This document shows positions 1-64,000 of a stretch of 64,000 nucleotides of DNA, piece by piece. The stretch spans positions 1 to 64,000 of the forward strand of contig CAVSJV010000005.1 of assembly GCA_963728405.1 (NCBI GenBank). Direction: 5' to 3'. The DNA is from Methanomassiliicoccaceae archaeon. Lineage in GTDB: Archaea > Thermoplasmatota > Thermoplasmata > Methanomassiliicoccales > Methanomassiliicoccaceae. The stretch's first letter is position 1. The number at the start of each line of letters is the position of its first letter. The position numbers and the translations under genes were made by a program. The notes under the pieces were generated by a model. It saw only the letters and a list, made by a program, of their open reading frames with translations. It searched no databases and was not told where the DNA came from.

Positions 1-751
1 AACAGATAGTCAATTCAGCATTGGCATGCATCAATGCTATCTGGCAGAATGTGATCTCCTTTGGGCTTGGAATGATTGAGGCAATAAAGACAAGTTCCCA
101 GGCCAACATGGGTTCGAGCTTGACCAATTACATCGGCTCGAATCCAATAGTTGTCATGTTATTGGCAATGGCCGCAATATTGAACTTGGTAACGTTACTG
201 ATATGCCCAGTAATCATGATGTGTAGCTTCATCATTGGTTTAGTTGCACCTATGATAATTTCTGCAATAATTGGTAGCATTACACCACAGCCCTCCGACT
301 CAATAACACAGCAAGCATCGTCAGATGAAGAAAACCTTGCCAGTAATTGCAATGATGCTATATCTGCTCAATATTGCTCCCAATTCCTTAGTCAGGATAG
401 AGCAATCGTGTCGATCCAGACTATGGAGCTGCGATTTCGACGATCGCATTCGCACTTTGGGTATATGGCTATTCGAGGAGCTTTGTGAGAGATGGTATCT
501 CTTTGATGTACTCAATATTGGCTCTAGCAATGAAACAAATTTACAATAGTGAACAGAGCGGTACACCTGAAAAATCATATGCATTAATTTTGATGGTGAC
601 AGCTGCGTCCATGTCTCCATTTCTAGCTTTCCAATCGATCATTGAGCAAGGATTCTCCATATACCGGGCAATCGTCACAATTGTCGCGGGTTGCTCATTG
701 CTCTATGTTTATACTTCAGCACTAGATAATATCGCAAATCACCAGGTGTAA
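1..751 (+). CDS. C-terminal part of a hydrophobic multi-TM protein (cassette 1 of putative polymorphic toxin array); 5'-truncated by window edge, frameshift near 400
   Basis: Frame of ORF 21..488 is open to the window start. After ~400 the hydrophobic reading continues in the frame of 485..751 (DPDYGAAISTIAFALWVYGY...). Segment SSLTNYIG..VVMLL..SFIIGL parallels SNLTNAILG..WVLV..GFLISL of 1430..2254. AT-rich. Confidence 0.5.
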
Positions 752-754
752 CTA

Positions 755-1216
755 ATGGCTAAAAACAGCGGAAATCAGGATCCAGTGACAAACTGGTATG
801 CAAACCCAGTACAGACGAGTCACATTATTCTGATGTCATTAATAGCAATAATCTTCTTAGCCGCTTCAGCAATAGTGGTCCTATCATATGGATTACTGGG
901 CATTCCACTTTTTCTTATATTTCTTTGCACCGCCGGCGCAGCGACAGTACACATAATTAGACTCGAAACGAAAATCAAACCTCGTTTCGTTGCTGTATCC
1001 GAAGATGGTATCTTATTCCGTTATAAAGACGGTTCAGAGAAACTTCATTGCTGGGAGAATATCCAGGAATTAACAATAACACCTCAAGACATAGGTCAAA
1101 AAAAGTTAGGTATGATAAAACTATTCGATTCTCGCTACAAGATACCAATTCCCTATGATGTCTTCGAGGAAGCAATAGTGGTCAGAAAAAAAACGGAGTT
1201 ATCGAGAACCCCTTGA
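755..1216 (+). CDS. Small membrane protein, 2 TM helices plus PH-like beta domain (candidate immunity protein 1)
   Basis: Starts 3 nt after the upstream stop. Two TM segments, then KPRFVAVSEDGILFRY...HCWENIQEL, matching the pattern in 2247..2789. Confidence 0.65.
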   Translation: MAKNSGNQDPVTNWYANPVQTSHIILMSLIAIIFLAASAIVVLSYGLLGIPLFLIFLCTAGAATVHIIRLETKIKPRFVAVSEDGILFRYKDGSEKLHCWENIQELTITPQDIGQKKLGMIKLFDSRYKIPIPYDVFEEAIVVRKKTELSRTP

Positions 1217-1429
1217 ATCCAATTTCAGTAGTTTGTAAGTTCCCACATTCAGGAGAATAAATTGTCAGATGAATGGGTAATTCATATCCATGAGCCGAAC
1301 TACCTATGTGTCGAGGCGGTCTTCGAGTTCGTGTTCAACTGCCTGGTGTCGTTCGCCACGGGACTGTACAACTTCGCTGCGATTTTGCTTCAGGCGGGCA
1401 TTAACCTCGTCTGCGGATAATACAGCGCA

Positions 1430-2254
1430 GTGACGACGGTCGTCAACAAGATCGTCGATGCGTTCAACGCGTTCGTGCAGTGGGCGATCGAGTTCATTCA
1501 AGACACAATCGATGCAACTATCGGTCCGGTGATCGATACGATCACCAACGCCATTGGTAACTATATCGGTAAAATCGCATCAGCCGCGATGGCGGCCGAA
1601 TCAGAGTATAAGAGCACTGGGTATGTGTCCTCCAGTACAATTTCCAACCTTACCAACGCAATCCTCGGAGATATTTTCTGGGTTTTGGTCGGAGCGGTGA
1701 CTGCAGTTTCAATCGCGATCATCGCAATCCAATTGGGAACGATGGGCTTCGGGTTCTTAATCTCACTTGCAATGGAGAATATCGCGTCGATTCTGATCGT
1801 GACCGCCATCGGCGCCGCAATGGCAACGATGGCCTATACCGGGATTGGGGCAAACATAGCTGATTGGTTGATTGACCTCATTGCAGGTGAGGGCGGCAAC
1901 GTCTCTGCCGGCAGCATGGTGAGTTGGGGAGTAGATCTCTCCTGTGGCATTCTGGACACCATATTTTCGGCAGCCCAAATGATGTATATTTCGGGAGCGT
2001 GCAAAGGTCTAGTGATAGGACTTCTTAGTCTGGTCATTAGCACATTCGGAGCTGCCTTTAACTCACTACTTCTTGACGTAATCGGACTGGCCTTAGGTGC
2101 ATACTCGCTTTATGAAGTGTATAAAAACAAGGCCAGCTTGGTGACATTACCGGACCCATCTGCATCAGAAATAAATATGCTATCGGGCATTGTTACAGGT
2201 TCTAGCCTTTTCTTTGGACTAGGTAACCTCCTGTATGAGGGATTAGATGACTGA
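1430..2254 (+). CDS. Hydrophobic helical C-terminal module (cassette 2; orphan, no convincing own start)
   Basis: Begins with shared box IVDAFNAFVQWAI. An upstream in-frame remnant (..QAGINLVCG*) is cut by TAA at 1418-1420. Several Gly/Ala-rich hydrophobic helices follow. Confidence 0.55.
   Translation: MTTVVNKIVDAFNAFVQWAIEFIQDTIDATIGPVIDTITNAIGNYIGKIASAAMAAESEYKSTGYVSSSTISNLTNAILGDIFWVLVGAVTAVSIAIIAIQLGTMGFGFLISLAMENIASILIVTAIGAAMATMAYTGIGANIADWLIDLIAGEGGNVSAGSMVSWGVDLSCGILDTIFSAAQMMYISGACKGLVIGLLSLVISTFGAAFNSLLLDVIGLALGAYSLYEVYKNKASLVTLPDPSASEINMLSGIVTGSSLFFGLGNLLYEGLDD
1450..1488 (+). repeat. 39-bp cassette homology box, copy 1 (encodes IVDAFNAFVQWAI)
   Basis: gatcgtcgatgcgttcaacgcgttcgtgcagtgggcgat matches 3193..3231 at 37/39 nt; both changes are synonymous. 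Confidence 0.9.
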
Positions 2255-2789
2255 AGTAAGTAATGCCATGGACAATCCCGTCGATATGAAGAACATACGA
2301 CTAATGGTGCTCGGTACCACAGCGGTCACGACTTTCGCTCTAGTCTTCTTCCTGCTCCGGGGGTTCCAGCATTGGACCGTGACCACGGTATTGCTTGCAA
2401 TTGGCATTACAATGATCGGCGCCTCAGTGCCATTCTATCTTGGATGGGATAAGGAATACTGGAGGCGACCGTATTCCGTAACGATCGGCGAGGATGGTGT
2501 GACGTGCTACCTCCGGTACGGGAGGAAGCCAAGAATGGTCGAATGGAACAGCATCATGAGCCTAACAGCTCCTGCCGGCGATCCGGCAAAGCTGACAAAT
2601 TACTTTAGCCAAGATGGTTTTCTGACCGTCCGGAACAATAGGAAAAGAAGCGGGTGGGACCAGTTCGTGCTTCACTGGCCCATTGCCGTAGCGGCCAGGG
2701 AGAAGTACAAGGAGAAGATGGGGCGATATCCTTTGATGTTCCCATGGGAGGATCCCGATTTTAAAGGGCCACGGCCGAAGGTACGATGA
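2247..2789 (+). CDS. Small membrane protein, 2 TM helices plus PH-like beta domain (candidate immunity protein 2)
   Basis: Overlaps the stop of 1430..2254. Two TM segments, then RPYSVTIGEDGVTCYLRY...VEWNSIMSL, paralleling 755..1216. Confidence 0.65.
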   Translation: MTEVSNAMDNPVDMKNIRLMVLGTTAVTTFALVFFLLRGFQHWTVTTVLLAIGITMIGASVPFYLGWDKEYWRRPYSVTIGEDGVTCYLRYGRKPRMVEWNSIMSLTAPAGDPAKLTNYFSQDGFLTVRNNRKRSGWDQFVLHWPIAVAAREKYKEKMGRYPLMFPWEDPDFKGPRPKVR

Positions 2790-2926
2790 AATGGGAAGCG
2801 TCCCCATCATGCGTTCATCGCTAGATAGTAAGGGTTCGATGGTCTTCGGCGGCATACGGTTTTTAGCTCGTCCTCGAGCATACGCTCGGCCAGGGGGAGC
2901 TGAGAACGGTCGATTGCCAAACCGAG

Positions 2927-3283
2927 GTGGGCAGCTCGAACGCGGCCAGCGTCGCTTATTTGAAACCAGGACGTGCATCGAGTTCCCTGTTCGGCAGCGC
3001 ACCGCAGTGGAGGAACCCCTTGACCCACCTGTGGGAGACCTTCGCGACACTGGCGAACTCGGTGCTCGATGTGGTCATGAGAGTTATCAACTTCCTTTGC
3101 GGCTTGGTAGACACCATAATCGATCTCGGCATGTGGATCATGGGCACCCTGGGCAGCACCATCGCCTCGACCGTCAGCGCCGTGGTTCACACGATCGTCG
3201 ACGCGTTCAACGCGTTCGTGCAATGGGCGATACAAACAATACAGATTCACGACGATTATGAGAATAAAAAGATACCCCGCTAA
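2927..3283 (+). pseudogene. Truncated cassette 3: conserved arm only, no variable C-terminus
   Basis: WRNPLTHLW...VINFLCG...IVDAFNAFVQWAI; similarity to cassette 2 stops right after the shared box. Confidence 0.6.
3193..3231 (+). repeat. 39-bp cassette homology box, copy 2
   Basis: 37/39 identity to 1450..1488. Confidence 0.9.
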
Positions 3284-3293
3284 AGGGGTAATA

Positions 3294-3388
3294 GGTTTGT
3301 CAAGCTGGCTTCGCGTAACACCGAAATAATTGAATTTCGATTTTCATCATCTGGCTAAAGCGATGTGTGGTCCCGGCTGAGCCCACTC
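3294..3388 (+). repeat. 95-bp dispersed non-coding direct repeat, copy 1
   Basis: Gapless alignment to 7180..7274, 76/95 identical by hand count (ggtttgtcaagctggc...gagcccactc). Confidence 0.85.
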
Positions 3389-3934
3389 TTCTTCTCACCC
3401 ATATCCACTCATCGTGTAAACAAATCTTCTACTCCAACCTTATACTGGCTAAGATCATTTAAAAAATGCATTGGAATCAATTTGGTAACGTCTGGACTTC
3501 ACGAGGTTTGGTCTCGCCTTAGGGCGCTAAGGTCCGGTATCGGTATGATACCGGATAAAATGTGTATGGTCATCTTGCTGCGTCAAATGAAACCTCCCGC
3601 CTCCTTTTCTCCCCAATCCCGAATTAAATTCCGTTTTGCATTGCCCTTATTCCTGATTTTCATCTTTCTCCGCAAGGGGCCTCAGCATATCTCTGATGCT
3701 CCGCCAGTGCACGCGTCCGAAAGCCAAACATCCTCATTTGACCCAGGAGGGTCGTCTGTCCGCATTGAGGGGCGTGGCAGAAGATGATGATTGGTTATTC
3801 GAGATGAGAAGGGCGAACGCTGCCAACATTGCGAAGAATGGGTCATTTGGAAGCAGTGATGCTTGCCAAATAAGGCGAGGATGGCGCTCGAGGAACATGG
3901 TCAGAAGGATTAATTGCATCTTCGGAGATATTGA

Positions 3935-4002
3935 CCAATGCTGGCGTATTATGGTCGGTCATTCGTGGTGATGGCCACAATCGCCATAACGAGGTTGATC
4001 AC
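3935..4002 (+). repeat. Duplicated, potentially structured leader upstream of small beta-protein paralog 1
   Basis: ccaatg.tggcgta...tggtcggtcattcgtggtga.ggc...caatcgccata.cga.gttgatcac is repeated at 4361..4431. Confidence 0.8.
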
Positions 4003-4018
4003 ACGATTGCGTTCATAG

Positions 4019-4288
4019 GTGGCGGAAATAATGACAAAAGCCAAGTTCGAGATAGGCGAGAATGAAAAGCACACGCTTACAGTAGAACGGGACTATATGA
4101 TGAAGAAAGACATCATCGAGCTGGACGGAGAGAAACTGACCGATGAATTTACCATCTGGCCCGGGGCGAGGAAATACTCTTTCGACATAGGAAGCTCTGA
4201 GGTGCACAAGGTCCAAGTCACCATGGGGAGGTTCTCGGCCCCGAAGGTGCTCGTGGACGGGAAGCCAGCACGGAGTTCGAGCACTTGA
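4019..4288 (+). CDS. Small all-beta hypothetical protein with internal two-fold repeat (paralog 1)
   Basis: AKFEIGENEKH...IIELDGEK...FDIGSSEVH...VDGK; clear paralog of 4460..4711. Start may be ATG 4031. Confidence 0.75.
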   Translation: MAEIMTKAKFEIGENEKHTLTVERDYMMKKDIIELDGEKLTDEFTIWPGARKYSFDIGSSEVHKVQVTMGRFSAPKVLVDGKPARSSST

Positions 4289-4360
4289 GACCGAGAATAT
4301 GGCGCTCTGAAGCGATGACACCATAGAATTGATCGAAACTGATCAATTCGAGGATATAGG

Positions 4361-4431
4361 CCAATGTTGGCGTAATGTGGTCGGTCATTCGTGGTGACGG
4401 CGACAGCAATCGCCATACCGAAGTTGATCAC
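4361..4431 (+). repeat. Duplicated leader upstream of small beta-protein paralog 2
   Basis: Second copy of 3935..4002. Confidence 0.8.
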
Positions 4432-4459
4432 GCTAAATGTGTTTGTAGGGGCGGTAGAA

Positions 4460-4711
4460 ATGGGAAAAGCCAAGTTTCAGATAGGCGAAAATGAAAAGCA
4501 TATCATCGTCGTTGATAACAGCATACTTTGGAAACGCATAATTATCGAATTGGATGGAGAGAAGGTGGTGAACGAGTCCCATTTTACACCACAGGGCAAG
4601 AAATTCGAGCTCGACGTGGGAAGTTCCGAGAAGCATCATGTGGAGATCAACGCTGGGGGCTTCTCGCATACCGAACTCTTTGTTGATGGCAAAGCCGTAC
4701 AAAAATCCTGA
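4460..4711 (+). CDS. Small all-beta hypothetical protein (paralog 2)
   Basis: ATG at 4460 aligns with the paralog start; MGKAKFQIGENEKH...LDVGSSEKH...VDGK. Confidence 0.75.
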   Translation: MGKAKFQIGENEKHIIVVDNSILWKRIIIELDGEKVVNESHFTPQGKKFELDVGSSEKHHVEINAGGFSHTELFVDGKAVQKS

Positions 4712-4737
4712 ACGTGCTTCGCTAAGGCTTTGATGGT

Positions 4738-5655
4738 ATGATCGACACTGAGAACTTGACCAAGAAGTTCGGCGACCTGATCGCCGTTGATGGTTTGAAT
4801 CTACATGTGAAGGAGGGTGAGGTCTTTGGTTTCCTCGGACCCAATGGCGCCGGGAAGACCACCACCGTCAGGATGCTCGCCTGCCTGATCTCAAAGACCA
4901 GCGGCGAGGCCAGGATCGGCGAGTACGAGGTCGGGAAAAAAGATGATCAGGTGAAGATCAGAAGAATGATCGGCCTGTCGCCGGAGAATGTCGGTCTATA
5001 TGAGGACCTGAGCGCCTACCAGAACCTGGACTTCTACGGACGGCTATACAAGCGAACCGAGGCGCAGAGGAAGGAGGACATCGAGTACTATCTCAAGCTT
5101 TTAGGCTTGTGGGAGAAAAAAGACCGTCCTGCCGGCTCGTTCTCCAAAGGCATGAAGCAGAAGCTGGCCATCTGCAGAGCGCTCATCCATGATCCGCAAG
5201 TCCTGTTCCTGGACGAGCCGACCGCCAACCTGGACCCTGAGGCGTCCAAGACGGTGCGGGACTTCATTCTGGATCTGAAGAAGGAGAAGAAGACCATCCT
5301 CCTGAACACTCACCATCTGGATGAAGCGGAGAAGATCTGCGACCGTGTGGGAATAATGAAGACCAAGCTGGTAGTGGTGGGGAAGCCTGAGGACCTCAGG
5401 GAGTCGCTGTGGGCTCGAAGGACCGTGGTCCATCTAGTTCAGGTCAACGATGCTATCCTCTCCGCGGTGAAGAAACTGGACGTTAAGAGCGTGGAGACCC
5501 TCAATAATCAGATAATTATCGGTGTTAACGATCCCGACAAGGAGAATCCGGATATCGTGGAAGAGGTGATAAAAGCAGGTGGCCGAGTTCAGTTCGTCAC
5601 CGAGATCAGGCCGTCTTTAGAAGACGTGTACCTAAAGCTGGTAAGGAGGGGATGA
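4738..5655 (+). CDS. ABC exporter ATP-binding protein (ABC-2/DrrA-like)
   Basis: Walker A GPNGAGKTT, signature FSKGMKQ, Walker B LFLDEPT, C-terminal SLEDVYL. Confidence 0.93.
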   Translation: MIDTENLTKKFGDLIAVDGLNLHVKEGEVFGFLGPNGAGKTTTVRMLACLISKTSGEARIGEYEVGKKDDQVKIRRMIGLSPENVGLYEDLSAYQNLDFYGRLYKRTEAQRKEDIEYYLKLLGLWEKKDRPAGSFSKGMKQKLAICRALIHDPQVLFLDEPTANLDPEASKTVRDFILDLKKEKKTILLNTHHLDEAEKICDRVGIMKTKLVVVGKPEDLRESLWARRTVVHLVQVNDAILSAVKKLDVKSVETLNNQIIIGVNDPDKENPDIVEEVIKAGGRVQFVTEIRPSLEDVYLKLVRRG

Positions 5656-5656
5656 A

Positions 5657-6392
5657 ATGGACTTAGAGATGGCTTGGATTATTGCCAGGAAGGACCTGGG
5701 CACGATCAGGAAAAAGAAGACCGTCCTTTATACGACATTCATACTTCCCGTGATCCTTTCCATCGCCCTGCCGGCGATCATGTGGTATGTGGAACAGCGC
5801 AGAGCCGTTCCGGACACCTACCTCGTGAACCTGTTGCACGCCTTCCCCTTCGTCTTTATCGCGATCGCTGGCTTCATTCCCGCCGGTATCGCATCCTATA
5901 GCATCGTGGGAGAGAAAGTGGAGAAGAGCCTGGAGCCTTTATTGTCAACGCCGGCGACCGACGGCGAGATACTGCTGGGCAAGAGCCTTGCCGCATTCAT
6001 ACCGGCGCTCATCGCCGCGTACATCGGCCTGGGGATCTTCATGGTCCTTGCCGATGCAGTAACGTTCGGCCAGCTCGGCTATCTGTACTTTCCGAACTCG
6101 ACCATGGCGATCATCATTCTCGTGGTCGTTCCTCTAGCGATTTTGATTAGCGTGGGATTCAACGTGATGGTGTCCTCCAAGGTCAGCGACGTGCGCACCG
6201 CCACCCAGCTCGGGGCCCTCGGCGTATTGCCGTTTGGTGTTATCTACCTGGCCTCCGAAATTGGGATCATTACGCTCGACACCAATGCCCTGCTCTACAT
6301 TTCCCTCGCTTTGCTGGTAGCAGCCGTGATCTTACTATATCTGAGCAAGGCCACGTTTCCGTAGAGAGGAGATACTAACGAAGTGGAAGTGA
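5657..6392 (+). CDS. ABC-2 type permease (frameshift near 6360)
   Basis: IARKDL, SIVGEKVEKSLEPLLSTP, EILLGK motifs, about 6 TM. The typical ending FRREEILTKWK* lies in the shifted frame ending at 6392. Confidence 0.88.
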
Positions 6393-7179
6393 AGGAAGTG
6401 CCTCAACTAGCACAGGGACCGCTTTTACGTGAAAATCGGCTCGCCGATGGTGAGGGTTAGCCATGATGGAAGAGATGCTTAGGTCAGCACCCGACAGATC
6501 ATTCCGAGGATGCTTCTCTTCCTCATCTTCCTTATTATCGCCTGGGACCTTCGGATCGATGGGGTGCTAGCAGTTGTCGTAGTCACACTATGTGCATTTG
6601 GGGATTTGTTCGCAAAGGTTGTGATCCGGCCGATTAGGTCGTTCTAGAACAATCGTCTCCCTATAACTATCTCCTCGCAGTCAAGAAGGAATGTGTAGAA
6701 CGAAAATGAGCAAGGCCATGAAGAAAGGGCAGTACACCAACGCCGACTTCGTTGAGAAAGCGGACGCATGAAAAAAGGAAGGCCTTCCCGTCGAGAATAT
6801 AACCTCCTCAAAAGGAAAGAGCTGCCAAGACCAGAACGAAGAACACAGACACAAAGAATGGCCAGGTCAATATGTCTTTTCGCCTTCGTCGCACCTCGAT
6901 CATCTGTATTTCGGCGAGGTCGAAGACGTAGCCGCAACAAGAACAGTTGGGGCATCGCATGGGCAGGCCGGCGAAGGGAGATCAGGTATCCAGATGAAAA
7001 GAATGTTCATGTTCATTGCGGGCGATAAACAAAATCAACCAGGTTGAGAGAGAGTGGTTGGTCACGCCCGACCTCTTCCCATTCGACAAGACGCTTTCGG
7101 CCACATCCTCCGACTGACAATGAACGGAAAAGCTCCCTGTTTCAGTGAGCTGAAAGAAAAAGTAAAAAATAAATTAAAT

Positions 7180-7274
7180 GGTTTGTCAAGCTGGCCCCGC
7201 TCAATATCGAATGAATTGAATTTCATTATTTATCATCTGGCTCAAGTGATGAGTGGGCTCAGCCGAGCCCACTC
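7180..7274 (+). repeat. 95-bp dispersed direct repeat, copy 2, ending in a perfect 10-bp hairpin
   Basis: Matches 3294..3388; gagtgggctc-agcc-gagcccactc at 7251..7274. Confidence 0.85.
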
Positions 7275-7593
7275 AACCCCTTATCCCGACTTCCCCCGGG
7301 GTTCGAGACAAGAAAGGCCCATTTCCTGGCGTCCAGGTCTCGTAACGATGCTTGCTGCAGCTCTCCCGGCCTTAATCGAAGGGAGGTGAGCATGGCCGTC
7401 GCGAAGCGACAGACCCCGCCCCCATCCTTCGATGTCTTTGGACCAAATGTCCGTCGCACCGGCATTCGAAAGAAATTCGGCTCTATCTGATACTGTTCTC
7501 CTCATTTTCCAAGCGTGGCCGCATAGATCGGCCGACCCACCTATGGGTGGCAGAGGGGGGCCTTCAATCGGATCATTGGAAGTATACGAGAGC

Positions 7594-9009
7594 TCATTTT
7601 CCTTCCTTGGCCTCTATCCGGCCGCTATTCACCGCCTCCAGTAGGGCCTGGTAATCCAGCAGGTTCTGCTTGGCGTATTGCTGCGCGAACGAAGCTAGGG
7701 CTTTGTCGAAAGCCTCCCTTTTCCCCAGATAGCCAGCGATCATAGCCGGGTCGCCGGACCGGGCATGGGCCTTGGCCAGAGTACCCCCGCACAGCCGTGC
7801 GTATCTGAACAGGAGCTCAAAGTCGGTGTTCAGATAATTGATAGAATATTTCATGTCCTTCAGCTGGCGGACATAATATTGATGCCCATCGATGGTCAGC
7901 CAGCCTAGGAAGATGTCACTGGAGGTTTGAATGATCCGTTGGCCGACCACGACCCTTTGCCCCTGATTCACATATTCGCTTTTACCGGCGTAGAGCTCGA
8001 GCACGGAGGGCCCCGCCTCCTTGAGCTGGAGGAGCAGAGGGTCGTTCACCTCGGCGAGCATGAGGGCAAGGCCGCACCTCGTTCCCACGCTCCCCACGCC
8101 CACGACCTTCATGGCAAAATCCTCGAAGTGATAGCGGTCCAGAAGGATACGCCGTTCCGGTCCCAGGGTTTCCCGATATTTTCTCAGAATCTCTTGGATC
8201 TCCGGCCAACCCTTCCTCTCCTCCTGATGAAAGATGAGGGGCGGGTCATCGACGATGCGCCTATGTCCCTCCACCTCGTCGGTGATTTTTGGATACACGT
8301 AAGAGGCCACGTGTTTCTGGGCTTCCCGGGCTGCCGTTCCGATCATCCTTTTACCCATGACGTTCTTGGCCCGTGAAATGAGCATATCGGTGCTCAGTTG
8401 CATGTACCACATGTCCAGAGCATTCATCCTGGACAGCTCAAGCATTATCTCTCGATAGGACTGGATGCCCAATGAGACGACGTTGAGGCATTGACGCTCC
8501 GTCAACTTGCTATTTTGACCGGCCACAAATAGGCTGGCCGCCAATCTCTTAAGGTCCCATTCGAACGGCGCTGGCAAGGTCTCGTCGAAATCGTTGATGT
8601 CGAAGACGATATTCCGTTCGGGCGTGGCGAAGAATCCGAAGTTACCAAGGTGACAGTCCCCACATGCCTGCACCCGCAATCCGGTCGAGCTGGTGAAAGA
8701 AAGATCGTAGGCCATCATGGCCGCCGCCCCTCGGAGATAGCTGAGCGGACTTTGCATCATGCGGCCATGGCGGATGGGAAGGAGTTCGGGCAATCGATCC
8801 CTTTCGGTCTCCAGTAAGACCTCTACCGGGTCCCGACGGTCGGAAGATGGTTCCCAGACGGCATGAGCACTTCTGGGAACCTTTTCACGAAGCTCCTTAC
8901 CCAACTGCATGCGTTGTGCGACCGTAGCGAACTCCGGTTTAGTGATCGCAATGGTCTCCTCCCGAACTTCGACCTCTCTCTTGAGCGTCTTCATCGCGGA
9001 TGTGGCCAA
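7594..9009 (-). CDS. DUF2252 family protein (kinase-like)
   Basis: RHGRMMQSP..YLRGAA, CGDCHLGNFG, FDINDFDET..PFEWDLKRL, KVVGVGSVG, LAKAHARSGD. Confidence 0.88.
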   Translation of the reverse strand: MATSAMKTLKREVEVREETIAITKPEFATVAQRMQLGKELREKVPRSAHAVWEPSSDRRDPVEVLLETERDRLPELLPIRHGRMMQSPLSYLRGAAAMMAYDLSFTSSTGLRVQACGDCHLGNFGFFATPERNIVFDINDFDETLPAPFEWDLKRLAASLFVAGQNSKLTERQCLNVVSLGIQSYREIMLELSRMNALDMWYMQLSTDMLISRAKNVMGKRMIGTAAREAQKHVASYVYPKITDEVEGHRRIVDDPPLIFHQEERKGWPEIQEILRKYRETLGPERRILLDRYHFEDFAMKVVGVGSVGTRCGLALMLAEVNDPLLLQLKEAGPSVLELYAGKSEYVNQGQRVVVGQRIIQTSSDIFLGWLTIDGHQYYVRQLKDMKYSINYLNTDFELLFRYARLCGGTLAKAHARSGDPAMIAGYLGKREAFDKALASFAQQYAKQNLLDYQALLEAVNSGRIEAKEGK

Positions 9010-9306
9010 TTCCTTCCACCTCGAATCTATCTATGCTTCCATTGCACAACGTAGGGTAAATAGAACGTCTTTCGGGCCTCGAAGGTCGCATGGCAGGGGC
9101 CTGGTGGCGTGCTAAACGGCGCAATAGCATCCTCCCGATCATGAGCAATGGTCCATACTATGCTTCAACGGCCCGATGATCACCGCGGCCGAGGGCAATA
9201 TTTTCGGAACGGCCGCTCAAAGGAGCGAACAGGCGCGTTGCATCCTGGATGCAACCGATCCCCATCGGGGCCGGTCTTAGGAGCATGCACACCTTTTCAT
9301 CTTCTA

Positions 9307-10763
9307 TCATTTTCCAGGGATGGTAAAATAGAAGGTGGACCCTTTCCCAGGCTCCGAATCGAACCACACTTCCCCACCGTGGCGCTCCACGATCCTTTTC
9401 ACCAAAGCCAGCCCAATGCCCGTCCCCTCATACTCCTGTTGAGAATGGAGCCGCGAGAACATATTGAAGAGCTTGTCCTTGTACGCGGGGTCTATGCCTA
9501 TTCCATTATCCCTCACACCAAACTGCCAAAAACCGTCCTTCCTTTCTGCCGACACATGGACCCGGGGGCTCTCCTTTCCGCGGAACTTTATGGCATTCGC
9601 GATGAGATTCTGAAGTAGCTCGACCATCTGGATGGGCGCGGCGTTGATCACCGGCAGCCTATCGTGGGTAATGGTTGCACCGGAGCTAAGTATCGAGGCA
9701 GCCAGGTTCCTTTGCACCTGCTCGAGGCTCAGGTTCATATCCGTAGGTTCATGTTGCTCCCCACCTTGGGACACCTGTGAGTACTGCAGTAGGTCCTCGA
9801 TCAGGGCGGCCATGTACTTGCTGCCGTTCACCGCGTTCTCGATGTATCTCTCGGCCTTTTCGTCCAATACCCGGCCCTTGTATCGATCCCCCAGTAGTTC
9901 CATGAACGATGATATCGTGGCCAGGGGTTGCCGAAGATCGTGCGATGCGGCGTAGGCGAACTGCTGCAGGTCGGCGTTGGACCGCTGGAGTTCGTTCTTC
10001 AGCTCCGCTATCTCGGTTATGTCTAGATAGGCCACGACCCCGCCCCGCAGGTTATCATCTCCTCCCCTGATCGGTGCGGCGGATATGAGGAGGGTCTTTT
10101 GGCCCCCATCTGAAAAAAGATGTCTACCTGCTCATCACTGATGGACGCTCCCTGGAGCAACCGGCTTATCGCATAGTTTTCGGGCCCGACCCTCTCTTTG
10201 GTTCCAGACCGGTACATCTCACCAGCGATCTCCACACTCGGCTGGGGCGGCCGTCCCTTCCAAAGCGCCTGAGCGGGAGGATTGGAGATCATGGGGGTGC
10301 CTTTGACATCATAGACAAGAAGGGGAATGGGGGCCGTATCGATCACCCCCAGCAGATACTGGCGCCCCTCCTCGGCCCGCTTGCCATAATCGAAGATCAG
10401 TTGCTCGTACTTTATTCTGATAATGACAAAGTAGGTAGTGATCAGAACGAGAAATAACGAGGTTGCGCGATTGAAGATGCTAGCCGCCTCGTCACCAGGT
10501 GGGGATATGAAAAAACCCAGTGAGATCGCTGGTATGGACAATAGTGCAATGGCGATCGTCACATTACGATTTCGTAGATACTGGCTCAGTATTATGGGTA
10601 CTATGTAAAGGAATCCGATCCCAAAGCCTTTGGGAACAAGAACATCCAGGACCGTGGCAACAAGGAAGCTCAGGACGATCGCACCAATGATTATGACAAC
10701 ATTTCGCCGAACTAGTAATGAGATATCTTGCACTGATGTATGTTGTCGTCCATCATCGGTCAT
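9307..10763 (-). CDS. Membrane sensor histidine kinase with PAS domain (frameshift near 10110)
   Basis: N-terminal TM helices and PAS in ORF 10023..10763. H-box FAYAASHDLRQPL, N-box NLIANAIKF, G-boxes DNGIGI and GTGIGL in 9307..10035. Break lies at an A6 run. Confidence 0.85.
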
Positions 10764-10984
10764 AATACTAAGTTGCTAAACCAGTATATTTTTTTCACGA
10801 TGATCTTGTTGCTCTTACTGCTGGAGCTAGCGTCTTTTTTTTATGTCATTCACATACTTCGAGAGTCGTTCCTCGAACCATCACGAAACCAGACCGGTCG
10901 CCTAAAGCAGGAGAACGAGAGATGAAAGGAACGTCTGCCCTCAATGGGAGGTAATGAGCATATCTACGGGTTCGGGATCTTGGA

Positions 10985-11170
10985 TTGCATCGGATCGAAG
11001 CAAACCCGTTAGCGATCAATGGGCCCTCTCAATATCTCCTGCTCAAGCTCGGCTTCAAACTCGAAGGCACCTTGCGCCAGCGCAGCTTCTTTCACGACCA
11101 ATATTATGATCAGCTGTACTTTGGATCGCTCGATAAGGAATGGATGGACCGACGCATTGGCCTCGGTTGA
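10985..11170 (+). pseudogene. C-terminal fragment of a RimJ/RimL-type GNAT acetyltransferase
   Basis: LHRIEA...N.PS..LL.KLGFKLEGTLRQ...YYDQLYFG.L..EW; N-terminal half absent. Confidence 0.65.
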
Positions 11171-11444
11171 GCCCACTCTCATCATACTCTTTTCGAGTTA
11201 TCGTTGTCCCCGGTCGCCCCACAGGTAAGTATGATCGGATTTGGCAACATGCCTTTGATCCAATGGCCAGAGACCACTCGATAAAGTTCAAAGGTCAGAT
11301 TTTTCCCCATTGTCGTTGAAGAACCTCTCGGGAGAGGCCGAATATCCTCACTTTTTTCATTTCCCCCGTTGACGAGGGCCTATGACCAACGGCGGCCTAG
11401 TGGTCTCCAGGGCGAGTGCCCTGCTCAATTAACAGAGCTACAAG

Positions 11445-11660
11445 GTGATCTCATTGAACACATCGACCAGCAACCCAGCAATGGACGAACCCCTTATTCC
11501 ATGGTATGTGAACGGCGTGGTGGCCATCATCTGCGCGGCGGTGCTGATCGCACTCGTTGCCCTCGGCATCCTCTCCTACGCCCTGCTTTACTACATGGTT
11601 CGGGGAAAGGTGGCGGAGTGGCGAGCGAAGGGCGTGGAACAGGGAGCGTCAAGCACCTGA
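11445..11660 (+). CDS. Small single-TM hypothetical protein
   Basis: One long hydrophobic segment followed by basic residues. Confidence 0.4.
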   Translation: MISLNTSTSNPAMDEPLIPWYVNGVVAIICAAVLIALVALGILSYALLYYMVRGKVAEWRAKGVEQGASST

Positions 11661-11826
11661 ACGAACTGGCCTGGCCATCTACCTTTCCCTTTCATTTTTA
11701 CCGAAGAACAAGGAGCTGACCGTCGCCCCATCCGAACGACCATCCTATCCTCCCCCGCCCTAGCGGTCCGGCTAAGCATCCAGGGTTAACCTTTATAGTG
11801 GAGCATATTGAATCTGTGACGAGACG

Positions 11827-13245
11827 ATGAATTCGAAGATCCTCACTCTCAGCAACGAGCTCAATGCGAACTTTAAGGAACGGGACGATGAGATCGCCGG
11901 TTCGCTTCTGGCCATGATCTCCGGCGAGCATGTCCTGTTCATCGGTCCCCCCGGCACGGCCAAGAGCATGCTGGCTAGGGAGATGTGCAAGGCCATCGAA
12001 AAAGGCGACTTCTTTTACTACCTGCTCACTCGGTTCACCACTCCCGACGAGATCTTTGGGCCGCTGTCCCTCAGTTCGCTTCAGGAGGACATCTTCAGCC
12101 GCAAGGTCGACGGGTACCTCCCATCGGCCAACGTCTCCTTCCTGGACGAGATCTTCAAGGCCAACTCGTCGATCCTGAACTCCCTGCTGACGATCCTCAA
12201 CGAGCGCAAATACCACAACGGTTCGGAGATCCTGGACGTGCCGCTGTTCTCGGTGTTCGGCGCTTCTAACGAACTACCGGAGGAGAACGAGTCGCTCGAG
12301 GCGCTGTACGATCGCTTCCTGTTCCGTTACTATGTCGGCTACGTTCAGGACGAGACCAACTTCGTCGAGCTGATCCTGGGCCACGCCGAGGACTTCGTCC
12401 CATCGGTGCGATTGACCATCGACGAGATCAGGACGCTGCATAGCGGGGCGTCCCAGGTGCCGCTGGACGACGATGTCCTTGATACGTTCGTCGCCCTAAG
12501 GAAGGAGTTCCGTTCCACGGGCGTTACGGTCTCCGATCGCCGGTGGAAGAAGATGGTGTGGGTCCTGAGGGTCGCCGCTCTGGCGCTCGGACGCAAGAGC
12601 GTGGACAAGACCATGGTGCCGCTGCTCCAGCACATGACCTGGAACCGGCCGGAGGAGAGGACCACCATCCGGACAAAGCTCATCGACATGGCCGTTTCCG
12701 GGGGTGTCAACCTCGAGCGGACCCAGAAGGACCTCAAGGACCTCCACGCCTCGGCCATCCTGATCAAGGATTTCACCCTCCCCCAGACGGTGACCTGCCG
12801 TTCCTGCGAAGCCACGTTCATACATTGGAAGGAGCTGCAGCACCACGCCTCCAACCATCCCGATCACGCCTACACCTTACCGGGGAGCGACGAGCAGTAC
12901 CAGGTGAGGAAGCACAAGGTGTCCCCGCGCCTATTGCCCAACTTCGTGGAGCTGTTCGCATCCTGGGGGCAGCCGGTAGTGCTGACCATGCCTGCCAAGG
13001 AGAAGGAGCTCTACCTCGGGGAGGTCGAGGACTTCAAGGATGACCTGGGAACGTTGGAGGTCGACCTGGACAAAGAGCGCGCGCTCCTGGTGGACCGGCT
13101 CTCGGACAATCTCTGGTTGACCCGTAAGGACCGCGAGGAAGTGCTGGCCCAATATGATGCCAAGACCCGGGCCATGGCCGAGATGAAAAGGATGCTCGCC
13201 GAGACCAAGGCGGTCATCCGGTCCGAGGACCGCGTGGAACCCTGA
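11827..13245 (+). CDS. ravA: MoxR-family AAA+ ATPase, RavA-like
   Basis: GPPGTAKS, YYLLTRFTTPDEIFGP, FLDEIFKANSSILNSLLTILNE, ASNELP, ALYDRF, VSDRRW; adjacent VWA gene. Confidence 0.88.
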   Translation: MNSKILTLSNELNANFKERDDEIAGSLLAMISGEHVLFIGPPGTAKSMLAREMCKAIEKGDFFYYLLTRFTTPDEIFGPLSLSSLQEDIFSRKVDGYLPSANVSFLDEIFKANSSILNSLLTILNERKYHNGSEILDVPLFSVFGASNELPEENESLEALYDRFLFRYYVGYVQDETNFVELILGHAEDFVPSVRLTIDEIRTLHSGASQVPLDDDVLDTFVALRKEFRSTGVTVSDRRWKKMVWVLRVAALALGRKSVDKTMVPLLQHMTWNRPEERTTIRTKLIDMAVSGGVNLERTQKDLKDLHASAILIKDFTLPQTVTCRSCEATFIHWKELQHHASNHPDHAYTLPGSDEQYQVRKHKVSPRLLPNFVELFASWGQPVVLTMPAKEKELYLGEVEDFKDDLGTLEVDLDKERALLVDRLSDNLWLTRKDREEVLAQYDAKTRAMAEMKRMLAETKAVIRSEDRVEP

Positions 13246-13253
13246 GGTCCTAG

Positions 13254-14723
13254 ATGGCCGAAGGAAGCGGGGTGCGGTGGCGAAAGGCCATGGGCGACGA
13301 TTCGGTGCGCCTGGTAACCGGACGGCCTAGGCGTATCCCCCGGCGCAAGAGGGAGGAGATCGCTACCATCCTAGCCCAGGAACTGATCGACACGCGGGCG
13401 GTCATCGACGTCAAGCGTCATGCCGCCCGTTACGGAGCGTTCCATGTGCTGCTCCGATCGTTGAAGGACACCGAGGAATGGAACAGGCTGCGAGAGATGG
13501 CCGCCAAGAGCGATATTATCGCCACGTTATCATTGAGGTCCCTGACCGCGGTCACCCTGGATATCCTGGACCGGACGACCCCTCTCCCCGCCGAGAGCGA
13601 GGAGGAGAAGAACCTGAACGGCCTGGTGGCGTTGACGCTGATCGCCTGGCAGCAGCGTACCAGCGTGGGGACGGAGGGGCTGTCCCGGGGCGTGGAGGAG
13701 TTCGAGCTATCCGACACCAGGGGCGAGGCGAGGGCCTCTCTCCGGGAGGTGCTGGGGGAGAGACTGGACCCCGTGGTCGTGGAGATGAGGACCTACATGG
13801 AGATGCTGGCCATGATGAAGCGGATGCTGCCCTCCGGCGATGACGAGACCTTCGTGGAGGAGGTATTCCTGGCCTACATGAAGGACGTCGGCCGCATGTC
13901 CGAACTGCTTCGGCGCAGCAAGGAGCTGCAGCATATCATCGACCTCATGGGCAAGCTCGATGTCGAGTACGGCGCCAAGCAGGAAAGGGCCAAGCACTTT
14001 ACCACCTCGGAGGCCTACGACCTCGGGTTATCCAAGGACGTCCGGCATGTGCTGCCGGTCGAGCTCCTGAAGTTGAAGGTGCCGATCCTGCGGGTACTGT
14101 TCTTCTCCCAGATGCTGGAAGGGGAGCTGCTCACCTATCAGCTGCGCGGCCTGGACTGGTCGGACGCGCCGGACAACAAGAAGAAGGGGCCGGTCATCGC
14201 GCTGATCGATGCGTCGGGTTCGATGAGCGGGGAGCCGGAGCTGCTGGCGAAAGCGTTCATCCTCATGCTGGCCAAGCGCATGGAGCGGGAGAATAGGGAT
14301 ATCAAGGTCATCCTGTTCGCCGCAGCGGACTGGAAACTGGAGATCAGCCTGGTGGACAAGAAGAAGGTCGCCCAGAACCTGCTCGACACGATCTGCCGGC
14401 ACTTCGAGGGTTACACTGACTTCAATTCGGCGCTACGGGTGGGACTGGACGCGGTCAAGGGGAAGCAGTGGCACGGGGCGGACGTGCTGTTCTTCACCGA
14501 CGGCGAGTCGCAGGTGTCCGATGAGAACCTGGTCCGTGATTGGAACGAGTTCAAGCATAGGACCAAGTCGAGGATCTACACGCTCATCGTCAACTCGGAC
14601 CAGGCCGGCGGCCTGGAGCGGGTCTCCGATCACCTATGGACCCTGCCTACGGGGACGTGGAGCGTCGAGGGGAGCCCATCGAACATAATCAAGCTCATCG
14701 CCAAGGGCGGCAGCACGACCTAA
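13254..14723 (+). CDS. viaA: VWA-domain partner protein, ViaA-like
   Basis: D...VLPVEL motif, KGPVIALIDASGSMSG MIDAS, TDFNSAL, ADVLFFTDGE. Confidence 0.82.
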   Translation: MAEGSGVRWRKAMGDDSVRLVTGRPRRIPRRKREEIATILAQELIDTRAVIDVKRHAARYGAFHVLLRSLKDTEEWNRLREMAAKSDIIATLSLRSLTAVTLDILDRTTPLPAESEEEKNLNGLVALTLIAWQQRTSVGTEGLSRGVEEFELSDTRGEARASLREVLGERLDPVVVEMRTYMEMLAMMKRMLPSGDDETFVEEVFLAYMKDVGRMSELLRRSKELQHIIDLMGKLDVEYGAKQERAKHFTTSEAYDLGLSKDVRHVLPVELLKLKVPILRVLFFSQMLEGELLTYQLRGLDWSDAPDNKKKGPVIALIDASGSMSGEPELLAKAFILMLAKRMERENRDIKVILFAAADWKLEISLVDKKKVAQNLLDTICRHFEGYTDFNSALRVGLDAVKGKQWHGADVLFFTDGESQVSDENLVRDWNEFKHRTKSRIYTLIVNSDQAGGLERVSDHLWTLPTGTWSVEGSPSNIIKLIAKGGSTT

Positions 14724-15132
14724 CGCTCCCAAGGGCGGAGCGTATAACTGTCCGCTCACGGGACCTGAAGGTAGAGCACGAAGGCCACCGTGACGATGGC
14801 GATCTCCAAGGCGATGCACAAGACGGTCAAGGTCAACTTGTTCAAAGCGACCACCTGCGGACCAGGGATCTGGCGCTCTTTCATTGGAGCCGCCGATAAG
14901 TAAACTTTGCTGGCCGTTGATCGCTCTTGCGTGTGGAAGCTCCCGGGAACCAATTTCAAATACCTGTTCGCTCATTTTCGACACTAGGATGGAACCGATG
15001 AGCCGCGGAAATATCATCGAACCAAGAATTTTCCTCTTCCGCAGCTTCAGCTTTGCGTTTTGATGGCCTGCCATAGGTAATATCGGCAGGCCTCCCACAT
15101 TTCTCCATCCCTGAACCTCGAGGTGACATGAG

Positions 15133-15930
15133 ATGAGCTATACTGGAAAAGCAGTGCGCTTGGAAAGGATCATGGACCGCCAGACCTGGAGGACGATCGT
15201 CGTCCCCATGGACCACGGTATGAGCGTAGGCCCCATCGAGGGCCTCGTGGACATGGCCGGCAGCGTAGACAAGGTGGCGGAGGGTGGTGCGAACGCCGTC
15301 CTCGGTCACATCGGCCTGCCGTTGTACGGCCACCGCCGGTCCGGCAAGGACATCGGGCTGATCATGCACTTGTCAGCCAGCACTTCCTTGTCTCCTGACC
15401 CGAACAACAAGGTGTTGGTAACGCCGGTGGAGGAGGCACTCAAGATGGGTGCCGACGCCGTGTCGGTGCACATCAATATCGGGGCGGAGACGGAGAGCGA
15501 GATGCTGCAGGCGCTCGGTTTGACCGCAGCCCGGTGCCGAGAGTGGGGCATGCCCCTCCTGGCCATGATGTATCCGAGGGGCCGAAAGGTCGATTCGGAG
15601 ACCTCGGTCGACCATGTCAAGATCGCCGCCCGGGCCGCTGCCGAGCTGGGCGTGGACATCGTGAAGACCAACTACACCGGGAGCGTGGAGTCGTTCCGGG
15701 AGGTGACCCGGGGCTGCCCCGTCCCGGTGGTGGTGGCCGGCGGGCCTCGGATGGGCACGACCCAGCAGATACTGGAGATGGTCCACGGGTCCGTCGAGGC
15801 CGGAGGGGCCGGTGTGGCCATCGGTCGTAACGTCTTCCAGGCCGAAGACCCGGTCAAGATGGTCCGGGCGATATCTGCCATAGTGCACCACGGCCGTTCG
15901 GTGGAGGAAGCGATCGAAGAGCTTGTCTAG
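15133..15930 (+). CDS. aroA': 2-amino-3,7-dideoxy-D-threo-hept-6-ulosonate synthase (DhnA-type class I aldolase)
   Basis: [61 protein letters not shown]. Confidence 0.85.
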
Positions 15931-15964
15931 AGCTCGTTCTCCCCCCGGGTGGGAAGGGCGTCGT

Positions 15965-16708
15965 TCATCTTTCCCTCCACCGGGACCTCCTGATACCTAT
16001 CCAAAGGAACACCGCGGTCGTAGCTAGTAGGATGATCCAGTCCAGGAACATGGCGCCATAAGATATGGGGAAGAATCCCCCCAGGTCCTGCGAGATCTGG
16101 GCGGCGTAGGTGGTCGGGGAGAGGTAAGCGACGTACCGGAACGGTTCGGGAATGAGCTCGATGGGGTAGTATACGGGAGCGAGGGTCGAGAACAGGACGG
16201 TCAGGAGGCGGGAGAAGGCAAAGCTCTGCACGATGTCCGAGGATACCGTCGCCAGGGCGAACCCCAGGGACACCGAGGTCAGGAACATCAGCAGGAGGAC
16301 GATTACGATGCCCATCACATTTACGAACGGGATGTGGATGTACATCGCGAACAGGACGGCCAAGATCAATATGGCCGGGGATGAGTAGATCAGCTCGGAG
16401 ATGGCCATGCCAGAAACGTAGGTGACGGCGCTGGTTGGCGAGCTGACCACCATCTCCTGCAGCTTGAAATCGTTCTTGAAGTGCGACAGGTCGGCCTGCA
16501 GGAAGGTCCCGGCCTGGAACATGGTCATGATCAGCCCTCCCAGGATCGCCACTCCCAACAGCGCCCCCCCGCTGACGAAGAAGATCAGGATCAGGAAGGA
16601 AAGGGGCGACAGGACGGTGTTGATCAGGATGACGGGATAGCTCTTCATCTCGTAGATGGCGTTCACCATGATTGAGGCCAGGAGCTGGCTGCTCAATCGG
16701 CTCATCAT
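15965..16708 (-). CDS. ABC-2 type permease
   Basis: About 6 TM, APVYYPIELIP...YLSPTTYA; coupled to the upstream ATPase. Confidence 0.85.
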   Translation of the reverse strand: MMSRLSSQLLASIMVNAIYEMKSYPVILINTVLSPLSFLILIFFVSGGALLGVAILGGLIMTMFQAGTFLQADLSHFKNDFKLQEMVVSSPTSAVTYVSGMAISELIYSSPAILILAVLFAMYIHIPFVNVMGIVIVLLLMFLTSVSLGFALATVSSDIVQSFAFSRLLTVLFSTLAPVYYPIELIPEPFRYVAYLSPTTYAAQISQDLGGFFPISYGAMFLDWIILLATTAVFLWIGIRRSRWRER

Positions 16709-17632
16709 TCCTCCCCGGTGCCGTTGTCAGAGGTGAGGGTCCTGCCCACTATCTGGTAGAAGATGTCGTCGAGGGTGATCGGGTTCACCGCGAACTGGAT
16801 GTTCTGGGCGATGAGGGCTCTCGACAGATCCATGGCCTCCTCTTTGGTGGTCATTATCTGGGTCCTGCCGTCCCGGCCCACCATGCTCTCTCCCTCGAGC
16901 GGAGGGAGGCCCGCTCCCTGGAGCGACCCGCAGGCTGTACTGATGTCTCATCCGGGAGCGCAGGTCGTCCATGTTCCCCAGCGCCAGTAACTTTCCGTCA
17001 TCGAGTATCCCGATGCGGTCGGCCACCTGCTCTGCCTCCTCGAGATAGTGGGTAGTGAGGAACAGGAAGCGCTCCCTGCTCAGGCTGGTCAGGACGTTCC
17101 AGAGTTCCTGCCGGGAGATGGGGTCCAGGCCGGTGCTGGGTTCGTCCAGGAAGATGTAGTCCGCCCCGGAGGCGATGACCATGGCCACCAGGACCTTCCT
17201 TTTCATACCACCGGACAGGGTGCTATTGAGGCGGTCGGCGTGGCTCTGGAGCCCGACCTGCGCTACCGAATCCACCGCCCGGCGACGCGCGTCCTTGTAG
17301 GTCGATCCTCGCCATAGGAGGTAGGACGAGATCATCTGGACCGGGGTCATCCAGGGGATGGTCCTCCCCTCCTGGGGGACCACCGCCATCCTTTCCCGGA
17401 GCTTCTTGGCGTCGGCCATGACGTCCAGCCCATCGATGGTGGCCCTCCCCGAGCTAGGTTCGAGCAACGTCGAGAGTATGCGGGCCAGGGTGGTCTTTCC
17501 GGCTCCGTTGCGGCCGATCAGGGCGAAAATGCCGCTGGCCGGAATGGTAAAAGAGATCGACGACAGCGCTCGCTTCCGATCATTATAGGTCTTGGTGACG
17601 TCCACACACGAGATCTCGCCGGTCCGGGTCAT
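16705..17632 (-). CDS. ABC transporter ATP-binding protein (frameshift near 16900)
   Basis: GRNGAGKTT, LSGGMKRK, FLDEPSTGLDP, TTHYLEEAE. Shifted frame supplies PITLDDIFYQIV and an ATGA overlap with the permease. Confidence 0.88.
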
Positions 17633-17839
17633 GGTCCTCTTCCGAGATAGATGGGTCAAACAATATGACCATTCCACCCTGAAAAAAGTTGTCCAGGCCC
17701 ATCAGGATAGGTCGCGAGTGCAGGCATGGATGCTATGATCCCCATTTACGGTCGCCCGTTCCTGTCGGGTACGAATTCTATAGTTGTAGAATATTTATCT
17801 TATATTCTAGTAAAATAGAACACCGAGGAGGAAAATCCT

Positions 17840-18149
17840 ATGGTGGTAATGCAGGTGACAAGCCACCCCGCAGAGCTGTGCCTGACACATGAAAGCAAGT
17901 ACCGCGTTCTCACCATCAACTGGAACGAGAAGATCGAAGCGATCGCGGCCAAGTTCGGCGTCAAGTTAGTAGGATCCCATATGATGACCACCCCGCTCGT
18001 ACCGTGTACGTCCTCTACGATACGCCCAGCATGGACAATCTGATGGCCATGATGATGGACCCCGAGGTCTTTGCCCCCAGGCCTTCTGTATCAGGAGGGT
18101 CTTCCCGGTGTTCGATCACAAGCAGACCTTGTCCATTATCAAGCGCTGA
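17840..18149 (+). CDS. Small hypothetical protein (dimeric alpha/beta-barrel-like); two apparent frameshifts
   Basis: GAGGAGG RBS. HPAELC...KFGVKLVG, then YVLYDTPSMDNL and QAFCIRRVFPV in successive frames. Confidence 0.5.
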
Positions 18150-18524
18150 GCCAGGGCCGTTACTGATCTTTCCGAGGGGTTACTACCCCTCCGTCCTTTT
18201 TTCTAGGACTTAAGTTAGTTGCATAAATCGATGATGAACGACTGGATCGTATCGGAATATTTTTTCTTAATGTTCATTGGATGCCTGGGCACCATGCATC
18301 TTTGACTATTTTGTGTCATGAAATCTACTTTCAGGTATATTAGTAGTCTAAATACGGTTTATCGACGGAACGATCTGGCATTGGTGAAAATAATAAAATC
18401 GGATGAATTTCTGGGCAGTACTACTGGATGATTTATGCAACTAACTTCTAGGGCCTCTAAAATTTTAGTCGGGAGTAAAACATTTATCGTACACGGCCGT
18501 TCCCTGGGCATTCAGGTGGACATC

Positions 18525-19599
18525 TTGACCACAAGGATAGCGATCCTGGGAGGCTTCCTCGGAGCGGGGAAGACCACTCTAATGACCAAACTCGCGACCG
18601 ATCTCGCCAAGTCCGGCAAGAAATGTCGGGCTGATTACCAACGACCAGGGCGAGACGCTCGTCGACACCCAGTACTCCCGCTCGATGGGCTTTAACGTAG
18701 CCGAGGTCCTCCGAGGTTGCTTCTGCTGCCAGTTCAACGACTTCATCATGTCCGCCCGCAGCCTTGTCGCCGAGAACAAGCCGGATTTTGTCATCGCCGA
18801 ACCGGTGGGCAGCTGCACCGATCTCCTCGCCACCGTCGTGGCCCCGCTCAAGATCATGTACCAGAGCGAGTTCGAAGCGGCGCCTCTTATGATCTTGGTC
18901 GATGCCATCTCTCTGCTGGAGGGCTCCCCCGACCCGGGGACCCTCAACGGCTATCTGCGGCAGCATCAGATCGGGGAGGCCGAGATCGTCATCCTTTCGA
19001 AGGTCGATGGCGTGCCGGCCAAGAGCATCGAAGGCCTTAGAGAAAAGATCAGGGCGCTCAACCCCAACGTGGAGATAATCAACTATTCGGCCGTGACCGG
19101 TGAAGGGTTCGGCAGGATCATGGATGCGGTCACCTCCCAGAAGATATCGAACCACGCTCCAGTGGCCATAGACTATGACAAGTACGCGGCGGCGGAGGCG
19201 GAGTTGGGATGGTATAATGGCACCTTCCGGTTCAAACTCCCTGAGCGCACCGATTCCTACGACGTGGCGCTGAAGCTCATGGGCTATGTCTCATCACAGT
19301 ACGGGGACGGGGACATCGCCCACGTCAAGCTGATGCTCCAGTCCGAGAAGAACGCCCTCAAGATGAACCTGGTCAATCGAAATATGAACGTGGACGGGGT
19401 CAAAGGTTCTCGTTACGGCGAGGGCGAGAGCGTGTTGACGCTCAACGGACGTGTGGTCTCCGAACCGGCGAGGCTGAGCGAGGTCATGCGTGACGCGGTC
19501 AGGATGGCCTTGGATGCGCAGAGAGTGGACGTCACTGGCTTCGAGGACACCTGCTTCTCACCGTCCCGCCCGAACCCCACCCATCGGTTGACCCAGTGA
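18525..19599 (+). CDS. COG0523/CobW-family G3E metallochaperone GTPase (frameshift near 18620)
   Basis: GGFLGAGKTT, ITNDQG, GCFCC, AEPVGSCTDL, ILSKVD. Confidence 0.85.
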
Positions 19600-19715
19600 G
19601 CATCCGGGATACCCGGAGGGGCTAGGGCAACTAGGTAACGCCCCGCCCCTCCGATTGTTCTCATTATCTTATGAAAAGTCAAACTGTTAAATATTTGAGT
19701 CCCATTTCAAATATT

Positions 19716-20339
19716 ATGGCCTCGGGATGCCGGATAGAGATATCGTACATCAACCCGGAGACGTATACCAGCATCGTCAACCACGACCTCAGGAAATCCA
19801 TATTGCGCAACCTATACGCCATGGCCCTGGACCGGCCGGTCACCAAACAGGAACTGGCGGAGCGGGTCAAGATCGGCTATCATCAGCTCGTCTACCAACT
19901 GACCCACCAGCTGCAGGACTTCTGGAAGGTGGTCGATGAGAAGAAGGTGCGAGGGACCCGCCTGGAGTACATCGCTCCCGCGGCGCCGTCCTCGATCTAC
20001 ATCACCCTGGGCAAGGACGGCCGGGTGTTCGTGGTGGACCCGTTGGCCAATCTATTCGGTCCGCTGGCCAAGGTAGGCACAAGGTGCGACGGCTGCTCCA
20101 AGGATGACATGGAGCGGTGCCTCGGCCATGTCCGCTCCGGCTGCTGCTTCACTGCCGAGCCCACGGCCGAGGAGATAGGCATTCTGGAAGCTAACGGGAG
20201 GAAGCAGCCGTTGAGGCCGCTGGACCTGGCCATTCTGTGCTCGTTGAAGGGCATCTCCACAGGCAAGACCTGCTCGGTGAGCATTCCCTGCGAGAGCTGT
20301 CCTTTCATGCGGCGGGCCATCAAGATCGATGGCCTGTAG
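19716..20339 (+). CDS. ArsR-like winged-HTH protein with Cys-rich C-terminus
   Basis: LRKSILRNL...TKQELAERVKIGYHQLVYQL, then CDGC, GCC and CESC motifs. Confidence 0.65.
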   Translation: MASGCRIEISYINPETYTSIVNHDLRKSILRNLYAMALDRPVTKQELAERVKIGYHQLVYQLTHQLQDFWKVVDEKKVRGTRLEYIAPAAPSSIYITLGKDGRVFVVDPLANLFGPLAKVGTRCDGCSKDDMERCLGHVRSGCCFTAEPTAEEIGILEANGRKQPLRPLDLAILCSLKGISTGKTCSVSIPCESCPFMRRAIKIDGL

Positions 20340-20372
20340 ATTTCCGCGGCAAATGATATATCCCCACGGGAC

Positions 20373-21455
20373 ATGGTCGGAGGGATGAGCTCGAGGACAA
20401 GGTTCGCGGTCATAGGCGGTTACCTAGGCGCTGGAAAGACGACATTGATGGTTGCTCTGGCCAGGCATCTGAAGGAGACTCGACACAGATCGGTGGCGGT
20501 GATCACCAATGATCAGGGTCACGTGCTCGTTGACACCGAGTTCGCCGCCGGCGCGGGCTTCGACGTCAAGGAGATCATGGGGGGCTGCTTCTGCTCGACC
20601 TTTCCGGAGTTCGTCAAGAGCGCCCGGTCCATAGTCCAGACCAGCCGGCCGGACGTCATCATCGCCGAACCAATCGGCACCTCGACCAACATCCTGTCCT
20701 CGGTGGTGGAGCCCCTGCGCAGCCAATACCCGGAAGAGTTCAGCGTGGCTCCGTTCATGGTGGTCGTCGATGCCACCCGGGCCGCCCGGCTGGGCGAGGG
20801 GGATCGGTTGATCCCGGCCCATCAGGTCAAGGAGGCCGAGTTCGTCCTTCTGTCAAAGGTGGACATGCTGGACGCCCCAGGTCTGGAGCAGGCCACCGAG
20901 GCCGTAAAGCGGCTCGCCCCCGATGCCAAGGTGATCCCGTACTCCGCTCGCACCATGATGGGGGTGGAGGCTATCGCCGCTCTCGTCCTTTCCGAGGAGA
21001 TGAGCATGAAGGCTCGCGCCAGTGAGGACCACAAGCGTTTCGCCGCCGAGAAGTCGGCAATGTCCTGGTTCTCGTCCACCTGCCGCCTGATACCGTCAGA
21101 GAGGGTCGATCTCTATGACCTCGCCACATCGGTGTTGCGAGCCGCCTCGGATGCTTTTCCGGTCGATGATCTCGCCCACGTCAAGGTAATGGTCACCTCG
21201 CCCAAGGTCGGGGTAAAGATGTCTCTGGTGGCCGACTCGGTGCAGACCGATGGCGTTAGAGGATCTCGCTATCTGACCGAGGAGGCCAGGCTGGTGGTCA
21301 ACGCCCGGGTGATGTCATCCCCGAAAAAGCTGGGAGAGGTCATGCGGGCGGTGGTCGGATCACTGCCGTCGAAGATGCCGCTCAAGATCGAAGATGTCAC
21401 CGAGTCCTGTTATTCACCCAGGCCGGAGACGCCGGTGTTCTTCTCCGGGCAGTAG
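20373..21455 (+). CDS. Second COG0523/CobW-family GTPase
   Basis: GGYLGAGKTT, ITNDQG, GCFCS, AEPIGT, LSKVD; paralog of 18525..19599. Confidence 0.85.
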   Translation: MVGGMSSRTRFAVIGGYLGAGKTTLMVALARHLKETRHRSVAVITNDQGHVLVDTEFAAGAGFDVKEIMGGCFCSTFPEFVKSARSIVQTSRPDVIIAEPIGTSTNILSSVVEPLRSQYPEEFSVAPFMVVVDATRAARLGEGDRLIPAHQVKEAEFVLLSKVDMLDAPGLEQATEAVKRLAPDAKVIPYSARTMMGVEAIAALVLSEEMSMKARASEDHKRFAAEKSAMSWFSSTCRLIPSERVDLYDLATSVLRAASDAFPVDDLAHVKVMVTSPKVGVKMSLVADSVQTDGVRGSRYLTEEARLVVNARVMSSPKKLGEVMRAVVGSLPSKMPLKIEDVTESCYSPRPETPVFFSGQ

Positions 21456-21656
21456 GTCCCGGCGCCCATTTTTCTCATACTATCCAGTGCAGTGGAAATA
21501 AGGGTTCCTCTCCATCGCGGGTTAACATTTCCGCGATTTTCTTATTTCAATTCTCATATTTGAGCGCCGGAACAGCGAAATATCCCCATTCCAGAGAAAA
21601 GTTATTTAACGCTTATCAAGTCTTATCTCACGTCTGGAAAAGGGGGCACGTGTTAT

Positions 21657-22100
21657 TTGGTCGCTGTAGACGATATGAACCATCGCATCCTCAAATTGCT
21701 GAAGATGGATGGAAAGATGACCTATCGGGAGATCGCCTCCAAGTTGAGACGCTCTCCGTCCACGGTCCGCGATCGCATACGGCGCATGGAGGACTACAAC
21801 GTCATCCTGGGCTACGCGGCCATCGTGAACAATGAGCTCATGGGCATGCAGTCCGACGCGATCGTCCTGGCGAACGTGGGAGAGGGCATCAACTCCAAGG
21901 ACCTGCGCAAGCTGCACGAGGTCGAAGGCGTGATGGAAGTGCTTCTGGTCAGCGGCGGGAAGCGGGTGATGGTCCGCCTCCACGCCCCCGACAACCGGAC
22001 GCTCGACAACACCATCGCCAGCTCGATCATCCCTATTGGCCTGCAGGACGTGGAGGTTCGCATCGTTCTGGAGTCGGTGATGCGCTTCCCCGGGATCTGA
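21657..22100 (+). CDS. Lrp/AsnC family transcriptional regulator
   Basis: RILKLLKMDGKMTYREIASKL..SPSTVRDRIRRME...ILGY. Confidence 0.9.
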   Translation: MVAVDDMNHRILKLLKMDGKMTYREIASKLRRSPSTVRDRIRRMEDYNVILGYAAIVNNELMGMQSDAIVLANVGEGINSKDLRKLHEVEGVMEVLLVSGGKRVMVRLHAPDNRTLDNTIASSIIPIGLQDVEVRIVLESVMRFPGI

Positions 22101-22102
22101 GC

Positions 22103-22921
22103 TCAGATGGGGGTCGGATCGAAGTGTCCCCGGAACGGGCGAGAGGACAGCGGCCCGACCTTATTGAACTTAGACCAGTCCCTTCCGAGGCTCGCTCCGA
22201 AAGCCTGCTCGTAATCGGACATCAGCCCCTCGAGCACAACCTTATCCTCATCGCTCAACGGCTGTATGGCCGCTCCTGTTCCGAGCTGGTGCTCGGTCAC
22301 CGGGCCGCGAACATAGATGGAGCCACCATGGATGCCAGCTCCGATGAATGTGCCTACCGGCGATTCCCCCTCAGGAACGCCGTTACCCAAGATCAGGATG
22401 TTGCCGCCGGCCATGTACTCGCCGAGATAGTCTCCAGCGCGACCGCCGATGATCACCGTCGGCTTCAGGTTACCGAAGGCCTTCATGTGGATCCCGACGC
22501 GATAGCCGGAACTCCCCTTGACCAGGATGCGCCCGCCCCTCGCGGCTAGCCCGGTCACGTCCCAGGCATTGCCGTGGACGACGATGCGGCCGGAGGACAT
22601 GGTGTTACCGGTCATGTCCTGGGCATTGCCGAAGACCTCGATGGTGGGGCCATTAAGGAACGCTCCCAGATTGTTGCCCGGAGTGCCCTTGATCCCGATA
22701 TACAGTTCTTTGTTAGTGGCGGCCGAGGCGATGTACCGCTGCCCCATCACTCCTTCGATGACGATGTGGGTGGCCCCATCTTCCATGGCCTTGCGTATCT
22801 CTACGTTCAGCGTCCGGTAGTCGATGGGGCGACCCCATTCATCACGGCCGGAGGCGTCGATGGTGGTTTCCATGTGCCCGTCGCCGCTCTGATGGATGTC
22901 CGATGGACAAGCGCAGGTCAT
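22103..22921 (-). CDS. Glutamate synthase GXGXG beta-helix subunit (GltB domain 3)
   Basis: GQRYIA, GTPGNNLGAF, GYRVGIHMK, LGEYMAGG; last gene of the split glt operon. Confidence 0.85.
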   Translation of the reverse strand: MTCACPSDIHQSGDGHMETTIDASGRDEWGRPIDYRTLNVEIRKAMEDGATHIVIEGVMGQRYIASAATNKELYIGIKGTPGNNLGAFLNGPTIEVFGNAQDMTGNTMSSGRIVVHGNAWDVTGLAARGGRILVKGSSGYRVGIHMKAFGNLKPTVIIGGRAGDYLGEYMAGGNILILGNGVPEGESPVGTFIGAGIHGGSIYVRGPVTEHQLGTGAAIQPLSDEDKVVLEGLMSDYEQAFGASLGRDWSKFNKVGPLSSRPFRGHFDPTPI

Positions 22922-22925
22922 GTGT

Positions 22926-24482
22926 TCATCCCCATCCTTCGCCGACGTGCTTGACACCCATGATCTCGGCGATCTTAGGGTTCGGGCCCAGGTATCTCAG
23001 ACGGTCGCGGTTTCCGACCAGCGATTCGACCGAGTCGATGCCCATGGCCCCCAGGATCTCCTTGAGCTCCTCGTTCCAGGCAGAATACAGCCGGGTGACG
23101 CGCTGGGCCCCCACGTCGGGATCGAGACGCGCGACCAGCTCTGGTTTCTGAGTAGCGATGCCCCAGGCGCACAGCCCCCTGTGACAGGATTGGCAGACCC
23201 GGCAACCCATGGCCACCAGGGCGGAGGTGCACACCATGGCCACATCCGCCCCGAGGGCGATGACCTTGATCATGTCCGCTGAACTGCGGATGGAGCCGCC
23301 GGCGCAAACGGTCACACGATTCCTCAGCCCCTCATCCGTCAGCCGCCGATCGACGGTGGCAATGGCCACTTCTATAGGTAGGCCAGCATGGTCTCGGATG
23401 ACCCTTGGGGTGGAACCGGTCCCGCCCCGGAAGCCGTCGATGGTGATGAAGTCGGCCCCCGCCCTGACCACGCCGGACGCGATCGCTCCGACGTTGTGGA
23501 CGGCGGCGATCTTGACGCCCACCGGCACGCGGTACTCGGTGCTCTCCTTGAGAACGGAGATCAGCTGCTGCAGGTCCTCTATCGAGTAGATATCATGATG
23601 TGGGTACGGAGACAGCGCGTCGGTGCCCAGGGGGATCATCCTGGTCGAGGAGATGAGGTCAGTGACCTTCTCCCCGGGCAGGTGGCCGCCGTGGCCCGGC
23701 TTGGCGCCCTGACCGATCTTTATCTCCACCGCCGCGGTTCGCTTGAGGTACTCGGCGGTGACACCGAACCGGCCGGAGGCGACCTCGCTGTTGATGTGAT
23801 CGGCGTACTGGAAGAAGTCGGGATGCAGCCCGCCTTCGCCGGAACCGGCCAGGATATTAAGTTCCTTGGCGGCCATGAACAGCGCCTTCTGGGTGTTGTA
23901 GCTGACCGCTCCGAGGGAGATATGGCCGAGCATCAGGGGCATGTCCATGGCCACGATGGGCCCGGAGCCGTCGCTGGCGGTGACGCAGCCGTCACCGGAC
24001 AGGGTCACCTTCCCGGACCGGCGGCCCACGTAGGTACGGGTCTCCACCTGCTCCCTAAGGGGGTCGATGGACGGGTTGGTCACCTGGGCCGCATCGAGAA
24101 CGATGTGGTCGAAGATGTGGTCATAGGGCATGTCGTTCCCGCAGGAGGAGAGGAGAACGCCGCCGGTGCTGGCCTGCGCGGTGATCCCCTGGCGTACGCG
24201 GTCCGTGTAGGTGGCGTGAGGGGCCATCTGCGACGGCACGATCCTGATCTCGATGGAGCGGTTTGGGCACATGGCGGCGCAGCGCTGGCAGGCCACGCAT
24301 CCACCCTTGTACACGATCTTGTTGCCCCGGGACTCCAGCGCCCCGAAGCTGCATTCCTTGATGCACCTCTTGCACATTTGGCAGGTATCGCGGTTGAACA
24401 CCGGCTGGAACTTGTCGAGGATGATGTTGTCCGATCTCCTCTCGCTTTCGGTATGTGGCCCAGGCTTGGTCGAAGTGCTCAG
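22926..24482 (-). CDS. gltB: Glutamate synthase FMN subunit with N-terminal 2x[4Fe-4S] ferredoxin (GltB domain 2)
   Basis: CQMCKRC..C, CVACQRC..C, SGEGG, ASGRFGV, IKIGQGAKPGHGGHLPGEKV, HHDIYSIEDL, CRVCQSCHRGLC. Start inferred at a CTG overlapping the upstream TGA. Confidence 0.88.
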   Translation of the reverse strand: MSTSTKPGPHTESERRSDNIILDKFQPVFNRDTCQMCKRCIKECSFGALESRGNKIVYKGGCVACQRCAAMCPNRSIEIRIVPSQMAPHATYTDRVRQGITAQASTGGVLLSSCGNDMPYDHIFDHIVLDAAQVTNPSIDPLREQVETRTYVGRRSGKVTLSGDGCVTASDGSGPIVAMDMPLMLGHISLGAVSYNTQKALFMAAKELNILAGSGEGGLHPDFFQYADHINSEVASGRFGVTAEYLKRTAAVEIKIGQGAKPGHGGHLPGEKVTDLISSTRMIPLGTDALSPYPHHDIYSIEDLQQLISVLKESTEYRVPVGVKIAAVHNVGAIASGVVRAGADFITIDGFRGGTGSTPRVIRDHAGLPIEVAIATVDRRLTDEGLRNRVTVCAGGSIRSSADMIKVIALGADVAMVCTSALVAMGCRVCQSCHRGLCAWGIATQKPELVARLDPDVGAQRVTRLYSAWNEELKEILGAMGIDSVESLVGNRDRLRYLGPNPKIAEIMGVKHVGEGWG

Positions 24483-25708
24483 CAGAACACCCCCTTGAAT
24501 GGTTCTTCGGTGCCGCGGCGGACTAGGCCGACGCCCACCTTGGCGATCATTGGGCTTCCGGGATTGCCGACCCAGGTCTCTGCGGCATCCTTCTCGACGA
24601 CCCGCACTGCGCACTCCTCGGAGGCGGCGTACAGCCGCTTGCCGTCACCGGACTGCCCGAACAGCAGGGGGCGGAGCTTCTTACGGTCGGCCATGGCGAT
24701 CATGGTGATCTCGGGGCGGCTACGCCCCACTAAGATGGAGAACGGTCCATTCAGGAACGCCTCCTTGTAGGTGATCCTCAGCTGCTCGCCCAGTGCGCGG
24801 CTCTGGGGGTCCAGGCGTTGGATGTCGTTGTGATACCACGGGGCGAGGGCGAACCCGGCAGCCTGCAGCGGTAGCTTATGCCTGCGCACCAGCAGGTCCC
24901 ACAGGTAGGTGACGACCTCGGTGTCGGTGAGCAGGGAGCACTTGTAACCATTCATCTCCACGAACTTCCGGTTGACCCCATACGAGGTGATCTCACCATT
25001 GTGGCAAACGGACCAATCCAGCAGGCTTATGGGATGGGCTCCGGCCCACCACCCGGGGGTGTTGGTGGGAAATCTAGAGTGGGAAAGCCACATCGACGCG
25101 GAGTAGCGGTCGATGTCATAGTATTTGGCGATCTCATAGGAGTAGCCGTTCCCCTTGAACACGGCCATATCCTTGCCGCTGGAAACACAGATGGCGCCAG
25201 GTATGACGCCGTTGATGCCCATGACAATGTCTACGATGCACTCATCGGGCTCCTGGTCCTTGATGCGGAACCGCTCCGATGAGGGGTCCGGGTTAAAGAA
25301 ATATCTCCATACAATGGGATAGGGAGGACGCATGGAGGGGACCTTCTTGGTGGGCACGACCTCGTCCCTGACGATGTCCCCGCGGTTCTTCAGATACTCC
25401 TCCACGGTGGACATGGCCTTCTCGTTGTCGAAGAAGAACTGCAGACAATAGGCTTCCTTGAGGCCGTTGTCGAACAAGCCATACGCGGAATAGCCGGCCC
25501 CCAGGCCGTTCTCTCGCTCGCTCATGGTCGTGAGCATGCGACCGATCGCTTCTCCCGACATCCTGGCCCCACTAACGTCGATGACGCCGGCGATGCCGCA
25601 TCCGCCCATGATATGATCTAGCCCGAGTGGCTTCTGGGCCCCGTAGCTCGGTAATGGGGGGAACTCGTCTCTCCTGTCTACATAGCCCTTGTTCTGCTTA
25701 TTCTGCAT
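24479..25708 (-). CDS. Glutamate synthase class II glutamine amidotransferase subunit (GltB domain 1)
   Basis: GCGIAG, ERENGLGAG, HSRFPTNTPGWWAGAHP, HNGEI, TDTEV, LNGPFS, DRKKLRP. Confidence 0.88.
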   Translation of the reverse strand: MQNKQNKGYVDRRDEFPPLPSYGAQKPLGLDHIMGGCGIAGVIDVSGARMSGEAIGRMLTTMSERENGLGAGYSAYGLFDNGLKEAYCLQFFFDNEKAMSTVEEYLKNRGDIVRDEVVPTKKVPSMRPPYPIVWRYFFNPDPSSERFRIKDQEPDECIVDIVMGINGVIPGAICVSSGKDMAVFKGNGYSYEIAKYYDIDRYSASMWLSHSRFPTNTPGWWAGAHPISLLDWSVCHNGEITSYGVNRKFVEMNGYKCSLLTDTEVVTYLWDLLVRRHKLPLQAAGFALAPWYHNDIQRLDPQSRALGEQLRITYKEAFLNGPFSILVGRSRPEITMIAMADRKKLRPLLFGQSGDGKRLYAASEECAVRVVEKDAAETWVGNPGSPMIAKVGVGLVRRGTEEPFKGVFC

Positions 25709-26310
25709 GCCTTGACCTCTTTGCGATCTCGCGGGCCGGGCCCGCTTCACTTATATTATGTGCCGCTCGCCCCTGTGCAAACGGCCGTTATCTATTACCC
25801 GACCCCATAGGGTTTATTAATCGTTGTTGCCTAAATGAGTCATACGAGAATTAAAATTTTCGAAATTCGTATACTTTATTGCAATTTTATCCAGGGTATG
25901 TCTAATGTATTTTAATGTTTTTAGATAAACATCTAGAAATCTGTTGTTTTGAGTTTTTTGAGAACCAACATTTTTACCTTCTATCCGCCTGTTGGTCATT
26001 TTTACCGTTAGTTAATGGGTGTTAATGGTGAAAGACACCGTTTATCATGCTCCTCAAAGGGCCAAAATTATTCCTCTACGACGGGTCCGAAAGCTCGTTC
26101 TGAGTCCTCAAGGAATGGGGATTAATGCGGCCTTTTTGAATCCAGAGCGTAAATGGTCCAACGACCGGTAATTGTCTTCTTCATGTTAAATGGTAATTTC
26201 AGAATCTTTTTTTATAAGTTGTACATAGGGGTGTTTAGGGTGTCGTTCTCACGTCATCGCTAAAGCTCACGCTCATCCCCCAACTGCCGAACCTGGACGA
26301 GATCAGACAG

Positions 26311-26883
26311 ATGCGCAAGCGTCTGGACCTGTCGCAAAGGGAACTAGCTTCGCTGGCCGGGGTCTCCCAGTCGCTCATCGCCAAGATCGAGAAGGGGAGC
26401 ATCGACCCTTCCTACGACAACGTCCGCAAGATCTTCAACGCCTTCGAGGACATCTTGAAGAAGAGGGCAATGGAAGGAAAGAACATGGGGGCACGGTTCA
26501 CTGTGGGAGACCTGGCCACCCGCGGCGTCATTTCCATCTCTCCTGAAGCGTCCCTGGCCGAGGCCGTGGACAAGATGATGAAGGGGAGGTTCACCCAGCT
26601 GCCGGTCATGGTCGGCGAGAGGATCGTCGGAGGGGTCACCGACGACCGCATTCGTGATTATACTATAGAAGAGACGAGGAACCAGCGCAAGTCCTACGAC
26701 GAGGTCATGCAGACCCGGGTCGAGGCGATCATGGAGAACCCCTTTCCCATATTGTCGGAGGACACCCCCATCGAGCTGGCATCCCTGCATTTACAACGCG
26801 AGGAAGCGGTCCTTATCACCCGGCGGGGCACAATCATCGGCATCCTGACCAGCGCCGACTTCCTGGACCTGGGCCTACATTAG
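26311..26883 (+). CDS. XRE-HTH plus CBS-pair transcriptional regulator
   Basis: RKRLDLSQRELASLAGVSQSLIAKIEKGSIDPSY plus two CBS domains; true start probably about 10 codons upstream. Confidence 0.88.
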   Translation: MRKRLDLSQRELASLAGVSQSLIAKIEKGSIDPSYDNVRKIFNAFEDILKKRAMEGKNMGARFTVGDLATRGVISISPEASLAEAVDKMMKGRFTQLPVMVGERIVGGVTDDRIRDYTIEETRNQRKSYDEVMQTRVEAIMENPFPILSEDTPIELASLHLQREEAVLITRRGTIIGILTSADFLDLGLH

Positions 26884-26891
26884 GAAGAGAT

Positions 26892-27503
26892 ATGAAGAAG
26901 AACGAGTTGGAACGGGCCCTTCAAAGGGTGACGCCGCACTCCAAGCCCCGGCCGGACCTGGAGCAGTACTCGACCCCGGCGGTCATCGCTGCGGACATGC
27001 TCTTCATTGCTCATTCCTTTGGTGACATAGAGGGGCGGACGGTCGTGGATCTGGGTTGCGGCGGGGGCATCCTGTCCATAGGGGCGGCGCTGTTGGGTGC
27101 GGAGAGGGTCACCGGTATAGAAGTGGACGCGGCGGCCTTGGACGACGCCCGACGGAACGCCATCAGTGCCGGCGTGGACATCGAACTACTGAACATGGAT
27201 GTGAGCAAGGCGGACCTCAAGGCCGAAACTGTGATCATGAACCCCCCCTTCGGTGCCCAGCGTCGCAACGCCGACCGGCCGTTCCTGGAAGCGGCGGTAC
27301 GCATCGCCCCGAGGGTGTACACGCTCCACAATGCCCGCACCATCGATTTCCTGGAGCGCATGGTCCCGGCCATGGGAGCGGCGATCTTCTTCCAGAAAAG
27401 CTATAAATTCGAGATTCCTCATATGTTTGAATTCCACGACAGGAAGAAGAAGGAAATTGAAGTAGCGCTGTTGTGCATAAGTTCATCGGATGTGACAAAA
27501 TGA
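26892..27503 (+). CDS. METTL5-family RNA methyltransferase
   Basis: LEQYSTP, DLGCGGG, MNPPFG, ADRPFL, FEFH. Confidence 0.88.
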   Translation: MKKNELERALQRVTPHSKPRPDLEQYSTPAVIAADMLFIAHSFGDIEGRTVVDLGCGGGILSIGAALLGAERVTGIEVDAAALDDARRNAISAGVDIELLNMDVSKADLKAETVIMNPPFGAQRRNADRPFLEAAVRIAPRVYTLHNARTIDFLERMVPAMGAAIFFQKSYKFEIPHMFEFHDRKKKEIEVALLCISSSDVTK

Positions 27504-28057
27504 GCAAGAAGACGGTTTTACCCGGCGACGAGGTAGCGGTCGCTGAGGAGTTCATGCCCGCCGAGGGCACTTATGAGCAGGATGGTAAGATCCTGTCCAG
27601 TCTGGCCGGGGAACTGGAGCTCGACCAGGAAGAGAAGGTCGCCAAGGTTTCTCCCAAGAACCCGATGGTGACGCTGAAGAACGGCGACAGCGTGTTCTGT
27701 CGCATCACCGACGTCAGGGCGAGCATGGCCATCTGCGACATCTTCGCCGTTGAGGGCAAGGAGCGGGATATCACCGGGGAGACGTCGGCCACCATCCACA
27801 TCTCCAAGCTCTCTTCCGAGCACGTCCAGGACGTCGGACGGGAGTTCCGTCCGGGCGATCTAGTGAGAGCCAAGGTCATTCAGACCCGGCCCTCGGTGCA
27901 GCTCTCTACACAGGAACCGCACTTCGGCGTGGTGAAGGCGCTCTGCCGCAAGTGCCGGGCCCCTATGACCAAGCAGGGTAAGTCGCTGAAGTGCGATTCG
28001 TGCGAGCGGGTCGAGAGCCGCAAGGTCGCCGACGACTTCGGCGATATAAACGCGTGA
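27500..28057 (+). CDS. csl4: Exosome complex RNA-binding subunit Csl4
   Basis: VLPGD...EEF, S1 domain IHIS...GDLVRAKV, zinc ribbon CRKC...CDSC.RVESRK. Confidence 0.9.
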   Translation: MSKKTVLPGDEVAVAEEFMPAEGTYEQDGKILSSLAGELELDQEEKVAKVSPKNPMVTLKNGDSVFCRITDVRASMAICDIFAVEGKERDITGETSATIHISKLSSEHVQDVGREFRPGDLVRAKVIQTRPSVQLSTQEPHFGVVKALCRKCRAPMTKQGKSLKCDSCERVESRKVADDFGDINA

Positions 28058-28180
28058 ACGCTTCGGTCCGAGGATTCATGGGCACTCGGACCGGGCTTCG
28101 TTTTTCATAGGCCAGTATAAACAGTCTCGCCCATGGGAATAATCTTATAAGAGAGGTCGTTATTAGACGGGGAAGGGTGC

Positions 28181-28360
28181 ATGATGACCAAGAGCAACGA
28201 AGATCTCGTCCGCGAAATCACGGAACTTAAGAACGAGATGAAGCGGATGAAGGAGGCCCTTAACATGCTCTTCTCCCTGGTGGTCGAGTCGGACGAAGAG
28301 GATGATGAGGACATCGGCTATCCCGGAATCGTCCAGGAAACGCCAAGGTTCAATACCTAG
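28181..28360 (+). CDS. Small acidic coiled-coil hypothetical protein (59 aa, below ORF-track cutoff)
   Basis: GGAAGGGTG RBS-like sequence, then MMTKSNEDLVREITELKNEMKRMKEALNMLFSLVVESDEEDDED...PRFNT*. Confidence 0.6.
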   Translation: MMTKSNEDLVREITELKNEMKRMKEALNMLFSLVVESDEEDDEDIGYPGIVQETPRFNT

Positions 28361-28420
28361 ACCATTTTTTACTTCTCAGGTAATTTACATGTTCATTCTA
28401 AGCGGGGGAGATGGTTCGTC

Positions 28421-29068
28421 GTGAAGGTGGTCTGCCTTCTGTCGGGCGGGATCGATTCTCCGGTGGCCGCCTACACGCTGGGAAAGAATGGCGCTGAGCT
28501 GATCTTCTTGCACATGGACAACCGGCCCTATTCGGACGAGTCATCGGTCGACAAGGCCCTGGAACTGGCCGTCAAGGTCGGGGAAGCGGTCGGCCAGACG
28601 GTCTCACTATATGTCGCTCCCCACGGCTTCAACCAGCTGCAGATCTCCAAGCACTGCCAACGAAACCTGCAATGTGTGCTGTGCAAGCGGACCATGCTCA
28701 AGGTGGCCAGAAACCTCTCCCGGAAGCTGGGTGCGGAGGCGGTGGCCACCGGCGAGTCCATGGGCCAGGTGGCGTCACAGACGCTGTATAATATCGTTTC
28801 CGAGCAGTCCGGCCTGGACTATCCGGTGCTGCGGCCGTTGATCGGCCTGGACAAGCTGGAGATCGAGAACATCGCCAAGAGGATCGGCACCTATGAGATA
28901 TCGATCCGGAAGGGAATGCCGTGCACAATCGTGCCGTTCCGTCCGGCCACTATGGCCACCCCGGAGATGATCAGGACCCAAGAAGCCCGGCTGGACATTG
29001 AGAAACTGGCGCTTGATGCGGCGAAAGAGGCCTTCGAGCTCAGAACACCGAGCAGCTCTGGTACCTAG
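28421..29068 (+). CDS. thiI: ThiI-like PP-loop tRNA thiolase catalytic domain (no THUMP domain)
   Basis: LLSGGIDSPVA, CVLCKR, TGESMGQVASQTL, LRPLIGLDKLEI...IGTYEIS, distal Cys. Confidence 0.75.
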   Translation: MKVVCLLSGGIDSPVAAYTLGKNGAELIFLHMDNRPYSDESSVDKALELAVKVGEAVGQTVSLYVAPHGFNQLQISKHCQRNLQCVLCKRTMLKVARNLSRKLGAEAVATGESMGQVASQTLYNIVSEQSGLDYPVLRPLIGLDKLEIENIAKRIGTYEISIRKGMPCTIVPFRPATMATPEMIRTQEARLDIEKLALDAAKEAFELRTPSSSGT

Positions 29069-29291
29069 TCTCGTCGAGCATGTCGGGCGTGACGCGGTCT
29101 ATATAGCGGGCCTGGACCCGGGAAATGTACAGCGTGTTGGTCCCGACCTTGACGCGTAGATCGGTCTCTTTAGGCGCCTTCATCTCTATGGGCACGATGA
29201 CCGGCCCGGAACAGGAGGTGGATACACGGTAGTCACGCTTGTTCTTCAAAATAAAGTCGATGACCTCCTGGTCCACCTGGATGCTCTGCAT
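29040..29291 (-). CDS. Small conserved-looking hypothetical protein
   Basis: DYRVSTSCSGPVIVP...PKETDL..KVG.NTLYISRVQARYI; host-like codon usage. Confidence 0.6.
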   Translation of the reverse strand: MQSIQVDQEVIDFILKNKRDYRVSTSCSGPVIVPIEMKAPKETDLRVKVGTNTLYISRVQARYIDRVTPDMLDETRYQSCSVF

Positions 29292-29361
29292 GGCAGGGGC
29301 ATTGGGCCGACCGTATTTAGTGGTTGCGAAAGCTTTTGTCACTCATCCCCTATGGGGGTCC

Positions 29362-29826
29362 GTGAGATATGTCCTGGACACCTCCGCGCTGTTCGCTATG
29401 CAGGACCTCCCCGCCGGGGAGGTCTACGTCACACCGGGCGTGGTGGCCGAGCTGCGGAAGTATGAGGACCCCCGGCTTAGGTTCTGGGAAGACCTGATGG
29501 TAGTGACGGGGCCATCTCCCCCATCTCTTGCACGGGTCCGAGAGGCGGCCAAGGGGACCGGCGACGATGGGCGGCTATCTCCCACCGACATCGAGGTCCT
29601 GGCCCTGGCCTTGGAACTGAAAGCGGTCCTGCTTACCGATGATTACTCCATTCAGAACCTGGCCCGGGTCATTGGGGTGGAGTACCGGGGCGTGGGGATG
29701 AAGGGCATCAAGGAAGTGATGACCTGGAAGTATCGCTGCACTGGCTGCCGTAAGGTATGGGACCAGAACTACCCCGATTGCCCGGTCTGCGGCAGCGCGC
29801 TGCGGTCCTCGCGATCACGGAAATGA
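29362..29826 (+). CDS. nob1: Nob1-family PIN endonuclease
   Basis: YVLDTSA, LSPTDIEVLALA, LTDDYSIQNLA, CTGC...CPVCGS. Confidence 0.9.
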   Translation: MRYVLDTSALFAMQDLPAGEVYVTPGVVAELRKYEDPRLRFWEDLMVVTGPSPPSLARVREAAKGTGDDGRLSPTDIEVLALALELKAVLLTDDYSIQNLARVIGVEYRGVGMKGIKEVMTWKYRCTGCRKVWDQNYPDCPVCGSALRSSRSRK

Positions 29827-30900
29827 GGGCCGGCATCTCAGGATGTTGCCCATTCTCCGGGAACCGAGTAGCCGCATAGAGAGCTCCAGGCGGCGAGGGC
29901 CTCCAAAGAACAGGGAGGCGAGCATCTTGGTATGCACGGCGGTCCGCAGGGGCTTGTTGACCTGCTGTTTCCACCGCTCCTCGTAGAGGGAGAGGGGCGT
30001 CCCGTTCTTCAGGTGTTCGGCCACCGTCCTGCCGGCGATGCGCCCGCAGATCATGGCGATCGGTATCCCCCCGCCATTGACGGCCATTACGTGACCGGCG
30101 GCATCCCCCACCACCAGTCCCGATGCGGTGAAGGTCCTCTTGATCGGCCCGTTGGATGGAACGAATTTACCGATGGGGCGACCCCTGACCTCCAGCTTCC
30201 TCTGCGAGATGAAGTCCTGGAAATAATCACCTATCCTTCCGTCGGAGAATTGAGGAGCGACGCCCACGCCGACGTTCGCACCATCCTTCTTGGGCAGCAC
30301 CCAAGCATAGGCGCCCGGGGCCACCCCGCCGAAGTACATCTCCATGATCGGCTCGAAATCGCCGATGGCCTGTGAGGTGACGGCAGGATAAAGGTCCGCG
30401 TTCTTTGGCAGTCCGAGCCCCTTGGCCACCTTAGAGATGGGGCCGTCCGCACCGATCACGACCTGCGCCTGGTAAGTCTCGTCCTGAGTGCGGACCTTAG
30501 TGCCCTCTACGGCTATCACCTGGGCGCTTGTCCTCACCACGGCCCCGGCCTTCTCCGCCTTGCACGCGAGGTGCTGGTCGAACCGGTTCCGGTCGGTGGT
30601 GTATCCTCGGAAGGGGATGTCCCAGTGACGGGGCTTGGGCGAGAAGATGCGGAACAAGTCCATATGGCGGGACACTAGGGAGGAGGGGATATCGAACAAG
30701 GTCTCCAGGTCCTCAGCTTTCGGCAGGATGGCCCTGACCTCGTCCAGCAGGGGCATGAACTCCCCGCAAGCGACCGGTTCTCCGACCTCCTTCTTCCGTT
30801 CGAGAACCAGCACCCTCGCTCCGCCTAGCGCGGCATGCTCCGCGGTGGTGCTCCCGGCGGGCCCGGCCCCCACGATCACAACATCGAAATCGCTGTTCAT
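29815..30900 (-). CDS. Geranylgeranyl reductase family flavoprotein
   Basis: VGAGPAGS, PVACGE, RNRFDQHLA, IGADG, YAWVLPK, VGDAAG...GGGI. Confidence 0.88.
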   Translation of the reverse strand: MNSDFDVVIVGAGPAGSTTAEHAALGGARVLVLERKKEVGEPVACGEFMPLLDEVRAILPKAEDLETLFDIPSSLVSRHMDLFRIFSPKPRHWDIPFRGYTTDRNRFDQHLACKAEKAGAVVRTSAQVIAVEGTKVRTQDETYQAQVVIGADGPISKVAKGLGLPKNADLYPAVTSQAIGDFEPIMEMYFGGVAPGAYAWVLPKKDGANVGVGVAPQFSDGRIGDYFQDFISQRKLEVRGRPIGKFVPSNGPIKRTFTASGLVVGDAAGHVMAVNGGGIPIAMICGRIAGRTVAEHLKNGTPLSLYEERWKQQVNKPLRTAVHTKMLASLFFGGPRRLELSMRLLGSRRMGNILRCRPSFP

Positions 30901-31871
30901 CAGGACTTCCTATCCAGAACGGTGTTCGCCAATGCCGTTAGCGCGTCCCGGTAGATTGACGGTGGCACCTCAGCAAGAGTGCCCAGAGCGACGTCCCGGA
31001 ACTCGGCGGCATGCTTCCTGGAGATCTCCACTGCATCGGTGGTCTGGATGAGATCTAGGGCTTCTTCCACCTCTTCAGGGGTCTTATGGGACTTCCTGAA
31101 GATCTCCCTGAGCCGGTTTCCGCCGGGAAGATGACCTTGCATGGCGATCATCAACGGAAGGTTCGGCTTGCTGTCGAGGATGTCCATCCCCCTCCGCTTG
31201 CCCAGATCGGTCTCCCGACCGGTGATGTCTAGGATATCATCAACGATCTGGAAGGCATGGCCGATGTTGAGGCCATATGCTCCTAGGGCCTCCATCTGGT
31301 CAGCGGTCCCCCCGCCGATGTACGCGCCGACGCGGGCACTCGCCTCGATGGGCCGGGCGGTCTTCCCCTCGATGATCCTGAGATAGGTCTCCAGGGGGGT
31401 GTTGAACTCATGCTCGAAATCGATCTGCAAAATCTCGCTCTCGGCCATATGGGTGCAGGCGTCGGCCACCATGTCCACGACCTCCTCAGCTTCCATGATC
31501 CCCCCGAGGCGGAAGCCCTTGACGAACAGGAAGTCGCCGGCGATCAGCGCCCTCTGGAGGCCGTACTTGCGGTAGGTGGCGACGTGGCCCCGGCGGGTCT
31601 CCGCCCCGTCGTTGATATCATCATGGACCAGGGTTGCGGAATGTATAAGTTCAAAGGCGGCGGCAAGCTTGATCATCTTGTCGGTGTCCTGGCCCCCCAC
31701 GGCACGGAAGGATAGAAGGGAGATGCCCGGCCTCAGCCTCTTTCCTCCGGATCTTACCATGTGCATGGCGATCTCGGTCAGAAGGGGTTGTCGGGACTGG
31801 ACGCTTCTCACGATCTCCTCCTCAACCAGGCGGAGTTCGTCCTTAATGGGGGCGTCCCAGCTTGCTACCAT
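30900..31871 (-). CDS. trans-polyprenyl diphosphate synthase, probably long-chain
   Basis: GGKRLRP, ELIHSATLVHDDIND...RRG, GKTA, FQIVDDILD. Confidence 0.9.
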   Translation of the reverse strand: MVASWDAPIKDELRLVEEEIVRSVQSRQPLLTEIAMHMVRSGGKRLRPGISLLSFRAVGGQDTDKMIKLAAAFELIHSATLVHDDINDGAETRRGHVATYRKYGLQRALIAGDFLFVKGFRLGGIMEAEEVVDMVADACTHMAESEILQIDFEHEFNTPLETYLRIIEGKTARPIEASARVGAYIGGGTADQMEALGAYGLNIGHAFQIVDDILDITGRETDLGKRRGMDILDSKPNLPLMIAMQGHLPGGNRLREIFRKSHKTPEEVEEALDLIQTTDAVEISRKHAAEFRDVALGTLAEVPPSIYRDALTALANTVLDRKS

Positions 31872-32061
31872 GCGCGTGATAATAGTGAGGGATTACTTAA
31901 CGGTTAGGGGTGTTCCAAGGGCTTTAGAAAAAGTGGCCGGAGATCCCATTCCTATCTGGAGTGTCAAGTTCGACGTCCATGGCATCGGTCGGGGACGTCG
32001 GGAACGATAGGTAACTCCTCATCTGGCAACCTTTATCTCGCTCCGGCTCCGAACATGTTGC

Positions 32062-32499
32062 ATGATGGAGCGAAGTGAACAGAAGGTGGCATCTAGGGTC
32101 GGCGACTTCATGCGTTCCGATCCACCGATGGTTCCCTATGCCGGGGCGCTCAAGGATGCCTTGATGGTAATGATCGACCGAGACCGCACCAGTGTGCTGG
32201 TCATGGATGGCGAGGACGTGGTGGGGGTCATCGGCGCCGAGGACATCGCCCGACTGGCGGCCAAGGGCGTCGATCTCTCCGCGGCCTGGGTTAAAGACTT
32301 CGTAGCCGCCTGTATGCTGACCGGGAACCAGCCGTGTGTCCAGATCCAGGAGGGCGACACCGTGCTCAACGCCCTCAGGGTCATGGATAATTGGGCGGCG
32401 TCACAGATTGTGGTAGTGAATGGAAAGAACAAAGTGGTCGGGACGATCTCCGCCCTCGACGCACTAAAAGGTTGGTCGAAAGAGGTTTACGGGCCCTGA
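32062..32499 (+). CDS. CBS domain protein
   Basis: Two CBS repeats (VGDFM...VVGVI; KVVGTIS). Confidence 0.75.
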   Translation: MMERSEQKVASRVGDFMRSDPPMVPYAGALKDALMVMIDRDRTSVLVMDGEDVVGVIGAEDIARLAAKGVDLSAAWVKDFVAACMLTGNQPCVQIQEGDTVLNALRVMDNWAASQIVVVNGKNKVVGTISALDALKGWSKEVYGP

Positions 32500-33970
32500 T
32501 CACGCACCGGTGAACAAGGCTTTAGCGGCCTCGGCACAGATGTTGATGACCGGGTCGGGCCACAGGCCGATGAGGATGGTGGCGACAACGCAGATGGCGA
32601 TGGCCGCCGTCATGGACCAGGGTAGCCTGATCTTCTCCTCGGTCGGTCCCTTCTCCACATACATGTACTTGACCACTCGAGCGTAGTAGTACAGGGAGAG
32701 GGCGCTGTTAAGGATACCTGCTATCGCCAGCCAGATCATCCAGTTCTGCGAGGCCACTGCCGAAGCCTGCACCGCTCCGGAGAACAGCACGAACTTGCTG
32801 TCAAATCCGGCGAGGGGCGGGATCCCGGCGAGGGAGAACAGTAGGATGGTCATTCCAAAGGCGATGAACGGCGCTCTCTTGGCCAGGCCCTTATAGTCCG
32901 AGATGTTCTCGCCGAGGGCGATATAGGCCATGGCCGCCACGACGATGAACGCCCCGCCCTTCATGAAGGCATGGGTGATGATCTGGAAGATGCTGCCTTC
33001 CACGGCGTATTGGGTCGCCACCGCTATGGCGATGATCATGTACCCGGCCTGGGCGATGGATGAGTAGGCCAGCATCCGCTTGATATTGGTCTGCTGCAAG
33101 GCCAGGAGGTTTCCGACGGTCATGGTCAGGATGGCTAGGATGCCTATCAACACTTGCCAGTCGGCCTTGATGGCGATCAATGCCACCAGGAAGATCTTGA
33201 ACAGTAGGACCAACCCCATCTTCTTGGAGCTGGCCGCTAACAGGCTCGAGATCGTGGTGGGTGCACCTTCGTACACATCGGGGGCCCACATCTGGAATGG
33301 TACGATGGCGACCTTGAAGCCGAAGCCGGCCACTAGCAGGCCGATGGCCAGCAGGGTGACGGCGTTCAGGCCCGAGGGCATCGCGGCCAGGGCGGTATTG
33401 ATGCCCTGGAAGTTGGTGGTGCCCGTTACTCCATACAGCAGAGATATGCCGTACAGCGCCAGGGCCGACGACAGACCGCCGATGATGAAGTACTTGGTCG
33501 CGGCCTCGGCGCCCCGCTTGTCCTTCTTGCGGAACGCTACCAGCGCGAAGGTGGAGATCGAGGCCAGTTCCAGACCGACGAACAGGGTGATCAGGTCCAG
33601 GGACGACGCCACGATCATCATACCGGCAGTTCCCAGCATGATGAGGGAGAAGTACTCGGCCTGGTGCCTGTCCTTCTCCACGTACCTTGCCGATGCTAGG
33701 ACGACGTCAGAAGGCCACTGATAGGAACACCAGGGCGAACAGGGCGGCGAACACATCGAGCCGCAGCAGCGGGGTGTCGGGCCCTCCCATGGTCGCCGGA
33801 TAGCCGTTCATGATGTAGTATAGCTCGAGCCCTATGGTGGCCGCTATGCCTGCCAAGGATATGCCGGCTAGAGAACGGCTGGACTTGGCGAGCAGATGGA
33901 CCGCCGGTAGCAACGCGGCGAACACTATCAGGATTATCTCTGGATATAGCGCGGTGTAATCAATTGCCAT
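32500..33970 (-). CDS. fpoN: Fpo-like complex subunit N (frameshift near 33710)
   Basis: EAATKYF, GFKVAIVPFQMWAPDVYEGAP, KRMLAYSSI, LAGIPPLAGF; N-terminus in ORF 33707..33970. Confidence 0.9.
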
Positions 33971-33971
33971 T

Positions 33972-35456
33972 TCAGATCACCCCAGTCAATAGGCGGGGAA
34001 TCGACGGCACGATAAGGTCCATTATCAGTCTCGGATAGATACCGTAGATGGCGATGAAGCCGATCAGGATGGCCAGTGGAACGGTCTCGAACCAGTAGGA
34101 ATCGTGGATGTGGTCGGTATCTATCTTGGTGGTAAGGTTACCGAATATCGTCCTCTGCATTGCCCACAGGTAGTAGGCCGCGGTTATTGCCACGCTGATG
34201 ATGGGCACGATGACCCAGGTGCCTGCCCAGTCGTAGGTAGCGGTGAACACGGAGAACTCCGCTAGGAATCCCACTAGGCCGGGAAGGCCCAGAGAGGCCA
34301 TGAACCCGATCATCATCACGGTGGCCAGTATGGGTAGCTTGGGGGCTAGGCCGCCCAGCAGGGGGATCTCTCTCGTCCCCACCTTATGCTGGAACATGCC
34401 GCAGGTCATGAAGAGGACCGCCGTGATCAGGCCATGGGCGAACATCTGGAACACGGCCGCGGCCAGACCTAGCTGGGTCAGGGTGGCGATGCCCAGGAGC
34501 ACTATGCCCATGTGGCTGATCGACGAGTAGGCGACCATCTTCTTCAGATCGGTCTGGGCCAGACAGGCGAATGCACCATAGATAATGGACACTACACCGA
34601 TAACGGCCAGTAGGACCTGGTATTCCAAGGTGATGTTGGGGAAGGTGGTCAGGCAGACACGGATGATACCGTACGAGCCCATCTTCAGCAGCAGGCCGGC
34701 CAGCAGAACCGACCCGGCGGTCGGGGCCTGCACATGTGCGTCCGGCAGCCAAGTGTGGAACGGTACCATTGGCATCTTCACGATGAACCCGAAGAACAGG
34801 GCGAAGAATATCGCTACTGACAACAGGTGTCCGAAGTCCCCGGCTACCGTTGCGATACTTATCATGTCGAAGCTGGGCTGACCAAGCAGCGGGGCCGCCG
34901 TGAAGTACAGGGCGAATATGCCCAGTAGCATTATCAGCGACGCGACATGAGTGTATATGAAGAACTTTATCGACGCGTAGGCCCGGTTGGGACCTCCCCA
35001 GATCGCTATGAGGAAGTACATCGGGATCAGGACGACCTCCCAGAAGACGTAGAAGAGGAAATAGTCCAGGGACATGAATACGCCCAGGATGCCCACTTCT
35101 AGTATCAGCATGAGGCCCATGTATTGGTTGGTCCTTTCTTCCACATCCCACGAGAACAGGATGGCCAGGAACACCAGCAGCGTGCTGAGGAACACCATCG
35201 GTATGCTGATACCGTCCACTCCGACGTGATAGGTTATCCCGAGCTGGCTGATCCAGTTATATTGCTCCTGGAACTGGAACCCAGCGCTGAGCTGGAAGTT
35301 CGTCAGCAGGAGGACCGACAGCCCCAGGGTCATCGCCGAGAATGCCAGAGCGATATACTTGGCGGCCTTGGGGTTTTTCCCCAGCATGATGGTCGCCAGC
35401 GCTCCGATGAGCGGGAAGACCAGCAGCAGGGTCAATATGGGAATGTCTTCGAACAT
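33972..35456 (-). CDS. fpoM: Fpo-like complex subunit M
   Basis: GVDGIS, FWEVVLIPMY, KMPMVPFHTWLPDAHVQAPT, AYSSISHMG. Confidence 0.93.
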   Translation of the reverse strand: MFEDIPILTLLLVFPLIGALATIMLGKNPKAAKYIALAFSAMTLGLSVLLLTNFQLSAGFQFQEQYNWISQLGITYHVGVDGISIPMVFLSTLLVFLAILFSWDVEERTNQYMGLMLILEVGILGVFMSLDYFLFYVFWEVVLIPMYFLIAIWGGPNRAYASIKFFIYTHVASLIMLLGIFALYFTAAPLLGQPSFDMISIATVAGDFGHLLSVAIFFALFFGFIVKMPMVPFHTWLPDAHVQAPTAGSVLLAGLLLKMGSYGIIRVCLTTFPNITLEYQVLLAVIGVVSIIYGAFACLAQTDLKKMVAYSSISHMGIVLLGIATLTQLGLAAAVFQMFAHGLITAVLFMTCGMFQHKVGTREIPLLGGLAPKLPILATVMMIGFMASLGLPGLVGFLAEFSVFTATYDWAGTWVIVPIISVAITAAYYLWAMQRTIFGNLTTKIDTDHIHDSYWFETVPLAILIGFIAIYGIYPRLIMDLIVPSIPRLLTGVI

Positions 35457-37427
35457 CTAAATCAGGCCTCCAAAGAAGAAGAGAAGAATCACAATCAGTG
35501 ACACTCCCAGCACGATCACCGCGGCGTAGGTCTGAACGAAGCCGGTCTGGCCCCTCCGCATGACGTTGCCTCCCTTTATGGATATGGTGGCAAAGAGGTT
35601 GACGATACCATCGATAACCTTCCGGTCAAACCAGTCGACCAACATGGAGAAGCCGTAGACCACCTTCAGGCCGATGATGTCGTAGCCGGCAGTAAAGCCG
35701 TACCGGGCGAGGAGGAGATCGTTGATCTTCTTCCTCATCGGGGTGGCCACGAACACATCGGAGTTGATGCTCTTCTTCTCGTAGATCAGGTAGGCCAGGA
35801 ATATTCCGAGGGCCGCTAAGATTATCGAGGTGTAGGTAAGCCAGTCAGAGAAGACGGCCACCATATCATCCAAGAATGTCACTGCCTCGATATTCCATAT
35901 CGAGGGTTGGATGAGGTCCGGGAACCCTAGCAGGAGAGCGATGAGCCCCGATGCGAACGCCAGGGCTGCCAAGATCGCCAGCGGTACCCACATGACCTTG
36001 GGCGCCTCGTGCGCGTGGTCGTGGGTGTGGTGGTCGCGCGGTTCGCCCTTGAATGTCATGAACCATAGGCGGAACATGTAAAAGGCGGTCATGAACGCGG
36101 TCACAGCACCCATTGCCCATAGTAGATAGAATATTGGGTTCTGGGCTCCCGTCTCGAACACCACGGCCAATATCTCATCCTTGGACCAGAACCCGCTGAA
36201 GGGCGGGATGCCGGCGATGGATATGCAGCCGATGAGCATGACCAGCGAGGTTATCTTCAGCTTTTTCGACAGCCCGCCCATCAGCCTCATGTCCTCGGTA
36301 TGCACGGCGTGGATGACCGCGCCGGCGCTCAAGAAGAGCAGGGCCTTGAAGAACGCGTGGTTCATCAGATGGAACATGCCAGCGTTGAAGCCGGAGTTGG
36401 GTTCCAGGGTCATGGCGAACAGGTATCCGCCGGTGCCCAGTGCCAAGAACATGTAGCCGAGCTGGCTGATCGTGGAGTAGGCAAGGACCCTCTTGATGTT
36501 GGGGTTGTTGAGGGCCATCGTCGCCGCGAACAGTGCGGTAAAGCCACCGATGACGGCGATGATGAGCATCGTGTCGGGGGTCTGGACCATTACGGGGTAA
36601 GACCTCGCCACGAGGTACACACCGGCCTTGACCATGGTAGCTGCATGGATAAGTGCGGAAACGGTGGTCGGACCTTCCATGGCATCGGGTAGCCAGTCGT
36701 GCAGAGGGAACTGCGCGGACTTGCCGATGGCGCCACCGAAGATGAAGAACGTGCCCAGAGTGAGCAGCTCGTTGCCACCACTGAAGGAGCCGACATTGTT
36801 GAAGATGTAGTCGAAGTCCAAGTTGCCCTGGAATCCGACGAAGAAGATGAACAGCCCCAGCATGAACATGATATCTCCGATTCTGGTCACCAGGAAGGCC
36901 TTCTTGGCCGCGGAGGCCGCCGAGGGCTTGGTGTTCCAGAACCCGATGAGCAGGTAGGAACACAGACCCACCAGCTCCCAGAATATGAACATCTGGAGGT
37001 AGTTCGATGCCAGCACGAGGCCGAGCATCACACCGATGAAGAGGGAGATGATGGCGTAGTAGCGACGCTTCTTGACGCCCTCCTCATGCATGTAGCCGAT
37101 CGAGTAGATGACGACCAGGGTGGCGACGAACGAAACCACGATGAGCATCAGGGCGGTCAGCGTATCGATGTATATGCCCATGTTGAAAGTGAACCCGTCC
37201 ACGACCAGCCAGGTCAGGGACTGCTTGAACACTTCGCCGGGGTAGCCGCCGGACAATATCTCATATGCTACCATCAGAGAAAGGAAACAGGAGGTGGCGG
37301 CCATCGCGATGGCGAAATACCCGCCGTTCTCCGTCTTCTTGAAAAGCTTGTTGCCCAGGAACCCTACCAATACGAACGCGATCAGCGGGAGGATGGGAAT
37401 TATCCAGGCTAGTTCGCTCCAGTACAC
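35457..37427 (-). CDS. fpoL: Fpo-like complex subunit L
   Basis: WELVGLCSYLLIGFW, GKSAQFPLHDWLPDAMEGPT, HAFFKALLFL. Confidence 0.93.
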   Translation of the reverse strand: MYWSELAWIIPILPLIAFVLVGFLGNKLFKKTENGGYFAIAMAATSCFLSLMVAYEILSGGYPGEVFKQSLTWLVVDGFTFNMGIYIDTLTALMLIVVSFVATLVVIYSIGYMHEEGVKKRRYYAIISLFIGVMLGLVLASNYLQMFIFWELVGLCSYLLIGFWNTKPSAASAAKKAFLVTRIGDIMFMLGLFIFFVGFQGNLDFDYIFNNVGSFSGGNELLTLGTFFIFGGAIGKSAQFPLHDWLPDAMEGPTTVSALIHAATMVKAGVYLVARSYPVMVQTPDTMLIIAVIGGFTALFAATMALNNPNIKRVLAYSTISQLGYMFLALGTGGYLFAMTLEPNSGFNAGMFHLMNHAFFKALLFLSAGAVIHAVHTEDMRLMGGLSKKLKITSLVMLIGCISIAGIPPFSGFWSKDEILAVVFETGAQNPIFYLLWAMGAVTAFMTAFYMFRLWFMTFKGEPRDHHTHDHAHEAPKVMWVPLAILAALAFASGLIALLLGFPDLIQPSIWNIEAVTFLDDMVAVFSDWLTYTSIILAALGIFLAYLIYEKKSINSDVFVATPMRKKINDLLLARYGFTAGYDIIGLKVVYGFSMLVDWFDRKVIDGIVNLFATISIKGGNVMRRGQTGFVQTYAAVIVLGVSLIVILLFFFGGLI

Positions 37428-37429
37428 TC

Positions 37430-37733
37430 TTACCACCTCAGCAGGTTGATCTCGTCAAGGCCGATAGTGCCTCTGGTCTTGTACAGGTTCATTATGATGG
37501 CCAGGCCGACCGCGACCTCTGCCGCGGCTATGGCTATGGACACGAGCGCGAAGACCTCCCCGTTCAGGTTCCCGGAGTAAGCGGAGAACGTCAACGAAGT
37601 TGATGTTGGCGGCGTTGAGCATGAGCTCGATGCACATCAGCACGATGATGGCGTTCCTCTTGGTGAGCACGCCGTACGCGCCGATGATGAACAAGATGGC
37701 CGATAGGCCCAGGAATAACTCTATCGGTATCAT
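37430..37733 (-). CDS. fpoK: Fpo-like complex subunit K (frameshift near 37590)
   Basis: [15 protein letters not shown], then [12 protein letters not shown]...INLLRW* in the shifted frame. Confidence 0.88.
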
Positions 37734-37960
37734 TCCTTCTCCTCCTGAGCGATGTAGATGCCTCCAAGCATGGAGACGAACAGGGTTACGCCTACGACCA
37801 GTATCGCCAGGCCGTAATCGTTGAATATGGTATTTCCGAACGCGTAATTGTCGGTGCTGTGCAGGGATCCGGCGGGCCACTGGGATACCAAGATGGAACC
37901 CAGGACCACTATCAGGAACAGCACGGCGGCGACACCCACGAAGACGTTCCTCTTATTCAT
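37730..37960 (-). CDS. fpoJ: Fpo-like complex subunit J, C-terminal half (J2)
   Basis: [11 protein letters not shown]...[12 protein letters not shown]. Confidence 0.8.
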
Positions 37961-38225
37961 GGCGCTCACCTCCGAGCAGCCGGCGCTTGGTCAGCATGAT
38001 GCCGAACAGCATCAGCACGGACACCGCACCGACATAGATCATTATCTGGATGATGGCCAGATACTCAGCGCTCAGGAAGATATAGGTGATCGCGACCCCC
38101 AGGAAGGTGAGGGCTAGCCACATGATGCTGCGGACGATCTCCTTGGACCACAGGACCGCCAGTGCCGCGATGATGGTCACGGCGGCGATGAACAGGAATA
38201 CGATAAGGTCCCATTCAATGTTCAT
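37953..38225 (-). CDS. fpoJ: Fpo-like complex subunit J, N-terminal half (J1)
   Basis: AEYLAIIQIMIYVGAVSVLMLFGIML. Confidence 0.85.
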   Translation of the reverse strand: MNIEWDLIVFLFIAAVTIIAALAVLWSKEIVRSIMWLALTFLGVAITYIFLSAEYLAIIQIMIYVGAVSVLMLFGIMLTKRRLLGGERHE

Positions 38226-38978
38226 CTACTGCACCTCCTTCATGCTGAGGGCGTCCTTTGGACATACCTCGACGCAGGTCTCGCAGGATACGCACTTCTC
38301 CTTGTTGATGACTGGCCGCTTTATGGGCCTGCCCTTCTCATTGACGCCGAACTCTTTCATTTCGATCGCCTCTACCGGGCAGTCCTTGGCGCACCGGGAG
38401 CAACTGATACATTTCTTCTCTTCCAGAACTGGAAGGTCCTTGTTCTCGGTGTTGGGGCGAGGAGCTACTCCCGTCTTCAGCTCGGAGGGTAGCACTTCGT
38501 AGATGTGCACCTCGTTGCCCGGGACCCCCGGCCACTGCAACTTGTAAGGGTCGAAGATGATGTCCTCGCGAGTGTATGACGCCAGCTCATATTCCGGCGT
38601 CACGATCATGGCGTTGGTCGGGCAGTACTCGGCGCAATAGCCGCACATCATGCACCTGCCGACGTTGACCCGGGGCCGCTTTACTTTCTCTGGTGCCTTG
38701 CCCTCTACCGTCTTGAGATCATCGACCAAGAGCAGATCGATGCAGCGGTTGGGACAGATGCGCATGCAGATGCCACAGCCTATGCACCTGTCGAAGATCA
38801 GTCCAGGCCTTCCGCGGTACACATCGGGAAGAACCAGTTTCTCCCACGGGTACATGACGGTCTGGGGCTTGTGGATCGTTGATTTGATCATCTGTTTTAG
38901 GGTGAGGTACATCGGTTTCAGGACGAAACCGGTCAGGCCCAGCTCCTTCTGTTTGTTCGATTTCTTGGCTTCAGCCAT
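38226..38978 (-). CDS. fpoI: Fpo-like complex subunit I, extended with an extra 2x[4Fe-4S] domain
   Basis: TVMYPWE, YRG, and four CxxCxxCxxxCP motifs. Confidence 0.9.
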   Translation of the reverse strand: MAEAKKSNKQKELGLTGFVLKPMYLTLKQMIKSTIHKPQTVMYPWEKLVLPDVYRGRPGLIFDRCIGCGICMRICPNRCIDLLLVDDLKTVEGKAPEKVKRPRVNVGRCMMCGYCAEYCPTNAMIVTPEYELASYTREDIIFDPYKLQWPGVPGNEVHIYEVLPSELKTGVAPRPNTENKDLPVLEEKKCISCSRCAKDCPVEAIEMKEFGVNEKGRPIKRPVINKEKCVSCETCVEVCPKDALSMKEVQ

Positions 38979-40068
38979 CTAGAACCACCCCAGCGTCTTG
39001 AAGGCGATAGCGATGAAGATGTTGACCACTGCCAGGGGCAGCAGCCTCTTCCAGCCGATGGCCAGGATCTGGTCGGTCCTGACCCTGGGCAGTGCACCTC
39101 TCATCCAGATGAAGATGAAGAACACGAAGAACATCTTCCCCAGGAACCACAGGCCCGCGGGGATGATCTCAGGGAACGGCCCGTCCCATCCGCCTAGGAA
39201 CAGGAGCGCAGCGAGGGCCGACCCGACGAATGCCCTTGCGTACTCGGACATCATGAGCAGGCCGAACCTCATTCCACCATATTCGGTCCCCCAGCCTTCT
39301 ACCAGCTCGGCCTCCGCTTCCGGAAGGTCGAACGGGACCCTTTCCACTTCTGCGAGCATCGATAACAGGAACACCCCGAAACCGATGAACATCGGGATGA
39401 ACAGCCAGATGTGGGATTGTTGGTAGACGACGATATCGTTGAGGCTCAGGCTGCCGGTCAGGATGACCACTCCGACGACGGAGAGCAGCAACGGGATCTC
39501 ATAGGCGATTATCTGTGCAGCGCCACGCATGCCGCCGATAAGGGTGAACTTATTGTTTGATGCCCATCCTCCCAGCAGAACCGCGAACGGCGCAAGGCTG
39601 AAGAGGGCGAAGGTCAGAATCAGGCTTAGATCAGAGTCGGAGGCATAGAACCCGGGGCTATATGGTATCGTCACGAACATGAACAGGGACGTGCCGATGA
39701 GGATGACTGGGACGGCGTTATAGATCAGCACATCCGCTTTTTCGGGGATGATGATCTCCTTGACCAGGACCTTGAGGGCGTCCGCAAAGTTCTGGAACAG
39801 GCCGATCGGCCCGGTCTGGGTGCCACGGCGGTCCATCAGCCGGCCTAAGGTCTTCCTTTCCTGCCAGATCAATGTGATCGATACCAGCATGCCGACCACG
39901 AAGACGATGAGCACTACCAGTATGATGGTGATGAGGTTCAGTACGCTCGTAACTGCCTAGCCAACTCTCGAAACTATGGAATCCCAACCATCCAAAGATG
40001 GGTCCGATGATGTCTACCATTAGCCAGTGAACGAGACCGCCCAATAATTGCCAAAGATCGAGGTACAT
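38979..40068 (-). CDS. fpoH: Fpo-like complex subunit H (frameshift near 39945)
   Basis: ERK...DRRG, FADALK..KE, RVPFDLPEAEAELV, PRVRTDQ. Confidence 0.9.
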
Positions 40069-40073
40069 CAAAA

Positions 40074-41159
40074 TCACCTATCCGTCTCGCCCATACAGAC
40101 ATCGAGCATTCCCATGATGGAGGGGACATCAGCGACCTTGAAACCCTTGACCATCACCGGGGCCGCCGATAAGGTCACGAAGAATGGGCTTCTGACCTTC
40201 AGTCGGAAGGGCTTGTCGGTCCCGTCCCCAATGATGTACATAAGGCTCTCCCCACGGGGATCCTCCATCCTTGCCATTCCGGTGCCGACCGGCGCGTTGC
40301 GGGGCGGCTTCACTCGGATGGGTCCCGATTTGGGCATCTTCTTGAGGCATTCCCTGACGATCTGGACGGACATTCTCATCTCGTCCATGCGGACGCGGTA
40401 TCTCGCGTATACGTCGCAATCGTCACGGACGCACATGTGCCAGTCGAGCTCATCGTAGATCTCGTAGGGATCGTTGTAGCGGACATCGTACTTCACGCCG
40501 CTGCCCCTCAGGCTCGGGCCGGTGACGCCTAGATTGATGGCATCCTTGGCCGATAGTGGAGCGAGATCGACCATCCTCATGCGGAACACCGCGTTCCGGT
40601 CGATCAGGTCCTCATACTCGACCATCCGCTTTTCAAAGTAATCTAAGGTCCTTACCAGGTCTCTTTCCCAGTTGGGCGGGGCGTCGTTCCTGACGCCGCC
40701 GATCCTCGGATAATTGTAGGTCATCCTAGCGCCGGTGAGGCTCTGGAATAGGTCCAAGAACAGTTCTCTCTCCCTCATCGCGTATAGGAATATGGTCAGG
40801 TTCCCGAGGTCCGGACCAATGGCCGCCAACCACATGAGGTGGGAGCCGATCCTCTGGAGCTCGTCGGACATGACCCTGATGTACTTGGCCCTCTCCGGGA
40901 CCTCTACTCCCATCAGGTCCTCGGCGGCCAGGCAATAGACATGGCTCCAGGTGAATGATGAACCATAGCATAGCCGGTCGGCCATGGGGATGATCTGAGG
41001 ATAGTGTCTGTCCTCGACCATTTTCTCCCATCCGCGGTGAAGGTAGCCGATGACTGGCTCAGCGTCGGTGATGGTCTCACCATCGACCTTTACTCTCAGA
41101 TTCCATAGGCCATGGGTCATTGGATGCTGAGGGCCCATGTTGATCCACATTTCTGCCAT
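40074..41159 (-). CDS. fpoD: Fpo-like complex subunit D
   Basis: NMGPQHPMTHG, GYLHRGWEK, DRLCY, EDPRGE, GETDR; no NiFe CxxC pairs. Confidence 0.93.
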   Translation of the reverse strand: MAEMWINMGPQHPMTHGLWNLRVKVDGETITDAEPVIGYLHRGWEKMVEDRHYPQIIPMADRLCYGSSFTWSHVYCLAAEDLMGVEVPERAKYIRVMSDELQRIGSHLMWLAAIGPDLGNLTIFLYAMRERELFLDLFQSLTGARMTYNYPRIGGVRNDAPPNWERDLVRTLDYFEKRMVEYEDLIDRNAVFRMRMVDLAPLSAKDAINLGVTGPSLRGSGVKYDVRYNDPYEIYDELDWHMCVRDDCDVYARYRVRMDEMRMSVQIVRECLKKMPKSGPIRVKPPRNAPVGTGMARMEDPRGESLMYIIGDGTDKPFRLKVRSPFFVTLSAAPVMVKGFKVADVPSIMGMLDVCMGETDR

Positions 41160-41160
41160 C

Positions 41161-41625
41161 TTACTTCCTCCCTACTTCGCAGTCCTTCCGCATCGGGAAG
41201 AAGGTGTAGTCCTCTGGAAGCAGTATTCTCTCAAGTCGGGGGTGGCCCCTGAAAATGATGCCGAACATGTCGTAGGCCTCCCTTTCATGCCAGTTGGCTC
41301 CTTCCCACAAGGGGGTCACCGAGTCTACCTCGGGGTTATCGTGGGGAAGGTCCACCACTATCTCGATGGTGATGTTGCTGGAATAGGAGCAGATATGATA
41401 AACGGTCTGGAAACGGTCGCACCGGTCCACACCGCTGACGCAGCTGCAGTGGTCGAAACCAAGCTCGTCCTTCAGCAACTTACAGAGCTTTAGCAGGATG
41501 TCGATATTCGCGCTCATGTACAGCCGGCGTGGTCTGACCTTATCCTCGAACTTGATCTCGGTGGGGAACGCCTCAGCGATCTTGCTCTTGACCTGGTCTA
41601 TTGTGTAGATAATGTTCTGTTCCAA
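41161..41625 (-). CDS. fpoC: Fpo-like complex subunit C
   Basis: ANWHEREAYDMFGIIFRGHPRLERILL...PMRKD. Confidence 0.92.
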   Translation of the reverse strand: MEQNIIYTIDQVKSKIAEAFPTEIKFEDKVRPRRLYMSANIDILLKLCKLLKDELGFDHCSCVSGVDRCDRFQTVYHICSYSSNITIEIVVDLPHDNPEVDSVTPLWEGANWHEREAYDMFGIIFRGHPRLERILLPEDYTFFPMRKDCEVGRK

Positions 41626-41634
41626 AGTCCCACC

Positions 41635-42197
41635 TCAGTCATCCATAAATGCGCCGATCTTCGATACCTTGATCTTTTGATGCAGCTTGAGGAACCCATC
41701 GATCATGGCTTCTGGCCGCGGAGGGCAACCAGGGATGTAGATATCGACAGGTATGAATGTGTCCACGCCCTGAACGACATTATATGAATCATACCAAGGT
41801 CCGCCGGAAATGGCGCACTCGCCCATGGCCACGACCCACTTCGGCTCTGGCATTTCTTCGTAAAGACGGCGCAAGGCCGGTCGGAGCTTATTGGTGACCC
41901 ATCCGTTGACAAGCAATACATCCGATTGACGGGGGAGGATCTGAACACCATGCCATACCTTTCGGTATCAAAGCGGGGACCGGAGGCTGCCGCCATCTCC
42001 AAAGCACAACAGGCGATGCCGAAGTGCAGAGGATATATTGCATTCCTTACGCCCCAGTTGAAGAATGGGTCGGTGACCTTGTCCAATGCCTTCTTGGCAC
42101 CGCTGGCCCTGGCGATATCATCCATGACATTAGTTGACCAGTCGATGAACTCCTTCGCACTCATCGCCATCGCGTGTGGATAAAGGCTCAGATCCAT
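41635..42197 (-). CDS. fpoB: Fpo-like complex subunit B (frameshift near 41930)
   Basis: [10 protein letters not shown], then [18 protein letters not shown] and [11 protein letters not shown]. Confidence 0.9.
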
Positions 42198-42547
42198 AGT
42201 CTCTCCTCCTTTTTAAGGGCATAGAAGACCCCGACCAATAGCAGTCCGAAGAACGCAAGCATGAGAATCTTCGCATCGTCGGAAAGGGTGGTGAAGTTCA
42301 AGGCCCAGATCATTAGAAAAACAGTAACGACATCAAACGCGACGAAAATAATTGCAAACATATAGAATTGGAAATGGAACTGGACTTGTGCTTCACCGAT
42401 GGGTACCTCACCGCACTCATAGGTTTCCCTCTTCAACGCGGTCACTCTAGTACGTCTAAAGAACCGTGACATATAGAATGCAAAAATGGGAACTCCTAGA
42501 GCAATCACTGCAAAGATTGCTATTGGCAAATAGGTGTCCAAGAGCAT
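42188..42547 (-). CDS. fpoA: Fpo-like complex subunit A
   Basis: TYECGE.P, FYMFAIIFVAFDV; first gene of the operon. Confidence 0.92.
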   Translation of the reverse strand: MLLDTYLPIAIFAVIALGVPIFAFYMSRFFRRTRVTALKRETYECGEVPIGEAQVQFHFQFYMFAIIFVAFDVVTVFLMIWALNFTTLSDDAKILMLAFFGLLLVGVFYALKKEERLWI

Positions 42548-42568
42548 TGTAGCGAGAATAGTAAGCCT

Positions 42569-42578
42569 CTATAAATAC
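42569..42578 (-). promoter_or_regulatory. Candidate TATA box of the fpo operon (leaderless mRNA)
   Basis: Minus strand gtatttatag lies about 22-30 nt upstream of the fpoA ATG; no SD sequence. Confidence 0.45.
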
Positions 42579-42773
42579 GTTATTACCCGTTAAGTCTACT
42601 GGCTGGTCTGGAAACGGCCGATTATCTTGTGAATTTTAAGATTTTATCATATGTATATTATCATAAAGCGGATTATTATAGCGGCCTAGCCGGCGCACCA
42701 TCATACATTCCAGAAACATAGAACATTTATACTGAGTTTTAACAACATCATTAAGCGACGGAGCGGGAGGACG

Positions 42774-43337
42774 ATGTTGAAGGTAGCGCTGTTCACCGAG
42801 GACATGTACGAAGACGTCGAGTTTTGGTATCCCTACTATCGGCTCAAGGAGGCAGGGTACCGGCCGGTGGTCATCGGTTCCGGTAAAAAAGATTCATTCA
42901 TTGGAAAGAACGGCATTCTTAACAAGGCTGATATCTCTATAAATGACGCCAAGGCGGAGGATTATGAAGGGGTCATCGTTCCGGGGGGCTATGCTCCAGA
43001 CCGCATGCGCCTCCACCCCGAGTTCGCCCAGTTCGTCAAGCTGATGTTCGATCGGGGGAAGTTGGTCGCTTCGCTATGCCACGGGCCCTGGGTCTTGGCC
43101 TCTGCAGGGATAGTCAATGGAAGGAAGCTCACCTGCTGGCCGTCGTTGAAGGATGACATGATGAACGCGGGGGCCCGGTACATGGATGATGAGGTGATCG
43201 TGGATGGCAACATAATCACCTCCCGTTGTCCAGACGACCTGCCCGCGTTCATGGCCGCGGTCGTCAGGTTCCTAGGCTCTGAGCAGGGCGGTCAGAGGAA
43301 GGGAACAATGACGGTCGCCTCGGCCGGCGGGCGTTGA
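42774..43337 (+). CDS. pfpI: PfpI/DJ-1 family protein
   Basis: YEDVEFWYP, VPGGYAPDRMR, LCHGPW, DGNIITSR.PDDLPAF. Confidence 0.88.
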   Translation: MLKVALFTEDMYEDVEFWYPYYRLKEAGYRPVVIGSGKKDSFIGKNGILNKADISINDAKAEDYEGVIVPGGYAPDRMRLHPEFAQFVKLMFDRGKLVASLCHGPWVLASAGIVNGRKLTCWPSLKDDMMNAGARYMDDEVIVDGNIITSRCPDDLPAFMAAVVRFLGSEQGGQRKGTMTVASAGGR

Positions 43338-43416
43338 AGGGTGACATATTTTATTAGCCCAGGGAACATTAGCCGCTTGTTAGCACGCCTCATTAACGGC
43401 GTATCATGGTGATAAG

Positions 43417-44226
43417 ATGAGCAAGAAGTTCGGGTTCATTGGTGCCGGCAACATGGCCGAGGCGATGATGAAAGGCATGATCTCTTCGGGCGTGTGCGCG
43501 GCCGAAGAGCTGATCGCCAGCGAGGTCGTCCCTGAGCGGAGGGAGTACATGGCCCGGACTTTGGGGATCATGGTCACGGCTGATAACGTCGAGGTGGTCA
43601 AGGAGGCCAAGATCCTTATACTGGCCGTCAAGCCGAACATCGTGGCCCCGGTCTTGGATGAGCTTAAGCCCATCCTTACCGCCGACCATCTGGTAATCTC
43701 CATCGCTGCCGGGGTCAAGATATCCTACATCGAGGCACATTTGAACTGGGGCGTCCGGGTGGTCCGGGTCATGCCCAATCAACCCTGTCTGGTGGGCGCG
43801 TCCGCTTCCGGCTTCGCCCTCGGCAAGTCGGCCAAGAGGGAGGACAAGGATCTGGTCCAGAAGATCTTGAACTCCGTGGGAGTGGCCTTCGTCATGGACG
43901 AGAAACTGCTCGACGCGGTCACCGGCCTTAGTGGTAGCGGGCCTGCTTACATCTACTTGGTGATCGAGGCGATGGCCGACGGCGGCGTACTGGCCGGTCT
44001 CTCTAGGGATGTGGCCCAGACCCTGGCCGCCCAGACCGTACTGGGAGCGGCGAAGACCGTCCTGGAGACCAAGGGGCATCCAGGCCAGTTCAAGGACATG
44101 GTGGCCTCCCCGGCTGGAACGACCATCGAGGGCCTGAAGGTCCTGGAGGAGTCCGCGGTCCGCGGGGCGTTCATTCGGGCGGTTGAGGCCGCCGCCAAGC
44201 GCTCGGTCGAGCTCGGTAAGAGCTAA
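43417..44226 (+). CDS. proC: Pyrroline-5-carboxylate reductase
   Basis: [37 protein letters not shown]. Confidence 0.95.
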
Positions 44227-45950
44227 CCGGACCGAGGCTTGCGCCGGAACATCAGGGCGAAGACCGTCCGGGGGAGGCTGCGGAATACGCTTGGCGTATC
44301 CCACTCCAACTCCCTCTTCTGACAGATAGTAGACTCCATAAGCTCGTCGCCTCTCTCCTTTAATCGGGCCATGAACACGGCCCGTTCGGATGGGTCCTTT
44401 ATAGCCATGGCCAGGTCCACTTCCTTCATCAGGAGGCGGGCGTCGTGGGAACGCTCATCCCGCGACTTCAGTTCCTCGGCGCTCATCAGTCCGACCTCGA
44501 CCCGGACCTGATTGAGGCGATCGGCCGCGTCGTAGGAAGTCTCCACGATCTGCTCCCTGGTCATGTACTTGGTCTCATAGGAGAGGACGTCTCTCCAGTT
44601 GGGGTTGGCCAGGAGGGAGCGGTGCTCTTCCAGCGTCCGGGCGAAGAGCCGATAGCCGTACTTATCGGGGTTCTCGAAGGCAATGCTGCCCGGATCAAGG
44701 AACGGTGCCAACGGCGAGGTGTACACGAACAGGCGCCGGTCGTTCCCGTTCTCGGCGTACAGCCGCCTGGTGTAATCGGCCGATCCCACCGCCGATGCCG
44801 GCGTCTGCTCCGGGAGGCCGATCATGAAGAACATGTCGAAGCGCTGACAGCCATTGGTCAGGGCGTCCTTTATGCTCCTCTCCATCGAGGCGTTGTCGAA
44901 CCGCCTGCCCAGAGCGTAACGGACCCTCTCCTCATGAGAATCGGGAGAGAACTGTATGGAGTACCGGTCGAACGTCCTCTGGGCATCCTGGAAGTAGGAT
45001 GCCGGGGCCGGGGTGAACAGCTCGAGGATGATATGGTTGTCAATGCCCAATCTCTTGGCCTCGGTGAAGAACCGCTGGGCGTACTTGTCCCCGTTCTGGC
45101 GGAGGTCGCCGACCACGAACACCGGGGCCTTAAGATAGTTCTGGACGTTGTAAATGTCCTCGGCCACCTTTTCCGGGCTGCGGAATGCCGGTCTCGTCCT
45201 GCCGAGCACTTTTCTCATCGCCCCGCAGCTTCCTCCGCACACCGCGCAGGATTGGGAGCAACCGCGAACGGTGAACGCCGCGGTGAGAGGGTAGCGGTCC
45301 CAGTCCTTGAACGGCTTCGCCCCTTCTAGGTCGCGGTGCCTGATGACCGAGCGTATGATCCACCCGTAATCTATATCCAGATAGTCTAGGTCCCCGGGGA
45401 CGTGGGTCAGGTCGTTGACGACGGCCTTGCCCCCCATCTTCCAGGTGAGGTTGGGAACGGACGAGAGGTCAGGCCCCCTCTCAAGGGCGGCCATCAATAA
45501 GGCCAACGGCTCCTCGGTGGAGTCCCCACGCAGCACCAGGTCCACCTGAGGATAGTTGATCAGCTCCTGATGATAGTAAGAAGAGGAGAATCCCCCGAAC
45601 AGGACCTTGGAATCTGGATGCAGGCGCTTCACGATCTCCGCGACGGCCAGGGAGCCATGGGCGTGGGGAAGCCAGTGCAGGTCGATGCCGAACACGGCCG
45701 ACCGAAGTTTGCCGATGAGCTTCTCTACGTCCAGGTCCGGATCGTTCAGCATCATGCTGGCCAGGTTGATGATGCGGACCCGGTACCCCTGTTTGTGGAG
45801 GTGGCTGGCCATGGTGGTGAAGCCGAACGGGTACATCTCGAAGACCGGGGTCGAGGGTACAAGGTCACTGACCGGTCCATAGAAGATAGACTCCTTTCTG
45901 AAATCGTAAACGCTGGGAGCATGTAAGAGGATGAGGTCTTCCTTGTGCAC
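44223..45950 (-). CDS. B12-binding domain radical SAM protein (Ta0216/TIGR04190-like)
   Basis: [11 protein letters not shown]...[29 protein letters not shown]. Confidence 0.8.
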
Positions 45951-46003
45951 GGCGCGGCCTCCGGGGGCTGTATCGGCAAAGGGAGGTCTCTACAAATATG
46001 TTG

Positions 46004-46822
46004 TCATTTGCCGAACCGCCTCTGGCGTAGCTGGTAGGAACGGATCGCCCGTAGAAAATCGATCTTCCTGAAGCCCGGCCAGTAAACGTCGGTGAAATAT
46101 AGCTCCGAATAGGCCAGTTGCCACAAAAGGAAGTTGGATATACGCTCCTCACCGGACAGTCCTCAGGATGAGGTCGGGGTCCGGGAAGTCCGCGGTGTAC
46201 AGGAAGTTGGAAAAGGTCTTCTCGGTGATATCATCGACCTCCAGCTCTCCTTCTTTGACCTTCTGGGCGATCTGCTGGATGGCCTGTATGATCTCCTGAC
46301 GGGAGCCGTAGGCGGTGGCGATATTGTAATAATGATTCGAATAACCGGCCGTCCTGGTCTCGGCGTACTCTATCGCTTTCTTGACACGCAGGGGAAGCAG
46401 GTCCTTCTGCCCCAGGACCGTCACCTTGATATTGTGCTTGTGGATGCGCTCGTCGTCTCCCAGGCGATAGAAGTTTTCCTCGAACAGCTTCATCAGGCTC
46501 TCAACTTCCTCGAGCTCGCGGTGCAGGTTCTCGGTCGAGAACGCGTAGACGGTGAGGACCTTGATCCCCAGTTCCATGCACCAGTCCAGAAGCTCCTCGA
46601 GCTTATCCTTGCCCTTGATGTGCCCTTCAGTGGTGGTCAGGCCGAACTCCTTGGCAAAGCGGCGATTACCATCCATGATGACCGCCACATGGTGGGGATC
46701 TTGCAATCCCGGACCTCCTTCATCAGGCGCTTCTCGTAGGTATTATAGGCAGCGCTGGCGATGACCCTGGAGATCTCGTTTTTGATGGCCTTGCCCTCCT
46801 GCTGACCATTATGGTCTGACAT
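46004..46822 (-). CDS. uppS: cis-polyprenyl (undecaprenyl-type) diphosphate synthase; frameshifts near 46695 and 46155
   Basis: [29 protein letters not shown], then [20 protein letters not shown]...RRFGK*. Confidence 0.9.
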
Positions 46823-46839
46823 ATCCTGTTCCGCACTAT

Positions 46840-47790
46840 TTAGTCTGTGTCCTCGGGCAGGGCGGCGGCCTTCCAGCCCATGTCGAAGCACCCGATTCCA
46901 GCCACTGCGCCGATGATGCCACGCTTTCCGGTGACCTCTATTATCTTGACATTGTTCTTATCGGCCACCTGTCGAGCGTCCTCGACCCTGAGGATCTCCC
47001 GTTTGGCCCGGTGGCCGTACTCCACAACCTCGGTCGGGACCTTCAATCCCTGGAATATGGCCAGGGTGGTATTATCAGAGAAGGTGTTCTCCTTAATGAA
47101 CTTGATAACGTACTCGGTCAGCGCGGATATGTCCTTCTCCGCAACGGCGAACGATACGCCCACCGACACACAGTTGGTGGTCTTCTCCGGCACGTTGGGA
47201 TTCAATTGAACGATCTTGTGCTCCAGGTAGTGGCCGATGGGAGACTCTCGGGCCATCCGGAGCATCAGCACCCACGAGGCACCCTTTTCCTTGGTGTCTG
47301 TGTCGTCGGCCGCATAGATCACCCGGACCAGCTTGGGTGTCACTATGCTTACTTCTACTCGATGGGCTCCCCCGATCTTCACATCGTCCGGATAGATCGC
47401 CTCGATGGTCCCAGGCCCTTGGGGCAAGCAGGCCCCTATGCCAACGCTGGCCCCGGCCAGCCCGACCCAGGTCGTGATGACCGTGTCCCCGTCGACCCGG
47501 AGGGCCTTTAGTCCCTGTCCGCCCACGTCCTTGGATGCCGGGCCGAAGCGAACCTCCCTCTCCCCGATGATGGTATCCATGATCAGAGTGGTGCCTTCGA
47601 TCCTGATATCGGTAATGGCTCCGCCGGCCCGCCTGCGATTGGCCGCGTCCCATTCCACCGGACCCTTGGCGATGCATTCCTCGATTATGGTGGCCACGCC
47701 ATTCTTCTCGTCCACCATCGTGTAGACGCCTTTGCAGAACAGCTTGCCATATTTCTTGGTGACCTCATCGGGGGACAGGATTACGGACAT
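46840..47790 (-). CDS. mmp11: Methanogenesis marker protein 11
   Basis: EWDAANRRRAGG, GLAGASVG, DDTDTKEKGASW, IVQLNPNVPEKTTNCVS, GIIGAVAGIG (TiaS-like C-terminal half). Confidence 0.72.
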   Translation of the reverse strand: MSVILSPDEVTKKYGKLFCKGVYTMVDEKNGVATIIEECIAKGPVEWDAANRRRAGGAITDIRIEGTTLIMDTIIGEREVRFGPASKDVGGQGLKALRVDGDTVITTWVGLAGASVGIGACLPQGPGTIEAIYPDDVKIGGAHRVEVSIVTPKLVRVIYAADDTDTKEKGASWVLMLRMARESPIGHYLEHKIVQLNPNVPEKTTNCVSVGVSFAVAEKDISALTEYVIKFIKENTFSDNTTLAIFQGLKVPTEVVEYGHRAKREILRVEDARQVADKNNVKIIEVTGKRGIIGAVAGIGCFDMGWKAAALPEDTD

Positions 47791-47881
47791 AGGACCATGT
47801 TCCAGAAGGCTGAACGGCCGTTAATGCGGGTGCCAATAAATATGACTTTCTGCCCGTTCGCATGGCAAAATAATGCTCCCA

Positions 47882-49084
47882 TCAGGCATCCCTGTGAAGA
47901 TAGCTGAACGGTATGTCCACCTCCCTCCTGCTGCCCAAAGCGTATCGGAAGCTCCAGACACGGCCAGTGGGTCGTCCTCCCACGATCCGGGGAGTGGAGA
48001 CGACCTCCAGGACCCGACCGTCCTTGAACTCCAACACATCAAAGCTCCTCTCTAGAGGGTTCTCTTTGATCTCTCTGATGGCCAGGGTGATGGCATGCCA
48101 GTTGCTGGCATGGGTGGAGATGAACGACACCACCGGTTCCTTGGTCTGGACCGAGATCAAGGAGGGAGGTATGCCTAACATCCGGACAAAATTATCATTG
48201 AACAGCTCGATGTGGCCGTTATCATCGATGACCACCACGCCCTCCTCGATCGATTCCAAGGCCGTCCGGATTAGGGCATACGAGCGCTCCAGATCATTCT
48301 CCGCCCTTACTCGGGAGGTGATGTCGTTGCCGATGCACAGCAGCTCGTCCACGTTGCCCCGCGAATCAACGATGGCCCGTACGGTCCAGGAGATCCATGC
48401 TTCCTCCCCGCCAATCTTCACGCCCCTATGAATGGCCGAGAAGCATTGGGCCGGGTCCGCCTTGACCTTGATGATGAAACGGGCCAGGCTGTCTTCGTCA
48501 CTGTCATCTTCGAAGAACCTTTTCGCCACGCTCGCCCCCATCACCTCATTCTGGGTAAGTCCGAAGAACGACAGCCCGTAGCCGTTGATGAATCGAACCA
48601 TTCCCTCTACGTCCATCTTCATGACGATGCTGCTGGCCGACTCCACCAGCTGACGGTACTTGTTCTCGCTCTCCCGCAGCGCCCTTTGGGCCCTCACCTT
48701 CTCGCCCAGTTGGAAAAGCACATTACGGAGCTCACCGAACTGTACTCTTGGATCGCCACCCTTTTGGAGATAGAAGTCGGCGCCATTGTTCAGCGCCTGG
48801 ATGGCCACATCCTCGCGACCTTTTCCGGTGAAAAGGATGAACGGAACCTGGTCGCCTCCGAGCCTTATCTTCCTGAGGAGCTCGATGCCATTCATCATTG
48901 GCATCTGGTAGTCAGAGATGATGATATCAAAGTGGCTGGTAGAAATGCGTTCCAGGGCTCGAGCGGTATCCGGTTCGGTCTCGACTGAAATCGAGCCATC
49001 CATCTCCAGGAACACCTTGGTAACTTCCAGTAGGCCGATCTCATCATCGATGTATAGAACCCTCAGGGGGGAAGGCGATTCCAT
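47882..49084 (-). CDS. Response regulator receiver plus two PAS domains
   Basis: VLYIDDE, IISDYQMP.MNGIELL, FTGKGRE, GADFYLQKGGDP, two PAS repeats; no output domain. Confidence 0.85.
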   Translation of the reverse strand: MESPSPLRVLYIDDEIGLLEVTKVFLEMDGSISVETEPDTARALERISTSHFDIIISDYQMPMMNGIELLRKIRLGGDQVPFILFTGKGREDVAIQALNNGADFYLQKGGDPRVQFGELRNVLFQLGEKVRAQRALRESENKYRQLVESASSIVMKMDVEGMVRFINGYGLSFFGLTQNEVMGASVAKRFFEDDSDEDSLARFIIKVKADPAQCFSAIHRGVKIGGEEAWISWTVRAIVDSRGNVDELLCIGNDITSRVRAENDLERSYALIRTALESIEEGVVVIDDNGHIELFNDNFVRMLGIPPSLISVQTKEPVVSFISTHASNWHAITLAIREIKENPLERSFDVLEFKDGRVLEVVSTPRIVGGRPTGRVWSFRYALGSRREVDIPFSYLHRDA

Positions 49085-49171
49085 GAACGACCACCGCTGC
49101 TGGATAAAAGGATTGGCGGGGGGAGATGCTGACGAGTAATAAATATTGAGGCAAGGCTTTCGAAAACGACG

Positions 49172-50032
49172 TCACTCTAGCACCCTGACGCTCCTGGCCG
49201 GGAGGTCGCTCAGATCCAGCAGACGGGTCTCAAGCCTCTTCTCCGGCCGGAACATCATGAACCGCCCCTTGACTCCCAGTACCTCCCCGCGATGCAATCC
49301 GCCAGTCCTGACGACCTCTGGAGCAGTGCGTGGGAACTCGCGCATGGGGTAGGAATCAAGGAACATCAGCTCCGCGTCGAGGGTCTCCCGCCATCGGGCG
49401 ATGCGGCCCAGGTAATGATCATGGACGTTCCCCATTGACTCCCTGGAAGGCCGCGAGGTCCAGGTCTGGGCGATCTTCTTGATCCTGATCTCCTGAGGTA
49501 TCTTGAACCGCTTGGAGGTCTCCTTCTCCAGGGTCCGGGCCTCCCGCCGGTCCCGGCACTCGAACAGCGGCCGGACCGCATCGGCGCCCTGTTCGATGGC
49601 CCTCTCCCTCAAGCGAATAGCGCTGGTCATTCCTACCTTGATCAGGTTCCCGAAGGATGCCAGATACACATAGTGCTTCCGACCGCAGAACTCTGGATGG
49701 TCGCAGCGGTCCCCGTTGCACTGGGGCTCGAACACGCACTTTTGCACCGGGACCCACGGGGACATGCACTCCTTGCACATGGAAAAATCCTTGACCCGGC
49801 GCCCCTGGGGGCAGGGGTGATAGCCGCCTTCGTCGAACCGCCCCACGCAGTCCTTCTCTTCCCCGATGGCCAGGGCCAACCGGTCCAGCGGTAGCTCACC
49901 TAATCTGCTGGTGGGCTTGTCATAGAAAACCAGGTGGGGGGTGAAATCATCCCAGTGAAAGGAAAGGACCTGGCGGTCCAGTCCCACGCCGTCGGGGTGG
50001 TGTAGATGGTCGGCCCGCTCGAGCATGCCCAT
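49172..50032 (-). CDS. DUF2797-like Cys-rich protein
   Basis: Cys-rich N-terminus, HYVYLASF...KVG.T...R..EQGAD, GVKG. Confidence 0.7.
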   Translation of the reverse strand: MGMLERADHLHHPDGVGLDRQVLSFHWDDFTPHLVFYDKPTSRLGELPLDRLALAIGEEKDCVGRFDEGGYHPCPQGRRVKDFSMCKECMSPWVPVQKCVFEPQCNGDRCDHPEFCGRKHYVYLASFGNLIKVGMTSAIRLRERAIEQGADAVRPLFECRDRREARTLEKETSKRFKIPQEIRIKKIAQTWTSRPSRESMGNVHDHYLGRIARWRETLDAELMFLDSYPMREFPRTAPEVVRTGGLHRGEVLGVKGRFMMFRPEKRLETRLLDLSDLPARSVRVLE

Positions 50033-50083
50033 ATGACCGTATCGGCCGTTATCAGCTTATGGGTGGGGTGGCCTTCAGCCCGA

Positions 50084-50749
50084 TCAGTCCGAGGATTCTT
50101 CATCCTCGACCTCTTGCTGCTCGGCCCGCTTGAGAAACTCGGGAGGTACTTCCTTGGCCAGGTAGACCGTCCGAGCTGCCTTCATGACCACGAAGCCTGC
50201 CTGCTCCAGCGCCCTGATGTCGATCTCCAGGATAACCGGCGCCTCGGTCCGGACCTTGCCGGCGTTGAAGGCGTTGGAATAGGTCTTGGAGAGATGGACC
50301 AACTTGCGGTCGGAGGGCTTCAAGCCGGTCTCCAGGATGATGTCCGTCTCCTCTGGGGTGGTTGGATAATAAAGGAAATCGGGGACATTGTCGGTCGGCA
50401 ACCTGAGGTCCAGCTCCAGGGAGTGACCGTAGGTGGCGCGTATGAGATCGTTGCTGACCTGATATCGCCCTTTGGGATCGGTCTCCATCAGCGCGATGAT
50501 GTGATGCGGCCTCAGCCAGTGATACCGCGGATTATATTTCTTGATGGCGAATATGAAGTCCCTCATGGGCACGAAGCCCTGTTCGTCCATCTTAAGACCG
50601 AACTTCTCAGGGAAATGACGGAGGGCTCCGGCCATGGTCCTTCCGATGCGTTCCAGCTCCTCATCGCTCATAAGGAACTTGCCCGCTTCTCCGCATACCG
50701 GGCATTTCTCACCCCGGAAGTATCCGTGTTCAGTGCACTCTCTCAGCAT
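50084..50749 (-). CDS. kptA: RNA 2'-phosphotransferase
   Basis: ALRHFP, KGRYQ...IRATYGHS, GLKPSDRKLVHLS. Confidence 0.92.
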   Translation of the reverse strand: MLRECTEHGYFRGEKCPVCGEAGKFLMSDEELERIGRTMAGALRHFPEKFGLKMDEQGFVPMRDFIFAIKKYNPRYHWLRPHHIIALMETDPKGRYQVSNDLIRATYGHSLELDLRLPTDNVPDFLYYPTTPEETDIILETGLKPSDRKLVHLSKTYSNAFNAGKVRTEAPVILEIDIRALEQAGFVVMKAARTVYLAKEVPPEFLKRAEQQEVEDEESSD

Positions 50750-50828
50750 CTAGATAGGGTATGAATGCAAATTCTTAATAGTTTTCCATTGAGCGGTCAT
50801 CGGAATGCGGCATCGCAGCATGGCAGGA

Positions 50829-51719
50829 TCAGTATGCTAGGCCGTTGGCCTGGCAGGCCGAAATGACCGTGTTCTTCATGAGCATCACGATGGTCATGGG
50901 ACCGACTCCACCAGGGACGGGGGTGATGGCCGAGGCTTTTTCCTTGACCGCCTCGAAGTCCACGTCCCCTACCCAGCGGTAGCCCTTCTTGGCGGCAGGA
51001 TCGTCCACCCGGTTGGTTCCCACGTCGATCACTACTGCTCCGGGCTTGATCATGTCCGCGGTGATGAACTTCGGAGAACCTATGGCCGCGACCACAATAT
51101 CGGCCATCCGAGTGATGGCCGCCAGGTCCTTGGTCCGCGAATGGCAGACCGTGACCGTGGCGTTGGCGCCCTTCTTCTTCTGCATGAGGATGGCCGCCAC
51201 CGGCTTGCCGACGATGTTGCTGCGGCCGACGATGACGACGTGCTTTCCGTCCGGGTCGTTACCCGAGCGGACCAGCATCTCCTGTATGCCATGGGGGGTC
51301 GCTGGAAGGAACATGGGGTCGCCGATGAGCATCCGCCCCACGTTCATGGGGTGGAAGCCGTCAGCGTCCTTGGCCGGGTCGATGCGCACCAGCACCTTGT
51401 TCTCGTCGATGTGCTTGGGGAGCGGCAGCTGAACAAGGAAGCCGTGGATGCGGGGATCGGCGTTCAGCTCATCGACCACCGATAACAACCTCTCCTCCGT
51501 GGTGTCGATCGGCAACAGGATGGTCCTCGAGTAAAGGCCCAGCTCCTCGCAGGCCTTGCCTTTGTTGCGCACGTACTGCTGGGATGCTGGATCCTCGCCC
51601 ACCAGCACCACTGCCAGACCGGGAGTGATGCCCTTGCTCTTAAGCTCGGCGATCTTGACCCTGAGCTCTTGTCTTATCTGTTCGGCGACCTCGGGACCGC
51701 TGATGACCTTGGCGACCAT
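50829..51719 (-). CDS. folD: Bifunctional methylene-H4F dehydrogenase/methenyl-H4F cyclohydrolase
   Basis: VGEDPASQQYVRNK, VQLPLP, KDADGFHP, GRSNIVGKP, TPVPGGVGPMT. Confidence 0.95.
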   Translation of the reverse strand: MVAKVISGPEVAEQIRQELRVKIAELKSKGITPGLAVVLVGEDPASQQYVRNKGKACEELGLYSRTILLPIDTTEERLLSVVDELNADPRIHGFLVQLPLPKHIDENKVLVRIDPAKDADGFHPMNVGRMLIGDPMFLPATPHGIQEMLVRSGNDPDGKHVVIVGRSNIVGKPVAAILMQKKKGANATVTVCHSRTKDLAAITRMADIVVAAIGSPKFITADMIKPGAVVIDVGTNRVDDPAAKKGYRWVGDVDFEAVKEKASAITPVPGGVGPMTIVMLMKNTVISACQANGLAY

Positions 51720-51892
51720 GTTCAGAACCGTCCGGGAGTAGTGGTGAAAAGGGATTTAACATTGCCCTCGGCATCTTTTTATCACTCGTTACATGGATTC
51801 TGTTCTCGGGGAATTTGGAATGGCCAATTATCGTCATTGCGGATAGGTCATCGAGGCGAACGCGAACTTCTGCCCATTCCCCCTTCGGCCAT

Positions 51893-52230
51893 CATGTATG
51901 TCATGGTCGTGGGATTCGATTCGGGGCAGACCTCTTCCGCCGGCCTGAGCGCCGAGGAGACCCCCGGAGATGTGCGGACCATAACGGTGTAGGGGGTGAG
52001 CAACGAGGCAGGGCTTACCAATGTCTGGATCGAGCTTCAATCGCCCGGGAAGGGAGTGGCATGAAAGCGGGGTCGGCCTATCGTCGACGACCGATAGCTC
52101 CCAGGCAGGCTCCGCTCACTGCTGGATCACCTACCACGACCGGGACGGTGTGGGATGCTCATTACGGACGATTGGATGGCCGTGGCCTCAGTGAGCGGAC
52201 CTCTGGGCGATGGCCCTTGCCCCATAGGAT
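51893..52230 (+). pseudogene. Degenerate archaeal type IV pilin-like gene remnant
   Basis: AIMYVMVVGF resembles the end of a pilin N-terminal helix. Then ITV*GVSNEAGLTNV and a later WITYHDRDG..DW fragment; stops and frameshifts present. Confidence 0.35.

Positions 52231-64000: not shown

Follow-up and report, generated by a model that had tools for sequence, protein, structure and literature searches.

Does the start of this contig hold one end of a locus that stores exchangeable parts of a large surface protein? The window, by which we mean the whole stretch of 64,000 nucleotides that was analysed (C5:1-64000), opens within one of two cassette arrays in a Methanomassiliicoccus-like genome. 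With a probability of roughly 0.6, its start is understood as one end of a polymorphic toxin-immunity-type locus in a Methanomassiliicoccus-like archaeon. The sequence-only reading had proposed a carrier, swappable tips and partner genes; this genetic reading is supported by what gene order and shared sequence suggest, and its labels "pore-forming-type" for the tips and "immunity" for the partners are used below as putative ones.

The features are collected in Table 1. Two units of complete layout and a truncated third, as had been described, agree with the coordinates and open reading frames obtained here. The tip of unit 1 is truncated by the contig start about 34 residues past the box (the junction element considered below) and split by a frameshift, its tail lying in a frame other than that of the preceding part; the frame 3 part matches positions 35-148 of a tip profile HMM built from 30 tips (E 1.6e-9; genome-wide E 3.3e-6). 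Partner 1 starts 4 nt past the stop of this tip, and the start of partner 2 overlaps the stop of tip 2 by 8 nt. Unit 2 was said to have no real start, and indeed its box and tip, contained in one open frame (1430-2254), come after an arm that has an in-frame TAA at 1418-1420 and no credible start codon. The arm reads as a diverged copy of the carrier region preceding the box and is 76.6% identical over 209 nt (blastn) to the arm of an orphan cassette on C4. Unit 3 stops 17 codons past its box, as had been noticed, and carries neither tip nor partner. Base composition switches at the cassette borders in the way anticipated, GC moving from 0.39-0.42 at bases 1-1200 (about 0.41 in the unit 1 tip) through 0.48-0.53 in the unit 2 tip to 0.52-0.58; contigs of the genome lie at 0.51-0.61. 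Genome-wide, the 18 contigs hold four orphan tips with arms and one stub.

Table 1. Features of the cassette array at the start of the window, with positions counted from its first base.
Feature	Position	Strand	Evidence
Unit 1, 3' part of tip (hydrophobic C-terminal module)	1..751	+	Frame 3 at 3-365, tail ORF at 485-751
Partner 1, 153 aa, 2 TM + PH-like domain, putative immunity protein, class A2	755..1216	+	Family HMM E 2.5e-36
Unit 2, homology arm (FEFVFNCLV...AGINLVCG)	1262..1450	+	Aligns with the C18 carrier pre-box region and C4 orphans
Box copy 1 (IVDAFNAFVQWAI), junction of carrier end and variable tip, proposed recombination site	1451..1489	+	7 genome copies
Tip 2, complete orphan tip, all-helical	1490..2254	+	Tip HMM E 4.5e-68
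Partner 2, 180 aa, 2 TM + PH-like domain, putative immunity protein, class A2	2247..2789	+	AF2 model, Foldseek
Unit 3, stub cassette: arm (INFLCG...), box copy 2 at 3194-3232	2927..3283	+	Tip HMM positions 1-17 only, at the box
Short dispersed repeat, adjoins array end	3294..3388	.	blastn copies elsewhere

The box (IVDAFNAFVQWAI) occurs in seven copies across the assembly and marks the same junction every time. Two copies terminate giant open reading frames at contig ends (C3, C18) and five lie in contig-end arrays (C4; C5); the cassette system explains the assembly breaks of these MAGs at the locus. The window copies lie in units 2 and 3, as the sequence-only reading had it, with 36/39 identical positions instead of the 37/39 counted there; the three differences are synonymous third-base changes, and a repeat search stretches the match to 50 nt at 88%. 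The IN(L/F)(V/L)CG motif said to precede the box was recovered as GINLVCG in unit 2 and INFLCG in unit 3. At the protein level the conserved box motif is IVDAF.AFV.WAI, present in 31 of the 37 tip ORFs across the order at 207-362 aa from the C-terminus; a search with the box pattern returned eight Methanomassiliicoccales records and a ninth, a membrane protein of Planctomycetota matched by chance. Conservation continuing past the box had been set beforehand as the outcome to count against exchangeable tips. What was found is a 45-nt box window 73-98% identical in 21/21 pairs, as opposed to 44-60% in the windows downstream, in keeping with the claim of a conserved box and polymorphic downstream DNA. 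Identity 5' of the box varies, up to the 98% that the C18 carrier shares with one of the C4 orphans.

The proposal of a large surface carrier containing the box is borne out by giant ORFs that end in the box on C3 and C18 and by uninterrupted carriers in relatives; the physical link from the window to a carrier is missing in the assembly since the window begins at base 1 of its own contig. The C3 carrier (2191+589 aa) is a giant secreted Fn3-repeat ORF with the box at its end, at the contig end, and an in-frame TAA inside. That of C18 comprises 1393 aa ending in the box at the contig end, its upstream parts being frameshifted and its Fn3 region spread over three frames. As both carriers are interrupted, the carrier system of the present strain may be in decay or wrongly assembled. 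In relatives, carriers without interruption measure 2249, 2815 and 3622 aa, the box lying some 260 aa before the C-terminus, and a two-contig genome has one of 1166 aa; partner genes and orphan cassettes come downstream of these four. The common build involves a signal-peptide-like N-terminus, at least nine Pur_ac_phosph_N/fn3 stretches and TSP3 repeats. Hydrophobic windows are nearly absent from the long, soluble upstream region and concentrate in an end module that spans about 330 aa and has 6-7 helices; its last ~260 aa, starting at the box, are the tip. When six carriers or parts of carriers were scanned with Pfam, the families listed were only Fn3-like, PhoD_N, BNR and TSP3 ones, with neither filamentous-haemagglutinin repeats nor a VENN-type pre-toxin junction; RHS/YD families were found neither in these scans nor in NCBIfam. 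Secretion or processing genes were not seen next to the G041 carriers.

The idea that the tips are unrelated modules had to be abandoned. Every tip found is a diverged member of one HMM-detectable family of single architecture, with 18-35% identity unless orthologous. Tip 2 combines a long helix of amphipathic character with a hydrophobic hairpin, a polar linker that is short and in most relatives acidic, and four further G/A/S-rich helices; its AF2 model (pLDDT 71) has nine helices. The tips are one new hydrophobic family, predicted to be all-helical with 6-7 helices. No Pfam family was matched by the tips, and no colicin family appeared among the Pfam hits of the 30 tips at E <= 1. A Foldseek search with the tip model, at its pLDDT of only 71, gave nothing below E 0.7 and no specific fold match; the best VIA-align Z, 10.7, was to generic helical repeats and does not rise above the noise that helical models give. 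In these searches the tip resembled no known pore former in sequence or fold.

In each of the two window partners there is a pair of hydrophobic helices, and common to both is P..V.[VI].EDG....W..I..L, which the earlier reading had picked out and which forms the conserved core of a 20-member partner family alignment. The AF2 model of partner 2 (pLDDT 85.3) places helices at 14-37 and 45-72, followed by a beta sandwich and a C-terminal helix, and its top Foldseek matches are all PH/PTB/FERM-F3 folds, weak ones, the best being the Avo1 PH domain (E 6e-3, prob 1.0). The predicted partner fold is PH-like on this model, in agreement with the original description of a 2-TM plus PH-like protein, and the positive-inside rule predicts the PH-like domain to be cytoplasmic. 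By protein features the nearest named clusters are the bacterial PH families bPH_6, PH_40 and bPH_7. The window partners matched no Pfam family at E <= 0.1; among 20 relatives there were four weak bPH_6 matches (best E 5.2e-4) and one to bPH_7 (0.037), and neither the window partners nor these relatives reach a Pfam bPH gathering threshold. Of the 201 genomes of the order, 39 have partners.

Tip and partner recur as a pair. A small 2-TM gene comes after every one of the 38 complete tips examined, as had been foreseen; the predicted PH-like kind (class A2) accounts for 31 of these genes and class A4 for the other 7. Across 33 pairs, of which 2 are duplicated loci, tips have a median identity of 26% and partners one of 24%, and nearest tip and nearest partner agree in 13/31 distinct pairs. 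Co-divergence is weak overall (Mantel r 0.13, a value that 33 of 2000 permutations reach), and adjacent genes have a common history in any case.

Would such pairs have to be weapons? The main rival, which we consider unlikely, is non-lethal self/kin recognition or adhesion identity, in which the membrane module and its cognate 2-TM partner act as lock and key and separate sister cells from strangers, in the manner of Proteus IdsD-IdsE, with controlled aggregation, fusion or exchange as the outcome and not killing. It is favoured by the use of a single tip family with one partner family (or two related ones), tips and partners alike being embedded in the membrane and highly diversified, by giant adhesin-like stalks with BNR, Fn3 and TSP3 repeats, and by Pfam scans of carriers and tips in which no enzymatic or known toxin domain was found; a layout with silent spare cassettes would fit any identity-switching system. 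There is, moreover, a comparable archaeal case. The VARTIG module of the Thermococcales, according to the account in PMC8416519, is a locus in which recombination makes the C-terminal part of a large surface protein hypervariable and the genes downstream vary as well; polymorphic toxin systems are cited there as similar in organisation, the function is unproven and self/nonself discrimination is proposed (PMC8416519). The present locus resembles it, as far as that account describes it, in an archaeal large surface protein with a hypervariable C-terminus (putatively through recombination here) and variable downstream genes. The variable part of VARTIG is an extracellular Ig domain, however, whereas ours is a polytopic hydrophobic module combined with a fixed 2-TM partner class, a box with sharp limits and evident silent cassettes. 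What speaks against recognition is the accumulation of partners: arrays of partners without tips (G084:C32, G069:C21, G069:C3) and fused proteins of 2-3 partner units each, one of them joining A4 to A2, resemble the hoarding of antidotes and have no obvious lock-and-key use. Hoarding is also suggested in G069 by an orphan copy of partner 2, at 91% nucleotide identity, beside the mere tail of its decayed tip.

We regard as very unlikely that the tip is a variable membrane anchor and the partner a dedicated assembly or stabilising factor, the spares being remnants of duplication or horizontal transfer with no role in conflict. Since the Sec signal peptide and the 6-7 C-terminal hydrophobic helices predict polytopic anchoring in the producer's own membrane, the tip may be located at the stalk base, and the tight gene coupling and the decayed cassettes (frameshift in unit 1, in-frame stop in unit 2, stub in unit 3) count in favour of this explanation too. 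An anchor would have no need, however, to drift down to 20-30% identity while the adjoining box DNA stays near-invariant within a genome. Further difficulties for it are that one cassette was found in both states, tip and partner being attached to the carrier in G037 and stored as an orphan cassette in G041 (96% identity across 1315 nt, homology beginning at the box), that partner genes multiply without anchors, and that most orphan tips retain full-length open frames. The notion of a chance repeat or of misassembled repeats, to which assembly fragmentation exactly at cassette sequences and the three-frame Fn3 region on C18 might lend some colour, has a negligible probability: chance is excluded by seven box copies at one constant junction together with tips and partners recurring jointly across the order, 8/9 box-pattern matches fall in Methanomassiliicoccales, tip and partner HMM E-values lie far below chance, the same architecture stands on uninterrupted contigs of other genomes (one-contig and two-contig genomes included), and the uninterrupted carriers together with the cassette shared by G037 and G041 rule the artefact out.

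For the polymorphic toxin-immunity reading, which we prefer, the following course of events is proposed. The genome keeps spare tips in silent form, every one of them accompanied by part of the arm preceding the box plus the box itself, and tips would be swapped through homologous recombination at the box. On contact, the putatively toxic tip would harm the neighbour's membrane, for instance by permeabilising it. The cognate partner, as putative immunity protein, would bind the tip inside the membrane and neutralise it, which would serve the producer as well as cells that hoard partner genes. Several points weigh against this reading: a module that Sec would insert into the producer's own membrane has no evident route to another cell, the tips are a single homologous family, co-divergence with the partners is weak, secretion or processing genes were not seen beside the G041 carriers, and in this assembly the carriers are interrupted and unlinked to the window. 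Methanomassiliicoccus-like archaea are reported to have no cell wall, and delivery might thus take place through direct membrane contact, through vesicles or by transient fusion. A bolder version, put forward tentatively as possible and short of probable, is that of a contact-dependent antagonism born within the archaea and not borrowed from bacteria, with a tip passed from membrane to membrane that would be lethal to cells not having the matching 2-TM/PH-like antidote. An Fn3 stalk, estimated from its length to be able to span perhaps 100 nm or more, would bear an exchangeable membrane module of 6-7 helices and of a new fold; modules would be shuffled by recombination at the 13-codon box and antidotes hoarded. 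In searches not aimed specifically at bacteria, the tip and partner families were confined to Methanomassiliicoccales and a small number of other genomes from the same phylum.

Irrespective of origin, the apparent layout of giant carrier, spare tips and partner genes is that of the bacterial contact weapons and their antidotes, judged from the sequences. In contact-dependent inhibition (CDI), a very long secreted CdiA has a variable CT past a short junction motif, the CdiI gene follows directly downstream, and orphan CT/immunity cassettes are equipped with arms. Giant stalk, junction, variable tip, downstream partner gene and orphan cassettes with homology arms are all found here. The CdiA-CT of E. 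coli EC93 is of the ionophore type and is countered by a small membrane immunity protein; similarly, the archaeal tip is membrane-embedded, its membrane action being putative, and the partner is a small membrane protein. There are also differences from CDI: the archaeal carriers have Fn3-like, BNR and TSP3 repeats instead of FHA repeats, their junction is IVDAF.AFV.WAI and not VENN, the host is an archaeon without outer membrane, and a single new hydrophobic tip family faces a partner with a predicted cytoplasmic PH-like domain. Classical polymorphic toxin systems employ many unrelated, mostly enzymatic toxin domains, in contrast to the one homologous tip family observed here. In the IdsD-IdsE pair of Proteus mirabilis, a transferred membrane protein meets a resident membrane partner, both with variable regions, and cognate binding signifies self; the archaeal tip and 2-TM partner are likewise membrane proteins with variability. 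Ids proteins travel by T6SS, have no giant stalk fused to them, and are not known to be stored as silent cassette arrays or accompanied by hoarded partners.

Among Rhs toxins, Tse5 of Pseudomonas is described as having a pore-forming tip (PMC10684867). The archaeal cassettes resemble what is reported of it in the polymorphic C-terminal module (with putative membrane action here) and in the orphan tip and partner pairs near the main gene, and differ in that the carriers have no YD/Rhs repeats, Rhs cage or T6SS context, while the tip is far more hydrophobic and no shell domain is recognisable around it. In the polymorphic toxin systems surveyed by Zhang et al. in 2012, a secreted protein of several domains has its C-terminal domain replaced through recombination with standalone cassettes, immunity genes are adjacent, and polyimmunity loci and fused polyimmunity proteins are given as a trait (PMC3482391). 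Export signal and repeats, variable C-terminus, orphan cassettes, downstream gene and polyimmunity-like loci and fusions all have their counterpart here, as those systems are portrayed in the survey; in our case tip exchange, read from shared sequence, and protection by the partner are putative. According to that survey, archaea seldom have systems of this type, apparently as imports from bacteria; most immunity superfamilies are said to be absent there, and the archaeal toxin and immunity branches to be nested in bacterial radiations (PMC3482391). The partners, finally, share the sequence of two TM helices and a predicted PH-like domain with bacterial bPH proteins such as B. subtilis YdbST, from which they differ in being archaeal, hypervariable, linked to cassettes and below the Pfam bPH thresholds. 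YdbST are stated to "provide protection against Amylocyclicin", a bacteriocin (PMC8144471), and the enterocin DD14 locus is described as including a membrane protein annotated YdbT/bPH2 (PMC7332713).

The importance of the locus lies in the fact that conflict systems between archaea are barely characterised; a 2021 paper states of the predicted archaeal systems it considers that they had not been tested experimentally (PMC8416519). Here the logic of a polymorphic toxin (carrier, junction, swappable tips, partner, orphans and hoarding) appears rebuilt from parts that belong to no recognised bacterial family, in a host group that includes gut and rumen methanogens. The antagonism born within the archaea, if true, would involve toxin and immunity families that are both new, and possibly also a novel principle of delivery, in which a polytopic membrane domain is transferred between cells. 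Archaeal ether-lipid membranes may be what the new hydrophobic family acts on, and prokaryotic PH-like domains would gain a new, putative role. The defined pair of small genes offers a way of asking how wall-less archaea compete or recognise kin.

The short dispersed repeat that adjoins the array end matched neither a tRNA nor an Rfam family. Five more copies were located by blastn, at C5 7180-7274, twice on C17 and twice on C4 (279108-279150 included). One copy closes the C4 array, and another lies near the carrier start in G118.

The system to which the array at the beginning of the window belongs shows, in its layout, every structural feature of a polymorphic toxin system that is amenable to in silico testing. 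Three units lie within bases 1-3283, all on the plus strand (see table), and are described here in terms of the tip, a hydrophobic C-terminal module that follows a conserved box, and the partner, a small gene for a protein with two transmembrane helices (2-TM) behind it. The two box copies in the window are identical at 36 of 39 bases by manual count, with all three changes synonymous, and a repeat search returns the pair as 50 nt at 88%. GC content climbs in steps along the array (0.39-0.42, then 0.48-0.53, then 0.52-0.58). Layout, box and compositional switches are thus as the sequence-only reading had described them, except for its box count, which was off by one base. Unit 1 (window 1-1216, a tip remnant with partner 1) lies well below the 0.51-0.61 of the genome's contigs, which suggests that this cassette was recently acquired from a lower-GC relative.

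Coordinates of the array, of its dispersed counterparts and of neighbouring features (window positions unless a contig, C, or a locus, L, is named)
Feature	Position	Strand	Basis or remark
Unit 1 hydrophobic ORFs	3-488 and 485-751	+	ORF scan
Unit 1 partner gene (partner 1), 153 aa	755-1216	+	
Unit 2 short ORF	1262-1420	+	terminated by in-frame TAA
Unit 2 continuation	to 2254	+	frame as in short ORF, GTG at 1430
Unit 2 partner gene (partner 2), 180 aa	2247-2789	+	overlaps tip stop
Unit 3 ORF	2927-3283	+	
Box IVDAFNAFVQWAI	1451-1489 and 3194-3232	+	two window copies
Short dispersed repeat, ~95 nt	3294-3388 and 7180-7274		first copy directly after array
Short dispersed repeat, further copies	C17 175739-175834 and 296748-296930; C4 238859-238914 and 279108-279150		
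Stretch related to dispersed repeat	L019 1523-1623		just upstream of G118 carrier gene
C3 carrier interruption	C3 6575-6577		L001; single in-frame TAA between 589-aa signal-peptide part and 2191-aa part
C18 carrier interruption	C18 4142-8881		L002; Fn3-repeat region spread over three reading frames
IS110-family transposase	L016 6606-7409		G041:C1
429-nt tandem duplication	3921-4711		
Paralogous small ORFs of the duplication	4019-4288 and ~4457-4711		
ABC-2 type transporter, ATPase and permease	4738-5655 and 5657-6364		
DUF2252 protein, 471 aa	7594-9009	-	Pfam E 3e-137

In the assembly (2.73 Mb in 18 contigs; the window is the opening 64 kb of contig C5), a six-frame motif scan locates seven copies of the box: two in the window, three near the end of C4, and one each right at the start of C3 and C18. 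When aligned, the seven copies share a near-invariant core of ~35 nt, and divergence is immediate downstream of the box. Upstream homology varies in length, with ~340 nt nearly identical between the C18 copy and one orphan on C4 (a tip stored without a carrier), and shorter, more diverged stretches in the remaining copies. Across 21 of 21 pairs the 45-nt box window is 73-98% identical, compared to 44-60% in the downstream windows, which is about the level of unrelated DNA with the aligner used; upstream windows span 43-98%. The comparison bears out the earlier expectation of polymorphic sequence behind a conserved box. Throughout the order to which the organism belongs, Methanomassiliicoccales, the box is recognisable as IVDAF.AFV.WAI(E/D)(F/L) in 31 of 37 tip-bearing ORFs, at 207-362 aa (mostly ~260) from the C-terminus; several of the six box-less ORFs are truncated at locus or contig ends.

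On C3 and C18 the box is on the minus strand at the contig start, so that each contig breaks off right behind it. The ORFs closed by it (2191 aa on C3, 1393 aa on C18) comprise Pur_ac_phosph_N/fn3-type and TSP3-like repeats, and the parts upstream carry Sec-type signal peptides, together with BNR repeats in the case of C18. These are carriers, giant Fn3-repeat proteins with a signal peptide that end in box and tip. The end of C4 mirrors the window, with tips and partners in alternating order, here encoded on the minus strand. By HMM, the genome holds four complete orphan tips, one stub and exactly two tips truncated by contig ends, the latter beginning 18 and 34 profile positions past the box. 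Two box-ended carriers and two arrays that start just past the box fit two loci left unbridged by the assembler. The large surface protein proposed to lie upstream of the window hence has its counterpart in giant secreted box-ended ORFs, but the pairing of carrier to array is not assembled. Both carriers are interrupted in this assembly, which may reflect genuine decay or an assembly error in near-identical repeats; pyrrolysine read-through of the C3 stop was rejected because the codon is TAA, not TAG. The terminal 901 aa of the C18 carrier had no match in a PDB sequence search, and NCBIfam gave only a sub-threshold TSP3-like similarity to CglD besides a weak STM3941_fam match of partner 2 (E 0.0055).

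Related genomes have the carrier and its cassettes on uninterrupted contigs. In G041, a two-contig genome, the carrier has 1166 aa and its box is at residue 904; behind it come a partner, two orphan tip-partner units, fragments of partners and a transposase of the IS110 type. The carriers of G051 (2815 aa) and G027 (3622 aa) are each followed by partner, orphan tip and partner, and that of G092 (2249 aa) by a partner. Six carriers were checked, and in each of them the long N-terminal region is nearly free of hydrophobic windows, a hydrophobic helix lies no more than 90 aa upstream of the box, and the other hydrophobic helices are downstream of it. The carrier-end tip and partner of G037, whose carrier consists of a 1636-aa and a 692-aa ORF, match an orphan cassette of G041 at 96% identity over 1315 nt (tips 91.5% and partners 94.2% identical as proteins), and the homology begins four codons upstream of the box. 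One cassette is therefore present in both states, carrier-attached and orphan, with the breakpoint at the position that the model predicts; this comparison is the strongest single result. The IS110-family transposase gene of G041 (DEDD_Tnp_IS110 and Transposase_20) lies inside the array, at the end occupied by partner fragments.

Scanning the named genome collection with a degenerate DNA version of the box gave nine records. Eight are MAGs assigned to Methanomassiliicoccus, Methanomassiliicoccaceae or Methanomassiliicoccales; the remaining one, in a membrane protein of Planctomycetota that neither the tip nor the partner HMM matches, was set aside as a chance match. A profile of this genome's five partners detects the family in 39 of 201 sampled genomes of the order, which represent 17 of 37 genera; frequently there are several matches in one genome, with cassette-like spacing. 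With tip 2 of the window as sole query, distant relatives (22-37% identity) were found in 20 of the 201 genomes, some as the terminal part of very long ORFs and others within short ones. Across the phylum, the tip profile at E <= 1e-5 matched in 13 of 401 sampled genomes; the matches in eight of these, which lie outside Methanomassiliicoccales, are weak, one being a 3874-aa ORF. Among the sequencing runs listed, no RNA run matching the locus was found; a single soil-metagenome DNA run contributed two 151-nt contigs, both within partner 2 and uninformative on expression, habitat and the carrier join.

The idea that the tips are unrelated modules was not borne out: jackhmmer links all of them, and 30 align to one plan, consisting of the box helix and one further helix, followed by a loop, a hydrophobic hairpin of 40-55 residues, a variable and mostly acidic linker, and three to four G/A/S-rich helices. 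An AF2 model from the 30-tip alignment is all-helical at moderate confidence (pLDDT 71). It found no specific fold match in the PDB (best Foldseek E 0.7), and its best VIA-align Z, 10.7 to designed helical repeats, is below the stated noise level for helical models. Pfam shows no recurring family across the 30 tips.

The partners fall into two classes. Members of class A2 are mutually only 17-28% identical, and a confident AF2 model (pLDDT 85.3) shows two transmembrane helices and then a beta sandwich closed by a helix. The top Foldseek matches of this model are all PH, PTB or FERM-F3 domains, weak by E value (best 6e-3) at a probability of 1.0; judged by protein-language features, the closest clusters that bear a name are bacterial PH families, and four of 20 A2 members touch Pfam bPH_6 below threshold. 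Class A4 comprises 2-TM proteins of 206-235 aa and may at best be a remote relative of A2 (hhalign profile comparison: 37% probability, E 3.6e-4). A word-index search with five partners as query returned only proteins of the same genome; the exhaustive HMMER profile search of 1.84 billion representatives gave 622 matches at E <= 1e-3, of which 279 reach E <= 1e-10. Two or three partner units share one chain in a few of the matched representatives: P0068 fuses an A4 to an A2 unit, P0006 fuses two A2 units, and P0031 and P0131 have three units each, P0031 with an additional N-terminal zinc-ribbon-like segment. The partner architecture has a functional analogy in the bPH-type YdbST proteins, which protect B. 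subtilis against the bacteriocin amylocyclicin (PMC8144471); the gene list of the enterocin DD14 locus includes a membrane protein annotated YdbT/bPH2 (PMC7332713).

Regarding the pairing of the two, the gene next to the tip encodes a 2-TM protein for all 38 tips whose 3' end is complete, as had been proposed, but the PH-like class A2 accounts for 31 of these (29 scripted calls and two reassigned from partner-profile and locus data) and class A4 for the other seven. For 13 of 31 distinct tip/partner pairs, one and the same other cassette supplies both the closest tip and the closest partner; global co-divergence is weak (Mantel r 0.13). This agreement is a sign of co-inheritance rather than binding, because adjacent genes share history. 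Complex prediction for tip 2 with partner 2 gave scores of 0.02 and 0.00, the mark being 0.32, which speaks neither for nor against binding.

Partners are also kept without tips. G084 has a partner gene beside a fused double partner and no tip within 8.7 kb. In G069, tips are missing from two loci that hold two and three partner genes, and a copy of window partner 2 (91% nucleotide identity) is kept with a tip reduced to its last ~190 nt. Polyimmunity loci and proteins are described, in passages of Zhang et al. 2012 (PMC3482391), as a trait of polymorphic toxin systems. We favour a putative toxin/antidote function of the system over mere anchoring or identity signalling because of this hoarding, which weighs against both; the YdbST analogy is a further reason. 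Against the toxin/antidote reading, classical polymorphic toxin systems use an assortment of enzymatic toxins, in contrast to the one tip family found here, and a single family suits recognition about as well as it suits the toxin/antidote reading. A signal-peptide protein ending in six to seven hydrophobic helices should stay in the producer's membrane, so that the part that is exchanged may sit at the base of the stalk, not at its far end. If the pre-box helix spans the membrane, our guess is that the box region and the variable linker face the cytoplasm, as does the PH-like domain of the partner.

In the library searched, no paper joined Methanomassiliicoccales with polymorphic toxins, and those that paired the wider Thermoplasmata lineage with the subject were judged irrelevant from titles, abstract starts and some passages. 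Makarova et al., in mBio in 2019, reportedly also sought analogous systems among uncharacterised families, and the tip and partner families may already be among their candidates. Passages of Zhang et al. 2012 (PMC3482391) place classical systems in only ~15 of ~225 archaeal genomes, with archaeal toxin branches nested in bacterial radiations, and according to Makarova et al. 2021 (PMC8416519), the archaeal systems predicted by then had yet to be characterised in experiments. We rate the genetic logic as familiar, and the carrier, the junction, the tip family and the partner family as new; the archaeal setting, probably wall-less, is also new.

Copies of the short dispersed repeat are 72-88% identical, and the C4 array, too, has one at its end. 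The repeat may be a MITE, or else a regulatory element connected with the cassette loci; tRNA and Rfam scans of window bases 1-9000, which include both window copies, gave no match. The two small ORFs of the tandem duplication share the motif MxKAKF(E/Q)IGENEKH... and have no Pfam family above threshold. The ABC-2 type transporter pair is encoded just downstream of the duplication, and the DUF2252 protein appears unrelated to the array.
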